This document shows, piece by piece, positions 1 through 64,000 of a stretch of 64,000 bases of DNA. Position 1 is the stretch's first letter. Each line of letters begins with the position of its first letter. Below the pieces are notes generated by a model, which worked only from the letters and a program-made list of their open reading frames with translations, searched no databases and was not told the origin of the DNA. A program made the translations under genes and the position numbers. The DNA is from Desulfatiglandales bacterium (GTDB lineage: Bacteria > Desulfobacterota > DSM-4660 > Desulfatiglandales > Desulfatiglandaceae): assembly GCA_963662465.1 (NCBI GenBank), contig OY759599.1:1600001-1664000 (forward strand), given 5' to 3'.

Positions 1-362
1 ATATCGCTGTCCCCAACAGAATCAGTTTCATAATAGCACCCTCCCAAATTGGCTTTTTTAAAACGGCTTTCGGCTAAATGGTTGAATTAATCTTGTTTTG
101 CGGCATGCCTCTGTTTTTCAATATTTCCCGCTTCATTATCAGCTTATTAAATAACGTAATAACGTTCAGAAACCCAATCCAGCATGATATCATGTATATT
201 GCAGTTCCTCTACTCCGTGACGCACAAGGGGAATTTCGCTATGTCCGCCACTCATAAAAAAGGCCTTACCAAAGTGCGGAGGAGATTGGCTGGTCGTGAA
301 TTGACGGTCCGTATCTGGCCTTCAAATATGTTGGGTTTCCAATAGAAAACACAAAGTATTGG

Positions 363-770
363 CACCATCAAAAACCTTCAATATGCCTTACTTCTTTGAT
401 GAGAATATCGCCTCGAATTTGAAAAAATTCCAATCTCACCTTAACGCATTTCCTATGTCAAAACCACAAAATATCGTAAAGCTCAAAAAAACTGTGATAT
501 CATAAAATTCAGATGGCTTGAACGAACGTTGTTATCATGCCATCTCTCAGGGCCGGCCGCTCTGGGTATTAATTGAGAAACTTCCAACTATCTTAAACCT
601 CTGAAATTTTGTGATTAACCTTTAATACCTGTACTTTTCGGATACTTGGCGATTGTTGGAGGAATATGTAGGTGTTACGTGATCAAAAAGATGCGGCTCC
701 CACCCTCAGGCCGCCACCCTCCCGATGAGGATATCACAACCGTTCGGTTCTGATAAATCGGTTTTAAAGC
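363..770. repeat. Dispersed non-coding repeat, most complete copy (modules A+B+C)
   Basis: Shares AAATATCGTAAAG, TGATATCAT, TTGAAC(G/A)AACGTTG, ATGCCATCT and ATTGAGAA in the same order and spacing with 3343-3650 and 8031-8177; 572-661 matches 1306-1395 at 83/90 positions. Confidence 0.85.
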
Positions 771-927
771 ATGACTTTGAGATGGCCCTTCCACCAACTT
801 TTTGCCCAACAGACTTATCAGGAAACATGACCAAATATCATGCCGATATCTGAGCTATGGGCTCTTTTCAATAAGAGTTCTCACATTATTGAATTTCTAA
901 TATGTCAAACGTTGAATGCTAAGACAA

Positions 928-1218
928 TTAGCTTGGACCTGAACCCGTTCCGCAACCAGCAGTAACTAATTTGCCGTAGGCGGGGCCGTTTATACAACCA
1001 GTAGAATTCAGGTCGTATGGTAATGTTTGACTAGCACCTGCTCCATCAGTACACCCACGGGGGGTAATTCCGAGCCCAGATGCATCTGCTCCCCACCAAC
1101 ATGTGATACCTCCGACCTCCAGAGCATCATTCCCACCTGTAGCTCCGCTTCCATCTGCACAACACGCACTGCTTGCCATGCTTCCGATATGGCGTAATCG
1201 TGGTTTATCATATTTCAT
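928..1218 (-). CDS. Putative RiPP precursor peptide (SynChlorMet ScmA-like, Cys-x-x-Gly repeats), 96 aa
   Basis: AGGAGG RBS upstream of ATG; N-terminal YDKPRL (YxxPxL-type leader motif); five CxxG units (CADG, CWWG, CTDG, CING, CGTG) in a Gly/Ala/Ser/Thr-rich core. Confidence 0.7.
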   Translation of the reverse strand: MKYDKPRLRHIGSMASSACCADGSGATGGNDALEVGGITCWWGADASGLGITPRGCTDGAGASQTLPYDLNSTGCINGPAYGKLVTAGCGTGSGPS

Positions 1219-1300
1219 TTCGTTTCCTCCTGTTTAGTAAAAAGAACATGCTTAGCATTTTTTTGCATTTCGCGATGTCGGTTCAAATGGCAGAAAAAAA

Positions 1301-1532
1301 GGTATATTGAGAAACTTCCAACTATCTTAAACCCCTAAAATCTTGTGATTAACCTTTAATACCTGTACATTTTGGATACTTGGTGGTTGTTGGAGTAGTC
1401 CCAACCTGATGTGATCAGAAAACTGTCAATTTCATGCACCTTTTAGCCCTCAGTCCGCTCCCATGCCAACGATGATATCACAGGTATTCGACTGCGAAAA
1501 ATCGGCTGAGATATCCATTCCGACCGAACAGC
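1301..1532. repeat. Dispersed non-coding repeat, modules B+C, upstream of the precursor gene
   Basis: 1306-1395 is near-identical to 572-661; 1410-1532 aligns with 5790-5911 (AAAACTGT, CAGTCCG, GATGATATCACA, CATTCCGACCG). Confidence 0.85.
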
Positions 1533-1669
1533 ATCCTGAAATCAACAAAACTGGTGGGGAGGTGGTGACCCCGTGCCAGAAGCCACCTGTGATTGATTTG
1601 ATTGGCGACAGGCCAATCCTGCCGTCAAAAGGACCGTGTAATCCTTAATCGTCCCTCCCCATATTGATT

Positions 1670-3268
1670 TTATGGCTGTATGGTCAGCATTTTCATAGCA
1701 AGCGATCCATCTGTTACTATGGGCGCTTTGATAAAGGTCTTATTTGCACTTTGCACCGAAAACTTGGAATCCCATCCCCCCTCAAGCGTTAAGGTCTTTG
1801 ACAGACCGAGTCGGAATATTTCGTTGTACGTCCCCTCGGCCAACCGTATGGAAGCGGTTGCTGACGCGACATTGATGGCAGCCTGTATAGAGGTGTAGCA
1901 AGGGTCGTTGCCGTCACATGTGTCGTCGGTGTTGTTGACATATACAACTGACGGGGCTGACCCGAGATTAAACGTGATTGTGTGATAGGAGGAATTTCTA
2001 TAATTATTCCCATCTGCATCGATCACATTAACTCTCCATTTATAAGAACTCCCTTTAGGCAGATTTAAGGCTTCATTGGGAGTAAAGGAAGTCGCTGTGC
2101 TTGAAGGAGAGTCGAACCACCGCATTTGTTGAGTGTTATCGACAATACGAATACTGTAAAGATAGGTTCCATCACCAGCATCCCCTTGGACTCTTGACCA
2201 GCTGAATGTAGGTTTGTCTGTATCCAGATAGGCATTGTCTACTGGGATACGGGAGTCTTCCGAAAATTCGGGGATCGGGTTATAGGTGTAGCTTCGGGTG
2301 TCGGAATCAGTCCTCCCTGAACTGTCTTTGATTTCGACTGTATATGTTCCACTTGGAATTGACGCTGGCGGGTCAAACGATGTGACGTTTGCATTATAAG
2401 CCGGGAAAGTGAATTGATAGTAGCGCCCATTAAGGTCGTAGACGACATTATCGGGGCCGGTGAATCGAAAATAGTCGATATCCCAAGGTGCGACGTTGAT
2501 GGCCCGTGAGTAGATAAAGTTTATCAAATTTGAAGTCGATATTGACAGAATGCCTTTCAGATTTATTTCGGGTGCGGCCTTTGTGCCGGTGTAAAAAAGA
2601 GCTTCGCTTTCACGACAGTTCTGGCCGACGATATCCCACACACGCGCCTTATAACGGTAAGCAGTGTCAGCTTGCAGCATTTCTTTAGAAAACGTGAACG
2701 AAGGGATCGTCATAAAGGGGCTGCTGTACCAGATGGCCTTTCCGTCATAGTCTCGGATTTGTGCCTGGTAGCAATAGTTCCCTGTAACCGGGGAAAAGCT
2801 GAAGGTAGGGGTGGGGGTAGTTGATACCGCATAGGTTTTGTCTGCCGGAACTAGAGACGTTGCCGTCGGGATACTGTCATTATAGGTGAACTCCCGAACC
2901 ACCGAGGCGGTTCGACCAATGCTGTCTGTAACCGTCAAGGTATAGCTGCCGTTGTTCAGAACGCCGGGCTCCACATGCGCGTAATAAAGTCCATATTGCT
3001 GAAAAGATTGTCGGGAGGTCAGATTATAAGGACCGGATGGCCCGGTTGCCATAAAAGAGGCCACATCGACCGGTGATGGGCCGCTGATGATTGCAAAAAA
3101 AATGGTTGTGATCGAATCGTCCGCTGCGTGAAAAGAGAAAACCTTTGCGTCTTGGAATTGCGGCGCTGGATAGGCGTACACCTTGGTTATACTCAACGAA
3201 AAGATTGCAAGAGAAAGCAGAACAATGAATCTTCCGTTTTTTTTAACTCTGGTAACCATGAATTTCAT
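1670..3268 (-). CDS. Secreted beta-sandwich repeat protein with internal duplication and a C-terminal DUF1565-like domain
   Basis: Start moved to ATG 3268 (AGGAGG RBS); signal peptide ending VYA; two repeats (TGP..GxYT..DS.GRT..TYN and PTFS.S.V.G..W..SP..FT); C-terminus CDGNDPCYTSIQAAI..EGTYNE..TLEGGWD. Confidence 0.75.
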   Translation of the reverse strand: MKFMVTRVKKNGRFIVLLSLAIFSLSITKVYAYPAPQFQDAKVFSFHAADDSITTIFFAIISGPSPVDVASFMATGPSGPYNLTSRQSFQQYGLYYAHVEPGVLNNGSYTLTVTDSIGRTASVVREFTYNDSIPTATSLVPADKTYAVSTTPTPTFSFSPVTGNYCYQAQIRDYDGKAIWYSSPFMTIPSFTFSKEMLQADTAYRYKARVWDIVGQNCRESEALFYTGTKAAPEINLKGILSISTSNLINFIYSRAINVAPWDIDYFRFTGPDNVVYDLNGRYYQFTFPAYNANVTSFDPPASIPSGTYTVEIKDSSGRTDSDTRSYTYNPIPEFSEDSRIPVDNAYLDTDKPTFSWSRVQGDAGDGTYLYSIRIVDNTQQMRWFDSPSSTATSFTPNEALNLPKGSSYKWRVNVIDADGNNYRNSSYHTITFNLGSAPSVVYVNNTDDTCDGNDPCYTSIQAAINVASATASIRLAEGTYNEIFRLGLSKTLTLEGGWDSKFSVQSANKTFIKAPIVTDGSLAMKMLTIQP

Positions 3269-3342
3269 TTTTTCCCTCCTGAAGTAGTACGTTGATGTTA
3301 AAACCATCAGTGACATATCTAATTGATATGCAGATGAATTCA

Positions 3343-3650
3343 TACTATCAAAAAGCGGTGATAAGCCTTGCGTTCTTTGGTAAGAATATTGCCTCCAGTT
3401 TAAAAAATTCCAGCCTCACCTCGATTCATTTCTTATCCCAAAACCCAAATATCGTAAAGAACGGAAAAGCTGTGATATCATCGAATCCGAGGTTTTGAAC
3501 GAACGTTGAGATTGATGCCATCTATCAAGGGTGGTCGCTCTGGGTATATATTGAGAATACATGGAATTCCTTCTTAAGTCAAAAACTTGGTATATCCCTT
3601 AATTACCTGTACATTTTGGATACTTGGCAGTTGTTGGAGGTATTGCCAGT
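3343..3650. repeat. Dispersed non-coding repeat, modules A+B
   Basis: Collinear with 363-662, including TACCTGTACATTTTGGATACTTGG and TTGTTGGAG. Confidence 0.85.
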
Positions 3651-3840
3651 TTCTCCAAAAATATGGGAACCACAATATATGGTATGACCGTCCAATATTG
3701 GAAAAGCGTTGTTGTCGGGTTTGAGAACTGCTTAGTGAAACCAGGACTTACTCTCCCACAACGGAAGGCTGCCAGAGGTATTGTTCTGTGGCCTAAAAAT
3801 TTCTTGACTGAAGTTCAATATTTTGATGCCAGGCAACCAT

Positions 3841-3864
3841 GTCCGTAATTCCCCCTTTACGGAC
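3841..3864. terminator. Hairpin downstream of the caspase gene, possible terminator
   Basis: GTCCGTAA-8nt-TTACGGAC perfect 8-bp stem; no clear U-tract. Confidence 0.3.
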
Positions 3865-3934
3865 ATTAAAACTGTTTTCCATGACTTTCCCCTGTATCCC
3901 TTCTGTCAAATGATCAAAACGTCAAATAACCCAA

Positions 3935-5245
3935 TTATCTATCGCCCCGGGAACGCACTGCAAACGCCCTGCCGGCGTCGGTATTGCTGCGGTTGTTCCA
4001 AAGCCTGCTGCCGTGGTAGAAGAGGAAGATATTGGCCTTGGAAGAACCCCTCGTATCGCCTGACCAAACCCACCAACCGGTGGTCTTCAACAAATGCGTC
4101 ATATTCCGGTCCCCTTTTCTCTTTTCATAGAGGGTGTTCAACTCATCCGTCGTTGGCATCCGCCAGTCACCGCCTAGACTCTGAACCCACGATCGAGCTT
4201 CATTCCAATTCGTATTTTTGTCCGGTCCCACCTTCCATTCAAGTCCGGTGCGGGTATCCTTGACGTTGCCGTTGGCATAGGCTACATAAATTCCATCACG
4301 GTTGATTACGTTGGGGGTGGACGATGTTGGGCGGGAAGAGGACGGCTTTGAAGGGACACTTGCTACCTCGATCCTCTGGTTTTGGGACTCTGTCTGTCTT
4401 CTTTCAAATTCCGCCTTCGCCTGTTCAAACTCCCGGCGCTCTTGTTCCAATCTGGCTTGCTCTTCCTTGAAGCGGTTATCAGTCCCTTGTTTGGTAAAAT
4501 AGAAATTTCCCCTTAGTGATGTTGATTCCCATGGTATCTGTTTGTTCCCTGAACTGTTCATTACCATTGAACGTACACCTTGGAACATCTCTATTATCGT
4601 AATATTGGGAGTAGTAATGTGCTGTAACAACGCAGATGTGTATGGACTGTTATCACCTCTACCATCCAGCGCCGTCTTCCCAGGAGCGGTTGAGTATGCT
4701 ATCAGCGACCCTGACGGAGCGTTCATAAAGGCCAGACCTGACCCCTGGGAGCCTCGCCTCCAACTCCGTTCAAAAGGGTTGTCACGACAAGCATCCAGAA
4801 TCACGATATTGGTTCTACTTCCTGCGCTCTCCATTTTTCCCAGCACCCTGTCCGCTCTAACACAATCATACTCAGCATCGTTTGCGCTATCCAGTTTCGC
4901 ATCCACAGGGAGAAGATAATTGTGTCCATTGACCTGGACCCCATGACCGGCGTAGAAGAATAGGCCGACATCTTTATCTTTCAGGTTCTGGCCGAATTTG
5001 TCCATGGATCTTTTCATGGTCTTCTGGGAGCAGTCCTCATATTTCATGACGGTGAAACCCAGGCCCTCCAGTGCCTTCTTAATGGCCCTGACATCGTTGA
5101 CTGGGTTTGGAAGACTGCCACCATGGGTGTAGTGGCTGTTCCCGATCAGCAGGGCGAGGCGTTGTTCTTGTTTGGCCGACAGGTCACCGGCAAACAGCAG
5201 TGAAAGGGCCATCGCACAGATGCATGTGATTAGAAATTTTTTCAT
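3935..5245 (-). CDS. Secreted caspase-family (peptidase C14) protein with a coiled-coil linker and C-terminal DUF1566 (Lcl, C-type-lectin-fold) domain
   Basis: Signal peptide; RLALLIGNSHY, FFYAGHG (His), ILDACRDNPF (Cys); C-terminal VKDTRTGLEW..NWNEA..WRMPTTDEL..WVWS..AFAVRS. Confidence 0.85.
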   Translation of the reverse strand: MKKFLITCICAMALSLLFAGDLSAKQEQRLALLIGNSHYTHGGSLPNPVNDVRAIKKALEGLGFTVMKYEDCSQKTMKRSMDKFGQNLKDKDVGLFFYAGHGVQVNGHNYLLPVDAKLDSANDAEYDCVRADRVLGKMESAGSRTNIVILDACRDNPFERSWRRGSQGSGLAFMNAPSGSLIAYSTAPGKTALDGRGDNSPYTSALLQHITTPNITIIEMFQGVRSMVMNSSGNKQIPWESTSLRGNFYFTKQGTDNRFKEEQARLEQERREFEQAKAEFERRQTESQNQRIEVASVPSKPSSSRPTSSTPNVINRDGIYVAYANGNVKDTRTGLEWKVGPDKNTNWNEARSWVQSLGGDWRMPTTDELNTLYEKRKGDRNMTHLLKTTGWWVWSGDTRGSSKANIFLFYHGSRLWNNRSNTDAGRAFAVRSRGDR

Positions 5246-5620
5246 GGCATACCCATATAAATCCTCAAAATATCCATTGCTTCGGGAGCAATGTTCTTAT
5301 GACGTCTAGTCAGCTTTCCCGTATTCGATTTTTTACTTCCGTTGATATGGCAAAAAGTTTTTTTCTGTGACGAACCAATGTGCGGAGGGTACGATAAATG
5401 CCGGATTGCGCAGGAGAACATTTGCCCCGCCGGTTGAGGAGCAAGGGCTCACTCTCCTCCCCAAAATCTATCCCTCGGAAAGGTACCAGATGTTGTGGTC
5501 AGCTTTTTCATCGCCAACCTGTTATAGATTGAGAGTATATGTAAAAACGAACACCCTAACAACCTTGTGATATCAATTGCATATTTGTAGGCGTCCTCAG
5601 ATTACAGATTCTTAATCGGG

Positions 5621-5740
5621 AGATTTTACCCCCACAACATATAGCGGTCAACCCATTTTCCGCTTATCCGGTCACAGAAAAAGATTACGTGCATTAACCC
5701 TCTTAGCACATCCGCCAAAACCGTGCAAGACTGGCAGATC
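5621..5740. repeat. Dispersed non-coding repeat, module D (copy 1)
   Basis: TTTCCGCTTATCCGGTCACAGAAAA (5657-5681) is identical to 8296-8320; CCACAACATA is also shared. Confidence 0.8.
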
Positions 5741-5766
5741 AATTGTTGAAGTCAAGTCTGAGATAT

Positions 5767-5911
5767 GTTGGAGATATTGCCGGTCTTATGTTATCCAAAA
5801 AACTGTTAATTCCATGCCTCTTTAGAACCCCAGTCCGGTCCCTACCAGTGATGATATCACAACCATTTGGCTGCCAGAAATAGTTTGAGATAACATTCCG
5901 ACCGGAATAGC
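5767..5911. repeat. Dispersed non-coding repeat, end of module B plus module C
   Basis: GTTGGAG followed by alignment to 1410-1532. Confidence 0.7.
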
Positions 5912-6273
5912 GAAATTGAACTTCAAAGAGCACAAAGCATTTTAAGCCAAAATTTGAAGATGGTTTTTATAGCAGATTTCAGCGATTTCCAGATATCACC
6001 TCGGTTTCAAAATACTGCCCGTAAATTCTAACGTTTGGGCTTCTTAAATGACGAAGTCAATATCACTAGCGATTTGAATGCAGAGGGGCTTAGAAAGAGT
6101 CACCCTTCCAGAGCTAGTCATACTCATTCTACTGATATCTCCCTTCGGATTTATAGGCTTGAGAAAGAAAAGATAATCGTGATTTTCCATTTTCAATAAG
6201 ACCTTTATATATCGCTGCCATTTCCCGTTATGCCGAGGAAGGGAGTCATGAAATGAAAGAATCCCCTTTGCTT

Positions 6274-6933
6274 CTACATTGAGTCTTCCTCAGAGTTTTG
6301 GGGCAACAGTTTGGTATACTCCTGATCACTAAACGCACTTTTCCATTCATTCAGGCCCTGCTGAATCAGTCCAAAAACCGCATTATAGCTGATAAAGTCA
6401 TATTTCTTCTGAAGAAAATGAATTGCATCCTTCTTGGGTATTGGTTTTCGATTATTAAGTGGTTGTGAATGTGACGTACCCATGATTAATTCGATATATT
6501 CCCCGAATACACGATCTTTGTTGATTGGCTCTTTGTGTTGCCAGCCGAGCAGCCGTTTTACTTCATTCAGGCCATGCGTTTCATTATCAGCGGCATCAAA
6601 TCTGCGGTGGGCTTCCTTAAAAATGCCAGTTAATCCCTTCAAAGCTATTGCGGTTTCAGTAAGCCTATCACTGCAATTTACCAGCATCTTAAAAACGAGA
6701 AGCAGATCTCCAAGATCTTTTTTTGAAATCTTCAATGCAACGGGGTCTTCAGATGTTTCTGTTACTGCCTCTTTTAGAATCTTATCAACGGAATCTTGCG
6801 TTTCGATTCCACTGACAAGCTTTTCGATCAGATTGGGAATTTCAGATTTTGAAAGAGTTCGGCATTTTTTGCCATTAATAGCCTTTGACATTAGCCTTTC
6901 AAGAAATGAATCCATTTCTACTTTCTCGCTCAA
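6274..6933 (-). CDS. Hypothetical protein (219 aa), possibly of mobile-element origin
   Basis: Long ORF with protein-like composition in an AT-rich region; no recognised motif; start uncertain. Confidence 0.55.
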   Translation of the reverse strand: MSEKVEMDSFLERLMSKAINGKKCRTLSKSEIPNLIEKLVSGIETQDSVDKILKEAVTETSEDPVALKISKKDLGDLLLVFKMLVNCSDRLTETAIALKGLTGIFKEAHRRFDAADNETHGLNEVKRLLGWQHKEPINKDRVFGEYIELIMGTSHSQPLNNRKPIPKKDAIHFLQKKYDFISYNAVFGLIQQGLNEWKSAFSDQEYTKLLPQNSEEDSM

Positions 6934-6989
6934 TGGTTTTTTCTATACTTTTGATGCGTCTTAGAAGCCAGGAAAATGGTGGAACAAAA

Positions 6990-7223
6990 CATGCCTATCC
7001 ATTCAACCAGTTGATGTTTTGGGGTATGATCCTGCGCATGTCAGTTTACCCCCGCCAACTCCGTTGCAGTTTTAGCCCCTTTTCCCTGATGAGACGGTCT
7101 TCACCCGCCATTTGAAGCTATCCGGTAGCCCTTTGGGTGCGGGAATGCCCGTCCTGTGGTCAAGGTCGGTGATCTCTCGTATCCTGCCGAACCAGGTGAA
7201 CCTGTGCTAATCGGATAGGCATG
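6990..7223. other. Candidate structured RNA or miniature element
   Basis: 11-bp perfect inverted repeat CATGCCTATCC (6990-7000) / GGATAGGCATG (7213-7223); nested stems 7118-7129/7206-7218, 7139-7143/7148-7152, 7166-7169/7187-7190 and CAGG-TGAA-CCTG. Confidence 0.4.
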
Positions 7224-7307
7224 GCATGACCAAAATCAACAACAAGATTTAGGTGCCACATCTTAAGAAACAAGTCTTTTGAGATAGTAAACTGTTGTGT
7301 GGAACAT

Positions 7308-7850
7308 TCAACCATCTGATCCCTTCAGTTTTGAAAGCACAATCAATCCGTCTTTCAAATCGATTTTGAACCTATCACCCTCTTCAAATCCACTTTCAAT
7401 CAAATGATTCATTGATATTTGAATGCCGTTGTCTTTGAGCTTAACTGGGGATGTTTCTCTATAAAGTCCCTCAATTTCAATGTATTTCTTGAGCTTATAA
7501 ACCAAAAATGCGTATCTTTCCCGTAGGTTGCTGAGCTTGATACCTGCTTCTTGACAGATCCTTTCAGCACGTTTGTATTTCTGAATTAGAAATAGCAGTT
7601 GTCTGTCAGATTGGGTGAAATCTTCCCCAAATAGCGGACTAGTTTCTTGATTTCCATCGTTAGGGTTTCGTGAATCCGAATTGTAAGTCCTACCCTGGGC
7701 ATTTGAAGCTCCCTCAAAACCTACACTTTCTCCCAATTTCCCGGTTGCATCGCTTTCAGGAACCACCTTCGCTAAGCCCTCATTCCAGTTCCTCAGTGCT
7801 TCCAAATCACTCTCAACAGCAGCTTGTTCTTTCTGATTGACCTTTTCCAT
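7308..7850 (-). CDS. Hypothetical protein with a C-terminal AbrB/SymE-like swapped-hairpin domain
   Basis: GGAGG RBS; C-terminus IQISMNHLIESGFEEGDRFKIDLKDGLIVL resembles the AbrB fold. Confidence 0.55.
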   Translation of the reverse strand: MEKVNQKEQAAVESDLEALRNWNEGLAKVVPESDATGKLGESVGFEGASNAQGRTYNSDSRNPNDGNQETSPLFGEDFTQSDRQLLFLIQKYKRAERICQEAGIKLSNLRERYAFLVYKLKKYIEIEGLYRETSPVKLKDNGIQISMNHLIESGFEEGDRFKIDLKDGLIVLSKLKGSDG

Positions 7851-8030
7851 GTGAAGCCTCCATTAAGGTAACGTACCCATTATCCTCAATTATTAGATAT
7901 TATAATAGAAATTTCAATAGATAAAACCGGTTTCTTCCAAGCTTTTGCGAGTAATGCAAAAAAACCATCCTAGTTTGGGATATTTCCGAAAGGCATGAAA
8001 GCTCAGATTCCGAACCTCAGCCCGAACACA

Positions 8031-8177
8031 TAGCCTGACCTTAACTCATTTCTTACCCCAAAACCCAAAATATCGTAAAGGTCAAAAAAGCTATGATATC
8101 ATCAAATCAGAGGGTTTGAACAAACGTTGAGGTTTATGCCATCTTTGAGGGCCAGTCGCAACATAAATTGAGAATAT
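8031..8177. repeat. Dispersed non-coding repeat, module A (copy 3)
   Basis: Same ordered motifs as 436-579 and 3416-3557. Confidence 0.85.
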
Positions 8178-8259
8178 TCCCAAAAAAACAGTGTCTCTGA
8201 AGTGTTAATATGCCCTTACATATCTGAAATTACCTTCACGTTCCTGGACCTAAACCGTA

Positions 8260-8380
8260 AGATCCTACCACCACAACATATTGTGGACAATTCGGTTTCC
8301 GCTTATCCGGTCACAGAAAAGGAGTACGTACATTAAGTCAGCATCCCACATCCGTATATATTATTCAAGACCGGAATCTC
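8260..8380. repeat. Dispersed non-coding repeat, module D (copy 2), with an NrdR-box-like palindrome
   Basis: CCACAACATATTGTGG at 8271-8286; 25-bp identity with 5657-5681. Confidence 0.8.
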
Positions 8381-8466
8381 TAATATTCACTGTTTGTCCA
8401 TAAAATATATCAGATGGGTGGCATAGGAAGATTTCACTATGGCCACAAGCCGGGACAATTCAGGAA

Positions 8467-8596
8467 GCGCTCGTTCCCACGCACTGCGGGGGAATGAAAA
8501 TGTGACCCGCCGGGGCACAATGAGTTCCTCAGTGACGTTCGTAGTGACGCCGTGAGGCGTTTTCCCCGGCAATGCCCTCACGGGCACACTACAAAC
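8467..8596. repeat. Two REP-like palindromes
   Basis: TTCCCACGCA/TGCGGGGGAA hairpin (8474-8494); GTAG-type inverted repeat GTTCGTAGTGACGCCGTGAGG ... CCTCACGGGCACACTACAAAC (8537-8596). Confidence 0.6.
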
Positions 8597-8754
8597 CTCT
8601 CCCTCAGTCCCGACACAATAATATCCCAAAGGAAACGATAAACCCGCGAACGTCTTCAATTCGGCGGTGCCGGCATCGTCTTGAACCATGATTAAAAAGG
8701 ATGATCGGATTCCTTGATTATGACAAGGTTCATCGATGCGCCGGAGTGGTTTTT

Positions 8755-8925
8755 CTGGGAGGGAGAACAATATGCCCTCCCTTTCCAAACGCAATAGGAG
8801 ACCCCTGCAAACCATGTCCTTGAGATGACCGTTGGGTTGAACCCAGTTCCAACTCCTGCATATTTTTTTGAAAGAGCATACCTCCCATCCTCTGGGTGAT
8901 TTATCCTCAGCTTTCGGATGAAGGA
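8755..8925 (-). pseudogene. N-terminal fragment of a DUF4338 (DruA-like, IS-associated) protein
   Basis: FIRKLRINHPEDGRYALSKK / frameshift in a T run / ICRSWNWVQPNGHLKDMVCRGLLLRLEREG. Confidence 0.65.
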
Positions 8926-9062
8926 AAAAATGATACTGACGATCTTTTTGTTCAAAAATAGGTAGAAAGAACTCTTGGCATGGCGGCGGGTATCACCGAC
9001 CATGTATGGACTTTTAGAGAACTATTAACCGCTAAATTTTGCAATGATCCTTAATCAAAGTA

Positions 9063-9458
9063 CTAGCGGAAGAGCACCCGAACATGAGGATAATCGATAA
9101 TTTTTTGATCAGTCGTAAGGAGCACCATATTGTGGTGACGGGATGAAGCCACAATAATCTGGTCAGCCGGATCCTTATGGAATGTGCCGGGGAGGATAGT
9201 TGATTCCAGTGAAATACTTATGGAAAGCGGCAAAATTTCAATGAATGGCTTCCGGGCGGCCTTGGCCAGCCAATCCCTGATGGGAATAGAGAGATTTAAT
9301 TTGTTTCGTGACACTTTTTTGGCTACTTCCCAAGGACTGATAGCGGATAAGTAGAAAGGATAATTGTTTACATCCAAGATTATTGGAGAAATTTGGGCAG
9401 GAACGAGATCAGGATTCTCCACCATTCGAATCCAAATATTGGTATCTAAGAGATATTT
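9063..9458 (-). CDS. vapC: VapC/PIN-domain toxin
   Basis: LLDTNIWI..LSAISPWEVAKK..HKDPADQIIVA..LLTTD PIN motifs; start MKYLLD overlaps the antitoxin stop. Confidence 0.9.
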   Translation of the reverse strand, partial: KYLLDTNIWIRMVENPDLVPAQISPIILDVNNYPFYLSAISPWEVAKKVSRNKLNLSIPIRDWLAKAARKPFIEILPLSISISLESTILPGTFHKDPADQIIVASSRHHNMVLLTTDQKIIDYPHVRVLFR

Positions 9459-9694
9459 CATTTGCATGCATCCCAATCATCTTCACCAAGGGGATCATCC
9501 CAGTCTGGAGCAAAAGAAACAGTGCCCTGCAAGCAGCCAAGAAATTCAGCAGGATCAGTCTTGCCGGTTTCCGGAGGTTGAATAATGGCTATTACCTTGC
9601 CACGTCTGGTTACCTCAATGGTCTCTCGAAGCTCTTCCACGTCCCGAAACATCCTTGTGCATTTGGCCTTAAATTCACTAACCGCAACTTTCAT
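9458..9694 (-). CDS. Phd/YefM-family antitoxin
   Basis: VSEFKAKC..IEVTRRGKVIAII; GAGG RBS; translationally coupled to vapC. Confidence 0.9.
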   Translation of the reverse strand: MKVAVSEFKAKCTRMFRDVEELRETIEVTRRGKVIAIIQPPETGKTDPAEFLGCLQGTVSFAPDWDDPLGEDDWDACK

Positions 9695-9765
9695 GATTAT
9701 ACCTCTAGGCTACTTGACTATTTACAAGGTCAAGTATAATGTTTTTAAGACAGATGAGTCAAGGA

Positions 9766-9871
9766 CAGATTTGTTTCAGATGAAGATTACGGATCTTATG
9801 CGGGTTGGCTGAAGGAGTATTCAAAGAAATTCAAGGTGGAGATCCATGCGTGGGTGATGATGACCAATCAC
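9766..9871 (+). pseudogene. REP-associated tyrosine (Y1/RAYT) transposase fragment
   Basis: My translation from 9779 gives DEDYGSYAGWLKEYSKKFKVEIHAWVMMTNH, truncated at the HxH motif. Confidence 0.7.
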
Positions 9872-10043
9872 TACTTATGTGGAACTCCACATAAAATGTG
9901 ATTGGGCATGAGCGCCCACCGAAAACACTCTGTTTCTGTTTCGGAAATAACCTTCCCCAACCGCTCAATAAAAATGTCTCGGTGAGGGGCCGGAGAGTTT
10001 TTATAAAGACATCTTTCGCGTTGAGCCGGGACATTTTCTCACT

Positions 10044-10620
10044 TTGGAACAGGGTCAGGTTCGCACCCGGCGGTATCATCGTTTCGATCCCAACCACCGC
10101 ATTGTGTTCAAAAACGACGACGATTACGTGGAAGCAGCCCGTGAAATGCTGGACAAGGCGGTTGCCTGCCGGCTCCGCAGTGCCGGTGGTATAGCGTCTC
10201 ACCTCAGTTCGGGCCTGGACAGTTCCACGGTTGCCGCCACGGCCGCACGTTTGTTGGGGACACAGGGCAAGAGGCTGACGGCCTTCACTTCAGTGCCGAG
10301 GGAAGGCTTTGACGAGCCCGGTTCCCAAGGGCCGGCACGGGATGAAGGACCGGCCGCCGCGGCGTTGGCGGCGAAGTTTTCTAATATTGACCACATTCTG
10401 TTTCGGCCGGGAAACCGGACCCCGGTGGATGGTCTGCGGGAAAAGGTGGAGAGATTCGACCGGGCCCCCTTAAATTCCTGCAATCATGTGTGGATCGACG
10501 GCATTCATGCCGATGCCGCCCGGCGAGGGGCCCGAGTTTTGCCGACCGGGCAGATGGGGAATATGACCATTTCCTATGACGGGCGCCCCCGTTTGGCATC
10601 TCTCTTGCGCTGGGGGCCCT
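10044..10620 (+). pseudogene. Asparagine synthetase-like (lasso cyclase-type) internal fragment
   Basis: AVACRLRS..IASHLSSGLDSSTVAATAA..LTAFTSVP..TGQMGNMTISYDG; both termini missing. Confidence 0.75.
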
Positions 10621-10659
10621 GGGAGGCGGTTTTGGGAAAAAGCGGTGTTTTTGCGTTCA

Positions 10660-10940
10660 CCCGGGTGTAGGCGTCATGCACCTTCATGAAAAGAGTTTCG
10701 TCCGCATCGGCAGCCAGTTTTTCGTATACCTCCGGTCGAAGCCTATCGATCTTATCGGCGTTCATGTCAGAGGCTTCAAGCCCACTTCGTCGTCGAAGAT
10801 GCCCCTGGCACTGGCAATGGGGGTTCTGTGAAGGTTGTTGATGTCCGCCGACTTTTCCTGCTCTCCCCGCAGGTTGGTGAGGAACACCCGGAACCAGGTG
10901 TTTCCGGATTTGGGGTACGATGCCGGCCAGATAATCCCAC
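10660..10940 (-). pseudogene. Sulfotransferase N-terminal fragment
   Basis: IIWPASYPKSGNTWFRVFL (5'-PSB loop), then after a frameshift RLRPEVYE..FMKVHDAYT; truncated. Confidence 0.75.
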
Positions 10941-11492
10941 CCAGACCTTCCAGAAAACGGGGACGATAGGTATGATTGAGGAGCGGTTCAATCCGTTCCA
11001 TGCCTGTCAGTTCCGAAACCTCGAAATCATCCGTGTTGGTATCCTTAAGGAGGAAAACCGATCGGGCCGGCGTGGGGATTGCGGAGGTATGGTCAAAGGG
11101 GACGAAATACTTCTGGAAGTCCTGAGCGAGCCGCACCCGAATGAGGCCCATATCATCTTTTTCAAGCTTCTTCAGTGCATCGGCCCACAGCTTGAGCCTG
11201 GGAAAACCGGGAATGACCTTTGCGCTACCATTTTCATCCGCGGTTACCGCGCACACATCATCCGCCAAAAGTGGATAGCCCCGTTTTTGAAATCCCGCGG
11301 GTAGGGCCGATTTTCCGATACTGGAGGGTCCCATGAACAGGACCGCCTCGCCTCCACCTGAACGGCGCTGGCGTGAAGGGGCAGGATGTTCCGCTGGTGC
11401 AGGAGCGCCCCCATGGCGGAACCCATCAGGAAAAGGAGCACCTCCTCATCCGTTGCGCCGAGATCCCGATCGATGAGGATGTTGGTTCCTTT
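10940..11492 (-). pseudogene. HPr-kinase-related (lasso-peptide kinase-like) fragment
   Basis: LLHQRNILPLHASAV / frameshift / GPSSIGKS..LLADDVC..PGFPRLKLWADAL; fused in frame to the sulfotransferase fragment. Confidence 0.75.
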
Positions 11493-11547
11493 GAAAACAT
11501 GCCATATCTCTCAAAAGCCACAATCCTGCAAGACGAGTAGAACTACT

Positions 11548-11731
11548 GTAAGAAAAAAGATTGGTGAACTGGGTCTTGACATTGAAATCGAGGTAAATGG
11601 GGGCATCAACCATGAAACCATTCGAAGTGTCTCTTCCCGCCGGCGCTGATGTTTTTGTGACCGGATCGGCTATTTATCGCGGCAAAAACCATGCGGATAG
11701 CATTAAGGCGTTGAGACGGAATATAGGGTGA
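11548..11731 (+). pseudogene. rpe: Ribulose-phosphate 3-epimerase C-terminal fragment
   Basis: LDIEIEVNGGINHETI / frameshift / AGADVFVTGSAIY; catalytic Asp reads Asn. Confidence 0.7.
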
Positions 11732-11738
11732 TCCCGGC

Positions 11739-13187
11739 CTACTTTCGCCAGTACTCGGGCGCCAGCAGAACAATCACCGTATAAATCTCCAGACGCCCCA
11801 GGAGCATGCAGGCAATCAACACCCATTTGCCGGCCGTGGGAATTTCCAGGTAGTTTCGGATGGGACCGACCACGCCAAAGCCGGGGCCGATATTGCCGAT
11901 AGATGCGGCCACGGATGATAAGGCGGAGATAAAGTCAAGTCCCAGGCCCGCCATGATCAGGGAAGCCACGACAAAAAGACCCATATAAAGGAAAAAGAAT
12001 CCCCATATGCTGCTGAGAACATCCGTGGAAACGGGTTGCCCGCCGAGCTTAACCGTGGTTACCGCATGGGGATGAATAATACGGAAGACCTGTTGATAAG
12101 CATGTTTCACCATCAGTATGATCCGCACGATTTTTATGCCGCCCCCCGTTGAACCCGCCATGGCCCCTAAAAACATGCAGACCAGGAGAATCAGCTGGGA
12201 AAGGGCCGGCCATTTTTCATAATCAGCGGATACAAACCCGGTTGTGGTGATGATGGAGCTTATCTGAAAGGCGGCAAACCGGAAGGCCTGAAAAAGGGAT
12301 TTATAAACAACGCCGTAAATATCCAGGGTCACCAGCAGGATGAACACGCCCACAATAATCAGGAACACGCGGCACTCCGAGTCCTTGCCGAAGATTTTCA
12401 GGTCGCCTTTGAGCAGTCGGTAGTGAAGAGAAAAGTTGATGCCGGCCAGAAGCATGAAAATTACAATGACAAAATCAAAGTATGTGCTGTTGTATTGGGC
12501 GATGCTGGCGTTTTGGGTTGAAAAGCCGCCTGTGGGCATGGTGCAAAAGGCATGGCAGAAAGAATCAAACAGGCTCATGCCGCCCCCGAAAAGCAGCGCC
12601 ACCTGAACCAGGGTGATGAGAAGATAGATTTTCCAAAGTATCCTGGCGGTTTCAGAGATCCGGGGTTTGAGTTTATCGACGACGGGACTGGGAATTTCAG
12701 CCTTGTACAGCTGCATCCCGCCGATGCCCAGGAATGGAAGAATGGCGATGGAAAGGACAATAATGCCCATGCCGCCCAGCCACTGGGTCAGACTTCTCCA
12801 GAGAAGGATTCCTTCGGGAAGGGACTCGATGTCTGTTATGACGCTGGCGCCCGTTGTGGTAAACCCCGAAATGGACTCGAAACAGGCGTTGGCTATATCC
12901 GTTGTGACGCCGGCAAAGAGATAGGGCAAGGCGCCGACCAATCCCGCCATCACCCATCCCAACGTAACAATGGCAACCCCGTCCCGGTGATTGAGCTGTT
13001 TTTCCTTCTGGCTTTTTGTCAAAGCAAAGGGAATGCCTCCCAGAAGGCATGTCACGGCCATGGCCAGGAGCAGCGGTTTGGTGCACTGGTCATCAAGCAG
13101 GAAAGACACGCCCACTGGAGCTGCCATGGAAAGCCCCAGAAAAAAAACCAAAATACCGGTGAAACGGACGATAATTTGAAAGTTCAT
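11739..13187 (-). CDS. trkH: Trk potassium uptake membrane subunit
   Basis: FESISGFTTTGA, TQWLGGMGII, GSTGGGIK, GNIGPG, MLLGRLEI. Confidence 0.95.
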   Translation of the reverse strand: MNFQIIVRFTGILVFFLGLSMAAPVGVSFLLDDQCTKPLLLAMAVTCLLGGIPFALTKSQKEKQLNHRDGVAIVTLGWVMAGLVGALPYLFAGVTTDIANACFESISGFTTTGASVITDIESLPEGILLWRSLTQWLGGMGIIVLSIAILPFLGIGGMQLYKAEIPSPVVDKLKPRISETARILWKIYLLITLVQVALLFGGGMSLFDSFCHAFCTMPTGGFSTQNASIAQYNSTYFDFVIVIFMLLAGINFSLHYRLLKGDLKIFGKDSECRVFLIIVGVFILLVTLDIYGVVYKSLFQAFRFAAFQISSIITTTGFVSADYEKWPALSQLILLVCMFLGAMAGSTGGGIKIVRIILMVKHAYQQVFRIIHPHAVTTVKLGGQPVSTDVLSSIWGFFFLYMGLFVVASLIMAGLGLDFISALSSVAASIGNIGPGFGVVGPIRNYLEIPTAGKWVLIACMLLGRLEIYTVIVLLAPEYWRK

Positions 13188-14563
13188 CAGAAATATTCCA
13201 GCTTTACGGTGAGTAGCTTTTCCAGTTTTGGGAGTACTTGTTGAAGGGCGAATATGATCAGCCGGTCTCCCGGTTTGATCACGGTGTCGCCCCGGGGGAT
13301 AATAATTTCGCTTTCGTGAAAAATTGCGCCGACAATGGCCCCTTTCGGCATTTTTATTTTGTGGAGGGGTTTGTTGACAATTTCCGATGTTTCCAGGGCT
13401 TCCGCTTCAATGGCCTCGGCGTGTTCCCCTTTCAAGGGCGCCACCGATAGAATTTTACCCGGTCTGATATATTGTAAAATGGCCCGGACCGCCGCCAGTC
13501 TCGGACTGACCACGGTATCGATGCCGATGGCGCTCATGAGCGGCAGATAACTCAATTTGCTGACGCGGGTGACGGTCTTCCGGGTTCCCAGCCCTTTGGC
13601 CAGGAGGGATATGAGGATGTTGCTTTCTTCATCCCCGGTAATGGTCACAACGCAGTCCGCGCTCCCGATATTTTCCTCTTCCAGGAGGTCCTTGTCGGTG
13701 CCATCTCCATTGATGACCGTTACATGGGAAAGACCGGCTGAAAGCTCCGCGCATATGGCTTCGTCTTTTTCAATAATTTTAACGTTGATCTTTGTCCTGT
13801 CCATTTCCCTGGCCAAGGCCTGGCCTGTCTGCCCGGCGCCGATGATGATGACCCGTCTCAGGCTTTTTTCCTTGATTCCGAACAATTCAAGGGCTTGCTC
13901 CACCTCTCTGTTTCTCGCCACCAGATAAACCAGGTCTCCCGCCAGGATGCTGTCGCTGCCTTGGGGAATGATCACCTGGGACGGTAAATTGGGACGGGTT
14001 CGTACGATGGCCCCCACCAGAATTTCCCTTTCCGCCTCCGTGAATGAAAGGAGTTTCCGACCGGCAAAGGGAGAATTTTTCTCCACGGTAACGCCGATGA
14101 GTTTGACGCTCCCCCCCATGAAATCGATAACTTCGGAAGCGCCCGGGATCTCCATCAACGTTTGAATGCTGTGTACCATTTCAACCTGGGGGTTGATCAC
14201 ATGGTCAATTCCCAGGTGATCTTTATCCAGTAACAACGGCAATTCGTTTACATATTCCTCATTTCTAAGCCTTGCAACCTTGATCAGGTACGGGTTCAGG
14301 TTTTTGGCGATCAAGCAGGAAATCAGATTGACTTCATCGCTGTTGGTTGCGGCCAACAGTATGTCGGCATCCTTTATTCCTGCATCCTTGAGGAGTCGAG
14401 GACTTGTCCCGGAACCCAGAAAAGCCTGTATATCCAGGTTGTCGGCGACCCTCTTGATTTGTTCCGGATTCTGGTCAATCAGGACAACGTCCTGGCTTTC
14501 TTCCGAAAGTCTCTGAGCGATATGGAACCCGACTTCCCCTGCGCCCACAATGATCACTTTCAA
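13187..14563 (-). CDS. trkA: Trk potassium uptake NAD-binding subunit
   Basis: Two RCK domains (IIVGAGEVG, IIIGAGQTG). Confidence 0.95.
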   Translation of the reverse strand: MKVIIVGAGEVGFHIAQRLSEESQDVVLIDQNPEQIKRVADNLDIQAFLGSGTSPRLLKDAGIKDADILLAATNSDEVNLISCLIAKNLNPYLIKVARLRNEEYVNELPLLLDKDHLGIDHVINPQVEMVHSIQTLMEIPGASEVIDFMGGSVKLIGVTVEKNSPFAGRKLLSFTEAEREILVGAIVRTRPNLPSQVIIPQGSDSILAGDLVYLVARNREVEQALELFGIKEKSLRRVIIIGAGQTGQALAREMDRTKINVKIIEKDEAICAELSAGLSHVTVINGDGTDKDLLEEENIGSADCVVTITGDEESNILISLLAKGLGTRKTVTRVSKLSYLPLMSAIGIDTVVSPRLAAVRAILQYIRPGKILSVAPLKGEHAEAIEAEALETSEIVNKPLHKIKMPKGAIVGAIFHESEIIIPRGDTVIKPGDRLIIFALQQVLPKLEKLLTVKLEYF

Positions 14564-14772
14564 TCAAAAATCCTCCAACTGTTTTCCCATGAACCCAAGG
14601 CTTTGCGAAAACGGTTATGATAAGCTTGGCATAAAAAGATAATGTAGGAGAGCGCTTCCAAAAAGTCAACTGGGATGAAAGCTATATCTGTTTACAACGC
14701 AAGCGCGTGGTGGTATAAACCGGTCCAAAGAATGGCGTTTGGCCTGTGTTTAAGAAAGCAGAGAGAAATTTT

Positions 14773-15794
14773 ATGCCCATAAGCGAATTGAAAAATTTAC
14801 AGGATCCGAAGGTCCTGTTCACGAAGTCCATAGATCGGTTTTCCGAAGCAAAGATTGCCGTTCTCGGAGATGTTATCATGGATGAATTTATCTGGGGAGA
14901 TGTTTCCCGGATTTCTCGGAAGCGCCGGTGCCGGTTTTGGACGTGGAACGGGAAACAAAACTATTGGGCGGCGCCGCCAATGTGGTGCGCAATATGGGCG
15001 CCCTTGGGGCGGAGGCAATCCTCTGCGGTGTTGTGGGTGATGATGCCATGGGAAAAAAAATTCTGTCGGAACTGGCCTCCATGGGCCTGAGATCCGATGG
15101 CGTGATTGTGGAAAGCGGTCGACCCACCAGCATCAAAACCAGGGTTGTGGCCCGAAATCAGCAAATCGTTCGATATGACCGGGAGAGCAGGGCGGATATC
15201 CGTGCCGAAAGCGTTAAGAAAATGCTCGATTTTGCAAAGGCGGCGTTTCCCCGGATCAACGCCGTTGTGATTTCCGATTATGGAAAGGGCGTAATTTCGG
15301 CGCCCCTCATGAAAGGGCTCAGGGATCTGCTCGGGACCGCCTCGATGAATCCGAATATGGTGATGACGGTGGATCCCAAGACCGGCAATTTCGAACACTA
15401 CAGGGGCGTGGATGTTATTACGCCCAACCATCATGAGGCAGGGCTTTTTTGCGGTTTTAAAATCGTTGATGAGAAAACCCTCAACAGGGCTGGACGGAAA
15501 ATGCTGGATGCATTAAATTGCCGTTCCGTCTTGATTACCCAGGGGAAAGACGGTATGACCCTTTTTGAGCGTGGGGGGGAGATCACTCACATTCCCACCG
15601 TGGCCAAAAAAGTCTTTGATGTCACCGGGGCCGGCGATACCGTCATCAGCGCCATCTCGCTGGGCTTGGCTGTTGGAATGGATTTAAAGTCCGCGGCGTA
15701 TGTGGCAAATATTGCGGCCGGTATTGTGGTGGGTGAAGTGGGCACATCGGCAGCAACGGCGGCGGATGTGAAAAAAGCCATCATGAATGCCTGA
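14773..15794 (+). CDS. rfaE1: D-glycero-beta-D-manno-heptose-7-phosphate kinase, apparent 1-bp deletion near 14917
   Basis: VLGDVIMDEFIWGDVSRIS continues in another frame as EAPVPVL..GGAANV; SDYGKG; DVTGAGDT. Confidence 0.85.
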
Positions 15795-15824
15795 AGTTTT
15801 AAGTCTCAGGCGATAAGGTGAATT

Positions 15825-16364
15825 ATGAGCAAACCGGAAAAATCCGATGCGGTTAAACTGATTGCCAGCCTTTTTTCTTCTGAAAAAGCGCTTGTTGAAA
15901 GGGTGATCGAACAGCTGGTGAAACTCTATGGAGACGCTGACTGGATCAGCCCTGAAATTTTTTTCGATCGGACCCGGTATTACGAAAAAGAGATGGGGTG
16001 GCCGCTGCACCGTCGGTTCCTCGCTTTCAAAAATCTCATTGCTCCTGAAATGCTGGTGGATGTGAAGCTCAAAACCAATGAGATCGAAAAAACATATCTG
16101 AAGGGAGAAAAAAGGCGGATCAATATTGATCCGGGGTATATCTCCCTGGAACGGTTGATTCTGGCCACCGGGAAAAATTATATCCACAGGGTGTATCTGC
16201 GGGAAGGGATTTATGCCGATCTGACCCTGGTTTTCAAACGGGGAGGGTTTGTGCCGCTGGAGTGGACTTATCCCGATTATGCACACCCGGAAATGATTGC
16301 CTGTTTTAATGCCATTAGAGCCCAATATCTGGAACAGTTAAGAGGGGGTAAACCCATTGATTAA
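15825..16364 (+). CDS. DUF4416 family protein
   Basis: YYEKEMG, RRINIDPGY, LATGKNYIHRVYL..GIYADL..WTYPDY. Confidence 0.85.
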   Translation: MSKPEKSDAVKLIASLFSSEKALVERVIEQLVKLYGDADWISPEIFFDRTRYYEKEMGWPLHRRFLAFKNLIAPEMLVDVKLKTNEIEKTYLKGEKRRINIDPGYISLERLILATGKNYIHRVYLREGIYADLTLVFKRGGFVPLEWTYPDYAHPEMIACFNAIRAQYLEQLRGGKPID

Positions 16365-17238
16365 AAGCATGACCGCATATGGCAAAGGAGATTTCCCGCG
16401 GGATGGAAAACGGTTTCTGGTGGAGATTAAATCGCTCAACAACCGTTATCGGGACGTTATTATCAGAATCCCTAAAAATCTCCAGGGGTTTGAAAAGGAA
16501 TTGCGAACCCTGATCGATTCAAAGGTGAACCGGGGACGGGTCGAAGTCTTTTTTCAGATCGAAAGTTCCAGTGATATGCCCTCCTATAAACTCCATCTGA
16601 ATTTGCCGTTGGTGGATGCTTATTTAGATGCTTTTTCCCAGCTGTCCAACCGTTCAGGCCTCAATCAGGATATGCGGCTGGAAACCCTGCTTCAGATGAA
16701 TGATGTGGCAATGCTTAAACCGGACACGGGCGACGAAGAAGAACTGGGGGCGGGGCTTCGCCAGGCGCTCATCCTGGGTCTCGAGTCCCTGGTTGAAATG
16801 AGACGGGAAGAGGGGGCGGCGATTGAGGCCGATTTGAGAAAAAGGCTGAGCAGGGTTGCCGGATTCGTTGATTATGTGCAGGGTCGTACCACTGATATCG
16901 TAGAGGCTTATCGGGTTCGGTTGAAGGAAAATATGGATAAATTGGTCCAAGGGGTTGATGTGGATGAGGGAAGACTCGCCCAGGAAGTCGCCATATTTGC
17001 TGAACGATCCGATATTACGGAAGAACTGGTCCGACTGCGAAGCCATATTGAACAATTCGCCACATACCTGGAAATAGATGACGTGGTCGGTAGAAGGCTC
17101 GATTTTCTCATTCAGGAAATGAACCGGGAGGTCAATACCCTCGGTTCAAAGGCCTCTGACGCATTTGTTTCGAAAATTGTAGTGGAAATGAAGGCGGAGT
17201 TGGAAAAACTGCGGGAACAGGTGCAGAATGTGGAATAA
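16357..17238 (+). CDS. yicC: YicC/YloC family endoribonuclease
   Basis: [44 protein letters not shown]. Confidence 0.95.
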
Positions 17239-17252
17239 AAGGAGATTTGTCC

Positions 17253-17531
17253 ATGAGTATTAATCTTGTGAATGTGGGTTTTGGAAATTCGGTGGTTTCA
17301 AGACGCGTGGTTGCCATTATCTCCGCCGGCGCGGCGCCCATAAAACGGCTTCGCGATGAAGCCCGGGATGAAAAGCGGCTGATCGACGCCACCCAGGGAA
17401 GGCGAACCCGGTCCATATTGATTACGGACAGCAACCATGTTATTTTGTCCGCCGTGCAGCCTGAAACCATTGCACAGCGATTCAGTCCCGAAGGCAATAT
17501 CCCTTTGCAGGAATTGGAAGAGTTATCATGA
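17253..17531 (+). CDS. remA: DUF370/RemA family protein
   Basis: [36 protein letters not shown]. Confidence 0.9.
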
Positions 17532-18142
17532 CCGGTCGGATTTTCGTTTTTTCCGCGCCTTCCGGTGCGGGGAAATCGACCATTGCCGCGGCCTTGATGG
17601 AAAGGATTGAAGATCTCTCCTATTCCATCTCCCACACCAGCCGTTCCCCAAGAGGGACCGAACGGGATTCAGTTGATTATCACTTTGTCGCCGAGGACGT
17701 TTTCAGGAAAATGATTCGCGAAAATGCTTTCCTGGAGTGGGCCGAAGTCCATGGGCATTTGTATGGTACTTCTTTCGAAGCAATCCAGGCGCAGATGTCG
17801 GCGGGCGATGATATCCTGATGGACGTGGATGTTCAGGGGGGGCGAAATGTCAAAAAGCAATTTCCTGAAAGCGTTCTTGTTTTTCTGTTGCCGCCGTCTC
17901 TTGAGATCCTGGAAAACCGTTTGACGGCCAGGGGAACCGATGACCCATCCGCCATTGGAAAACGAATGGCAAAGGCCTCCGAAGAAATCAAAAACTGTTT
18001 GGGGTACGACTACATCGTCATTAACGACGATCTGGAAAAAGCCATACATGAAGCGCAATCCATTATCGTGTCGGAACGGTGCAGACGAGTGCGCCGAATG
18101 GGTTGGGTCAATGCTCATTTCAACTTAAAACTTAAAACCTAA
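17528..18142 (+). CDS. gmk: Guanylate kinase
   Basis: [31 protein letters not shown]. Confidence 0.95.
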
Positions 18143-18149
18143 AACTTAA
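18122..18149. repeat. Heptamer tandem repeat (AACTTAA)x4 at the gmk/trpA convergence
   Basis: AACTTAA AACTTAA AACCTAA AACTTAA; same family at 39187-39220 and 47734-47778. Confidence 0.8.
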
Positions 18150-18913
18150 GTTGAACACAATCCCTTAACAAAACGGCCCACGGCATCAATCCCGTCCTTT
18201 TCCATGATCCGGATAGCCTGGGTGCCGATAACGGCGATATCCGCTTTTCCCGCCAGATAGTCCACATCCGCTTTTTCCTTGAGCCCGAAACCCACGGCCA
18301 GGGGAAGGGGCGAAGCCTTCCGACATTGGGCCAGGTAGGTGGACAGGTTTTGCGTAAATTCGGTTTCAGCGCCCGTGACGCCCTTCCTGGCTACGCAGTA
18401 AACAAACCCCTGAGCAAAGCCGCCAAGGGTTTGCATGCGCTCAAAAGAGGTTGTGGGTGAGAAAATCAGCACGGGGGACAATGCATGCGCGTTCATGGCC
18501 TTCAGGTACTCGCGGCCCTCTTCAGGGGGAAGATCCGGAATGATGGCCCCTTTGAGCCCTGTTTCCGCCATGCGCGCAACAAAAGCGTCCACGCCGTATT
18601 TAAACAGAATGTTGTAGTAAGTCATGATGAGAAACGGGATGTCAAACCGACGGGCAGCCTCGGCGGCAAATGCCAGGCATTTTTTCACAGTGGCCCCCCG
18701 TTCCAGGGCCTTCTGGTTGGCGCTCAAGATGATGGGTCCGTCCGCGATGGGTTCGGAAAAGGGAACCTGCAATTCCATCAGGTCCACACCCGCGTTCACC
18801 ATGGTTTCAACCAGGTTCATGGAGGCTTCAAATGAGGGGTATCCCACCACCATGTGCGTCATCAAAAGAATCTTTTTTTTCTTCAATCGGTTTCTCAAAT
18901 AGGTTTCAAGCAT
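18146..18913 (-). CDS. trpA: Tryptophan synthase alpha chain
   Basis: ELQVPFSEPIADGP, IPDLPPEE, GVTG, AVGFG; start MLETYL overlaps the trpB stop. Confidence 0.95.
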   Translation of the reverse strand: MLETYLRNRLKKKKILLMTHMVVGYPSFEASMNLVETMVNAGVDLMELQVPFSEPIADGPIILSANQKALERGATVKKCLAFAAEAARRFDIPFLIMTYYNILFKYGVDAFVARMAETGLKGAIIPDLPPEEGREYLKAMNAHALSPVLIFSPTTSFERMQTLGGFAQGFVYCVARKGVTGAETEFTQNLSTYLAQCRKASPLPLAVGFGLKEKADVDYLAGKADIAVIGTQAIRIMEKDGIDAVGRFVKGLCST

Positions 18914-20132
18914 TGTAGTCCTCCGCTTTTTTCTGAATAAATGCTTTCCAGCCGGGATCATCAAAGGCGTCCGCGATGGTAAAGATGTCTTTGTCCCCCC
19001 GGCCCGATTGGTTGATCAAAATAATATCTTTCGTTGACAGTAAGGGTGCTTCCTTGAAGGCCTGGGCAAAGGCGTGGGCTGATTCGAGGGCCGGAATCAG
19101 GCCTTCCATGCGAAGGGTGAGGGACAGTGCGTCGATGACCTCCCGGTCCGCGGCAGCTTCAAACCGAACCCGGCCGCGATCGCCAAGGGATGCCAGGATG
19201 GGGGAAACACCGATATAGTCCAACCCGGCCGCCACGCTGTGGGTTTCCATCATCTGCCCCTCTTCATTTTGAAGGAAGTAGGTTTTGTACCCCTGGGCCA
19301 CACCCGGGCTGCCGTCCGCCGATGCCAGTCGGGCCGCATGTTGGCCCGTGTGAAGCCCTTTTCCAGCGGCTTCGACGCCTACCAGTTCCACCTCATCATC
19401 CAGGAAACCGTTGAATATCCCCAGCGCATTGGAGCCTCCGCCCACGCAGGCGTAGACCCGGGTGGGAAGCTTTCCCGTCTGTTTCAACATTTGCTCTCGG
19501 GCTTCTTTTCCGATAATGGACTGAAAATAGGACACCATTTCCGGATAGGGGTGGGGACCGCAGGCCGTGCCCAGCACATAATGGGTATCGTCCATATTTG
19601 AAACCCAGTCCCTGAAGGCTTCGTTGATGGCATCCTTGAGGATGCGGGACCCATCCGTTACGGGGACTACCCGTGCGCCGAGGCGTTCCATCCAGAAAAC
19701 ATTGGGCCGCTGCCGTTCCACATCCGTTTCCCCCATGTAGACGGTGCATCTCAGACCGTATTTGGCGGCCATGGTGGCAGTGGCCACGCCGTGCTGACCC
19801 GCGCCCGTCTCCGCGATGACCCGGGACTTTCCCATGCGTTTCACCAGGAGTCCCTGCCCCATGACGTTGTTGGCCTTGTGGGCGCCGGTGTGGTTTAAGT
19901 CTTCTCTCTTGATATAGATTTTCGCCCCGCCGAAGTGACGGGTCAGATTTTCGGCAAAGGTGATGGGCGTGGGTCGGCAGGAATAGGTACTCATGATATG
20001 CTCATATTCGTTCCAGAATGAGGGATCGGCCTTTGCGGTTTCAAAGGCCTTTACCAGTTCTTCAAATGTTGAGACCAGAATCTCGGGGATAAATGCCCCC
20101 CCGAATGGTCCGTAATAGCCCCGATGGTCCAT
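18906..20132 (-). CDS. trpB: Tryptophan synthase beta chain
   Basis: KREDLNHTGAHK, AETGAGQHGVA, CVGGGSNA, SGRGDKD; start MDHRGYYG. Confidence 0.95.
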   Translation of the reverse strand: MDHRGYYGPFGGAFIPEILVSTFEELVKAFETAKADPSFWNEYEHIMSTYSCRPTPITFAENLTRHFGGAKIYIKREDLNHTGAHKANNVMGQGLLVKRMGKSRVIAETGAGQHGVATATMAAKYGLRCTVYMGETDVERQRPNVFWMERLGARVVPVTDGSRILKDAINEAFRDWVSNMDDTHYVLGTACGPHPYPEMVSYFQSIIGKEAREQMLKQTGKLPTRVYACVGGGSNALGIFNGFLDDEVELVGVEAAGKGLHTGQHAARLASADGSPGVAQGYKTYFLQNEEGQMMETHSVAAGLDYIGVSPILASLGDRGRVRFEAAADREVIDALSLTLRMEGLIPALESAHAFAQAFKEAPLLSTKDIILINQSGRGDKDIFTIADAFDDPGWKAFIQKKAEDYNA

Positions 20133-20133
20133 T

Positions 20134-20766
20134 TTATTGATGCCTCCGTTCAAAATCCTTAATTTTCCCCATGAAGATTCGCATCTTCTCATGATCCTTT
20201 ATGCCCGGTCTTTTCTCGATGCCGCTGCTGATATCGACGGCAAAGGGATTTACCTGTTCCAGGGCTTCGTCTATGTTGCCGGGTCCCAGTCCACCGGACA
20301 ACACCATGGGGATGCCTGACGCTTTGGCTTTCATTGCCAGGCGCCAGTCAAAGGTCTTGCCGGTGCCGCCGTTTAAGCCCTCTTGATAGGCGTCCAGGAG
20401 GATGGCCCTCACGTGGTTCTTAAATTCCGCAATCTGCGAAAGTGACGCTTCGCTTTGAACGCGAAAGGCTTTGATCACCTTTGGGGCCAGTTTGGAACAG
20501 GCGGAGACGGTCTCGTTTCCATGGAGTTGAAGCAGATCCAGGCCGCAGAAGTCCATGACCTTTCGAATTTCCGACGGTTGTTCATTAACGAAGACGCCGA
20601 CGGTTTTGACGAATGGAGAGATCCTCCGGGTGATATCCCTCGCTTTTTGAGGCGTGATTTGCCTGGGACTTTTCGCGAAAACGAATCCCAGGGCATCCGC
20701 GCCCAATTCAATTGCCTTTTCGGCATCCGCCATATGGGTGATGCCGCAGATTTTAACCCGTATCAC
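20134..20766 (-). CDS. trpF: Phosphoribosylanthranilate isomerase
   Basis: VKICGIT, QLHGNE, GGTGKTFDW, LSGGL. Confidence 0.95.
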   Translation of the reverse strand: MIRVKICGITHMADAEKAIELGADALGFVFAKSPRQITPQKARDITRRISPFVKTVGVFVNEQPSEIRKVMDFCGLDLLQLHGNETVSACSKLAPKVIKAFRVQSEASLSQIAEFKNHVRAILLDAYQEGLNGGTGKTFDWRLAMKAKASGIPMVLSGGLGPGNIDEALEQVNPFAVDISSGIEKRPGIKDHEKMRIFMGKIKDFERRHQ

Positions 20767-21548
20767 TGTTTTGCTCCCGCCTTTACCAACTCCGCCGCCT
20801 TTTGCCCCGGATCATCCGCCCCCATCAGCGCCGAACCCACCAGCACCGCCTGAATATTCAACCCCTTATAGGGTTCTATGTCTTTGCCTGAAAGGATGCC
20901 GCTTTCACTGATCACCACCCTGTCCGGGGGGATGAGGGGCGCCAGATCGAGTGTGGTGTCGGCATTGATCTCAAAGGTGTCCAGATCACGGTTGTTGATG
21001 CCGATAATCCGGGCATCGCAGTTCAGCGCTTTTTCCAGATCCCGGTTGTCGTGAATTTCAGTGAGTGCGCTCATACCCAATGCCCGTGCGGCATCGAGGA
21101 GGTGTTTCAATTGTTGCTCGGACAATATCCGGGCAATGAGCAGCACCGCATCGGCGCCGAACCAGGCGGACTCGGTGATCTGAATTTCATCTATTATAAA
21201 ATCCTTTCGAAGGATCGGCAGGGATACCGCCTGCTTCAGCCGGGACAGGTTTTTCAGATCCCCTTTAAAAAATTTCCGGTCCGTCAGCAGGGAGATGGCG
21301 GCGGCGCCGGCTTTCTCATAAGCGCGGCCGATGGCCGGTGGATCGGAATCATCCCGAATAATGCCTTGCGAGGGAGATCCGAATTTGATTTCAGCAATCA
21401 GATCAATCCCATCGTTGGACGTCAGCGCCTCCTTGAAATTGCGGATGCCGCCTGAAAAACGGTTCTCCGGCAATGCCGATGATCCCTTTTTCAGACGTTC
21501 CACTTCTCTCTTTTTTTCTGCCAGGATTTCTAACAGCTTGGCGTGCAT
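20763..21548 (-). CDS. trpC: Indole-3-glycerol phosphate synthase
   Basis: IAEIK.GSPS, LRKDFII, GINNRDL, SESGI. Confidence 0.95.
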   Translation of the reverse strand: MHAKLLEILAEKKREVERLKKGSSALPENRFSGGIRNFKEALTSNDGIDLIAEIKFGSPSQGIIRDDSDPPAIGRAYEKAGAAAISLLTDRKFFKGDLKNLSRLKQAVSLPILRKDFIIDEIQITESAWFGADAVLLIARILSEQQLKHLLDAARALGMSALTEIHDNRDLEKALNCDARIIGINNRDLDTFEINADTTLDLAPLIPPDRVVISESGILSGKDIEPYKGLNIQAVLVGSALMGADDPGQKAAELVKAGAKQ

Positions 21549-22628
21549 CTACAGTTCCTTTCGCACAAAGTCGGTGCATCCCCGGGTGAAATCCACCAGC
21601 GCATCCAGCTTTTCCCTGGCCTTGCCTGAATCGATGATGTCTTCCGCCCGTTTGATGCCGGCGAAAAAGTCCGGATCCAGACCGGCCGCCACATAGGCGG
21701 AGGCGGCGTTGAGCAGGACCATCTCCCGCTTGGGACCTTTTTCGCCGGCAAGGATTTGGCGGACGATTTCCGCATTCCGTTTGGCATTGCCCCCCTGTAT
21801 GTCTTCGGCAGCGGCCCGTTTGAACCCGTAGGTTTCCGGTTCCATGTTAAAGGTATCGATGTCGCCGTTTTTAAGGTGGGTAATCTTGGTTTTTCCGCAG
21901 ATGCTGATTTCGTCGTAAGTGCCTTCGCCGCATACCACAAAGGCCTCCCGAACTCCCAGGTTGCCTAAGACCCGGGCCATCATTTCCGTCAGGTCAGGGG
22001 AGTACACCCCCAGAACCTGTACGTTGGCGCCCGCCGGATTGGTTAACGGCCCCAGGAGGTTGAAAAGGGTCCTGATGCCCATTTCACGCCGGGGTTCGGC
22101 GGCGTACTTCATGGCCCCGTGAAAACTCGGGGCGTAGAGAAATCCGATGCCCACCTCGTCCACACATCGCTCCACATCCGCGTGGTTGATGTCCAGGTTG
22201 ACGCCCAGATTCTCCAGCACATCCGCGCTGCCGCAAAGGCTGGATACCGCGCGGTTACCGTGTTTGGCCACCCGCAGGCCTGCGCCGGCCGCCACGAAGG
22301 CGGTGGTGGTGGAGACATTGAACGTCCGGGTCCCGTCTCCACCGGTGCCCACAATGTCAAGCAGGGTTTCATCTTCCGCATTGATCTCATCCCGGTCAAT
22401 GCTGACCAGGTGGTTTTTGACGTTAATCTTTCCGCCTTTCTCACGCATGACCCTGGCGGCGCCTGTGATTTCCGCCACGGTTTCGCCCTTCATCCGCAGC
22501 GCCGTCAGAAATGACCCGATTTGTGAAGGGGTTGTCTGGCCGGTCATAATCTCATTCATGGTGGAAACCATTTCTTTTTCGGTCAAATCCTGTTTGTTTA
22601 CCACTTTAGCGATGGCCTGTTTGATCAT
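21549..22628 (-). CDS. trpD: Anthranilate phosphoribosyltransferase
   Basis: GTGGDG, FNVST, KHGNRAVSS, FNLLGPLTNP. Confidence 0.95.
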   Translation of the reverse strand: MIKQAIAKVVNKQDLTEKEMVSTMNEIMTGQTTPSQIGSFLTALRMKGETVAEITGAARVMREKGGKINVKNHLVSIDRDEINAEDETLLDIVGTGGDGTRTFNVSTTTAFVAAGAGLRVAKHGNRAVSSLCGSADVLENLGVNLDINHADVERCVDEVGIGFLYAPSFHGAMKYAAEPRREMGIRTLFNLLGPLTNPAGANVQVLGVYSPDLTEMMARVLGNLGVREAFVVCGEGTYDEISICGKTKITHLKNGDIDTFNMEPETYGFKRAAAEDIQGGNAKRNAEIVRQILAGEKGPKREMVLLNAASAYVAAGLDPDFFAGIKRAEDIIDSGKAREKLDALVDFTRGCTDFVRKEL

Positions 22629-23197
22629 TGGTCGATCCTCCCTAAAAAATTTTTAATGATATCCATCCCGGCATCGGTCAAAATGGATTCCGGATGGAAT
22701 TGCACCCCTTCCATGGGGTGTTGTTTGTGTCTCAGTCCCATTACTTCACCCTGTTCCGTCCAGGCGCTTACTTCGAAGCAGTCCGGGATCCGATTGCCGT
22801 CGACAATCAGGGAATGATAGCGGATGGCGGGAAAAGGGTTGGGCAGGTTACGATAAAGGGTCCGGCCGTCATGGAATATGAGGCTTGTCTTTCCGTGCAT
22901 GATCCGGTTTGCTCGAATCACTTCACCGCCGAAAGCGGCGGCCATGGATTGATGACCCAGGCACACCCCCAGAATCGGAATCTTTTTTCCAAAATGCCGA
23001 ATGGCATCCACCGAAATACCGGCATCATCCGGCGTGCCCGGGCCGGGGGATACCAGGAGGGCGGTCGGGTTTAAATCTTCCAGCGCCGGGATGTCCACCT
23101 GGTTGTTCCGCCGTACGGAAATGCTTTTCCCCAATACCTGTATCATCTGGACCAGGTTGTAGGTAAAGGAATCGTAATTGTCGATCATCAGAATCAT
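22625..23197 (-). CDS. trpG: Anthranilate synthase component II
   Basis: IDNYDSFTYN, SPGPG, GVCLGHQ, QFHPES. Confidence 0.95.
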   Translation of the reverse strand: MILMIDNYDSFTYNLVQMIQVLGKSISVRRNNQVDIPALEDLNPTALLVSPGPGTPDDAGISVDAIRHFGKKIPILGVCLGHQSMAAAFGGEVIRANRIMHGKTSLIFHDGRTLYRNLPNPFPAIRYHSLIVDGNRIPDCFEVSAWTEQGEVMGLRHKQHPMEGVQFHPESILTDAGMDIIKNFLGRIDQ

Positions 23198-24663
23198 TTG
23201 GTTTTCGTCCTCCCGATGGCCTGAAACATGGCGCCCGCCTTGTTCAGGGTTTCCTGGTATTCCTTTTCCGGATCGGAGTCGGCCACAATCCCGGCGCCCA
23301 CCTGGATGGACAGCTTATCCTTGTGCAGGGTTATGGTGCGGATGGTGATGCAGAAGTCCATGTTGCCGTTGAACCCGAAATACCCGACGGCCCCCGCGTA
23401 GGGGCCCCTGGGTGAAGGTTCCAGCTCATGGATGATTTCCATGGCACGGATTTTGGGGGCGCCTGAAACCGTTCCCGCGGGAAATGACGCCATGAAGAGG
23501 TCAAAGGCGTCTTTTTCCGGGCTCAATTTCGCTTCCACACGGCTGACCAGGTGCATCACATGGGAGTAACGTTCCACTTCCATCAACCTGGGAACCATAA
23601 CCGTCCCCGGCGCCGCCACCCTTCCCGCATCGTTTCTCCCCAGATCCACCAGCATGATGTGTTCGGCCCGCTCCTTGGGATCCGCCATGAGTTCTTGTTC
23701 CAGGGCCTGGTCCATGGTCTCGTTTTTTCCTCTGGGCCTCGTGCCCGCGATGGGGCGCAATTCAATGCGATCGTCCGTAAGGCGCACCAGAATTTCAGGG
23801 GAAGCGCCGATCAGTCGGGTTTCTCCGAAATTGAGATAAAACATGTAGGGCGACGGATTGATGCTCCTGAGCTTTCGATAGAGGGCAAAATCATCTCCCG
23901 ATACGGTTCCCTGAAATTGCTGGGACAGAACTATCTGGATAGCGTCGCCTGCCGCAATATATTCCTTGGCCTGTCTTACAGCCCCCATGAAGGGTTCTTT
24001 TTTAAAATTGGAGCTGATCTCCGATATTTTGACGTCATTTCCTTCCATGATGGTGGGAACAGGCCGGCTGAGTTCGGCAATGGTTTCATTCACCGCGTCG
24101 CAAGCCTGAAAATAGGCGGACTCCGGATCTTCGTTTTCCAACACGTGAGCATGGGCCGCTACGGTAATTTTGTGGGTCAGGTGATCAAAGATGATGAGCC
24201 GCCGGGAAGCGGTGAAAATGCATTCCGGCATGTCTGCATCCGGACGCGCCGGGACCGGTTCCCAGGTCCGAATCAGGTCGTAATTGAAAAATCCTACGAG
24301 ACCTCCTTGAAACGGGGGAAGATCCTCTGATGTCACGGAACGGTATTGTGACGCCAGATCCCTCAAAACTTCCAGGGGATTTTCAACCGGGTTGAGGGTT
24401 TCGGTTTCATCACCCTTTGTAATCTCCATCCGTTGGCCCATGAACCGGGCCGTCAGAAGGGGTTTATATCCAATAAAACTGTACCGGCCCCAGGTCGTTC
24501 CGCCGTCCGCGCTTTCCAGAAGATAGGAAAAGGCTTTGTCTTTGATTTTCAGATAAGCTGAAACCGGGGTTTCCGTATCCGCAAGGAATTCCCCATACAC
24601 CGGTATCAGGTTGCCGTGCGCCGCCATTCGTTTGAATTGTGAAAGAGAAGGTCGTATTTCCAA
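23194..24663 (-). CDS. trpE: Anthranilate synthase component I
   Basis: TTG start at 24663 behind a GAGGA RBS; LLES, NPSPYM, RPIAGT, EHIMLVDLGRND, GAPKIRAM. Confidence 0.93.
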   Translation of the reverse strand: MEIRPSLSQFKRMAAHGNLIPVYGEFLADTETPVSAYLKIKDKAFSYLLESADGGTTWGRYSFIGYKPLLTARFMGQRMEITKGDETETLNPVENPLEVLRDLASQYRSVTSEDLPPFQGGLVGFFNYDLIRTWEPVPARPDADMPECIFTASRRLIIFDHLTHKITVAAHAHVLENEDPESAYFQACDAVNETIAELSRPVPTIMEGNDVKISEISSNFKKEPFMGAVRQAKEYIAAGDAIQIVLSQQFQGTVSGDDFALYRKLRSINPSPYMFYLNFGETRLIGASPEILVRLTDDRIELRPIAGTRPRGKNETMDQALEQELMADPKERAEHIMLVDLGRNDAGRVAAPGTVMVPRLMEVERYSHVMHLVSRVEAKLSPEKDAFDLFMASFPAGTVSGAPKIRAMEIIHELEPSPRGPYAGAVGYFGFNGNMDFCITIRTITLHKDKLSIQVGAGIVADSDPEKEYQETLNKAGAMFQAIGRTKTK

Positions 24664-24693
24664 AATGCCTGATCCTCTTGAAATTGGCCCCTC

Positions 24694-24734
24694 AAAAAAA
24701 TAGGGCCGTGGGAATTTTGCCCCACGGCCCTTTT
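24694..24734 (-). terminator. Second intrinsic terminator hairpin in the trp leader
   Basis: AGGGCCGTGGG/CCCACGGCCCT 11-bp stem, followed by a T7 run on the minus strand. Confidence 0.75.
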
Positions 24735-24751
24735 GTTTGTAATGCTCAAAT

Positions 24752-24793
24752 AAAAAAAACCGTGAAGCCCTTGATGAAGCGCGCCACGGTTTG
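24752..24793 (-). terminator. trp attenuator terminator (3:4 hairpin)
   Basis: Minus strand AAACCGTG...CACGGTTT followed by further T residues. Confidence 0.75.
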
Positions 24794-24818
24794 CTTGTTG
24801 ATGATATTACTGCTGGTT

Positions 24819-24908
24819 CTAAACCCGGTGGGCACACCCCCTCTGTATGAAGCTGCGCCACCACCAATTTCTTAAAGCACTTGTATTTTTTATCTCACAT
24901 GTTTTCAT
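24819..24908 (-). CDS. trpL: trp operon leader peptide MKTCEIKNTSALRNWWWRSFIQRGCAHRV
   Basis: 29-aa ORF with three tandem TGG codons (24858-24866) directly upstream of the terminators and trpE. Confidence 0.85.
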   Translation of the reverse strand: MKTCEIKNTSALRNWWWRSFIQRGCAHRV

Positions 24909-25071
24909 GGGTGAATTTTTAAACTTTTGAAAAAGAATTGTCAAGGAGTTTTTTTAACTTTTAAAAAACAAGGCTGGATGCGTTGTTTATCCCTCTTGAC
25001 AAATTGGCGATTTCGTTTGACACTGAAATCTGGTTATCAAATTTACAGCACCGGGTTCCAAGGAGGAAAAA

Positions 25072-26784
25072 TTGAAAAACACTTTTAAAATTAGTATGTT
25101 CCGGATTGTGAAAACCGGAAGATGGTTGGTTTTGGGTATTGCCATGGTCCTGATGCCATCCTTATGTTTTTCAGAAGGGGATGAAACAAAGATGATCGAA
25201 ATGTTGTCAGAGAGTTCGAAACTGATTAACCCTCAGTCGGTTTTATCGGGTTTTGCGGATGGAAGTTCAACAACCCGCGTCATCGTAAATTTGAGACAGC
25301 CGGTTAATGTAAGTACCCCGCTAAATCTAAGAAACATGGATGCCCGAAAACAGATGGTAACTGATGTAAGCAATGCGCAGGATCGAGTCATTGGCGACAT
25401 GAATGCTCGAGAAACCCGGATTACAAACCGTTTTAAATATGTTTATGGATTTTCGGCGCAGGTAACTTTAAAGGGGCTTCAAGCACTCATCGACAATGGG
25501 GACGTCACTTCCATTGAAAAAGATGAGATTCTTCATCCCAACCTGGCCCAAGGCATCCCTTTGATGAATGCAGCAACGGCCAGAAGTACCTATAACGGGA
25601 GTGGGGTGTCCGTGGCGATCTGCGACACCGGCATTGATTACACCCATTCCCGTTTGGGCGGAGGCGGGTTTCCCAATCCAAAAGTGATTGGCGGATATGA
25701 TTGCGGAGAGGACAAAAATGACCCCATGGATGGAAATGGACACGGCACTGCCTGCGCCGGGATCGCCGCCGGCGATCTTGGTACTGTGGGAGATTATATC
25801 GGCGGCGTGGCCTACAGCGCCAGGCTTTATGCTTTGAAAATAACGGATACTGCAACCGGGGGAAGTGCCTGGACATCGGATATGATTGAGGGCTGGGAAT
25901 GGTGTGTTACCCATCAAAACGATGACCCCAACAACCCCATTATGATTGTCAGCACCAGCTTTGGGGGGGGCAGGTATTACAGCACCTGCGACAGCGCCTC
26001 CACCGCTATGACTGCGGCTGCGGCCAATGCTGCATCGGTGGGTATGACGCTTTTTGTTTCTTCGGGAAACGACGGTTACTGCGATTCCATAGGTTGGCCC
26101 GCGTGTATTTCCCATGTCATTTCGGTCGGTGCGGTCTACGACGCCGGATTTACAACATCATCCATCGGCTGGTGCGTTTCCTCCGGTTCCTGCGCCGACA
26201 AGATTTCGACCTGGGGGTGTTCTACAGGGTGGTATTCCCCGCAGGAACCCGATTCCGACCGAGTGATTGTTTATTCCAACACCGCCTCTTTCCTGGGCCT
26301 TCTGGCGCCCTCCAACTGGGCCACTACCACAAAAATGGGGGGAGGTTATTACACTGGCGCCTACGGGTTCGGCGGCACTTCCGCCGCGTGCCCTTATGCA
26401 GCCGGAGCTGCTGCATGTTTGCAAAGCGCCAGTAAAACGCTCAGCAGCACTTTTCTATCACCGAGTCAGGTTAAATCAAAACTGGTGGAGAGTGGAGATC
26501 CGATCACCGATGGAAAAGTGGCCATCACAAAACCACGGGTGAACCTGGGAGCCGCAGTGGCCTCAATGGCCTCCTGTCCCGATTGTCCCGCTAATGGCAT
26601 TATTAACAATACGATCTATCTTTCAGATACGAACTGTTCGTGCAGCAACGCGACATCTCTAACCCTCGGTGAAAATACCACAGTCAAAGATGGCGCCGCC
26701 GTTACCTTCATTGCACCCTCCGTGAATGTGGAACCCGGTTTTCATGCGGAAAACGGAGCTGTCGTTACCATACGGCGCCAGTAA
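25072..26784 (+). CDS. Secreted subtilisin-family S8 serine protease with an I9 propeptide and C-terminal beta domain
   Basis: AGGAGG RBS; catalytic ICDTG, HGTACAG, GTSAACP; signal peptide. Confidence 0.9.
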   Translation: MKNTFKISMFRIVKTGRWLVLGIAMVLMPSLCFSEGDETKMIEMLSESSKLINPQSVLSGFADGSSTTRVIVNLRQPVNVSTPLNLRNMDARKQMVTDVSNAQDRVIGDMNARETRITNRFKYVYGFSAQVTLKGLQALIDNGDVTSIEKDEILHPNLAQGIPLMNAATARSTYNGSGVSVAICDTGIDYTHSRLGGGGFPNPKVIGGYDCGEDKNDPMDGNGHGTACAGIAAGDLGTVGDYIGGVAYSARLYALKITDTATGGSAWTSDMIEGWEWCVTHQNDDPNNPIMIVSTSFGGGRYYSTCDSASTAMTAAAANAASVGMTLFVSSGNDGYCDSIGWPACISHVISVGAVYDAGFTTSSIGWCVSSGSCADKISTWGCSTGWYSPQEPDSDRVIVYSNTASFLGLLAPSNWATTTKMGGGYYTGAYGFGGTSAACPYAAGAAACLQSASKTLSSTFLSPSQVKSKLVESGDPITDGKVAITKPRVNLGAAVASMASCPDCPANGIINNTIYLSDTNCSCSNATSLTLGENTTVKDGAAVTFIAPSVNVEPGFHAENGAVVTIRRQ

Positions 26785-26887
26785 ATAGGGGAAAAATCCT
26801 GAAAATTATTGACCCCGGTATATTCTCATATTAGCGTTCTGAAATAAGCAACATTCTGAAACCCTTGACTGGGAGGCGTTATAAACC

Positions 26888-27805
26888 ATGAGCAACCCCA
26901 ATCTGGCAGTCCAAATCGGCTCTCTGAAACTCAAAAATCCGGTTCTTACGGCCTCGGGAACCTTTGGCTATGGACGGGAATTCGCGCCCCTCATGGATCC
27001 CAACCTGCTGGGCGGCATCGTTGTCAAGGGCATTTCCCTCAAACCCATGGAAGGAAATCCCCCGCCCCGCATCGTGGAGACCCCCTGCGGTATGTTGAAT
27101 GCCATCGGGTTGGCCAATGTGGGGCTCGATGCGTTTTTGTCGGAAAAACTACCCTGGCTTCAGACGCTGGATACCTGCGTCATCGTAAACATTTACGGCC
27201 ATTCCCTTGACGAATACGGCGCCGTGGCGGCGGGGCTCAAGGGAATTGAAGGTGTTTCCGCACTCGAAGTCAACATCAGCTGCCCCAATGTGGAGCAGGG
27301 GGGTATGGCTTTCGGTACGGACCCAGGGATGGCCGCGCGGGTTACGGAACGGGTCCTGAAAGAAACAGACAAGCCCGTCATCGTCAAATTATCTCCCAAT
27401 GTCACGGATATTCGAAAAATCGCCCTTGCCGTGGAAAAGGCCGGCGCCCACGCCCTGTCCCTGATCAACACCCTGACCGGTATGGCCATTAATATCGAAA
27501 CCCGCACCACCCAGCTGGCCAACGGGAGCGGCGGGTTATCGGGCCCGGCCATCCGCCCGGTGGCACTTCACATGGTGCGCCAGGTGGTCAAAACCGTTAC
27601 AATTCCCGTTATCGGCATGGGAGGAATCCTGGAACCGCGAGATGCCCTGGAATTTCTCATTGCGGGGGCCAGGGCAATCCAGGTGGGAACGGCCAACTTC
27701 ATCAATCCAAGGGCTGCTTTGAACATTATCAAGGGCCTGGAGGATTTTTTGAGTGAGCATGGCATCGAATCCATTGATGATATTATCGGTTCCCTGAAAG
27801 TATGA
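26888..27805 (+). CDS. pyrD: Dihydroorotate dehydrogenase family 1B catalytic subunit
   Basis: ASGTFGYG, NAIGLAN, NISCPN, VKLSPN, GGLSGPAIRP. Confidence 0.95.
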   Translation: MSNPNLAVQIGSLKLKNPVLTASGTFGYGREFAPLMDPNLLGGIVVKGISLKPMEGNPPPRIVETPCGMLNAIGLANVGLDAFLSEKLPWLQTLDTCVIVNIYGHSLDEYGAVAAGLKGIEGVSALEVNISCPNVEQGGMAFGTDPGMAARVTERVLKETDKPVIVKLSPNVTDIRKIALAVEKAGAHALSLINTLTGMAINIETRTTQLANGSGGLSGPAIRPVALHMVRQVVKTVTIPVIGMGGILEPRDALEFLIAGARAIQVGTANFINPRAALNIIKGLEDFLSEHGIESIDDIIGSLKV

Positions 27806-28644
27806 CGACTGCCCTTTGGAAAGGACGAATGGAAATGAAGATTTTATGCCCCAGTCAATTTCTGGTATTGGCTTTACTGTTTCTAATGGTTTTCATGGGC
27901 TTGCCGGAACAGGGAATCTGTGAAGAGCGATCTTTCGGAAAGGTGGTTCAACTCGATGCCGGCGACCGGGAAGCCCTGGCCATTCTGGGAGAGGGGGTCG
28001 TGGGCAAATCGCTGCCGGCATGGCCCATCACGGACACGGCCGGCCTGATGCCCTTGCGTGAAGGGGAATGGACCTACCGGATTACCGCCGGCGACCGGGA
28101 AGGAACACGCCAGGTGGCTGTCATCTCAAAGACGGACCGAAAGAATGGACAATGGTGGCATCGGATGGTAGTTGGGGATTCTACTGAGTTTTTCTCGGTT
28201 ACAGGCGACGGCGCCATCAATCTGGTTTCGGAAATGGACCTGAAGCAGGGCGTTATCACCCGCTATGATCCCATACTTCCGCTCATGTCCGGCGGTATGA
28301 AGCCGGGTGAAACATCCCGGGTTGAAACAGTGGTAAAGGTCTATGATCTCAATGATCCCACTTTTTTAAAATACAGCGGGCATCTCAAGGTGACCCATAC
28401 CTATGTGGGGGCTTACGAAATAACGGTTCCGGCGGGAAAATATGAGGGGGTGCTCATCAAGTCTTCCTATGCGGGAGAGGTGGGACCGGCCCATGTGGTG
28501 GACGGCGGATATGTGTTTTATGCCAAAAACGTGGGCATGGTGGCATCCGTTGAACGGATGCATGTGACGGCATTTCTTTTTTACGACAAACGGACCCAAA
28601 CGCCGAAAGTGCTGGTTCAACCTGTGACGCCCACGATCCGATAG
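27802..28644 (+). CDS. Exported hypothetical beta-rich protein
   Basis: Hydrophobic N-terminal segment; ITVPAGKY and YAKNVGMV motifs typical of DUF3108-like proteins. Confidence 0.6.
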   Translation: MTTALWKGRMEMKILCPSQFLVLALLFLMVFMGLPEQGICEERSFGKVVQLDAGDREALAILGEGVVGKSLPAWPITDTAGLMPLREGEWTYRITAGDREGTRQVAVISKTDRKNGQWWHRMVVGDSTEFFSVTGDGAINLVSEMDLKQGVITRYDPILPLMSGGMKPGETSRVETVVKVYDLNDPTFLKYSGHLKVTHTYVGAYEITVPAGKYEGVLIKSSYAGEVGPAHVVDGGYVFYAKNVGMVASVERMHVTAFLFYDKRTQTPKVLVQPVTPTIR

Positions 28645-28654
28645 GATCAGCTCA

Positions 28655-29698
28655 TCAGCTCAGCTCTATTCCGATGCGGCGAAATGACGGCAGAACGTCC
28701 ATGAAAATGTCGAAGAGACGGGGGTCGAAACTCCGGCCCTTCTCCGGGGTCATGATGCGGAGAACCTCTTCTTCGGGCAGTGCCGCCCGGTAAGGACGGT
28801 CCATGATCAGGGCGTCATAGACGTCGCAGATGGCCGTGATGCGACCGCTCTCGGGAATTTCCTCCCCAGCCAGGCCATTGGGGTAGCCCGTGCCGTCCCA
28901 TTTTTCGTGGTGGGTCAGGGCAATGTCATGGGCCATGCGTATCAGCGGGATATCCGACCCGGCCAGAATGCCGGCCCCGATCCGGGGGTGATGCTTCACC
29001 CGTTCGCATTCTTCCCGGGTCAGTTTTCCCGGTTTGAGCAGGATGGTATCGGATATGCCGATCTTGCCGATATCGTGCATGGAGGCCGCCAATAGAATAT
29101 CATCCACGTCGCTTTGCCGCCATCCCGCCGCTTCCGCCAAGGTGGCGGCGTACCGGCCGATGCGGCGGATGTGGGCGCCGGTTTCCTCGTCTCTGAACTC
29201 AGTGGCCATCAGCAGTCTGACGATGATTTCTTCCTGGGATTTGCGAAGGGATTCGGTTCGCTCGCGCACTTCACGCTCGAGGTCCTGGGTATACCGCTTT
29301 TTCATGGCCACGAGCTTTCGCCTGTGCAGGGCCCCGGCCACATGGATGAAGATTTCATTCATTTCAAAGGGCTTGATGACGTAGCCGTAGGCCCCCAGTT
29401 CAAGGGCTTTTTCAGCCGTCCGGCGGTCATCCACCGCCGTCACCATGATGACGGCCACATCTGGTTGCTCCCAGGCGAACCGGGCCAGGAGTTCTATGCC
29501 CGACATGCCGGGCATCATGATGTCCAGTATGGCCAGTTCCGGGGGATCTTTCATCGCCATTTCCCAGGCCGCCTCACCGCTCGTGGCGGTTCTGCAGTCA
29601 TACCCCTGGGTGGACAACCAGCGCGCCAGCAGCCGGCACACATGATCTTCATCATCCACCACCAATATCCTGATATTTTTCTCCTCGGACACGCACAC
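28655..29698 (-). CDS. Response regulator with HD-GYP c-di-GMP phosphodiesterase domain
   Basis: REC (LVVDDE, LDIMMPG); HDIGKI, HHEKWDGTGYP, DVYDAL, RPYR. Confidence 0.93.
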   Translation of the reverse strand: MCVSEEKNIRILVVDDEDHVCRLLARWLSTQGYDCRTATSGEAAWEMAMKDPPELAILDIMMPGMSGIELLARFAWEQPDVAVIMVTAVDDRRTAEKALELGAYGYVIKPFEMNEIFIHVAGALHRRKLVAMKKRYTQDLEREVRERTESLRKSQEEIIVRLLMATEFRDEETGAHIRRIGRYAATLAEAAGWRQSDVDDILLAASMHDIGKIGISDTILLKPGKLTREECERVKHHPRIGAGILAGSDIPLIRMAHDIALTHHEKWDGTGYPNGLAGEEIPESGRITAICDVYDALIMDRPYRAALPEEEVLRIMTPEKGRSFDPRLFDIFMDVLPSFRRIGIELS

Positions 29699-29702
29699 CT
29701 CC

Positions 29703-32700
29703 TTATGGATTTGATCCGGCCAGAACCGCTTCGATCACCTGCACCAATCGGTCTGCTTCGAAGGGCTTCTGGATCAGGATGATTTCCGGGCCCACAATTC
29801 CGCGCTCGGCAATGACGTTTTCCGGGTATCCGGACATGTAAACCACTTTCAATGAGGGCTTGTGGGTCTTAAGGTTTTCGTACAACAGGCGTCCGTTCAT
29901 GCCCGGCAGCACCACATCGGTCAGAAGGAGCCCCACGCCTTCGCCTTCATGGGCGAACAGCCTTTGGGCATCGTCGGGATTGCCTGCGTGAAGTACGCTG
30001 TAGCCATAATTTTTAAGGGTCCTGACGCAAAGCTTCAGCACCACGGGGTCATCATCCACCACCAGGATTTTCCCCGTGACCGATACTTGGGGCACGAATC
30101 TTGTTTCCTTCTCCGGGGACGGCGGTTCATCGTCGCATGTCGGCAGATAGATATTGAAAGTGGCGCCCTTGTCAGGCTCGCTGGATACGGAAATATGACC
30201 GTCATGCTGTTTGACGATGCCGTACACCGTTGCCAGTCCCAGGCCGGTTCCCTCGCCTAACTTCTTCGTGGTGAAAAACGGTTCGAAAATATGGGATTGG
30301 GTGGCTTCATCCATACCCATTCCCGTGTCCGAGACGGCCATCATGACGTACTTTCCGGGCGTAACCCCGGAATGGCGGTCGGCATAGGTCTGGTCCAGCG
30401 TTACGTTGGCCGTTTTAAGGGTGAGCATCCCACCCTTCGGCATGGCGTGGCGGGCATTTACCGCCAGGTTCATGAGAATCTGATCCATTTGTCCTGTATC
30501 CGCTTTCACCCGTCCCAGGTTCTGGGCCGTTTCAATGGTAAGCTTGATGTCCTCCTCCAGAAGCCTGCCCAGCATCTTTCTCAAGTCCAGAATCTGTGCA
30601 TTCAGATCCAGAACCATGGGCTGAAGCGGCTGTCGACGGCTGAAGGCGAGGAGTTGACGGGTGATGTTGGCCGCCTTATCGGCCTGCTTATTGACTTCCA
30701 GAAGGTCTTTATATGCTGGAGAACTCTCTTCCGTCTCGACCAGGGCCAGTTGCGTAAAGCCCTTGATCCCCATCAGGCAGTTGTTGAAGTCATGGGCTAC
30801 GCCGCCCGCCAGTTGCCCTATCGACTCCAACCGCTGTATTTGTCGGAGTTCGGCCTCCACCTTTTCTTTTTCCGCCCTGGCCCGATTCCGATCCAGCCGC
30901 GTGCGGATAGCGGCGATGCCAAAGGCCATATCATCGGCCAATTGCACCAGGAGCTCTTTTTCCGATTCGTCAAAAGCATCCATTTTGTTTGAAACGACCA
31001 CCAGCGCACCTAATGTTCCAAGGGCTGAAATCAAGGGAAGGGAAATGCAGGATCGGAAACCCCGATCCAGGGCCGCATCCCGCCAGGGCGCAAATCCCGG
31101 ATCTGTGGCAATATCCCTGGAAATAATGGGTTGGCCCGTTCGAATGGCTGTGCCGGTGGGCCCCCGGCCTTTTTCCGTATCCGCCCAGGAGAGGTCCAAT
31201 AGTTCCAGGTAGCCTTTCTTAACACCGGCATAGGACACGGAGCGTATGGTTTTTTCCGCGTCATGTTCCGCAAAGGCGACCCATGTCAGTGCATAACCGC
31301 CTCTTTCCACAATGGTCGTACAGATTTGTTTCAGCAAACTCTCTTCTTCCTTGGCGCGGATGAGAATTTCATTGCACAGGGTGATGACCAGCAGGGATCG
31401 ATTGGCTCTTCGAAGCGATTCCTCAGCATTTTTTCGGCCGGTAATATCCCTGGCCACGGATACGCTGCCGATCACCTTTCCCTCACACCGGAGAGGCTCC
31501 CCGCTGATTTCCGCCCATTTTCGGGTGCCGTCCCGGGCAACAAATTCGTATACGACCATTTCCAACCGCTCACCTGAAAACATGCGCTGGGCGTCAGCCA
31601 CCGCTGTTGCCAGGTATTCCGGGGCTAAGAGCCCCAGGTCCATGACCGGAATATCCACCAGCTCATGGGGAGGATAGCCCAGCACTCTTTCCACCGAAGG
31701 CGTTATGCGCTGGATCCTGAGTTGCAGGTCCAGGGTGTAAACCACGTCAAATACGTTGTCGAACAGCACTTGAAACTGTTGCTCGCTTTCTCGGAGCTTT
31801 GACTCCGCCGCCCGCCGCTCCGACTCGCTTTTTTCAAGCCCTTCAGCCATTTGGTCAAAGGCCCGGGCCAGTTCGTTGATTTCCCCTTTTTTCCCGGTGA
31901 TGCCGGTGCGTGCGGAAAGATCCCCCTCTTGGAGACGTCTTGTGGCCTTCAGCAACCGCTGAGCAGGCCGCACAATCAGCCATCCCCCGAAGAACCAGGC
32001 TGCCAGCATTACTGCCGCCGCCGCGATCCCCGCCAGGATGAGATAGATTGTTATGGAGCGGGCGACAGGTATGAAGGCAACGCTCCTGGGGATGCCGACG
32101 CTCAGGAAGGTCTCTGTCGCGCCGGATACCAATGGCGCCAGGCCGTACAGGCGCCGTATGCCGTCCAGGCCCTTGGCTTCGATCACACCCTTCTTTTGAG
32201 CCAACATCCGTTCAATAACCGGGGCATGGGGAAAGGATTGCCCGACCCATTTTGCGGGATCAGGGGTTCGCATTAACACAGTACCGCTCTTGTCCACGAC
32301 GCGGACCGTGGTTCCCGCGGGCAGATTGATGGAAGCGAAGAAGTCTCGATATGTCAGATCCAGTCCCGCTATGATCACCGTGACGACCCGGCCCTGATGG
32401 TCCAGGGCGGGATATGCCAGGGGACAGATGGCTTTCCCGCTCAGCGGGCCGATCTCATAGGTTCCCATGACAAAATCGCGGCGCTTCAATACCTCCCTGA
32501 ACCATGGTTTGTCGGTAAAATTATGCGGTTGATCCAGGGAAAAAGAACTGGTCAGAAGATCCCCGTTGGGGCTGACCGTTAGAAAGCCGGTATAGCCTTC
32601 CGAGTTCGCCCGCAGGTTGGAAAAGACTTCGGTGCAGGCGGCCTTGTCGTGTTGTTGTACCTGGGGTAGTTGAGAAAGGGTAAACAGGATCTGGCGGGCA

Positions 32701-32891
32701 TCGCGAATGCGACATTCCCACAGGTTTGCCGCCCCTTCGGCCAGATCCAGCGCATGCTGTTGGGCCTGGTCAACGTCGTGGCGGATGTGTTCCAGGCCGG
32801 AGTAGCCGATGATCAAGAGCGAGGGAAGAACCGCGGCAAACACGAGAAGGGTGATGCGTGTCCGCAAACTGAAAAACGAAAACCGGTTCAT
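29703..32891 (-). CDS. Hybrid sensor histidine kinase (Cache-HAMP-PAS-GAF-HisKA-HATPase-REC)
   Basis: Two TM segments; [28 protein letters not shown]-terminal REC. Confidence 0.92.
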   Translation of the reverse strand: MNRFSFFSLRTRITLLVFAAVLPSLLIIGYSGLEHIRHDVDQAQQHALDLAEGAANLWECRIRDARQILFTLSQLPQVQQHDKAACTEVFSNLRANSEGYTGFLTVSPNGDLLTSSFSLDQPHNFTDKPWFREVLKRRDFVMGTYEIGPLSGKAICPLAYPALDHQGRVVTVIIAGLDLTYRDFFASINLPAGTTVRVVDKSGTVLMRTPDPAKWVGQSFPHAPVIERMLAQKKGVIEAKGLDGIRRLYGLAPLVSGATETFLSVGIPRSVAFIPVARSITIYLILAGIAAAAVMLAAWFFGGWLIVRPAQRLLKATRRLQEGDLSARTGITGKKGEINELARAFDQMAEGLEKSESERRAAESKLRESEQQFQVLFDNVFDVVYTLDLQLRIQRITPSVERVLGYPPHELVDIPVMDLGLLAPEYLATAVADAQRMFSGERLEMVVYEFVARDGTRKWAEISGEPLRCEGKVIGSVSVARDITGRKNAEESLRRANRSLLVITLCNEILIRAKEEESLLKQICTTIVERGGYALTWVAFAEHDAEKTIRSVSYAGVKKGYLELLDLSWADTEKGRGPTGTAIRTGQPIISRDIATDPGFAPWRDAALDRGFRSCISLPLISALGTLGALVVVSNKMDAFDESEKELLVQLADDMAFGIAAIRTRLDRNRARAEKEKVEAELRQIQRLESIGQLAGGVAHDFNNCLMGIKGFTQLALVETEESSPAYKDLLEVNKQADKAANITRQLLAFSRRQPLQPMVLDLNAQILDLRKMLGRLLEEDIKLTIETAQNLGRVKADTGQMDQILMNLAVNARHAMPKGGMLTLKTANVTLDQTYADRHSGVTPGKYVMMAVSDTGMGMDEATQSHIFEPFFTTKKLGEGTGLGLATVYGIVKQHDGHISVSSEPDKGATFNIYLPTCDDEPPSPEKETRFVPQVSVTGKILVVDDDPVVLKLCVRTLKNYGYSVLHAGNPDDAQRLFAHEGEGVGLLLTDVVLPGMNGRLLYENLKTHKPSLKVVYMSGYPENVIAERGIVGPEIILIQKPFEADRLVQVIEAVLAGSNP

Positions 32892-32925
32892 GGCGGGGTC
32901 CTCCCTTTGTCACAATGTCAAAACC

Positions 32926-33504
32926 TCAAGTTTGTCCAAGAAGCTTTCTGATTTCATTCATCAGTGTTTTTTCTTCGATGGGCTTTGCCAGGTAGCCGTC
33001 AGCGCCGGCTTCTAAAATCCGGTTTTGATTCTCTTCCGTATCGTATCCGGTAATGGCGATAATTTTGATGTGGGCGGTGTCCGGGTCATTTTTGACCCGC
33101 CGGCACGTATCAAACCCGTCCATCCCAGGCATGAACAGGTCCAGAAGAATTATTCCCGGTTTGAACGTCATGACCTTGGTTCCGGCCTGGAAACCGTCTT
33201 CAGCGGTTTCGGTCAGATATCCGTGCAGATTTAGAAGTTTTACGATCAACGTTCGAATCCCGAGATCATCATCGACAATCAGGATTCGATTGGCTTCTGG
33301 CGTATAGCTTCCAAAGGGGTACATTCCCCTGTCGCGCATGAAGTTTTCAAGGTCTTTCCGATGGATTCGGTATTGCCCCCCCGGGGTCAAAGATGCCTTT
33401 ATTTCACCGGATTTTACGTACTTCCAAACTGTTACCCTGTTGAGAAGACATATTTTGGCCGCCTGGGGAATGCTGAGAATTTCCTTATTCACGCTTGGCT
33501 CCAT
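32926..33504 (-). CDS. Response regulator with N-terminal excisionase-like HTH
   Basis: LSIPQAAKIC..TPGGQYRI HTH, then ILIVDDD..LDLFMPG REC. Confidence 0.88.
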   Translation of the reverse strand: MEPSVNKEILSIPQAAKICLLNRVTVWKYVKSGEIKASLTPGGQYRIHRKDLENFMRDRGMYPFGSYTPEANRILIVDDDLGIRTLIVKLLNLHGYLTETAEDGFQAGTKVMTFKPGIILLDLFMPGMDGFDTCRRVKNDPDTAHIKIIAITGYDTEENQNRILEAGADGYLAKPIEEKTLMNEIRKLLGQT

Positions 33505-33612
33505 GGTTGAAAAGTTATCCAACCTAAAAAATAGAAACATCAGAATAAACGGAATGAATATATAGGATACGGCATGGCCCTGTCAATCATGTTTTCGCGG
33601 GTTTAAGGGGGG

Positions 33613-34830
33613 TTACAGATGATAGGATTTCAATTCAAGCAGCTTTTTGTCCTGGGTGGCAACGATGTGATAAAACCGGTCCTGGGGCACATAAATGTAG
33701 GGGACATCTTCCTCTCTTCGGTAGAGAAAATGACTGAGGATCATGCGATTGACGGCCCGGTGCCCCACGATGATGATGCTCTGTGAATCCTGGCTTAAAT
33801 AGAGGGCTTTCTTGATCCCCATATCCACCCGGTATTTCATGGACGTATACCCCTCACCATCCGGATACACATAGTTATACTTATCCTTTTTCCTGGCCAG
33901 AAACACATGGGGCATTTGTTTGCGAATCTCTTCATAGCTCATGCACTCACAGGCGCCGCTGTCGATTTCGTTAAACTCCTTCAGGGGAATAATGGTACAT
34001 TTTGCCTGTAACGCCTTGATGGGAACCGCCGTCTGGAGGGTCCGCTTCTTTTCGCTGGTGAAAATCACCGGAACACTTTTTTTGCTGAAATAGCGGGCCA
34101 GGGCCCGGGCCTGGGTCATACCGTTTTCCGTCAGGGGCGAGTCGCCGCCAATGCGGTTTTCCAGATTGAAAAAGGTTTCTCCATGGCGAAGCAGGAATAG
34201 ATTTTTGACCGTATCCGTTACCAGAAAATCCCGAATCCGGTCCCAGTAGGGGATCTTGTCCGTAATTTCTTCCTTCAGAATTTTGTTGTTCAGGGAATCC
34301 AGCTTGACGAAATTCCGTTCCGTCTCCAGAGGGGTATAGATGGTTTGATAGTAACCGATTCTTCGACGGAAACTCTGCATGGCTTCTTCTTTCGCCAAAT
34401 GATTGAATTCCGGAAGCGCCACCTTTCTCTGGAGACTGGCCTTGAGAATTTTCTCATCTCCGTTGATGCATTCGATAAAGAGAATCGGATGGTCCCCGAT
34501 AGCCCCGGAAATTTTATTTCTGCGCTGAAGACTGACATTGGTGGCATCGAGAATGGCCACATGGCCCGTCCGTTCCAGATAGTCTTTGGCCCGCCCGATA
34601 TTGGCAATGGCAATTTTTTCCCTGAGTTCAACCCCCTGCTGGTTATTCGGATCATAGAATTCGGGCCGGGAACTCTCGATGCCGGTGAGTTTCCGCCTCA
34701 GATCGCCGTTGTTGAAAATGCCGGTCTTGATGCCGTATTTGGTGAGGTTTTCTTTCAGCCTGTTGGCGATGGTGGATTTCCCTCTGGCGGGAAGCCCCAC
34801 CATGACAATGTAGAGATGGTTGTCATGCAT
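33613..34830 (-). CDS. Bifunctional 6-phosphofructo-2-kinase/fructose-2,6-bisphosphatase-like protein
   Basis: MVGLPARGKS (P-loop), LDATN; phosphatase LLRHGET, RIGGDSPL, NEIDSG, KYNYVYPDGEGY, IVGHRAV, VPYIYVP. Confidence 0.9.
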   Translation of the reverse strand: MHDNHLYIVMVGLPARGKSTIANRLKENLTKYGIKTGIFNNGDLRRKLTGIESSRPEFYDPNNQQGVELREKIAIANIGRAKDYLERTGHVAILDATNVSLQRRNKISGAIGDHPILFIECINGDEKILKASLQRKVALPEFNHLAKEEAMQSFRRRIGYYQTIYTPLETERNFVKLDSLNNKILKEEITDKIPYWDRIRDFLVTDTVKNLFLLRHGETFFNLENRIGGDSPLTENGMTQARALARYFSKKSVPVIFTSEKKRTLQTAVPIKALQAKCTIIPLKEFNEIDSGACECMSYEEIRKQMPHVFLARKKDKYNYVYPDGEGYTSMKYRVDMGIKKALYLSQDSQSIIIVGHRAVNRMILSHFLYRREEDVPYIYVPQDRFYHIVATQDKKLLELKSYHL

Positions 34831-34957
34831 GGTTCATGAACTCCGAAAATGTTACGGCGTTTACCCTTGATCTTTCCAAAAGAACATCTATAATAAAAAA
34901 GGATTACGGAAGCAACCCAATTTCACCACCCAACATTTCATACGAGGAGGTAATCGC

Positions 34958-35662
34958 ATGGCGCAAACATCCGTATCGAGGCCCAGGTCTGAAGTCCTGG
35001 TGAACGATTTTGTCAGAAGCGTATACAACTGGATGGGCATCGGGCTGGCTCTCACAGCCCTGGTGGCCCTGTATGTTTCCGGAAACGAGGCCCTCACCCG
35101 CCTCATCTTCGGCAATTCCATCATCTTTATCCTGCTCATCGTGGCGGAGCTGGGGCTGGTGTTTGCCATCTCCGGCATGGTGAACAAAATGAGCGCCGGT
35201 ACGGCCACATCTCTATTCGTTCTTTATTCGGCGCTGAACGGCGTTACGCTCTCCTTCATCTTCCTGGCCTATACCCAGACCTCCATCGTCAGCACTTTTT
35301 TTGTGTGCGCCGGAACCTTTGTGGGCTGCAGCATTTACGGCTGGATTACCAAACGGGATCTGACGTCCATGGGCGGATTTTTGATGATGGGTCTCATCGG
35401 CATTATCATCGCATCCCTGGTGAACATGTTTTTCAGAAGCCCCGGCATGAGCATCATCATCAGCTACATCGGGGTCATTGTTTTCGTGGGGCTCACCGCC
35501 TATGACACCCAAAAGCTCAAAAATATGGCCCTCACGCAGCCCGTGGATGCGGACGGGGCCGTGGTCAGGAAAGGGGCGATTCTGGGCGCATTGTCCCTCT
35601 ATCTGGATTTCATCAACCTCTTTTTGATGTTGCTCCGAATCTTCGGTCAGGGACGGGATTAA
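34958..35662 (+). CDS. Bax inhibitor-1/YccA family membrane protein
   Basis: VYNWM, LTAYDTQKLK, GALSLYLDFINLF. Confidence 0.92.
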   Translation: MAQTSVSRPRSEVLVNDFVRSVYNWMGIGLALTALVALYVSGNEALTRLIFGNSIIFILLIVAELGLVFAISGMVNKMSAGTATSLFVLYSALNGVTLSFIFLAYTQTSIVSTFFVCAGTFVGCSIYGWITKRDLTSMGGFLMMGLIGIIIASLVNMFFRSPGMSIIISYIGVIVFVGLTAYDTQKLKNMALTQPVDADGAVVRKGAILGALSLYLDFINLFLMLLRIFGQGRD

Positions 35663-35760
35663 ATTTCCATAGTCTCACTCATTTTCGGTTTACAAAATCC
35701 TCCTGATTAAATCGTTTTTTTGTCGGGGGGATTTTTTTTGGGGTACATGCGCTTCAAGAA

Positions 35761-36420
35761 ATGGTGAAACAGAGCAAAACATTTGTAATCGGGGACGTCC
35801 ATGGCCGTCTTGGCATGCTTACAAGGCTCATGGATAAAATTCCATGGCGGCCGGGCCGGGATGCCCTGATTTTTCTGGGAGATTATGTGGACCGGGGGCC
35901 GGATTCCATAGGTGTTGTGGACTACATCCTGTCGTTGACCCGGAACCATGCCCGGATCACTTGTATTATGGGAAACCACGAGGATATGCTGCTGGATTAC
36001 CTGTCGGGCGTGAATCGGAATTTGTACCTGGCCAACGGCGGTCTTACCACCCTGAAGGCGTACCGATCTGAACAGAACCCGGGAACCCCATTATTTGCCG
36101 GCGACATCCCCCGTGACCACATGGCTTTCTATACTTCCCTTAAACCCTTCATTGAGCTGGAGCATCATTATCTGGTTCACGCCGGGTTTAGGCCGGGCAT
36201 TCCCATGGCGCGGCAGAGCAGGACAGATATGATGTGGATTCGGGAACCCTTTATTTCCTCAACCTTTGATTTCGGGAAAAAAGTTGTTTTTGGTCATACG
36301 CCTTTTCCGGAACCCCTGGTCATGGCCAACAAAATCGGAGTGGATACGGGCGCGGCCTACGGCAAACGGCTTACCTGCCTTGAATTGCCGGCTGAAACTT
36401 TTTATTTTGTGAGTGGGTAA
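35761..36420 (+). CDS. PPP-family (calcineurin-like) Ser/Thr phosphatase / metallophosphoesterase
   Basis: GDVHG, GDYVDRG, GNHE, VHAG, FGHTP, DTGA. Confidence 0.9.
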   Translation: MVKQSKTFVIGDVHGRLGMLTRLMDKIPWRPGRDALIFLGDYVDRGPDSIGVVDYILSLTRNHARITCIMGNHEDMLLDYLSGVNRNLYLANGGLTTLKAYRSEQNPGTPLFAGDIPRDHMAFYTSLKPFIELEHHYLVHAGFRPGIPMARQSRTDMMWIREPFISSTFDFGKKVVFGHTPFPEPLVMANKIGVDTGAAYGKRLTCLELPAETFYFVSG

Positions 36421-36424
36421 ACTA

Positions 36425-36491
36425 TTGTCAGGGGCAGGGGGCAGGTGTTCCCCATCCTGCCCCCTGACAACTGCCCCCTGCACCCTGTGAA
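36425..36491. repeat. REP-like palindromic element between convergent genes
   Basis: TTGTCAGGGGCAGG / CCTGCCCCCTGACAA; related inverted copy at 63497-63587. Confidence 0.65.
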
Positions 36492-36495
36492 TAGA

Positions 36496-37530
36496 CTATG
36501 AAATGTCCCCGCCAATGAATTTTTCCGCCAGTTCCACATCCTCCCGGTTTCCAATATAGAGGGGCACCCGCTGGTGAAGTTCTTTCGGGTCGATTTCAAG
36601 GATCGGGCCATGGCCGTCGCTGGCGTACCCACCCGCTTCCCTGGCCACCATGGCAAGGGGATTGGCCTCCACCATCAACCGCAGTTTTCCCGTGGGCTTT
36701 TTGGGATCTTTCCGGTCTGCGGGATACATGAAAATCCCCCCCTTTAACAGATTTCGGTGGAAATCCGCCACCAGGCTTCCCACATATCGGGCGGAATAGG
36801 GCCGGCCGCTTTCCCGGTCGACGGCCTTGAAGTGATCAACGAGTGCTCTCGTGTTTTCATCCCAATAGGCGTAGTTTCCCTCATTGACGCTATAGGTCTT
36901 TGATTTTTCGGGTATCTGAATGTTTTCATGTGAAAGGAGAAATTCTCCAACGCTGGGGTAGAGGGTAAATCCATGCACGCCCGTTCCATTGCCCGTGGTG
37001 TACACCATCATGGTGCTGGAGCCATAGATGAAGTAACCGGCCGCCACCTGGTGCATGCCGGGTTGCAACACATCGTTTAAAAGGCAGTCGATATCGGTCT
37101 CTTCACTGTTTTTCTTGTAAACGCCGAAGATAGTGCCGATACTCACATTCACATCGATATTGCTGGATCCGTCGAGGGGATCAAACAGAATAATATAGTT
37201 TCCTTTGGGGAACCGGGGGGGGATGTCGATCAGATCCGCGTTTTCTTCGGAGCCCATACAGCAGAGCTGGCCGATGTGCTGCATTCGTTCGATCACCACC
37301 TGGTTGGCAAAGATGTCGAGCTTTTGCACCTGTTCATTCTGAACGTTGATTTTTCCGGTTGCGCCCAGGATGTCCGCAAGCCCCGCCTTGTTCACTTCTC
37401 TGGAAATTACCTTTGCCGCAACGATCAGTTCGTTGAGCAGGATTGTGAAAGCGCCCGTGGCTTCCGGATTTTGTCGCTGCTGCCTCAAAAGATGTTGCAT
37501 AATGGTGGTGCCGACTTCTTTATTTTCCAT
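36496..37530 (-). CDS. fbp: Fructose-1,6-bisphosphatase class 1
   Basis: KLD, SEE, FDPLDGSSNIDVN, YSVNEGN, RYVGSLVADFHR, GKLRLMVE. Confidence 0.95.
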   Translation of the reverse strand: MENKEVGTTIMQHLLRQQRQNPEATGAFTILLNELIVAAKVISREVNKAGLADILGATGKINVQNEQVQKLDIFANQVVIERMQHIGQLCCMGSEENADLIDIPPRFPKGNYIILFDPLDGSSNIDVNVSIGTIFGVYKKNSEETDIDCLLNDVLQPGMHQVAAGYFIYGSSTMMVYTTGNGTGVHGFTLYPSVGEFLLSHENIQIPEKSKTYSVNEGNYAYWDENTRALVDHFKAVDRESGRPYSARYVGSLVADFHRNLLKGGIFMYPADRKDPKKPTGKLRLMVEANPLAMVAREAGGYASDGHGPILEIDPKELHQRVPLYIGNREDVELAEKFIGGDIS

Positions 37531-37562
37531 CTTCCCATCTCCTTTCCTGTGCGAATTGATCA

Positions 37563-38051
37563 TCAATATTTCAACAGGGAATCCCAGAACTCCGGATCTT
37601 CATTTCGCCAGTTGGCGCCGAACCTTCGGTCGCAGAATGTGCTTAACCTGTCGTACCATTTGGCCCATACGTTTTTGTCTTGTTCCAAAGCTTCAAGGAT
37701 GTCCGCCAGATATATATCTACTTTCCCCATTTCATCCTTGGGGACGTAGTAGCAGGCGCCCTTTTCAAATGATTTTTTCAGATTGTTCTGGTTCAGAGCA
37801 TGGGCCGTGAGCATCAAAACCGGAATATCCCTTCCCTTGGCCAATTCCAGAAGTTCATAGCCGCGCACCCCCATGATGTCCAAAACCGCTGCGTCGTAGT
37901 GGTGGGTTTCAAGAAGGTTTTTCGCTTCTTCATAGGATGTTGCCCGATGAACCTCGCTGGTTTCCAACAGTTCCGACAAGAAATCAAGGATGTCTATTTC
38001 ATCGTCAACAAGCAGAATTTTCTTTCCTTCCAAGACCTTTTCAGGGTTCAT
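37563..38051 (-). CDS. Response regulator (REC with a short C-terminal extension)
   Basis: ILLVDDE, LDIMGV, MLTAHA. Confidence 0.85.
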   Translation of the reverse strand: MNPEKVLEGKKILLVDDEIDILDFLSELLETSEVHRATSYEEAKNLLETHHYDAAVLDIMGVRGYELLELAKGRDIPVLMLTAHALNQNNLKKSFEKGACYYVPKDEMGKVDIYLADILEALEQDKNVWAKWYDRLSTFCDRRFGANWRNEDPEFWDSLLKY

Positions 38052-38094
38052 TCGCTGTCCTCCTTTTATGCAATCCGTCTTTCAGCAGATAAGT

Positions 38095-39174
38095 TTATAC
38101 GGCTTTGTCTCGATATTCAAGTCTATATATCTCTGCCAGCGTCAAAAATATGGTGATAATCAGAGGGCCATAAATAATTCCCAGGATTCCAAACACCTTA
38201 ATCCCCCCGATAATCCCGATGAACACCAGGAGTGCATTCATTTGCATCCCCTGTCCGATGAGTCTGGGTTTCACCAGATATTCGATGATTGAGCTGTACG
38301 ATACATTGTAAATCAGATATCCCCATCCAATCCCCGTATTGCCATGTAAAAACAGAAGGGCCGCGGTGGGAATAAACACGGCCGAAGCCCCGATAATGGG
38401 GAGAAACGCCATGAAGCAGATGACGGTTCCCCAGAGGAAGGGTGAATCCAGACCAAAGAAGTAAAATCCCAACCCCCCCAGAATTCCCTGCACAATTCCG
38501 GAAAGTCCGTTCCCCACCACAACGGCCCTTCCCATTTCATGGAATTTAGAGGTTAGCTTTTCCAGTTGATCCTCGGGTACGGGCAGGAGTTCGAAAAAAT
38601 ACCGCTTCAATCTTGCGCCATCCTTAAAGAGATAGTACATGGTGAGGGCCATCAGAAAAAATTGAATCAGAAAGTTGAGCAGATTTGAGGCCATACTTCT
38701 GATCTGGTCGTACAAAAACAATCCGATGTTTTTCCCGATGGAAGACGCCAGTTCCTCAATGGTATCCGGCGTAATGTTGAGCCCGGTCATGTCGTTTAGT
38801 TTTTCAAAACGCTCGCCCCAGACCGGGTCGTCTTTCACGATTTTTTTTATTTTGCTGAGCGATACCTGATTGCTGCTCTTCTTGTAAAATTCGTAGGCCT
38901 CATTGGAGAGGGTGCTGATAAACCAGCTCACGGGAATAATCAATATGATCAGGATAAAGAAGGTGACGCAAAGGGACGCCAGTACCTCCCGATGTCGCAC
39001 GAGAGTCTTAACCCTTGCATATGCGGGATAAAAAACGCTGACAATGAGCATTGCCAGAATAATGGCCGACAAAAAAGTCCAGAAGAGCTTCAGGAGCAAC
39101 AACAGAGAGCAGAGCAGAAAAATAAGAAAAAATCTAGCGCCTTGTTGTTTGTCCATACACGTCGGATTTACCAT
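38095..39174 (-). CDS. AI-2E family transporter
   Basis: Multi-TM; FLPIIG, YLVKPRL, GIIGGIKVFGILGIIYGP. Confidence 0.9.
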   Translation of the reverse strand: MVNPTCMDKQQGARFFLIFLLCSLLLLLKLFWTFLSAIILAMLIVSVFYPAYARVKTLVRHREVLASLCVTFFILIILIIPVSWFISTLSNEAYEFYKKSSNQVSLSKIKKIVKDDPVWGERFEKLNDMTGLNITPDTIEELASSIGKNIGLFLYDQIRSMASNLLNFLIQFFLMALTMYYLFKDGARLKRYFFELLPVPEDQLEKLTSKFHEMGRAVVVGNGLSGIVQGILGGLGFYFFGLDSPFLWGTVICFMAFLPIIGASAVFIPTAALLFLHGNTGIGWGYLIYNVSYSSIIEYLVKPRLIGQGMQMNALLVFIGIIGGIKVFGILGIIYGPLIITIFLTLAEIYRLEYRDKAV

Positions 39175-39186
39175 GGCAAAATTCCA

Positions 39187-39220
39187 CTCTTAACACTTAA
39201 AATCTAAAACTTAAAACTGC
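39187..39220. repeat. Heptamer (AACTTAA-type) repeat downstream of thiM
   Basis: CTCTTAA CACTTAA AATCTAA AACTTAA AACTGC. Confidence 0.7.
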
Positions 39221-39231
39221 CACTTGCCGCT

Positions 39232-40041
39232 TTAAGACTTAATCCGAACCTTTTTAACCAACTGTTCTGACGTCAGGTTGAATAACGCATCCAGCAGGGC
39301 GGGATGAAAGGAACCCGGGCCTTTTGAAAATGCTGCCGCCGCTTCACCCGCCAGGCCATAAGCCGCCAGGGCTGTCGCAGTCGCTTCAAGGCTGTCGCCA
39401 TCCACGGCCAGAAATGCGCCGATCAGTGCGGTCGCAACGCAGCCGGTTCCCGTGACCTGTCCCATCTGTTCGTGTCCGTTAAACACCCTGAGAACGCGGT
39501 CCCCATCGGTAACCAGATCCACGGGTCCCGTAATGGCAAGGGTGGCGCCCAGTTTTCGAGAAAGGGCGACGGCAGCCGCTTCGGCTTCGTCAACCCCATG
39601 CACCGCGTCCACGCCTTTTGTCCGAGAATCCCCTCCGGCCAAGGAAAGTACCTCCGAGGCATTTCCACGAATCACGCTGATGGAAAGGGCATCCGTCAGT
39701 TTCATGGCCGTGGCGGTGCGAAAGGTGGTGGCCCCGGCGCCCACCGGGTCCAGAACAATGGGAATGTTCAGTTTATTGGCTTTTTTGCCGGCCTTCAGCA
39801 TGCCCTCCACCCAGGGATGCGTCAGGGTGCCGATATTGAGTACCAGGGCGCCGGCAAGGGCGACCATCTCTTCCACTTCTTCCGGCGCATGGGCCATCAC
39901 CGGAGATGCGCCGAAGGCCAGGAGGGCGTTTGCCGTAAAATTCATGACCACGAAGTTGGTAATGTTATGGATCAGAGGCTTTTGATCTCTGAGTGTTGTC
40001 AGGTTTAAAGCGGCTTTATGGGCCAGGTTTTCATCAAACAT
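39232..40041 (-). CDS. thiM: Hydroxyethylthiazole kinase
   Basis: PLIHNITN, LNIGTL, LDPVGAG, IRGNASE, TGTGC. Confidence 0.95.
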   Translation of the reverse strand: MFDENLAHKAALNLTTLRDQKPLIHNITNFVVMNFTANALLAFGASPVMAHAPEEVEEMVALAGALVLNIGTLTHPWVEGMLKAGKKANKLNIPIVLDPVGAGATTFRTATAMKLTDALSISVIRGNASEVLSLAGGDSRTKGVDAVHGVDEAEAAAVALSRKLGATLAITGPVDLVTDGDRVLRVFNGHEQMGQVTGTGCVATALIGAFLAVDGDSLEATATALAAYGLAGEAAAAFSKGPGSFHPALLDALFNLTSEQLVKKVRIKS

Positions 40042-40050
40042 AAGTTCTCC

Positions 40051-41076
40051 TTATTTTTTAAAGTGATCCCAGCCGGACAGACCCGCGGGACGGGAAATGC
40101 CGTCCGGCGACATCAGCTCAATTGCTCCTTTTTTTCCGGTGATGGTTCCGATTTCCGTTACGGGGATGTTGCTCTCCCGGGAAACGGCATCCCGAATGCC
40201 CGTCGCATGTTCAGGTGCGCAGGTCATCATCAGTTCATAATCGTCGCTTTCTTTTAAAACAAAATCCAGGGGGTTCCGTCCCGAATCCTCGGCGAATTGA
40301 TCAAGGGCTTTGCTTACCGGCAGTCGCTTCTCGTCGAGCACGGCGCCAACGCCGCTTTCGTCGCAGATATGCCTCAGATCCCCTAAAAGGCCGTCGCTGA
40401 TATCGATCATGGCATTGGCAAGGCCCAAGCGCGCAACGGCCGCCCCCTCACGGGCGCGGTGGGTGGGTTGCTGATAGGCTCTGACCAGTGGACTGTCGGT
40501 CAGGTTGTTGCCGGGTTCCGCCTCAAGCAGCATTGCAAGCCCCGCAGCCGATTGTCCCGGATATCCCGTTACCAGGATTACGTCTCCCGGTCTTGCGGTG
40601 GCGCGACGCACCATTTTGCCCGCTTCCACCTCGCCGATCAGGGTAATGTCAATAAAATTGTCGTTGTTTGATGACGTCACATTGCCGCCGATGATAACCG
40701 CATCAAGGGGATTCAATTCCGCCAGAAAACCCCGATAGACGGCTTCCACGTTCTTGAGCGGCGTACTCGCCCGCAGGCCCAGAGACACCAGGGCATAGCG
40801 GGGTCGCCCCCCCATGGCGCCGATGTCGCTGATGTTGAGGGTCATGGCCCGTCGCCCAATGTCATAGAGCGAAATGAACCCGGGCAGATAATGGCGGTTT
40901 TCCACCATGCAGTCGCAGGTCACCAGTAGATCATATCCCGGGCGGGATTGAAAGGCCGCGCAGTCGTCGCCGATGCCGAGGGTGGTTTTCGGCAGCGTGA
41001 CGCCTTCTGCTTTAATGATCTTATGGATTCGGTTGATAAGACCGAATTCCCCAATCTGCGCCAGGGTTTGGCTCAT
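40051..41076 (-). CDS. thiL: Thiamine-monophosphate kinase
   Basis: GEFGLI, GIGDDCA, NISDIGAMGG, IDISDGL, DYEL, GWDHF. Confidence 0.95.
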   Translation of the reverse strand: MSQTLAQIGEFGLINRIHKIIKAEGVTLPKTTLGIGDDCAAFQSRPGYDLLVTCDCMVENRHYLPGFISLYDIGRRAMTLNISDIGAMGGRPRYALVSLGLRASTPLKNVEAVYRGFLAELNPLDAVIIGGNVTSSNNDNFIDITLIGEVEAGKMVRRATARPGDVILVTGYPGQSAAGLAMLLEAEPGNNLTDSPLVRAYQQPTHRAREGAAVARLGLANAMIDISDGLLGDLRHICDESGVGAVLDEKRLPVSKALDQFAEDSGRNPLDFVLKESDDYELMMTCAPEHATGIRDAVSRESNIPVTEIGTITGKKGAIELMSPDGISRPAGLSGWDHFKK

Positions 41077-41087
41077 GTTAGATCCTC

Positions 41088-41321
41088 TCACAATACAACA
41101 GGAATACCTTTTCTTTTTATATCAACGAAAAATAGCGGTGGGTCATTCAGAACATCATCCAATGAGAAAGTATGAACTTCCAATCGTAAATCGATAGCTC
41201 TTCTAAATTTGCTTATCTTTTTTAGGTCGTAAAAAGGCACGCCTGCAAATTTATCTGAAACAATTGCTATATCTATATCCAGCCAATATTTTACCTGTTT
41301 ATCCTTAATCAAATCTTTCAA
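41088..41321 (-). pseudogene. Minimal nucleotidyltransferase (MNT antitoxin-type) fragment
   Basis: W.DIDIAIVS..LEVH..I..KG; N-terminal GS motif absent; AT-rich insert. Confidence 0.55.
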
Positions 41322-41360
41322 CCCTGTTACCTTCTCACCTTAAAGGAAACAACATAAGGT

Positions 41361-41464
41361 TCATCGCGGATTAACGTGATCACCCGTTCAACTGCATCCT
41401 TCGGATGGTTGACCGGGTGCGTTTGCTTTCCAGAAAACGGTGTTTTCACGTTAATCCGCGTTGA
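41361..41464. mobile_element. MITE-like element overlapping the thiE stop codon
   Basis: Terminal IR CGCGGATTAACGTGA / TCACGTTAATCCGCG; internal hairpin CACCCG-TTCAAC-CATCC-TTC-GGATG-GTTGA-CGGGTG. Confidence 0.65.
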
Positions 41465-42089
41465 GTCCAACACAAACAGCATCATGGAGTTCCCGTGCGG
41501 CTTTCCGTGGGTCCTCCCGGCAGCAGATAGCGGAAATCACGGCAATACCATAAGCTCCCGCTGACATTACATGGATTGCATTGGCTTGATCAATCCCGCC
41601 GATGGCGATGACCGGCACCGGCGTTGATGCAACGATTTGTTTGAGAAAATCAATACCGCTGACGGGCCCCGCGTCTGCCTTGCTGCCTGTGGGGTAAACG
41701 GGCCCGAAGCCCACATAATCGGCGCCTTCGCCAATGCATTTTTCGATTTCTTCCGGCGTTGCGGCGGATCCACCGATAATGCGGTCTTTTCCCAGAAATT
41801 TTCTCGCCAGAGGGATGGGGAAATCATCCTGTCCCAGGTGTACGCCATCCGCGTCGGCGGCAATGGCTACGTCGATTCGGTCATTGACGATAAAAATAGC
41901 GCCTTTCTCGGCGCACAAGCGTTTCATCTCAGTGGCGGTTTTGATCAGTTCTTTCGTGGAACCTTTTTTTTGGCGGAACTGGATGGCATCAGCCCCCCCG
42001 TCAATGGCCCTTTCCGCGAGTTCCAGGTGTGTAAAACGGTCCTGCAGTACCGTATCCGTCAGCACATGCAATCTTCCGATCTTTTTCAT
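41451..42089 (-). CDS. thiE: Thiamine-phosphate synthase
   Basis: IQFRQK, IVNDRID, GVHLGQDD, DYVGFGPVYPTGSK, AIGGI; start MKKIG. Confidence 0.95.
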   Translation of the reverse strand: MKKIGRLHVLTDTVLQDRFTHLELAERAIDGGADAIQFRQKKGSTKELIKTATEMKRLCAEKGAIFIVNDRIDVAIAADADGVHLGQDDFPIPLARKFLGKDRIIGGSAATPEEIEKCIGEGADYVGFGPVYPTGSKADAGPVSGIDFLKQIVASTPVPVIAIGGIDQANAIHVMSAGAYGIAVISAICCREDPRKAARELHDAVCVGLNAD

Positions 42090-42171
42090 TGCGGTTGTTC
42101 CCCCAGTGGTTTCTTCTTTTTGCCCTCCATTGAAATACGAACACGAGATTATTTCAATGGTATGGCGGATG

Positions 42172-43143
42172 TCAAGCCCTGGTAGCGGCGAGAAAGGCGT
42201 TGACCTCCGGGATGACCATTTCATGGGCGTCTTCCAGAATATAGTGGCCTGCATTCGGATATTCTGTCACGGAGGCGTTTGGAAAACGTTGTCGCCATTG
42301 TTTCAGAAATGCACCATCGAAACACCAGTCTTTTATTCCCCAGCAGATTTTCATGGGTTTATGCCGCAACCGGTAAAGAAGCCCTTCTGTTTCCTTTAGA
42401 CAGGCATAAGATGGATGGGACGGATTCATGGGGATGTCTTGTACAAATCGCAATAGGGCAATACGGTTTAGCCAGCTGTTGTAGGGCCACAGCAAACCGG
42501 CCCTTGCATCCTTTTCAAGGCGCCCTGCTACGGCCATTCGGGTTGCGGCCAGGGCAAAACCGTTAAAACCGCGCACTGCCAGTGTTCCGAAAAAGGGAAT
42601 GCGACAAACTGCGATCCGTTTCGGCATGCGCGTGGAACGCCACGCCGCCGTGTTGAAAACCACAAAGCGGCTGAAAAGATCAGGCCGTCGTGTGGCGACC
42701 CCCATCCCGATGGCGCCTCCCCAATCGTGGCAGATCAGCGTGATGCGCTTCAAGCCTAGATGATCCATGAGCTTTTCCAGATTGCCCATATGGTTTCGCA
42801 GGGTATAAGGATATCTTTGAGGTTTGTCGGACAATCCGCACCCCATGTGATCCGGTGCAATGATCCGGTATTCTCCCTTGAGAGCGTCCACCAGGCGCCT
42901 GAAAAAGAACGACCAGGTGGGATTGCCGTGGAGCATCAAAATCGGAGGGTTTTTGGGATTTCCTTCATCCACAAAATGGTACCGCAGGTTTTCCATCAGA
43001 AGGCAGCGACGGCGAAAGTTGTAAGATTTTTGCAGGGCCGGCGGCAGTGGTCTATGGTCTGAAATGTCGTACAAGCGTTTTTCCTCAAAGGGACTCGCGC
43101 AAAGGCGCAAAGACGCCAAGGTTTTTGAGCAAATACAGTACAA
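42172..43143 (-). CDS. Haloalkane dehalogenase/OleB-like alpha/beta hydrolase (start uncertain)
   Basis: LHGNPTWS, PDHMGCGLSDKP, HDWGG, AGHYILED. Confidence 0.85.
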   Translation of the reverse strand: MYCICSKTLASLRLCASPFEEKRLYDISDHRPLPPALQKSYNFRRRCLLMENLRYHFVDEGNPKNPPILMLHGNPTWSFFFRRLVDALKGEYRIIAPDHMGCGLSDKPQRYPYTLRNHMGNLEKLMDHLGLKRITLICHDWGGAIGMGVATRRPDLFSRFVVFNTAAWRSTRMPKRIAVCRIPFFGTLAVRGFNGFALAATRMAVAGRLEKDARAGLLWPYNSWLNRIALLRFVQDIPMNPSHPSYACLKETEGLLYRLRHKPMKICWGIKDWCFDGAFLKQWRQRFPNASVTEYPNAGHYILEDAHEMVIPEVNAFLAATRA

Positions 43144-43177
43144 TATTCTTCTTTGCGAGCGTTGCGGCTTTGCGCGA
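43095..43177. repeat. CGCAAAG-type inverted-repeat element
   Basis: TCGCGCAAAGGCGCAAAGACGCCAAG and its imperfect reverse complement at 43151-43177. Confidence 0.65.
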
Positions 43178-43384
43178 TAAAAATGACTGGGACAAGAGTA
43201 TCGCAGGCGCCGCGGAAAGGCAAGAATAAGCGCCCAATGGTCGTGGAAGTAAAATGAGAAATCCGGTTGTTGAGAAATCCGGTTGCCAGGGATAATCTCC
43301 CTATGATATCAATTAGAAAAAGACTGATCCGTTTGGCATTTTGCATATCCGTTCTTTCGGTCACTGATAAATGAGGGGAAAGCC

Positions 43385-44506
43385 ATGTCCGTATTGTTCG
43401 AAAAAAGCGAAATCAAGGGAATGATGCTGAAAAATCGGTTTGTTCGATCGGCCACCTGGGAAGGGATGGCGGCGGAAGAGGGCGCCTGCACCCGAAAAAT
43501 AACCCATGTCATGACCGAACTTGCCGAGGGTCAGGTGAGCCTCATCATCTCCAGTCATGCCTATGTACGGCCCGATGGACAGGCTGGGCCCTTCCAGCTT
43601 GGCATTTATCAGGACGAATTCATCGACGCCTACCGGGAAATGACAAAGGCCGTTCATGAGCGGGACAGCAAAATTGTACTCCAGATCACCCATGCAGGGG
43701 CTTTTGCCAGCGCTAAACTCATTGGAAAGCCCCCCCTGGCATTTTCAAGTGTTGAAGACTTCACCAAATCCCCCCGCAGGATTATGGAAAAGGACGACAT
43801 GGATGAACTGGTGGACGCTTTTGCCCAAGGGGCGCGGCGTGCCAGGGAAGCTGGATTCGATGGCGTTCAAATCCACGCGGCTCACGGATATCTCTTAAGC
43901 CAATCTCTTTCTCCTGCCTTGAACAAACGTAACGATGCCTATGGCGGAAGCTTGGAAAAACGGGCCAGGCTGGTACTGGAAGTGCTTCAGGCGGTTCGTG
44001 GTGCGGTGGGTAATGACTTCCCCATCCTTGTAAAATTGAATTCCGAGGATTTCCTTGAAGGAGGACTCACCCTGGATGATTCGGTCCAGGTAGGTGAAAT
44101 GCTGGAAAAGGGCGGAATCGATGCTATCGAATTGAGCGGTGGTACATTTTTCTCCGGAAAGCGGAATCCTTCCCGGATGGGAATTGCCACTGAAGAAAAA
44201 GAAGCCTACTTCAAGGAGGCGGCCAAAACCTTTAAGCAAAAAATACGCATCCCCTTGATCCTCGTGGGTGGGAACCGATCCTTTCAAGTGGCATCGCAAC
44301 TGGTTCAGGACGGATATGCGGATTATATCTCCATGAGCCGGCCTTTTATCCGGGAGCCCGGATTAATCAAAAGATGGGCATCTGGTGATCTGAGGAAAGC
44401 CAAATGCCTTTCCGACAATTTCTGTTTCAAGCCGGCCATGGAGGGTGAAGGGATCTATTGCGTGGTGGAAAAACGCTTAAAAGAAAAGAAGCAGTTGGAA
44501 AAGTAA
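43385..44506 (+). CDS. NADH:flavin oxidoreductase (old yellow enzyme family)
   Basis: KNRFVRSAT, QITHAG, GFDGVQIHAAHGYLLSQ, YGGS, SRPFIREP. Confidence 0.93.
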   Translation: MSVLFEKSEIKGMMLKNRFVRSATWEGMAAEEGACTRKITHVMTELAEGQVSLIISSHAYVRPDGQAGPFQLGIYQDEFIDAYREMTKAVHERDSKIVLQITHAGAFASAKLIGKPPLAFSSVEDFTKSPRRIMEKDDMDELVDAFAQGARRAREAGFDGVQIHAAHGYLLSQSLSPALNKRNDAYGGSLEKRARLVLEVLQAVRGAVGNDFPILVKLNSEDFLEGGLTLDDSVQVGEMLEKGGIDAIELSGGTFFSGKRNPSRMGIATEEKEAYFKEAAKTFKQKIRIPLILVGGNRSFQVASQLVQDGYADYISMSRPFIREPGLIKRWASGDLRKAKCLSDNFCFKPAMEGEGIYCVVEKRLKEKKQLEK

Positions 44507-44510
44507 TCCC

Positions 44511-45371
44511 TCAGATGCGCAGCAGCAGGATGGACGCCATGGTCAGAAAAATCCCGGTGATTCGCCACCGGTTGAGCCTTTCTTTGTAAATCAGGGCGGA
44601 TAATATGACGGCGATGACAAAATGCATGGCTGTGATCGATGTGATGATGGAAAGGGGCCCGGTGGAAAGGGCCTTGAGATAGCAGTAAAATCCCGCCAGG
44701 TTGATCAATCCCATGAAAAAACCGATTATGAGAGCGTCCTTGTGGTTTTCATTTGCATCGACGGACTGCGCTTTGTTGCGAAAACCAAAGGAAAGAAGGG
44801 TGGCAAAGGTATATGAAACAGCCATAAAGGCCATTTTGTTGGCATAAAGGGCCGCGAATTTGCTCGATATGGATGCCAGGGCGCCGGCCAGGATGGAGAT
44901 GCCGATGAACAGAAATCCTAATCTTCTGTTTCCATGGGGGCTCTCTTTTTCGCCCGTATCCCGGGCCAGAACCACCACGGCCCCCAGGGCCAGAAAAATT
45001 CCCATTCCCTGGTAAACGGACAGAATATCCCCGAAATAGAAAATGGAAAAAATAACGACGATGGCGGCATTGAGCCGAATGACCGGATAGGCGATACCGG
45101 CGGGAATCCGCTTGAGGGCTTCCATATTGCTCATGGTGGCAATAAAAAAGGTCAGGCTGTTGGCCAGGGCGATAAACAACAGAAACCCGATGTTTTGAAC
45201 CGTTTCACCTTGGGCGAAAAAAAGAATCGTACTCAAAAATGCCACGGTGCCCATGAAGGAAAAACTGGTCCAGGCGGAATTGCATCGCCGTTCCGCCGAA
45301 ACCTTGTACAGGAATCTCTGAACGCCCAGAAAAAACAGGGCAATGGCGGCGAATGTATACCAGTCGGCCAT
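44511..45371 (-). CDS. EamA/DMT family transporter
   Basis: About 10 TM segments in two repeats. Confidence 0.85.
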   Translation of the reverse strand: MADWYTFAAIALFFLGVQRFLYKVSAERRCNSAWTSFSFMGTVAFLSTILFFAQGETVQNIGFLLFIALANSLTFFIATMSNMEALKRIPAGIAYPVIRLNAAIVVIFSIFYFGDILSVYQGMGIFLALGAVVVLARDTGEKESPHGNRRLGFLFIGISILAGALASISSKFAALYANKMAFMAVSYTFATLLSFGFRNKAQSVDANENHKDALIIGFFMGLINLAGFYCYLKALSTGPLSIITSITAMHFVIAVILSALIYKERLNRWRITGIFLTMASILLLRI

Positions 45372-45490
45372 CAGCCTGTTTGTTGGAGGTCCTTGGCCCC
45401 CATCCGAAGATCGGGATTGAAAGCCCGAGCCATTTTGAAAAGGAGCCTGTTGAGATCGTAGGGTTTGGAAATATAGTTGTTAGGCCAAGC
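45371..45490 (-). pseudogene. Receiver-domain C-terminal remnant
   Basis: NNYISKPYDLNRLLFKMARA; its TGA overlaps the EamA ATG. Confidence 0.4.
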
Positions 45491-45696
45491 CCTTATGCAG
45501 GTTATGTTGTCAGTTCGTTTATGTTGTATGTATTTATTTCCTTCCATGGAAATCCGTAAAATTGAGATGGTTGAAGGTTGTTAACGCCCATAAATACTTT
45601 ATTGCAAAACCGGGTTGTTTGATGGTAACCATAACAAATCCATCGTTCAATTGGGGATAATTCTTATGCCGTATGCTTGTTGTGGGAGGCTCTCTA

Positions 45697-46398
45697 ATGA
45701 AAAAGCTTGATAATTTTCCAAAAATTGAGTGTCCATTCGTTCGGAAAAAGTACAAGGTAAACAGGGACCATTGGAAAAAACACGGAAAAAAATTTCAACT
45801 TCGAAACCCTGAAGTGTATTTGGTCACGCCGGAAGTTACCCCGGAATATGAATGGGTTTTTGAGGATGAGACCATGGCCGTTGAAAAACTGGACGGCACC
45901 AATGTTAAGCTCCTGACGGAGAATGGCCGGTTGACTTCTCTGTATAACAGGAAAAACCCCATTGATCCTTTACAAATCATAAAAGGAAAAACATTTATAA
46001 TCGAAGGTATCTTCAGAGCGGTTCAGAAAGGATATATCGAGAAAGACGGGGAGCAGGCGGGCGAAGTGATCGGCCCAAAATTGCAGGGAAATCCTTATAG
46101 ATTGGATAATCATATTTGGTATCCTTTCAGCAAGGCGGTGAAGCATTTGTCTTATCGGTCTTTTCACGAGCACGAAAAGAATTTTGACAATTGGAGTGGA
46201 TGGTTCAAAGACCATCTGGTTTCTCGTTTTGTTGCAAAACGGAAGAAAAAATATCATGAATACCATGACGTCATGGCCGAGGGGGTTGTATTTTACAATC
46301 TGAGAAGAAAAGAAGAAGGTAAAATTTACAGGGCAAAACTGAGGCGGGACATGTTTGACTGGTATTACCGTGATGTGATTGAAATCCATGATTCCTGA
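45697..46398 (+). CDS. ATP-dependent RNA ligase-like nucleotidyltransferase
   Basis: GGAGG RBS; motif I AVEKLDGTN, GEVIG, motif IV EGVVF, motif V RAKLRR. Confidence 0.75.
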   Translation: MKKLDNFPKIECPFVRKKYKVNRDHWKKHGKKFQLRNPEVYLVTPEVTPEYEWVFEDETMAVEKLDGTNVKLLTENGRLTSLYNRKNPIDPLQIIKGKTFIIEGIFRAVQKGYIEKDGEQAGEVIGPKLQGNPYRLDNHIWYPFSKAVKHLSYRSFHEHEKNFDNWSGWFKDHLVSRFVAKRKKKYHEYHDVMAEGVVFYNLRRKEEGKIYRAKLRRDMFDWYYRDVIEIHDS

Positions 46399-46428
46399 AG
46401 GATGCACCTACACCACCAAAAGCAATGA

Positions 46429-47676
46429 CTATTGCTCAACCGAATAGGGATTTAAAAATTGCCGTTTCCAAAGAAGTTTTTTATCCACTTCATTCAACTC
46501 AGCTTCTTCGCATACGGCTTCCCAATGCTTTTCGATTGCGGCAGTCAGGTTATCGAATGTTTCGCGGGCTTCTTCCTCAGAAAGAAGGAAGTTGTGCGCG
46601 GTCTCAAGACACGTTTTGAGCCGGCTCAAATTGTTGTTTCCGGATATAAGCATCGCCTGTGAAGCCTCATTGCCGGTACGGCCTTGGGGACAAATGTCAT
46701 AGGCAGGCGTCAGGGTGAGCATTTTACCATCCCAAAACGCCGCATGGTTTCGCGCATGATCGTCGGTATTGCCGCACAGAATGTTGAAGACGAGCCGAGA
46801 AAACAGCTCTTTCAGCGTATGCTTCGGCTCGGTAAAACGGTGGCGAATGATTTCGGACAACGTTTCATAGCTGGCGTACCGCGCCATCATTTCATCCAAG
46901 CGAAACAGCGTTAGAGCGGAGACCATGGCCTTTCGCGCCCACTTGTCGCCTTTTGGTACGCGGTCAAAACGCTCGATCAAGAGTACGTCTTTGTTTGCCG
47001 CTTTGGCCAGCTTGACGGGTGAAGCGTTCAGCCCGGCCAATTCAGCCAGTCGCATGGCGATGAATTCAGCTTTAACAACGCTGTACAGATCGGTGCTGGA
47101 TGAAAACTTGGCCACGTATTTTTTGCCTTGGTCTTGAATTAAGGCTTTAGGACGAGCGCCGCCAATAGAAGTGCCATGGAACAACGCCTGATCCAGCTCT
47201 GGTGTGAGGGGCACGCCTTTCTCGACCCGTTCCGCAGATTCAATTAATTCTTCCATGCTGACATTATTAGCGGTACGTGGCACGTACTCCGTAGGAGATT
47301 GTTGAAAATCGAGCGCACCGATCCGGTCTGAACCGGACTCCAGAAGGTAGGTCAGTTCATCCAGCTCGGCTGTATCTGTGTCTGCGCCTTTAAGCCCCAA
47401 CTTTTTGTTGATAATCACACGCCGGCCCCACGCGTCGGGCGCGGCATCCCGGATACAACCGGGCATGGTCAAACCCTCAAGCAAGGGGAGCTGTCCAGCC
47501 TTTAGCGGTAATTCGGGATCGTAAATTGCGATCAAAGGTTTGCTGTCACGGATACGGTTCAAGTAGCTTTTACCGTAGTTGAACAGGATATTGCCGTTAT
47601 CAGCTTCAAGCCGTCCGGCCACGACAGGGTCGGTTTCATCCGGCAGCCATATCCAGACAAAGGCTTCTTTCTCCAT
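46429..47676 (-). CDS. hipA: HipA-family Ser/Thr kinase toxin
   Basis: DAAPDAWGR, DRIGAL, GTSIGGARPKA, LIERFDR, NTDDHARN, PAYDI. Confidence 0.92.
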   Translation of the reverse strand: MEKEAFVWIWLPDETDPVVAGRLEADNGNILFNYGKSYLNRIRDSKPLIAIYDPELPLKAGQLPLLEGLTMPGCIRDAAPDAWGRRVIINKKLGLKGADTDTAELDELTYLLESGSDRIGALDFQQSPTEYVPRTANNVSMEELIESAERVEKGVPLTPELDQALFHGTSIGGARPKALIQDQGKKYVAKFSSSTDLYSVVKAEFIAMRLAELAGLNASPVKLAKAANKDVLLIERFDRVPKGDKWARKAMVSALTLFRLDEMMARYASYETLSEIIRHRFTEPKHTLKELFSRLVFNILCGNTDDHARNHAAFWDGKMLTLTPAYDICPQGRTGNEASQAMLISGNNNLSRLKTCLETAHNFLLSEEEARETFDNLTAAIEKHWEAVCEEAELNEVDKKLLWKRQFLNPYSVEQ

Positions 47677-47733
47677 CTTAGTACCTTATCACCTGGTTTT
47701 CTGTCACAAAAAACAAGAAAATGATGGCACAGG

Positions 47734-47778
47734 AACTTAAAACCTAAAACTTAAAACTTAAAACTGCGGCTATGCCGC
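47734..47778. repeat. Heptamer repeat plus GCGGC-TAT-GCCGC hairpin between hipA and its antitoxin
   Basis: AACTTAA AACCTAA AACTTAA AACTTAA AACTGCGGCTATGCCGC. Confidence 0.8.
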
Positions 47779-47779
47779 G

Positions 47780-48118
47780 TTAGAAGTCATCGCGAACCAC
47801 TCTGGGTTTCTTGCGAACAGATTTTGGCAGTAGCGCCAGCTTTTCCTTTTTTTGAGTCAGGTATTTCGTCAGCATGCTTTCATCGGCATCAAACAGCTTG
47901 ATGCCAACAAGGGTTGCCACTTCGAACGCGGCTCCGATTTCACATTTGAGATTGCCTTTTTCGATGCGTTGCAACAGTCCTCTGGAAATACCGGCGCGAT
48001 CGGCCAATTCCTGTGCAGTGAGCTTGCGCTCATTACGCGCTTCGCGGATCAACGCGCCGAGCAAGGCAGCCGCATCGCGGCTATAACGTGAGTAGGTGCG
48101 TATGATAGACTTCGGCAT
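47780..48118 (-). CDS. XRE HTH antitoxin (HipB-like)
   Basis: LGALIREAR..LTAQELADRAGISRGLLQRIEKG; upstream of hipA. Confidence 0.88.
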   Translation of the reverse strand: MPKSIIRTYSRYSRDAAALLGALIREARNERKLTAQELADRAGISRGLLQRIEKGNLKCEIGAAFEVATLVGIKLFDADESMLTKYLTQKKEKLALLPKSVRKKPRVVRDDF

Positions 48119-48336
48119 CGTTTTTCCTCTGATTCACATATAGCCCATAAAACTGTTTAATGATTTTTCCGTGAGTCACGAAGTAATGAATAATTATCAG
48201 CTTGTCAAGACAGAATTGGTCTTTATATAGATCTTATAATGATCTTGTGGGCTATATGGAGACCATTGCCTCAACGATCGTTATCGCTTGAGACCAAAAA
48301 ATATTGACGAATCATTTGTTTCGTGAGATAAGGGCC

Positions 48337-48437
48337 ATGGTCTCGTAAAAAGTCCGATTTTGGTCTTTTTAGCACCTCTAAACCATTGATATCATTAGGT
48401 GTGAATTTCGGTTTTTTTTGACTTTTTACGGGACCAT
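48337..48437. mobile_element. MITE with 18-bp terminal inverted repeats
   Basis: ATGGTCTCGTAAAAAGTC ... GACTTTTTACGGGACCAT (17/18 match); internal TTGATATCAT. Confidence 0.75.
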
Positions 48438-48450
48438 CAAGGGTAAGGAT

Positions 48451-51282
48451 ATGAAAAAAATGGTAAAACAAAAAATCGGTATCCAGAATTTCCTGGTCAG
48501 ACACATGGTGCTGACCGCGGCCATTTCTTTCTGTCTGGTGCTTTTTATCTGGATTTCCAACGAATATGCATTTTTCCTGACGAAATCCAAACTGTTGCGG
48601 GAGGAATATTTGACATCTCAAAAGGGGATGCTCAAAAGCGAAGTCAATAATGTGGTCGAGTATATTAACTATATGAAATCACAGATTGAAATAAATCTCA
48701 AATCCGAGTTGCGGGGACGTGTTTATGAGGCCGTCGCCATAGCGGAGAATATTTACCGGGAGAACGTAGGCGCCAAGCCCATTGACGACATAAAAAAAAT
48801 GATCAAAGACGCTCTCAGGCCCATACGGTTTCTTAATGGGCGGGGATATTACTTTGCATTCTCGATGGATGGCATCGAAACGCTTTTTTCCGACCGGCCG
48901 GAAATGGAAGGGGTGAATATGCTTCCCGTTCAAGGGGCCAAGGGTGAATATGTGGTCAAGGACATGATCGAGATGGTCCAAAATCAGCGGGAAGGGTTCT
49001 ATCAATACACCTGGACAAAACCGTCGCAACAGGGAAAGGATTTTTTAAAAATTGCGTTTGTAAAATATTTTAAACCCCTTGACTGGTCCATTGGAACCGG
49101 AGAATACCTCAAAGATTTCACCGAACAAATCCAGGATTTGGTGCTCAAGAGAATCGTGAGCCTGAGATTCGGGGATGAAGGGTATTTTTTCGGCAGCATG
49201 GAGGACGGGTATCCCTTGTTCACCAATGGGAAAATCACCCGGGGTGGCGCCCGCATCTGGGATATAGAGGATGCGGCGGGCGAAAAAATCATTCAAAAGC
49301 AGCAGAAGGTTTCCAAAACTTCACAGGGCGGATTTGTTGAATATGTCTGGCATAAATTGGGTGCGAAGAATCCATCACCCAAGATTTCATACGTCCGCAG
49401 CATCCCCGGATGGGGTTGGACCATTGGCGCCGGTGTGTACGTTGATACCGTTGAAGAAATTATTGCCAAAAACGAAGCCGTGCTGAAACGGGAGCTCATC
49501 AAGAAAGTGGCTGCCAGTACAGCGGTTCTGACGATTTTGATTGTTCTGCTCTGGTTTTGGGCGAAATACGTGGGAGGTAAAACCCGAAAGAGCATTAAGA
49601 CGTTTGAATCCTTCTTTAACAGAGCGACCAGCGAGTCCGTCACCATACCGACCGGGGAGATGCCCTTTCGGGAATTATCCCGCATTGCCGATTCCGCAAA
49701 CCACATGATCAAGACACAGAAACAGACGGAGAAAGCCCTTCGGGAGAGTGAAGAAAAATTCAGGTTGATTTCCGAACAATCGTTGCTGGCAATCGGCATT
49801 CTTCAGGACGGGTATGTCAAATATGCCAACGAAATGTATTCAACGATGACCGGATATTCCCTTGAAGAGATCAATCACTGGGAACCGTACGGGTATGCCA
49901 TAACCATTCACCATGACGATCTTCCGTTCGTCATGGCGCAGGCCGAAAAAAAGCAGGCGGGTGAAACTGACGTGTCAACCCATTACCGATTCAGGGGGGT
50001 TACAAAGGACAAAAACATGACCTGGTGGGATCTTTATTCAAAAACCATCGCCTACCATGGAAAGCCCGCGGATCTTTTTGCCATCATTGATATTACGGAG
50101 CGGGAAAAATCAGAAGCAGAGCGAAAAGCCCTTCAAAAACAACTGCAACATGCTCAGAAAATGGAAGCCATCGGAACACTGGCCGGTGGTGTTGCCCATG
50201 ATTTTAACAACCTGCTGACGGGGATACAGGGACGTGCTTCACTGGTATTGATGGATAAGGATGCTTCCCATCCGGATTTTGAACACCTGACAGCCATTGA
50301 GGCTCACGTCAGGAGCGCCGCCGGCCTGACCCGACAGCTCCTGGGGTTTGCCAGAGGGGGGAAATATGAGGTCAAGCCGACGGATTTAAATGCGCTCATT
50401 CAGAAAGAGACGGAAATGTTCGGTCGCACCCGAAAGGAGCTCAGTATCCATGAAAAATATGAAAACGAGCTCTGGACCGTGTCCGTTGACCGGGGGCAAA
50501 TGGCGCAAGTTTTTTTAAATCTCTATGTGAATGCATGGCAGGCCATGGGCGCCGGCGGTGAACTCCGTATTGAGACACAAAATGTTACCTTGCATGAAGA
50601 CAAAACAGAACCGCATGACGTTAAACCCGGCAGGTATGTTCAAATAGCCGTATCAGATACGGGGGTTGGAATGAATAAAGCAACCCTGGAAAAAATTTTC
50701 GACCCTTTCTTTACCACCAAGGAGATGGGGAGAGGTACGGGTCTGGGGTTGGCCTCCGTATACGGCATCGTCAAGAATCATGGTGGATTCATAGATGTTG
50801 ACAGCAAAGAAGGACATGGCAGCACTTTTACAATTTGTTTGCCCGCTTCACATGAGGTGGTTATAAAAGATAAAATGTCGCCGGTAGAGCTGCTACGAGG
50901 CTCTGAAACAGTTCTTTTTGTAGATGATGAGGAGATCCTCACGGAATTTGCGGAAGATCTGCTCAGTCGATTGGGTTACACGGTTCTGATCGCCAAAAGT
51001 GGAAAAGAAGCCGTCAGAATATATGATGATAACAGGGAGAGCATCGACATTGTGTTGTTGGATATGATTATGCCGAATATGGGCGGTGGCGAAACCTACG
51101 AACACCTGAAAAGGATGGATTCCAAGGTCAAGGTCCTCCTTTCCAGCGGATACAGCATTGATGGTCAGGCCACCGCCATATTGAACAGGGGCTGTAATGG
51201 CTTTATCCAAAAACCCTTCAACATCCAAACACTGTCGGAAAAACTGAGGGAAATTCTGGATGCGAAACCGGAATGTTTGTAG
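48451..51282 (+). CDS. Hybrid sensor histidine kinase (tandem Cache_2, PAS, HisKA, HATPase, REC)
   Basis: [41 protein letters not shown]; start moved past the MITE. Confidence 0.9.
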
Positions 51283-51297
51283 TTGTAATTTTTCTGG

Positions 51298-53877
51298 TTA
51301 TTTGAATTTTGTATTTTCTTCCTTCTTCAAAGCCTCTCTGATTTTACGTCCCAATTCGTTCATGGAAAAAGGTTTCTCGATGAAGTTTACGCCCTCATCG
51401 AGAATACCCTGGTGGGCGATAACATTTGCGGTGTAACCCGACATGAAAAGGGTCTGAATGTCAGGGTGGATCTCAGTTATTTGCCCGGCCAGATCTTTCC
51501 CGCTCATCTGGGGCATCACCACATCGGTCATCAGTAAATGAATCCGGGTTGTATGCTCCCTCACCATCTCGATGGCTTCATCCGGCTTGGTTGTCGGGAA
51601 CACGCCATATCCCAGCCTTTCGAGCATCATTTTGCTCAAATTGAGAACACCGGCATCGTCCTCCACCAGCAAAATGGTTTCCCCATGACCTTTGGCGATC
51701 TTTTCAGGACGGCCTGACTCATTTTGCGTCATGTCGCCATGGTATCTGGGGATGTATATTTTGAAGGTCGTTCCTTTTCTCGGTTCGCTATAGACATTCG
51801 TGAAACCACCATTCTGTTTGAGAATGCCGTAAATGGTGGAAAGTCCCAACCCGGTCCCTTTTCCAACCTCTTTGGTGGTAAAAAAGGGTTCAAATATCTG
51901 TTCCAGTGTGGCCTTGTCCATGCCGGAACCGTCATCGCTCAGGGCCAGCATGGCATATTGGCCGGGTAAAAACTCTGTATGGGTTGAACAATAGTCTTTA
52001 TCCATGACCACATTCCTGGTTTCGATGGTCAATTTCCCTACATCCTCAATTGCGTCCCTTGCATTGACACAGAGATTGGCTAGTACCTGATCGACTTGAG
52101 CGGGGTCCATCTTAATCGTCCATAGATTCGGTCCGGGGCGCCATATCAGTTCGATGTTTTCACCGATGAGACGCCTCAGCATTTTGAGCATTCCCTCAAC
52201 CGTGTCATTCAGGTCAAGCAGTTTGGGGGAGATGGTTTGTTTCCTGGCAAAGGCCAAAAGCTGACGCGTCAGCGCTGCCGAACGGTTGGCGGCATTAAGG
52301 ATCTGCTCAAGCTCCCCATGATGGGAATCCTCAGGATTTATATCTTCAAGCATCATTTGTGTGTAGCCCTGAATGACGGCGAGATTGTTATTGAAATCGT
52401 GAGCCACCCCTCCCGCGAGCCTGCCGACGGATTCCATTTTCTGGGCCTGTAAGAGCTGTGCCTGAAGTCTTTCACGTTCTGCTTCGCTCTGTTTTCGATA
52501 GGTGATATCCACGGCGTTGGAGAGAAGGCGCCTTTTTCCCTCATATTCAATGGTTTCACCGGAAAACAGACAGGTACGTTTTGAACCATCCGCGCATGTG
52601 AGTTGAATTTCCAGATCTTTGATCCGTCTCTCAGGGTTTAAAAGATTCAGAAGTTTCTGACGGTCTTCAACCGCAATCAATCCCAGCTCCGTAGAAGTCC
52701 TGCCGATGACTTCTTTACGGGTGTACCCCGTAGCACGAACAAATGCCTCGTTGACTTCAAGATAACAACCGTTTTCAAGGGCGGTTATGGCCATGAGCAA
52801 CGGTGCATTCCGGAATGCCTTTGAGAATTTTTCCTCGGATGCCCGCAGTATCTTTTCATCCTTATGCCGGTCCGTGACATTTCTCGCAATTTCAACGGCG
52901 CCCATCACCCGGCCGGATTCGTCTTTGACCGGTACGCAATAATCCTCCCAATAGGATTCTCCAATTCCCTTCATGTGGGGCTGATACATGGTCTTATGGC
53001 TTGGTTTTCCTGAAATAAAGGCTTCGAGGGTCGGACAGCCCGGACAGGGGCTGTCGGAGTTCTGGAATAGTTGATGGCAGGTGTGCCCGATCAAATCATC
53101 GGGATGCCGGTCGATTATTCCGGCGGCTGTTTTGTTTGCCCAGATTATTTTCAATTCCGCATCCACCAGTATGATCACATCAATGGACGCATCAAGAATG
53201 GCTTGTTTTTCCGATTCATTATAATTGAGGTTTTCGACCAGCTCACGGTACTTGTTTTCACTTTCTTTCAGCTTGTCGAGCAGGCTTTCTTTTTCACGAA
53301 CACTTCGATTCAGTTCGAGGTTTTTATACCCCAATTCTGAAATGAGCCCGGCAAATTTGGTGTAAAAGTCCATTACTGTATTGACGGTTTGCCGGCTCCA
53401 TCTAGGCACCTTTTCAAGTGCCTCAATATAGAGATCTTCTTCGAAACCAAATTTTTGAGCCTGGAGACGAAATGTCTCGACATTGACCGACTCGTCCTCA
53501 AAGAGAAACTGCCCCAGATAAAGGTTCCCTATTTTATGCCCCCCCACAGCAATCGGGGTCGCCATGTCCAGCATATTGTTTTTGCAGCGATATAATTTGA
53601 AGTTCCCTGGTTCGATACCCTTCGAAAGCTCAAGATCGCTTTCCATACAGTTTTTTAATGTTTCAGGGTGGACACGGTGAAATTTTATGCAGATATCCTG
53701 CCACCCCTTTGCAACAAGCACTTTCCCCTCAAGGTCCAGGATGGCGATGCCAATATTTGTAAGGTCATAAAAATCATCCATCAACGATTGGATTGCTTTC
53801 ACATCAATAATGGATTCGAATTTCAGGTTTTTAAGGAATTCTTCAGAGTTCGGTTTTTCAATCATGCCCATTACCAA
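51298..53877 (-). CDS. Hybrid histidine kinase with PocR ligand-binding and two PAS domains
   Basis: GWQDICIKFHR..C..SD..YRCKNN..ATPI (PocR); [13 protein letters not shown]. Confidence 0.9.
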   Translation of the reverse strand: MVMGMIEKPNSEEFLKNLKFESIIDVKAIQSLMDDFYDLTNIGIAILDLEGKVLVAKGWQDICIKFHRVHPETLKNCMESDLELSKGIEPGNFKLYRCKNNMLDMATPIAVGGHKIGNLYLGQFLFEDESVNVETFRLQAQKFGFEEDLYIEALEKVPRWSRQTVNTVMDFYTKFAGLISELGYKNLELNRSVREKESLLDKLKESENKYRELVENLNYNESEKQAILDASIDVIILVDAELKIIWANKTAAGIIDRHPDDLIGHTCHQLFQNSDSPCPGCPTLEAFISGKPSHKTMYQPHMKGIGESYWEDYCVPVKDESGRVMGAVEIARNVTDRHKDEKILRASEEKFSKAFRNAPLLMAITALENGCYLEVNEAFVRATGYTRKEVIGRTSTELGLIAVEDRQKLLNLLNPERRIKDLEIQLTCADGSKRTCLFSGETIEYEGKRRLLSNAVDITYRKQSEAERERLQAQLLQAQKMESVGRLAGGVAHDFNNNLAVIQGYTQMMLEDINPEDSHHGELEQILNAANRSAALTRQLLAFARKQTISPKLLDLNDTVEGMLKMLRRLIGENIELIWRPGPNLWTIKMDPAQVDQVLANLCVNARDAIEDVGKLTIETRNVVMDKDYCSTHTEFLPGQYAMLALSDDGSGMDKATLEQIFEPFFTTKEVGKGTGLGLSTIYGILKQNGGFTNVYSEPRKGTTFKIYIPRYHGDMTQNESGRPEKIAKGHGETILLVEDDAGVLNLSKMMLERLGYGVFPTTKPDEAIEMVREHTTRIHLLMTDVVMPQMSGKDLAGQITEIHPDIQTLFMSGYTANVIAHQGILDEGVNFIEKPFSMNELGRKIREALKKEENTKFK

Positions 53878-53885
53878 ATTCGTTT

Positions 53886-55511
53886 TTAAAGATTGCTTCT
53901 GACGCCTTGCGACTTGCGACTAACCCCTTTCGGCAAAAGGCACCGAGCAGCTACACCCATCTCCCCAGATACTCTTTTATTCACCGTTGGATCAATCCGG
54001 CAAACGTGGGGAAGCCTCGGTGCGAAACGGTCCGCATCATCCAAGATCGGTTTTCCCACGGATCGGGCGATACCTCTCAACATCCCTCTAAAAACTACCT
54101 GGTGGAAGGGATAGAGAATATACCAGTAAGCAATTCCACCAATCCCTTTGGGCAAAAACCGGGAGAGTTGCTGAAGTTCCGTACCCCCTTCCGGTAATGC
54201 ATAGAGCCGGTATTCCAGGACGGCCTCGCCGGGGATCTTCATTTCCGAAAGCAGAGAGAGGAATTCATTTTCCCGCACATCGAGAACACGGAAGAAATCC
54301 ACCGGGTCTCCCGGCCGGAGCAGCACCGGATCGAGACGACCCCGCCTGAGACCCATGCCACCCGCCAGTCGATCCATGAGGCCCCGCAACGCCCACAAAA
54401 ATTTGGATGAATACCAGCCACGTCTTCCACCGATACGGACGATGCTTCCCCATGCCTCGCGGGGCTCTGCAGAAAGCGAAATCCGGTATCCCGACTCCAG
54501 GACGGTCCCGCCCGCGTATGGGACATCTCCACATTGGGCCCATTCCGGATAGTCGATGGGGCCGGCATCGGCCCAGCAGGTTTCAACACATTTTTCCTTT
54601 ACCTTCCCCAGGGCCAGTCGAAAGGTTTCCCGGCAGTCCTGGAGATCCTGGGGAATGATGGAACGGATGCGGTTTTCCCGGCAGATAACGGGGTTTCGAA
54701 GCCCTTCCGCCAAGGGTTTGGCAATATGGGAAGGGACGGGGGTCACCAGATGAACCCAGTAGGAACTGAGTCGGGGGGTGAGTACGGGCACGCCAATGAT
54801 CCACCGCTTTTTCAAACCGGCCACCTCTGCGTATGTTTGTATGAGCTCCCGGTAGGTCAAAATATCCGGACCGCCGATATCAAAGGTGCCGCCAAGGGTC
54901 TCATCATGCTCAAGACAGCCTTTCAGGTAACCCAGGACATTGCTGATGGCAATGGGTTGTACTTGATTTTGAACCCAGCGGGGTGTGATCATGACCGGCA
55001 GCCGTTCGGTGAGATATCGCATCATTTCAAAAGAGGCGCTTCCCGATCCCAGGATCATGGCCGCCCTTAAGAAAGTGGTCGGAACATCACCGGATTGGAG
55101 GATGTTGGCCACTTCCGTGCGGGAACGCAAATGCTTGCTCAAGGTCTTGCTCTCGACCCCGAGCCCCCCCAGATAAATGATCCGTTCCAGCCCCCCGTGT
55201 GACGCAGCGCGCGCCATATTCCGGGCCGCATTGCGGTCGGCTTCGGCAAAATCCTTGTGCCGGGGGTTCATGGAATGGACCAGATAAAAGGCCGCCCAAC
55301 ACCCTTGGGCCGCTTTTTCCAGGGAGGCATAATCCAGAAAATCGCCTTTGGCCATCTCGATATTTTTATGTCTCGCCCAGGGCCGCGAACTAAGTTTCTT
55401 AAGGGATCGGCCCAGTACGCGAACGCGATACCCGGCATCCAGCAGAAGGGGGACAAGCCTTCCCCCGACATACCCCGTGCCCCCGCTGACCAGAACCGGC
55501 TCACTTCGCAT
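53886..55511 (-). CDS. Atypical SDR oxidoreductase with DUF2867 (YbjT-like)
   Basis: GGTGYVG, YLVHSM, SKHLRSR, GSGSASFEM, YWYILYPFH. Confidence 0.88.
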   Translation of the reverse strand: MRSEPVLVSGGTGYVGGRLVPLLLDAGYRVRVLGRSLKKLSSRPWARHKNIEMAKGDFLDYASLEKAAQGCWAAFYLVHSMNPRHKDFAEADRNAARNMARAASHGGLERIIYLGGLGVESKTLSKHLRSRTEVANILQSGDVPTTFLRAAMILGSGSASFEMMRYLTERLPVMITPRWVQNQVQPIAISNVLGYLKGCLEHDETLGGTFDIGGPDILTYRELIQTYAEVAGLKKRWIIGVPVLTPRLSSYWVHLVTPVPSHIAKPLAEGLRNPVICRENRIRSIIPQDLQDCRETFRLALGKVKEKCVETCWADAGPIDYPEWAQCGDVPYAGGTVLESGYRISLSAEPREAWGSIVRIGGRRGWYSSKFLWALRGLMDRLAGGMGLRRGRLDPVLLRPGDPVDFFRVLDVRENEFLSLLSEMKIPGEAVLEYRLYALPEGGTELQQLSRFLPKGIGGIAYWYILYPFHQVVFRGMLRGIARSVGKPILDDADRFAPRLPHVCRIDPTVNKRVSGEMGVAARCLLPKGVSRKSQGVRSNL

Positions 55512-55581
55512 ATGAAATACCTCCTTTATCTTTCAATTGTTTTTCCCCATGGGATAATTTCATGCTCACTCAAAACAAAAC

Positions 55582-57762
55582 CTATGGGGTTGTATCCGTT
55601 TTGATGGTCACGATTCCCAGATAGCCGTCTACCGTGATCCGGTCTCCGGTTTTAATCAGGGTCGTGGCGTCGGGAACACCTGTTACGCAGGGAAGGCCGT
55701 ACTCCCGCGCAATGATGGCACCGTGAATCAACATGCCGCCACGGCGCTCCACAATGCCGTTTGAGAGCGGCACAACGAAGGTCATGGCGGGATCGATGGC
55801 ATCGCATACCAGTATTTCCCCAGACTGAAATCCGGTAAGATCCGACGCTTTCCATATGACCCGGGCCGGACCTTCACCGAGCCCGGGGCCCGCGGGCTGT
55901 CCGGTCAACTGGCGAGGCCTGAAATTAACATTTTCGTCTTTCGCCGTGGCGTGTACGGCAGAGTGGGGAACATAGGCTTTTTTCTTAGCCCTTGAAATCA
56001 GATCCTCGAAAGAACGTCGGTCCTTCTCCTCAGACGAATCGTCAGCCAGGCGTTTCTCGGCCAAAGCAACGACCTCGTCCAGCGCCGATTCGATCCTGCC
56101 CAGATAAATGTTGTCGTCATCCCTCAGTCGATAACTGGCCCTGGCCAGATCGAGTATTTCCGCGGCTTCCGCTCTTTTCTTCCCCTGGAAACGGGACAGA
56201 AACGATTCCGTGAGGGCGGAAATATCCTTTCGTGCCACGGCGGTCCTATGGGCGGAAGCCATACGCAGCAGGATGCCGCACACGTGAGTCCGGCACTCGG
56301 ACAAAGAAGTCCCCAGGCAGATGACTTGTCCGTATTCAGAGATAAAATCGTCCATCCGCTTTAGAAAAGAGGCCTCCGCATTTTTAAGATCACCCGCCTC
56401 CAGCAATTGCCGAAGTTGAGAATTTTCTCGAATGCCCCGGGCCAGATCTTCAAGCAAACGGTTTCGCTTGAGGCTTTCCATTTCAGTCGCCGCCAGGAGG
56501 CCCATGAACTCGTAAGGGTCCGAAGGGTGTACGGCATCGTTATAGACCTGTCCGAAAAGTCGGGCGCCGTGTGCGAAGGGAATGAAATCGTGCCAATAGG
56601 TTTCCACCCATTTCTGGTGGAGATGGCTTCGCCCCGCCACTTCACGTGCGAGCGCTTCCATGGAAAGGATTTCCAGGTTCTCGGATTCCAAACGGGATGC
56701 ATCTTCCATCAAGGCCGGGATCAGCTTATTTTCTATTTTTTTCCGAAGGGCCTTGAGATTGTCGAAACTCCTGCTCAAGCTCAAATACCAGGACCGATCA
56801 TCCCCTGTTTCACCCCCTTTTTCCGTGGTGATGGGCCGCGATTGAAGCAGGCAGAGGGTCTTTTCACGAAAGGTCCATTCCACGTCCTGGGGGCTTTCAA
56901 AATGGTTTTCCGCGTCCATGGCCAACCGATATACCGCATCCACCTCCCCGTCCTTCAAGGGAGGGTGTGGGGCCATGTGTGAAGGAAGACTCTCCAGGGC
57001 GGCACCCTCTTTGGTGGGGACAACCCAGGAATCTCTCTCGGGTGCTGTGTGCGAGAGAATATTCCCCGAGATCCTGTCCAGTATCCAGCGGTCAGGTTCC
57101 ACGCTGCCATCCACCATGCCCTGGTTCAAGCCGTACACCGATTCAACAATCGATTGAGATGGTTCCATGGGACTTCGACAGAAAGCGACACCCGAGCGAT
57201 CCCCAAAGACCATCTCCTGTATCACCACGGCCATGGTGCTCTTTTCAGGATCGAGCCCCAGCTCCTTTCGGTAGAGCAGGGCGGCATCGGACCAGAGGGA
57301 CGCCCACACTTTTAGAACATGTTCCAGTATGGCGTCCAGATTGCGCACGTTCACATAGGAGTCGTGAAGCCCGGCGAAAGACGCCTTTTTTGAGTCTTCC
57401 CCGGGAGACGATGACCGAACCGCCACGGGCATGTTTAAAAAAAACGCGGCGATCATATCTTCGAGGGTATCTTTAAGAGGCAACGGCATGGGGGTCGTCA
57501 GGAACAGGTTTCGAATGCGAAGAGATGCATCCCACATTTCTTCCCACCGCATGTCACGAAAGGCTTTCCGATGGATTTCCATCAGGATTCGCTCACGAAT
57601 GCCGGTGGATGCGACATAATGATCATAAGCGTCGGAGGTGACACACAGGGCTTTCGGAACATTGAATCCGGCTTTCCATGAGGATGCCAGGGCAAACGCT
57701 TTTCCTCCGACCTTGTGTCGGTCTGTGTTCCGAATGCTTTCTATGGGAAGAATCAATGTCAT
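55582..57762 (-). CDS. PEP-synthase-like ATP-grasp/His-swivel phosphotransferase (RPH/PigC-type architecture)
   Basis: VGGKA, AVRSSSPGED..SFAG, QDVEW, LLQSRPIT; C-terminal GGMLIHGAIIAREYGLPCV; no pyruvate-binding barrel. Confidence 0.85.
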   Translation of the reverse strand: MTLILPIESIRNTDRHKVGGKAFALASSWKAGFNVPKALCVTSDAYDHYVASTGIRERILMEIHRKAFRDMRWEEMWDASLRIRNLFLTTPMPLPLKDTLEDMIAAFFLNMPVAVRSSSPGEDSKKASFAGLHDSYVNVRNLDAILEHVLKVWASLWSDAALLYRKELGLDPEKSTMAVVIQEMVFGDRSGVAFCRSPMEPSQSIVESVYGLNQGMVDGSVEPDRWILDRISGNILSHTAPERDSWVVPTKEGAALESLPSHMAPHPPLKDGEVDAVYRLAMDAENHFESPQDVEWTFREKTLCLLQSRPITTEKGGETGDDRSWYLSLSRSFDNLKALRKKIENKLIPALMEDASRLESENLEILSMEALAREVAGRSHLHQKWVETYWHDFIPFAHGARLFGQVYNDAVHPSDPYEFMGLLAATEMESLKRNRLLEDLARGIRENSQLRQLLEAGDLKNAEASFLKRMDDFISEYGQVICLGTSLSECRTHVCGILLRMASAHRTAVARKDISALTESFLSRFQGKKRAEAAEILDLARASYRLRDDDNIYLGRIESALDEVVALAEKRLADDSSEEKDRRSFEDLISRAKKKAYVPHSAVHATAKDENVNFRPRQLTGQPAGPGLGEGPARVIWKASDLTGFQSGEILVCDAIDPAMTFVVPLSNGIVERRGGMLIHGAIIAREYGLPCVTGVPDATTLIKTGDRITVDGYLGIVTIKTDTTP

Positions 57763-58211
57763 GGCGGCATATGGATTTCAACAACGTTTTGGAACCGTCT
57801 CACCAGGTAATAGACCTCTACGGTCAACCTTAGAAAAGCACAACTGGGCGAATTGACGAACTCCTTCAGGTACGGGTGTTTTTTTAGATAGGGGAGCAAG
57901 GCCTCGGCTCTTTCGGCGTCGGAGATCTCCTTCACAAAGCCCGTAGCCGTAACGGCCATGGCCGAGTGAATATCCGTTTCTTCATTGGAACGGTTGTCTA
58001 TCAGTATGGCTGCTCGTTTGTCCGAGGTCAGGTTGGCGTATTTCCGGGTGGATCGGGTGGTGGCAAACAGGAGTTGTGACAACAGAGCATTGGATGCAAA
58101 AGAGACGAGGCTGGCGTAAGGTTGACCGGCATTGTGTGTGGACAAAACGGCCAGCTTCTGGCTGTTCAGGAGATGGGTCAATTCGTTTAATAAGCCGTCT
58201 CTTTCTTTCAT
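57759..58211 (-). CDS. Pyridoxamine 5'-phosphate oxidase-like FMN-binding protein
   Basis: LAVLST..PYASLV..FATTRSTRKYANL. Confidence 0.85.
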   Translation of the reverse strand: MKERDGLLNELTHLLNSQKLAVLSTHNAGQPYASLVSFASNALLSQLLFATTRSTRKYANLTSDKRAAILIDNRSNEETDIHSAMAVTATGFVKEISDAERAEALLPYLKKHPYLKEFVNSPSCAFLRLTVEVYYLVRRFQNVVEIHMPP

Positions 58212-58654
58212 GCGCCTCCTGTTGCAGCATACCTCAATTTTAAGAAATAAGGCTTTAATAAAAACTCGTTACCCATTACCACAATTATCATTTTCAACAG
58301 TGAAATGCAAGGATGCTGTGCAGGGCAAATTTGTTCTATTTGTAAACCTTTGATATCAAAACCTTATGAAGGACACATCAATTCAAACAAATCAATGGAT
58401 TAGCGTTAGAACAAATTCACCGTGGGATGCTGTGGGCGGGCCACCAAAAAAATGCTTCAGCAGGCGCAATGAATCATGAGATCAATTTTGAAAAATACTT
58501 GTACGATGGTTGACAATACCTATTCTTACTTCTATATTTTGATGAAGCATTTTTGGATTAAAATAAAATGCGAAGGGATAAGGTGGCTTGACTCATTGGT
58601 CGAATTACTCAAAACAGCATTCGTGTAATGCGCAATCCAAAAAAGGAGAAGAAA

Positions 58655-58807
58655 ATGGCCGAACAAGGATTTGTATGGGTAAAGGACAAGGCGGGAAACG
58701 AGTTCGTATGTCACGTAAATGATCTAAAGGACCCCAAGAATGTTAGTGAAGATGATCTCAAAAACTGCTTGGATGACGCCACCATGGGTGTCAACATCGG
58801 TGACTAA
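58655..58807 (+). CDS. Small 50-aa acidic protein with two Cys (below the length of the ORFs in the supplied track)
   Basis: AAGGAG RBS; MAEQGFVWVKDKAGNEFVCHVNDLKDPKNVSEDDLKNCLDDATMGVNIGD; followed by a terminator. Confidence 0.75.
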   Translation: MAEQGFVWVKDKAGNEFVCHVNDLKDPKNVSEDDLKNCLDDATMGVNIGD

Positions 58808-58850
58808 AAACAGGATTGACTCAATCTAAACGCATCAATGATAAAATCGA

Positions 58851-58887
58851 AAAAAAGGCCGTGGAAAATAATCCATGGCCTTTTTTG
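58851..58887 (+). terminator. Intrinsic (bidirectional-type) terminator
   Basis: AAAAAAGGCCGTGGA-loop-TCCATGGCCTTTTTT. Confidence 0.8.
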
Positions 58888-59044
58888 TATCACCTTTCAA
58901 TCCAAGCCTGGGGGACATCTAATTTTTTAATCGCCTTACCCCAGTATCCAATTTTTTTTCTTATGCCGTTTATGGTTTTTTATTTGCTCCCGGAAAGTAT
59001 TCCTGTATGCTTGTTGTCCAAGCCAATTGAACAGGGAGTTCATC

Positions 59045-59992
59045 ATGGAAAAGATTCGCATAGGTGTCAGCACATGTCTTCTTGGGGAGTCCGTTCGGTA
59101 TGACGGCGGGCATGCCCGCGACCGGTATGTAACGGATACGCTGGGGCAATACACGGAATTTATGTCCGTCTGTCCCGAAATGGAGGCGGGTTTGGGACTG
59201 CCCCGCGAGCCGATTCGCCTGGTGGGAGACCCGGAATCCCCCCGCGTCGTCACCATCAACACCAACAAAGACCTCACGGAAACCATGACCACCTGGGCAC
59301 AGCAGCGGGTAAGGGAACTTGAAAAGGAAGACTTTTGCGGTTTTATTTTCAAAAGTAAATCCCCCAGCAGCGGCATGGAGCGGGTGAAAGTCTATACGGA
59401 AAAAGGGATGCCGGTTAAAAAAGGCGTGGGTGTTTTTGCCAAGGCCTTTATGGAACATTTTCCGCTTATTCCGGTGGAAGAAGATGGAAGGCTTCATGAT
59501 CCCCATCTGCGGGAGAATTTCATTGAACGGATCTTTACTCTGAACCGGTGGCGGCAAATGCTGAAGGAGAAACCGAGTGCCGGAACACTTGTAAAATTTC
59601 ATACCCGGCACAAATTACTGCTCCTTTCCCACAGCACGAAGCTTTACCGGGAGATGGGAAAACTGGTGGCGGAAACCAAAGGGAAACAGATATCCGAAAT
59701 CTTTGACCGTTACGAGTCCCTGCTCATGGAAGCTCTGCGGTTAAAGGCCACGAACAAAAAACACACCAATGTACTGCATCACATGATGGGGTATTTTAAA
59801 AAACAGCTCACCCCGGACGAGAAGCAGGAACTTTTGGAAGTGATCGATGACTTTTATAACGGCCTTGTCCCCCTTATCGTCCCGGTGACACTCTTTAAGC
59901 ATTACGTGAGAAAATATGAACAATCCTATTTGAAAGATCAGTTCTACCTCTCACCCCATCCCATGGAGCTCAAACTTCGAAACCGTGTTTGA
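59045..59992 (+). CDS. DUF523/DUF1722 protein (YbgA family)
   Basis: GVSTCLLGESVRYDGGH, CPEMEAGLG.PRE, KSPSSG, EEDGRL, H.KLLLLSH, HMMGYFKK. Confidence 0.9.
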   Translation: MEKIRIGVSTCLLGESVRYDGGHARDRYVTDTLGQYTEFMSVCPEMEAGLGLPREPIRLVGDPESPRVVTINTNKDLTETMTTWAQQRVRELEKEDFCGFIFKSKSPSSGMERVKVYTEKGMPVKKGVGVFAKAFMEHFPLIPVEEDGRLHDPHLRENFIERIFTLNRWRQMLKEKPSAGTLVKFHTRHKLLLLSHSTKLYREMGKLVAETKGKQISEIFDRYESLLMEALRLKATNKKHTNVLHHMMGYFKKQLTPDEKQELLEVIDDFYNGLVPLIVPVTLFKHYVRKYEQSYLKDQFYLSPHPMELKLRNRV

Positions 59993-60027
59993 ATTTTTGA
60001 AAGGCAAACTTTGCAAGGAGGTGTTTT

Positions 60028-60519
60028 ATGGGCCATCAAAAATATATTTCTTTTTTCCTCGTGGCAATTTTAGCAGCATGGGTTCTTGCGGGTTGCTATC
60101 CCAAAAGGGTGGGTCCCGAAGGTCCCGAAGGAAAGCGGTTAACCTGGGCTGAAATGAACCATTCTCAGCGCAAAGTGTTCATGGGCAAGGAAATTCTACC
60201 CCGCGCGGCCGTTCTTTTCAAAGAGTGGCGGCCGAAACGTTTTGCCGGTGTAGACTGCACACTGTGTCACGGATCCGGGGTAAACACGGGAAATTTTCAT
60301 ATGCCCACTTCCCATCTCCCCAGGCTCAGCGGTGAATTGTTCCTGGGACCCGAGTTCAAAAAATATCCGGAGACAACCCAACTGAAGCTGGATCGCCTCG
60401 TGCCCATGATGGCCGAAACCCTTGGTGTGAAGCCCTTCAGCATTGTCACCCAAACCGGATTCGGATGCTATTCCTGTCATTTAGGCCCATCGGGGCCCAT
60501 GTTTGGGAACCAGCTTTAA
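60028..60519 (+). CDS. Diheme c-type cytochrome lipoprotein
   Basis: Lipobox LAGC; CTLCH and CYSCH. Confidence 0.75.
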   Translation: MGHQKYISFFLVAILAAWVLAGCYPKRVGPEGPEGKRLTWAEMNHSQRKVFMGKEILPRAAVLFKEWRPKRFAGVDCTLCHGSGVNTGNFHMPTSHLPRLSGELFLGPEFKKYPETTQLKLDRLVPMMAETLGVKPFSIVTQTGFGCYSCHLGPSGPMFGNQL

Positions 60520-60633
60520 GACAGAAAGGGCGATGGAAAGTCGTTTAAAAAACCGTTTCTACAGGCCCGGCTCACTGCCATTTACGATGCAGACATGGCT
60601 GCTTTTCACGGTCTTGAAAAAATGAGGTAAACC

Positions 60634-61191
60634 ATGCAAAACCGATCCGGAATCCTAAGGACGTTCATCGCCTGCGCCGTATTGATAATCAACGGCTGCG
60701 CCTGCCCCCCCTCTACGAAGTACATCGACCAGACGGTGGCGTCGGTCGAACTGCCCCGATATATGGGAAAATGGTATGCCATCGCTTCTCTCCCTGCCTG
60801 GTTTCAGAAGAACTGCTACTGTGTCACGGCGGAATATTCACTGCAGCAGGACCACGTAAAAGTGGTCAACGCATGTCGAAAAGGGTCTCCGGAGGGACCT
60901 TTGAAAGTGAGTACCGCCAAAGCTTTTGTGGTCCCCAATACGGGCAATTCCCGGCTCAAGGTTCAGTTCTTCCGGCCTTTCAAAGGGGATTACTGGGTGA
61001 TTGCCCTGGATGATGACTATCGATACGCCATGGTCGGACACCCTTGCAGAAAGTATCTCTGGATTCTGAGCCGCACACCCACCATGGATGAAAAAACCTA
61101 TGCCATGCTCGTTGAGACAGCAAAGTCCAAGGGATATGATGTTGAAAAGCTCGAACGCATTCCTCAGGAATGTCCGCCCGCGATTGATTAA
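60634..61191 (+). CDS. blc: Lipocalin (Blc-like) lipoprotein
   Basis: RYMGKWYAIA, TAEYSL, LKVQFF, DYWVI, LWILSRTP. Confidence 0.9.
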   Translation: MQNRSGILRTFIACAVLIINGCACPPSTKYIDQTVASVELPRYMGKWYAIASLPAWFQKNCYCVTAEYSLQQDHVKVVNACRKGSPEGPLKVSTAKAFVVPNTGNSRLKVQFFRPFKGDYWVIALDDDYRYAMVGHPCRKYLWILSRTPTMDEKTYAMLVETAKSKGYDVEKLERIPQECPPAID

Positions 61192-61279
61192 TACTGTCAA
61201 AGCAATCGGGAGACCGAATCCAATTTGAAACCGTTTCTTTATAAACATCAGACAGAGTAATTCCGAGGAGGAATGGATT

Positions 61280-61522
61280 ATGCCGATGATAGCTGTACCA
61301 GCTCATTTCGATGGTGAGCGAATTCGCTTGGATGAGCCATTTGACTTGAAGCCGAATACGAAACTGATTGTTACTATTCTTGCAGAAAAAGAACCTGGAA
61401 GTGACCATGAAAGTTGGTCGAATTTGTCAAGTCAGAGACTGGAAGACGCATACGGAAAGAACGAGCCTGAATACTCTTCAAACTTGATCAAGGAGGCGAA
61501 TCCCGACTATGAAAGAAGGTGA
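61280..61522 (+). CDS. Putative antitoxin of the adjacent MazF/PemK-type toxin
   Basis: GAGGAGG RBS; AHFDGERIRLDEP..W..LS...L..AY...EPEY; overlaps the toxin start. Confidence 0.7.
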   Translation: MPMIAVPAHFDGERIRLDEPFDLKPNTKLIVTILAEKEPGSDHESWSNLSSQRLEDAYGKNEPEYSSNLIKEANPDYERR

Positions 61523-61863
61523 TGTTATTCTTACACCAGTTCCCCAAGCTGACGGCAAACTAAAGGAAAGGCCTGCAATTTTCCTGCGGGAAATGCCCCC
61601 CTATCGTGATCTGCTTGTCTGTGGCGTCAGCACACAGTTACACCGGCATGTCAAAGATTTTGACGAGCTTCTCTCGCCTGCCGATGGGGATTTCAAGGCA
61701 AGTTGTATTCGAAAAAAAATCACTGATTCGACTCGGCTTTTTAGCTGTATTACCGCGCTATCGTGTGCTTGGTTCAATTGGTTCCATCTCAGCTGAGCGT
61801 CACAAACGTCTTTTGAGAAAACTGAGTGATTACCTCAACGATTCTACTAAAACAACAGGTTGA
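61509..61863 (+). pseudogene. MazF/PemK-family toxin, frameshifted at an A8 run (61712-61719)
   Basis: GDVIL..PQADG..K.RPA..VCGVST, continuing in another frame as SLIRLGFLAVL..GSIGSIS..RLL. Confidence 0.75.
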
Positions 61864-61889
61864 AATCCCAAGAGATGAATCTCTATAGT

Positions 61890-61968
61890 GAAGAAGATGG
61901 AAGGCTTCATGATCCCCATCCGCCTTTAAGCATTACGTATGGAAAGTCGTTTAAAAAACCGTTTCTTT
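61890..61968 (+). repeat. Mosaic of three exact collinear copies of upstream sequence
   Basis: 61890-61920=59477-59507; 61924-61938=59893-59907; 61939-61966=60533-60560. Confidence 0.9.
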
Positions 61969-62060
61969 CTTGATCAATTCTTTTTGGCGTGCGAAAATAC
62001 GACGATTGATGTCGACTGCGCTTGCTTTTGCTTTCCTTAAACTTTGAACGGGGATAAAAT

Positions 62061-62813
62061 ATGAACCATATCACGGCCATCGGATTTGATCTCTTTAATA
62101 CACTGGTTATGGCACAACCGGATATCCTGGACCGGGCCTTTCCCCGGTTGCAACAGAGCCTGGAACAGGACGGGATTTTTCCGGAAGCGAAAGCCTTTAG
62201 AAAGACCTATTACGAAACGGCCATGGCGTTTGTCAAAAAAACCCGGGAAGATGGCAGGGAAACCCATAACCGTTTCTGGATCAGTGCCGCGCTCAAAAAA
62301 TTCGGGTACCAGGCGCCGCCGGATGATCCCAGGATATCCGCCGCGGTTGAGGCTTATTTCTCCGTCTTTTACGATTGCTGCCACAGGGTGCCCGGAACCA
62401 AAGCCATGCTTCAGGAATTGAAGGGAGACTATCAACTTGGACTGCTCTCCAACTTCACCCATTGGCCGGCCGCTCTTAAGATTATAGATCGCGTGGGGCT
62501 AACGCCGTTTTTTGAGATTCAACTCATATCCGGGCAACTGGGCTATCGAAAACCTCACAAGCATGTCTTTCAAAAACTGATCGAGGGCTTTGGGGTGCAA
62601 AGCGCCGAAATCATGTACGTGGGCGATGATGTGGATGCCGATATAAACGGGGCCTTAGGGTCTGGGCTTCAGCCGGTCTGGTTTACGTACGTTCTGGATA
62701 AGAAGCCGCCCATTCCCTCTGTCATGGCGCCCAATCCGGGCGCCGTACCTCCTGAAAATGTGCCCCGGGTTTCCACGTGGGCAGAATTTCCAGCGTTATT
62801 AAAGACAGTATAA
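62061..62813 (+). CDS. HAD-superfamily hydrolase
   Basis: FDLFNTL, LLSN, RKP, YVGDD..DI.GA. Confidence 0.9.
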   Translation: MNHITAIGFDLFNTLVMAQPDILDRAFPRLQQSLEQDGIFPEAKAFRKTYYETAMAFVKKTREDGRETHNRFWISAALKKFGYQAPPDDPRISAAVEAYFSVFYDCCHRVPGTKAMLQELKGDYQLGLLSNFTHWPAALKIIDRVGLTPFFEIQLISGQLGYRKPHKHVFQKLIEGFGVQSAEIMYVGDDVDADINGALGSGLQPVWFTYVLDKKPPIPSVMAPNPGAVPPENVPRVSTWAEFPALLKTV

Positions 62814-62898
62814 ACTGAAACAAAGACCCTCCTCAAGGGTCATTCTTCTTCCTTCGTCAATCAATAACGAGAAACAAACAAAGGCGAGGTATTGGCAT

Positions 62899-63489
62899 AT
62901 GAAAATGAAACAGATAGCGCTCGTGGTTTTAACGATTTTCCTGTTGTTAATGCTGTTAAACGGAACAGTCGTGGCCCAGGGTCAAAACGCCGAAGAAGTT
63001 CCCACAGAAGTGCCTACCCGCATCGGTTTTGCACTGAGCTATGGCAACAGCTTCCATCCCAACAATGAAATCGGGTTTCTCATGGCCAACTATCTGGCCC
63101 TGTTTGACTATGACAAGATCTGGCCCCACAGTGCACCGGAAAATCTGCGATTCAAACTGGAGTTGAGCCTCGGCTCTACCACTACCCCTGACCAGTGGGT
63201 CATGGCATCGGGTTCCATGCTGGCCCTTTATTACCTGGACTTTCTGAATTCAGCCGCTGTTCGGCCCTACATTGAGGGCGGCATCGGGCTTATTTACACG
63301 GGGTTTCGTGTGGAAGGCCAGGGATCCCATCTCAATTTCAACCCCAAGGCGGGATTCGGCCTGGAGTTTCCCCTCGGCCGTGAATCGTTGTTTACATCCC
63401 TGCGCTGGGACCATCTGTCAAACGCATATTTGAGTCGGGATAATACGAGCGTGGATTCGGTGATTTTGATGTTCGGCGTTTACTTTTAG
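62899..63489 (+). CDS. PagL-like acyloxyacyl hydrolase / outer-membrane beta-barrel
   Basis: Signal peptide; PYIEGGIG, NFNP..G.G, HLSNA; terminal Phe. Confidence 0.8.
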   Translation: MKMKQIALVVLTIFLLLMLLNGTVVAQGQNAEEVPTEVPTRIGFALSYGNSFHPNNEIGFLMANYLALFDYDKIWPHSAPENLRFKLELSLGSTTTPDQWVMASGSMLALYYLDFLNSAAVRPYIEGGIGLIYTGFRVEGQGSHLNFNPKAGFGLEFPLGRESLFTSLRWDHLSNAYLSRDNTSVDSVILMFGVYF

Positions 63490-63496
63490 CGTAACC

Positions 63497-63587
63497 GTTC
63501 ACAGGGGCAGGGGACAGTTGTCAGGGGACAGGATAAAATTCGAGGCTTAGATGTTCTGATTTTTCTGCATCCTGACAACTGCACCCT
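63497..63587. repeat. REP-like element related to 36425-36491
   Basis: GTTCACAGGGGCAGGGGACAGTTGTCAGG ... CCTGACAACTG. Confidence 0.65.
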
Positions 63588-63604
63588 TATTCAAGGAGGA
63601 AGCT

Positions 63605-64000
63605 TTGACCTGTAATATTCTGATTGTCTACCATTCCCAAAGCGGAAATACTCAAAAAATGGCCGAAAAGGCAGCCGAAGGCGCCAGGTTCATAGAGGGC
63701 GTCGATGTTTTGTTGAAAAGGGCCTCAGAAGCGACCCTTGAAGATTTGCTGGCATGCCATGGACTGCTCATCGGTTCCCCCGAGTACTTTGGTTACATGG
63801 CCGGAGTGGTCAAGGATTTTTTTGACAGGACCTATAATCAAGCGCACGGTAGAAAAGACGTTTTTAAAAAACCGTACGGGGTCTTTATCAGTGCCGGAAA
63901 TGATGGGACCGGGGCTTTAAACCATATTGAAAGAATTTGTTTGGGGTATCCGTTTAAAAAAGTTTTGCCACCCGTGGTTTCAAAAGGTGAGATTGACGGG
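63605..64000 (+). CDS. Flavodoxin/WrbA-like protein (runs off the window)
   Basis: AGGAGG RBS, TTG start; ILIVYHSQSGNTQKMA..GSPEYFGYMAG..KDFFDR. Confidence 0.85.
   Translation, partial: MTCNILIVYHSQSGNTQKMAEKAAEGARFIEGVDVLLKRASEATLEDLLACHGLLIGSPEYFGYMAGVVKDFFDRTYNQAHGRKDVFKKPYGVFISAGNDGTGALNHIERICLGYPFKKVLPPVVSKGEIDG

Follow-up and report, generated by a model that had tools for sequence, protein, structure and literature searches.

A long-spaced ScmA-like RiPP precursor gene, most likely stranded in a Desulfatiglandales genome that has none of the cassette enzymes

Results

The DNA analyzed here, hereafter called the window, is a stretch of 64,000 nucleotides from a Desulfatiglandales bacterium (contig OY759599.1, positions 1,600,001 to 1,664,000). 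Close to its left end, the minus strand carries an intact open reading frame (ORF), running from position 1218 to 928, that encodes a 96-residue putative ScmA-like precursor peptide with a leader and five CxxG units. An earlier note on this DNA had given this location, which stands, but had left out the strand; the plus-strand frame over the same interval is full of stops. A Shine-Dalgarno sequence, AGGAGG, lies 7 nt 5′ of the ATG (1226 to 1231, minus strand) and corresponds to the strong ribosome-binding site described in that note. Residues 3 to 8 (1195 to 1212) form a YxxPxL motif, the predicted RRE-binding site, followed on the same strand by the CxxG units C20-G23 (1150 to 1161), C40-G43 (1090 to 1101), C56-G59 (1042 to 1053), C75-G78 (985 to 996), and C89-G92 (943 to 954). 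The leader and all five CxxG motifs are therefore present as previously quoted, with intervals of 20, 16, 19, and 14 residues between the five cysteines. Cysteines are found at positions 19, 20, 40, 56, 75, and 89, the sixth one, C19, not being conserved among the homologues described below. At least five CxxG motifs occurred in 124 of 100,000 shuffles of the peptide sequence, and this is the only ORF with that many among the 95,090 six-frame ORFs of up to 150 amino acids (aa) in the genome. A search of the peptide against Pfam and NCBIfam returned no match, and neither resource detected an NHLP or Nif11 leader domain in it, whereas the precursors encoded at 6.25 Mb in the same genome do pass such models. 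The paralogous precursors whose search had been proposed are absent from the genome. AlphaFold2, run with only five sequences, was uninformative (mean pLDDT of 34.7), and the ESM Atlas listed solely unnamed clusters, at 0.90 to 0.91. Promoter and terminator scans did no better than chance and gave no terminator on the gene's own strand, and no RNA sample was listed among the datasets matching it. The gene is unchanged in contigs of two samples from one study.

A phmmer search over 1.84 billion representatives yielded six matches to the peptide, two of which (P0001 and P0002) were left out as long low-complexity repeat proteins. The four remaining homologues are unnamed proteins of 97 to 107 aa with 29 to 39% identity to the peptide, each being the sole member of its own cluster. 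Since Y3, P6, L8, and all five CxxG units are kept at nearly the same spacing in these four remote homologues, we consider them a real small family; the earlier note would have been contradicted by homologues lacking the leader and the CxxG pattern, and all four retain both. Across the five members, the YxxPxL motif is invariant, a glycine occupies position +3 after 25 of 25 core cysteines (a count unaffected by the MAFFT alignment, which offsets the second cysteine of P0005), the third cysteine interval, between units 3 and 4, is always 19 residues, and P79 follows unit 4 without exception. Cysteine spacing in the family ranges from 14 to 23 residues with a median of 19, and CW and CxxGP are further conserved features; no hydrophobic signal peptide is conserved. 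For the one homologue gene with available DNA (locus L031, identical to P0004), identity by codon position is 0.55/0.49/0.39, with third positions the least conserved and different codons used at 20 of the 38 identical residues. The gene is real, and it is protein coding. No maturase gene lies near the L031 homologue within 281 bp upstream and 6.8 kb downstream. A word-based protein search found nothing with the single sequence and the same four homologues only with the alignment, and related loci were found in neither genome_contigs nor viral_contigs (query A2). The one match to a P0006 query is a Cys-rich myxococcal sequence and was rejected as a false positive. No family member was detected in 208 other genomes of the order. 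Across 400 genomes of the phylum, the family drew only four weak matches: two other CxxG peptides, one sequence with internal stops, and one inside a 493-aa frame.

The earlier note had likened the peptide to ScmA, the precursor of the SynChlorMet (Scm) cassette, for which NCBIfam provides models of ScmA (TIGR04252), ScmD (TIGR04248), ScmC (TIGR04249), ScmE (TIGR04250), and ScmF (TIGR04251). The ScmA model search that it had suggested came back empty: TIGR04252 (cutoff, 35 bits) did not match the peptide at E values up to 10 and reached one homologue at an E value of 4.6. This model is narrow, and because it passes just one of the nine cassette-linked peptides scanned, cassettes were collected for new profiles. 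From 32 loci fetched around ScmC-like matches, 25 small cassette peptides were taken at 20 loci with a filter requiring a YxxP leader and at least two CxxG motifs, two filter matches being dropped and two peptides added by hand. A glycine stands at +3 from 113 of 121 cysteines in these peptides, a proportion that partly reflects selection given the leader and CxxG requirements of the filter. A profile of the leader and first CxxG of the 25 cassette peptides, which included no member of the peptide's own family, ranked the peptide first of 103,325 ORFs in the genome (24.5 bits; E value of 1e-4), the next best ORF scoring 12.3 bits. With a whole-length cassette profile, the peptide scored 16.6 bits compared to at most 7.9 in 400 shuffles, and all five family members scored above the best of approximately 400 shuffles of their own sequences. 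In the reverse direction, when a profile of the five-member family was run against the 5,215 ORFs of the 32 loci, the top ranks went to small CxxG peptides.

As in ScmA-like peptides, the first CxxG comes 10 to 16 residues after the YxxP leader, an arrangement invariant in five of five family members, and the core consists of repeated CxxG units. Both groups share a YxxP-type leader, a link of 10 to 12 residues to the first cysteine, C-x-x-G-x-x-A units, a Gly/Ser/Thr-rich core, and reciprocal profile matches, and the unit consensus of the family, C-x-[TSD]-G-x-x-A, matches that of the cassette peptides. The period of about ten residues is not found in the family, whose median interval of 19 compares to a cassette median of 10. 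Among 96 intervals in the 25 cassette peptides, five are at least 15 residues, and the first interval measures 15 to 19 in three of the peptides. The family further differs from ScmA by more aromatic and proline residues between units and by the lack of a TIGR04252 match. Since a leader profile built from cassette peptides only places this peptide ahead of every other ORF in its genome, the sequence comparisons support its assignment as an ScmA-like RiPP precursor, as the earlier note had proposed, in the form of a long-spaced variant of the catalogued class.

ScmC scored over its cutoff in 19 of 401 genomes of the phylum, 7 of 105 of the family, and 3 of 10 congeners. The cassette of a congener comprises ScmD, ScmE, ScmF, and ScmC, all over their cutoffs, along with a pair of precursors, a gene resembling a signal peptidase, and an ABC exporter. 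It sits at three different chromosomal places in three congeners and is thus mobile. One Scm locus (L107; G124:C20) encodes at least three different CxxG precursors, one of which is the closest cassette-linked match to the family; the same locus has an additional radical SAM protein that is extended at its N terminus. Another genome has three long CxxG peptides around a carbamoyltransferase (L029; G276:C142) and its Scm cassette on another contig. No member of the exact family was found beside an Scm cassette. The present gene is not adjacent to scmC, scmD, scmE, or scmF, and neither is its homologue in L031, the one other context seen, as far as that locus reaches; unlike cassette ScmA peptides, the peptide lies outside any cassette in a host without one. 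A literature search whose scope left most subscription journals and bioRxiv supplements outside found no report on Scm chemistry.

The host genome (G000) is a single contig of 8.16 Mb, 100% complete by markers. The statement that the window contains no radical SAM gene was borne out by the ORF listing of positions 1 to 12000 and by the CxxxCxxC radical SAM candidates of the genome, none of which falls inside the window. The wider search for scmC/D/E/F called for in the earlier note, by curated models, tblastn, and custom profiles, was equally negative. The ScmC and ScmD models had no match in the genome, and the best ScmE and ScmF scores (116 and 126 bits; cutoff, 400) belong to the heme enzymes AhbD/AhbC and were rejected. 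tblastn with ScmD, ScmC, and the peptidase of a congener found no trace of them, and custom profiles (built from 18 ScmD, 28 ScmC-like, and 22 peptidase sequences) run against six-frame stop-to-stop translations gave best E values of 0.58, 0.086, and 0.35, respectively. The genome therefore has no ScmC, ScmD, ScmE, ScmF, or cassette peptidase, and this result does not support the earlier suggestion that the host matures the peptide in trans.

Thirteen radical SAM proteins of the genome were scanned, five of which exceeded a curated cutoff: AhbC, AhbD, MftC, a sulfatase maturase, and a Nif11-class maturase, whose tandem neighbor also had its highest score with that model, without reaching the cutoff. 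A tandem radical SAM pair at 1.92 Mb, considered as a candidate maturase, turned out to be AhbC/AhbD. The Nif11-class pair belongs to a complete-looking NHLP/Nif11 RiPP cluster (G000 6241622 to 6255066; L130) comprising the two radical SAM/SPASM enzymes, an HlyD-like gene, two ABC exporter genes, two near-identical NHLP precursors, and one Nif11 precursor. A PqqD-HprK fusion at 3.85 Mb, the only PF05402 match over cutoff in the genome, is encoded together with an NTP_transf_5 nucleotidyltransferase (G000 3852200 to 3855175; L135 9201 to 12176) and followed by two near-identical ORFs of 60 to 67 aa with a YxxP-type motif and no NCBIfam match; this locus is a candidate small RiPP system. A mycofactocin locus (G000 921188 to 942610; L013 and L131) contains a variant MftA, MftB, MftC, MftF, and two extra, unassigned SPASM enzymes. 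Relatives have these two enzymes side by side, but in this genome one lies at each end of the 21-kb block, an arrangement suggestive of a circular permutation. A quick tree placed the SPASM protein at 921188 as the sister of ScmF, on a long branch, and 25 of 209 genomes contain an orthologue of it. Neither an ScmA-like peptide nor ScmD was found in any of the 26 orthologue loci fetched with 1.5-kb flanks, and many of the orthologues' neighbors resemble, by ORF sequence, the MftF glycosyltransferase or a second radical SAM protein of the mycofactocin region. The remaining radical SAM proteins are unassigned and carry no PqqD domain according to Pfam. The other RRE and SPASM proteins of the genome are parts of heme, mycofactocin, sulfatase, or Nif11/NHLP systems or have no family match and no RRE, although they could in principle act on the peptide. 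The earlier note was to be abandoned if the genome held no RRE or radical SAM maturase; because other RiPP maturases do exist, this does not literally apply, but each of them has precursors of its own alongside.

The precursor gene belongs to a gene array, most of whose members look secreted, that is enclosed by two dispersed intergenic elements, A (270 to 664; 20 matches genome-wide) and B (1296 to 1669; 25 matches genome-wide, with a partial copy at 571 to 763). The gene is flanked by copies of a 90-bp direct repeat, at 572 to 661 downstream of it and 1306 to 1395 upstream of it, which are 92% identical to each other; a third, more diverged copy is found near 3549 to 3641. No junction skipping the gene between the 90-bp repeats was seen in contigs of the two samples (one study) that contain it. 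A/B elements occur in the window at 270 to 664, 1296 to 1669, and 3328 to 3642 and at about 20 other places in the genome, with A upstream and B downstream of large, mostly secreted-looking genes in one orientation, and sometimes of transposases. They are found three times near a 280-aa tyrosine recombinase, and A and B have a short inverted motif in common; possibly, they represent a family of cargo cassettes. An integron origin was rejected: folding of the 90-bp repeat did not exceed that of shuffled sequences (z of −0.5 to 1.2), the repeat is not an attC-like hairpin, and the closest match to an integron integrase lies at a distance of more than 1.6 Mb; five such matches over the curated cutoff lie at G000 3287696, 4425408, 4981289, 6133965, and 6792755. 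IS21, IS66, IS91, and IS200 genes are located just left of the window. The GC content at third codon positions (GC3) of the gene is 0.33 compared to a median of 0.59, and it is lower in 1.7% of 2,238 long ORFs, bearing in mind that the gene is short. Positions 1 to 579 of the window are 95% identical to G000 6238949 to 6239525, and a 622-aa gene left of the window, along with its upstream region, is duplicated beside the NHLP cluster (G000 1598163 to 1600579 and 6237018 to 6239525). Farther into the window, broken lasso-cyclase-like and HprK-like remnants (9831 to 11441) adjoin a PIN/Phd toxin-antitoxin pair (9063 to 9694). The flanking direct repeats, IS genes, low GC3, and lack of a family member in the 208 other genomes of the order would all be consistent with a foreign origin, and we infer that the gene arrived horizontally without its enzymes, although later loss of a cassette may account for the same picture.

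Discussion

We regard the following as probable: the gene product is a long-spaced ScmA-like peptide with five cysteines, the gene likely reached this organism by horizontal transfer unaccompanied by its enzymes, and the peptide would stay unmodified here as stranded cargo, given that a complete genome contains none of the Scm cassette enzymes. The intact ORF and ribosome-binding site fit either a recent arrival or a current function and in this respect count against a stranded gene. In a host with a cassette, gene content suggests that the YxxPxL leader would be recognized by the stand-alone RRE protein ScmD, which would thereby deliver the core to two SPASM enzymes, ScmE and ScmF. These would likely join each cysteine sulfur to the alpha carbon of the +3 glycine, producing five small unnested thioether rings with a loss of 2 Da each, and leader removal and export would then fall to the S24/S26-type peptidase and the ABC exporter of the cassette. 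A local thioether acceptor is proposed on the grounds that the +3 glycine is fixed while spacing varies freely; as the exact chemistry, however, a Cys-to-+3-Gly alpha-thioether is a tentative assignment, held with a little less than even confidence. Precedents exist. StsB, an MftC-like SPASM enzyme, acts with the stand-alone RRE protein StsC to form Cys-to-Gly alpha-thioethers (sactionines) on StsA in Streptomyces sparsogenes, which resembles the Scm proposal, but StsA has three links, among Cys2/4/6 and Gly11/13/15, in a short core without CxxG repeats (PMC10288494). Scm terms are absent from the one supplement of that article that was searched. The sactionine rings of streptosactin, a type 2 sactipeptide, are unnested and span four residues, as many as a CxxG unit; it differs in being a two-ring 14-mer under streptococcal quorum control (GggA/GggB), and GggB is ranthisynthase-like, unlike ScmE/F (PMC9389541). 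ScmE and ScmF scored 117 and 96.5 bits on the StsB model (cutoff, 625), no better than on WgkB or AhbD, so the enzyme sequences give no pointer to thioethers.

Several other explanations were weighed against the stranded-cargo reading. Maturation in trans here would fall to a noncognate system, most plausibly the Nif11 pair at 6.25 Mb, which resembles PapB/SCIFF thioether enzymes, adjoins NHLP-type exporters, and lies about 12 kb from the DNA that is 95% identical to window positions 1 to 579, or the PqqD-HprK fusion at 3.85 Mb with its nucleotidyltransferase, the fusion being alone in the genome in passing PF05402. Both systems nevertheless have precursors of their own, those of the Nif11 pair (NHLP and Nif11) with unrelated leaders and those of the fusion in the form of two short candidates, and for the SPASM protein at 921188, all 26 orthologue loci are devoid of ScmD and ScmA-like peptides within 1.5 kb, leaving this explanation improbable. 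The two other CxxG peptides among the weak phylum matches are detached and of other subfamilies, and they do occur in genomes with ScmC and ScmF over cutoff on other contigs, against a background of 19 in 401. Action in trans is thus a reasonable idea for the class, but it does not hold for this genome. A separate maturase type for the long-spaced family, other than ScmE/F, from which both this copy and that of L031 became detached, would account for the five units, the exact 19-residue third interval, and the conserved CW and CxxGP that typical ScmA peptides lack, and other CxxG loci do carry extra tailoring genes, such as the carbamoyltransferase. We think it unlikely, as leader and unit consensus agree with those of cassette peptides whichever way the comparison is run, and a first interval of 15 to 19 residues is seen in three cassette peptides.

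The peptide might also work unmodified, for instance by binding metal through its many thiols or by acting as a decoy for RRE proteins, and the existence of intact copies remote from any enzyme would then be explained: both visible contexts are without maturases, the gene is intact with a strong ribosome-binding site, and the family shows no conserved hydrophobic signal peptide. An invariant RRE-type leader, however, makes most sense for enzyme recruitment. Judged by known motifs, an invariant +3 glycine and an odd cysteine count suit neither CxxC metal sites nor paired disulfides; on balance, a role without modification seems doubtful. That an Scm cassette resides on a replicon missing from the assembly is highly improbable for a one-contig genome that is 100% complete by markers, even though the cassette occupies three chromosomal places in three congeners. 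The peptide has hardly any chance of being a lasso precursor that belongs to the broken cyclase/HprK remnant, located 9 kb from the gene. The YxxPxL motif has been connected with the RRE-dependent leaders of lasso peptides (PMC6784204), and a 208-aa fragment at the remnant matches the lasso cyclase model, but it spans only model positions 212 to 396 of 668. Moreover, in the three members checked, no threonine stands at the expected place, two residues before the core, and the remainder, at 77 to 78 residues with five CxxG units, is far longer than a lasso core, which largely refutes this origin.

Overall, the peptide is a distinct variant, with long spacing, within a catalogued precursor class, and its gene is most likely stranded where the enzymes are missing. 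The SynChlorMet class is widespread among anaerobes, being present in 19 of 401 sampled phylum genomes. A +3 glycine that stays fixed while spacing extends up to approximately 20 residues points to local rings, and the family offers a natural long-spaced test substrate. A bolder reading, which we rate as improbable, is that the family is a free-travelling substrate module, i.e., repeat-bounded cargo that passes from genome to genome separately from its enzymes and would yield a new five-ring peptide wherever a compatible RRE/SPASM pair is available, here possibly one of the Nif11 class; if true, it would represent a natural plug-in diversification of a RiPP class. The present case also cautions against assuming that every orphan precursor undergoes maturation in trans. 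With the enzymes missing from its host, this copy offers poor access to the chemistry, for which the complete cassettes of congeners such as G004 and G007 would be better suited.
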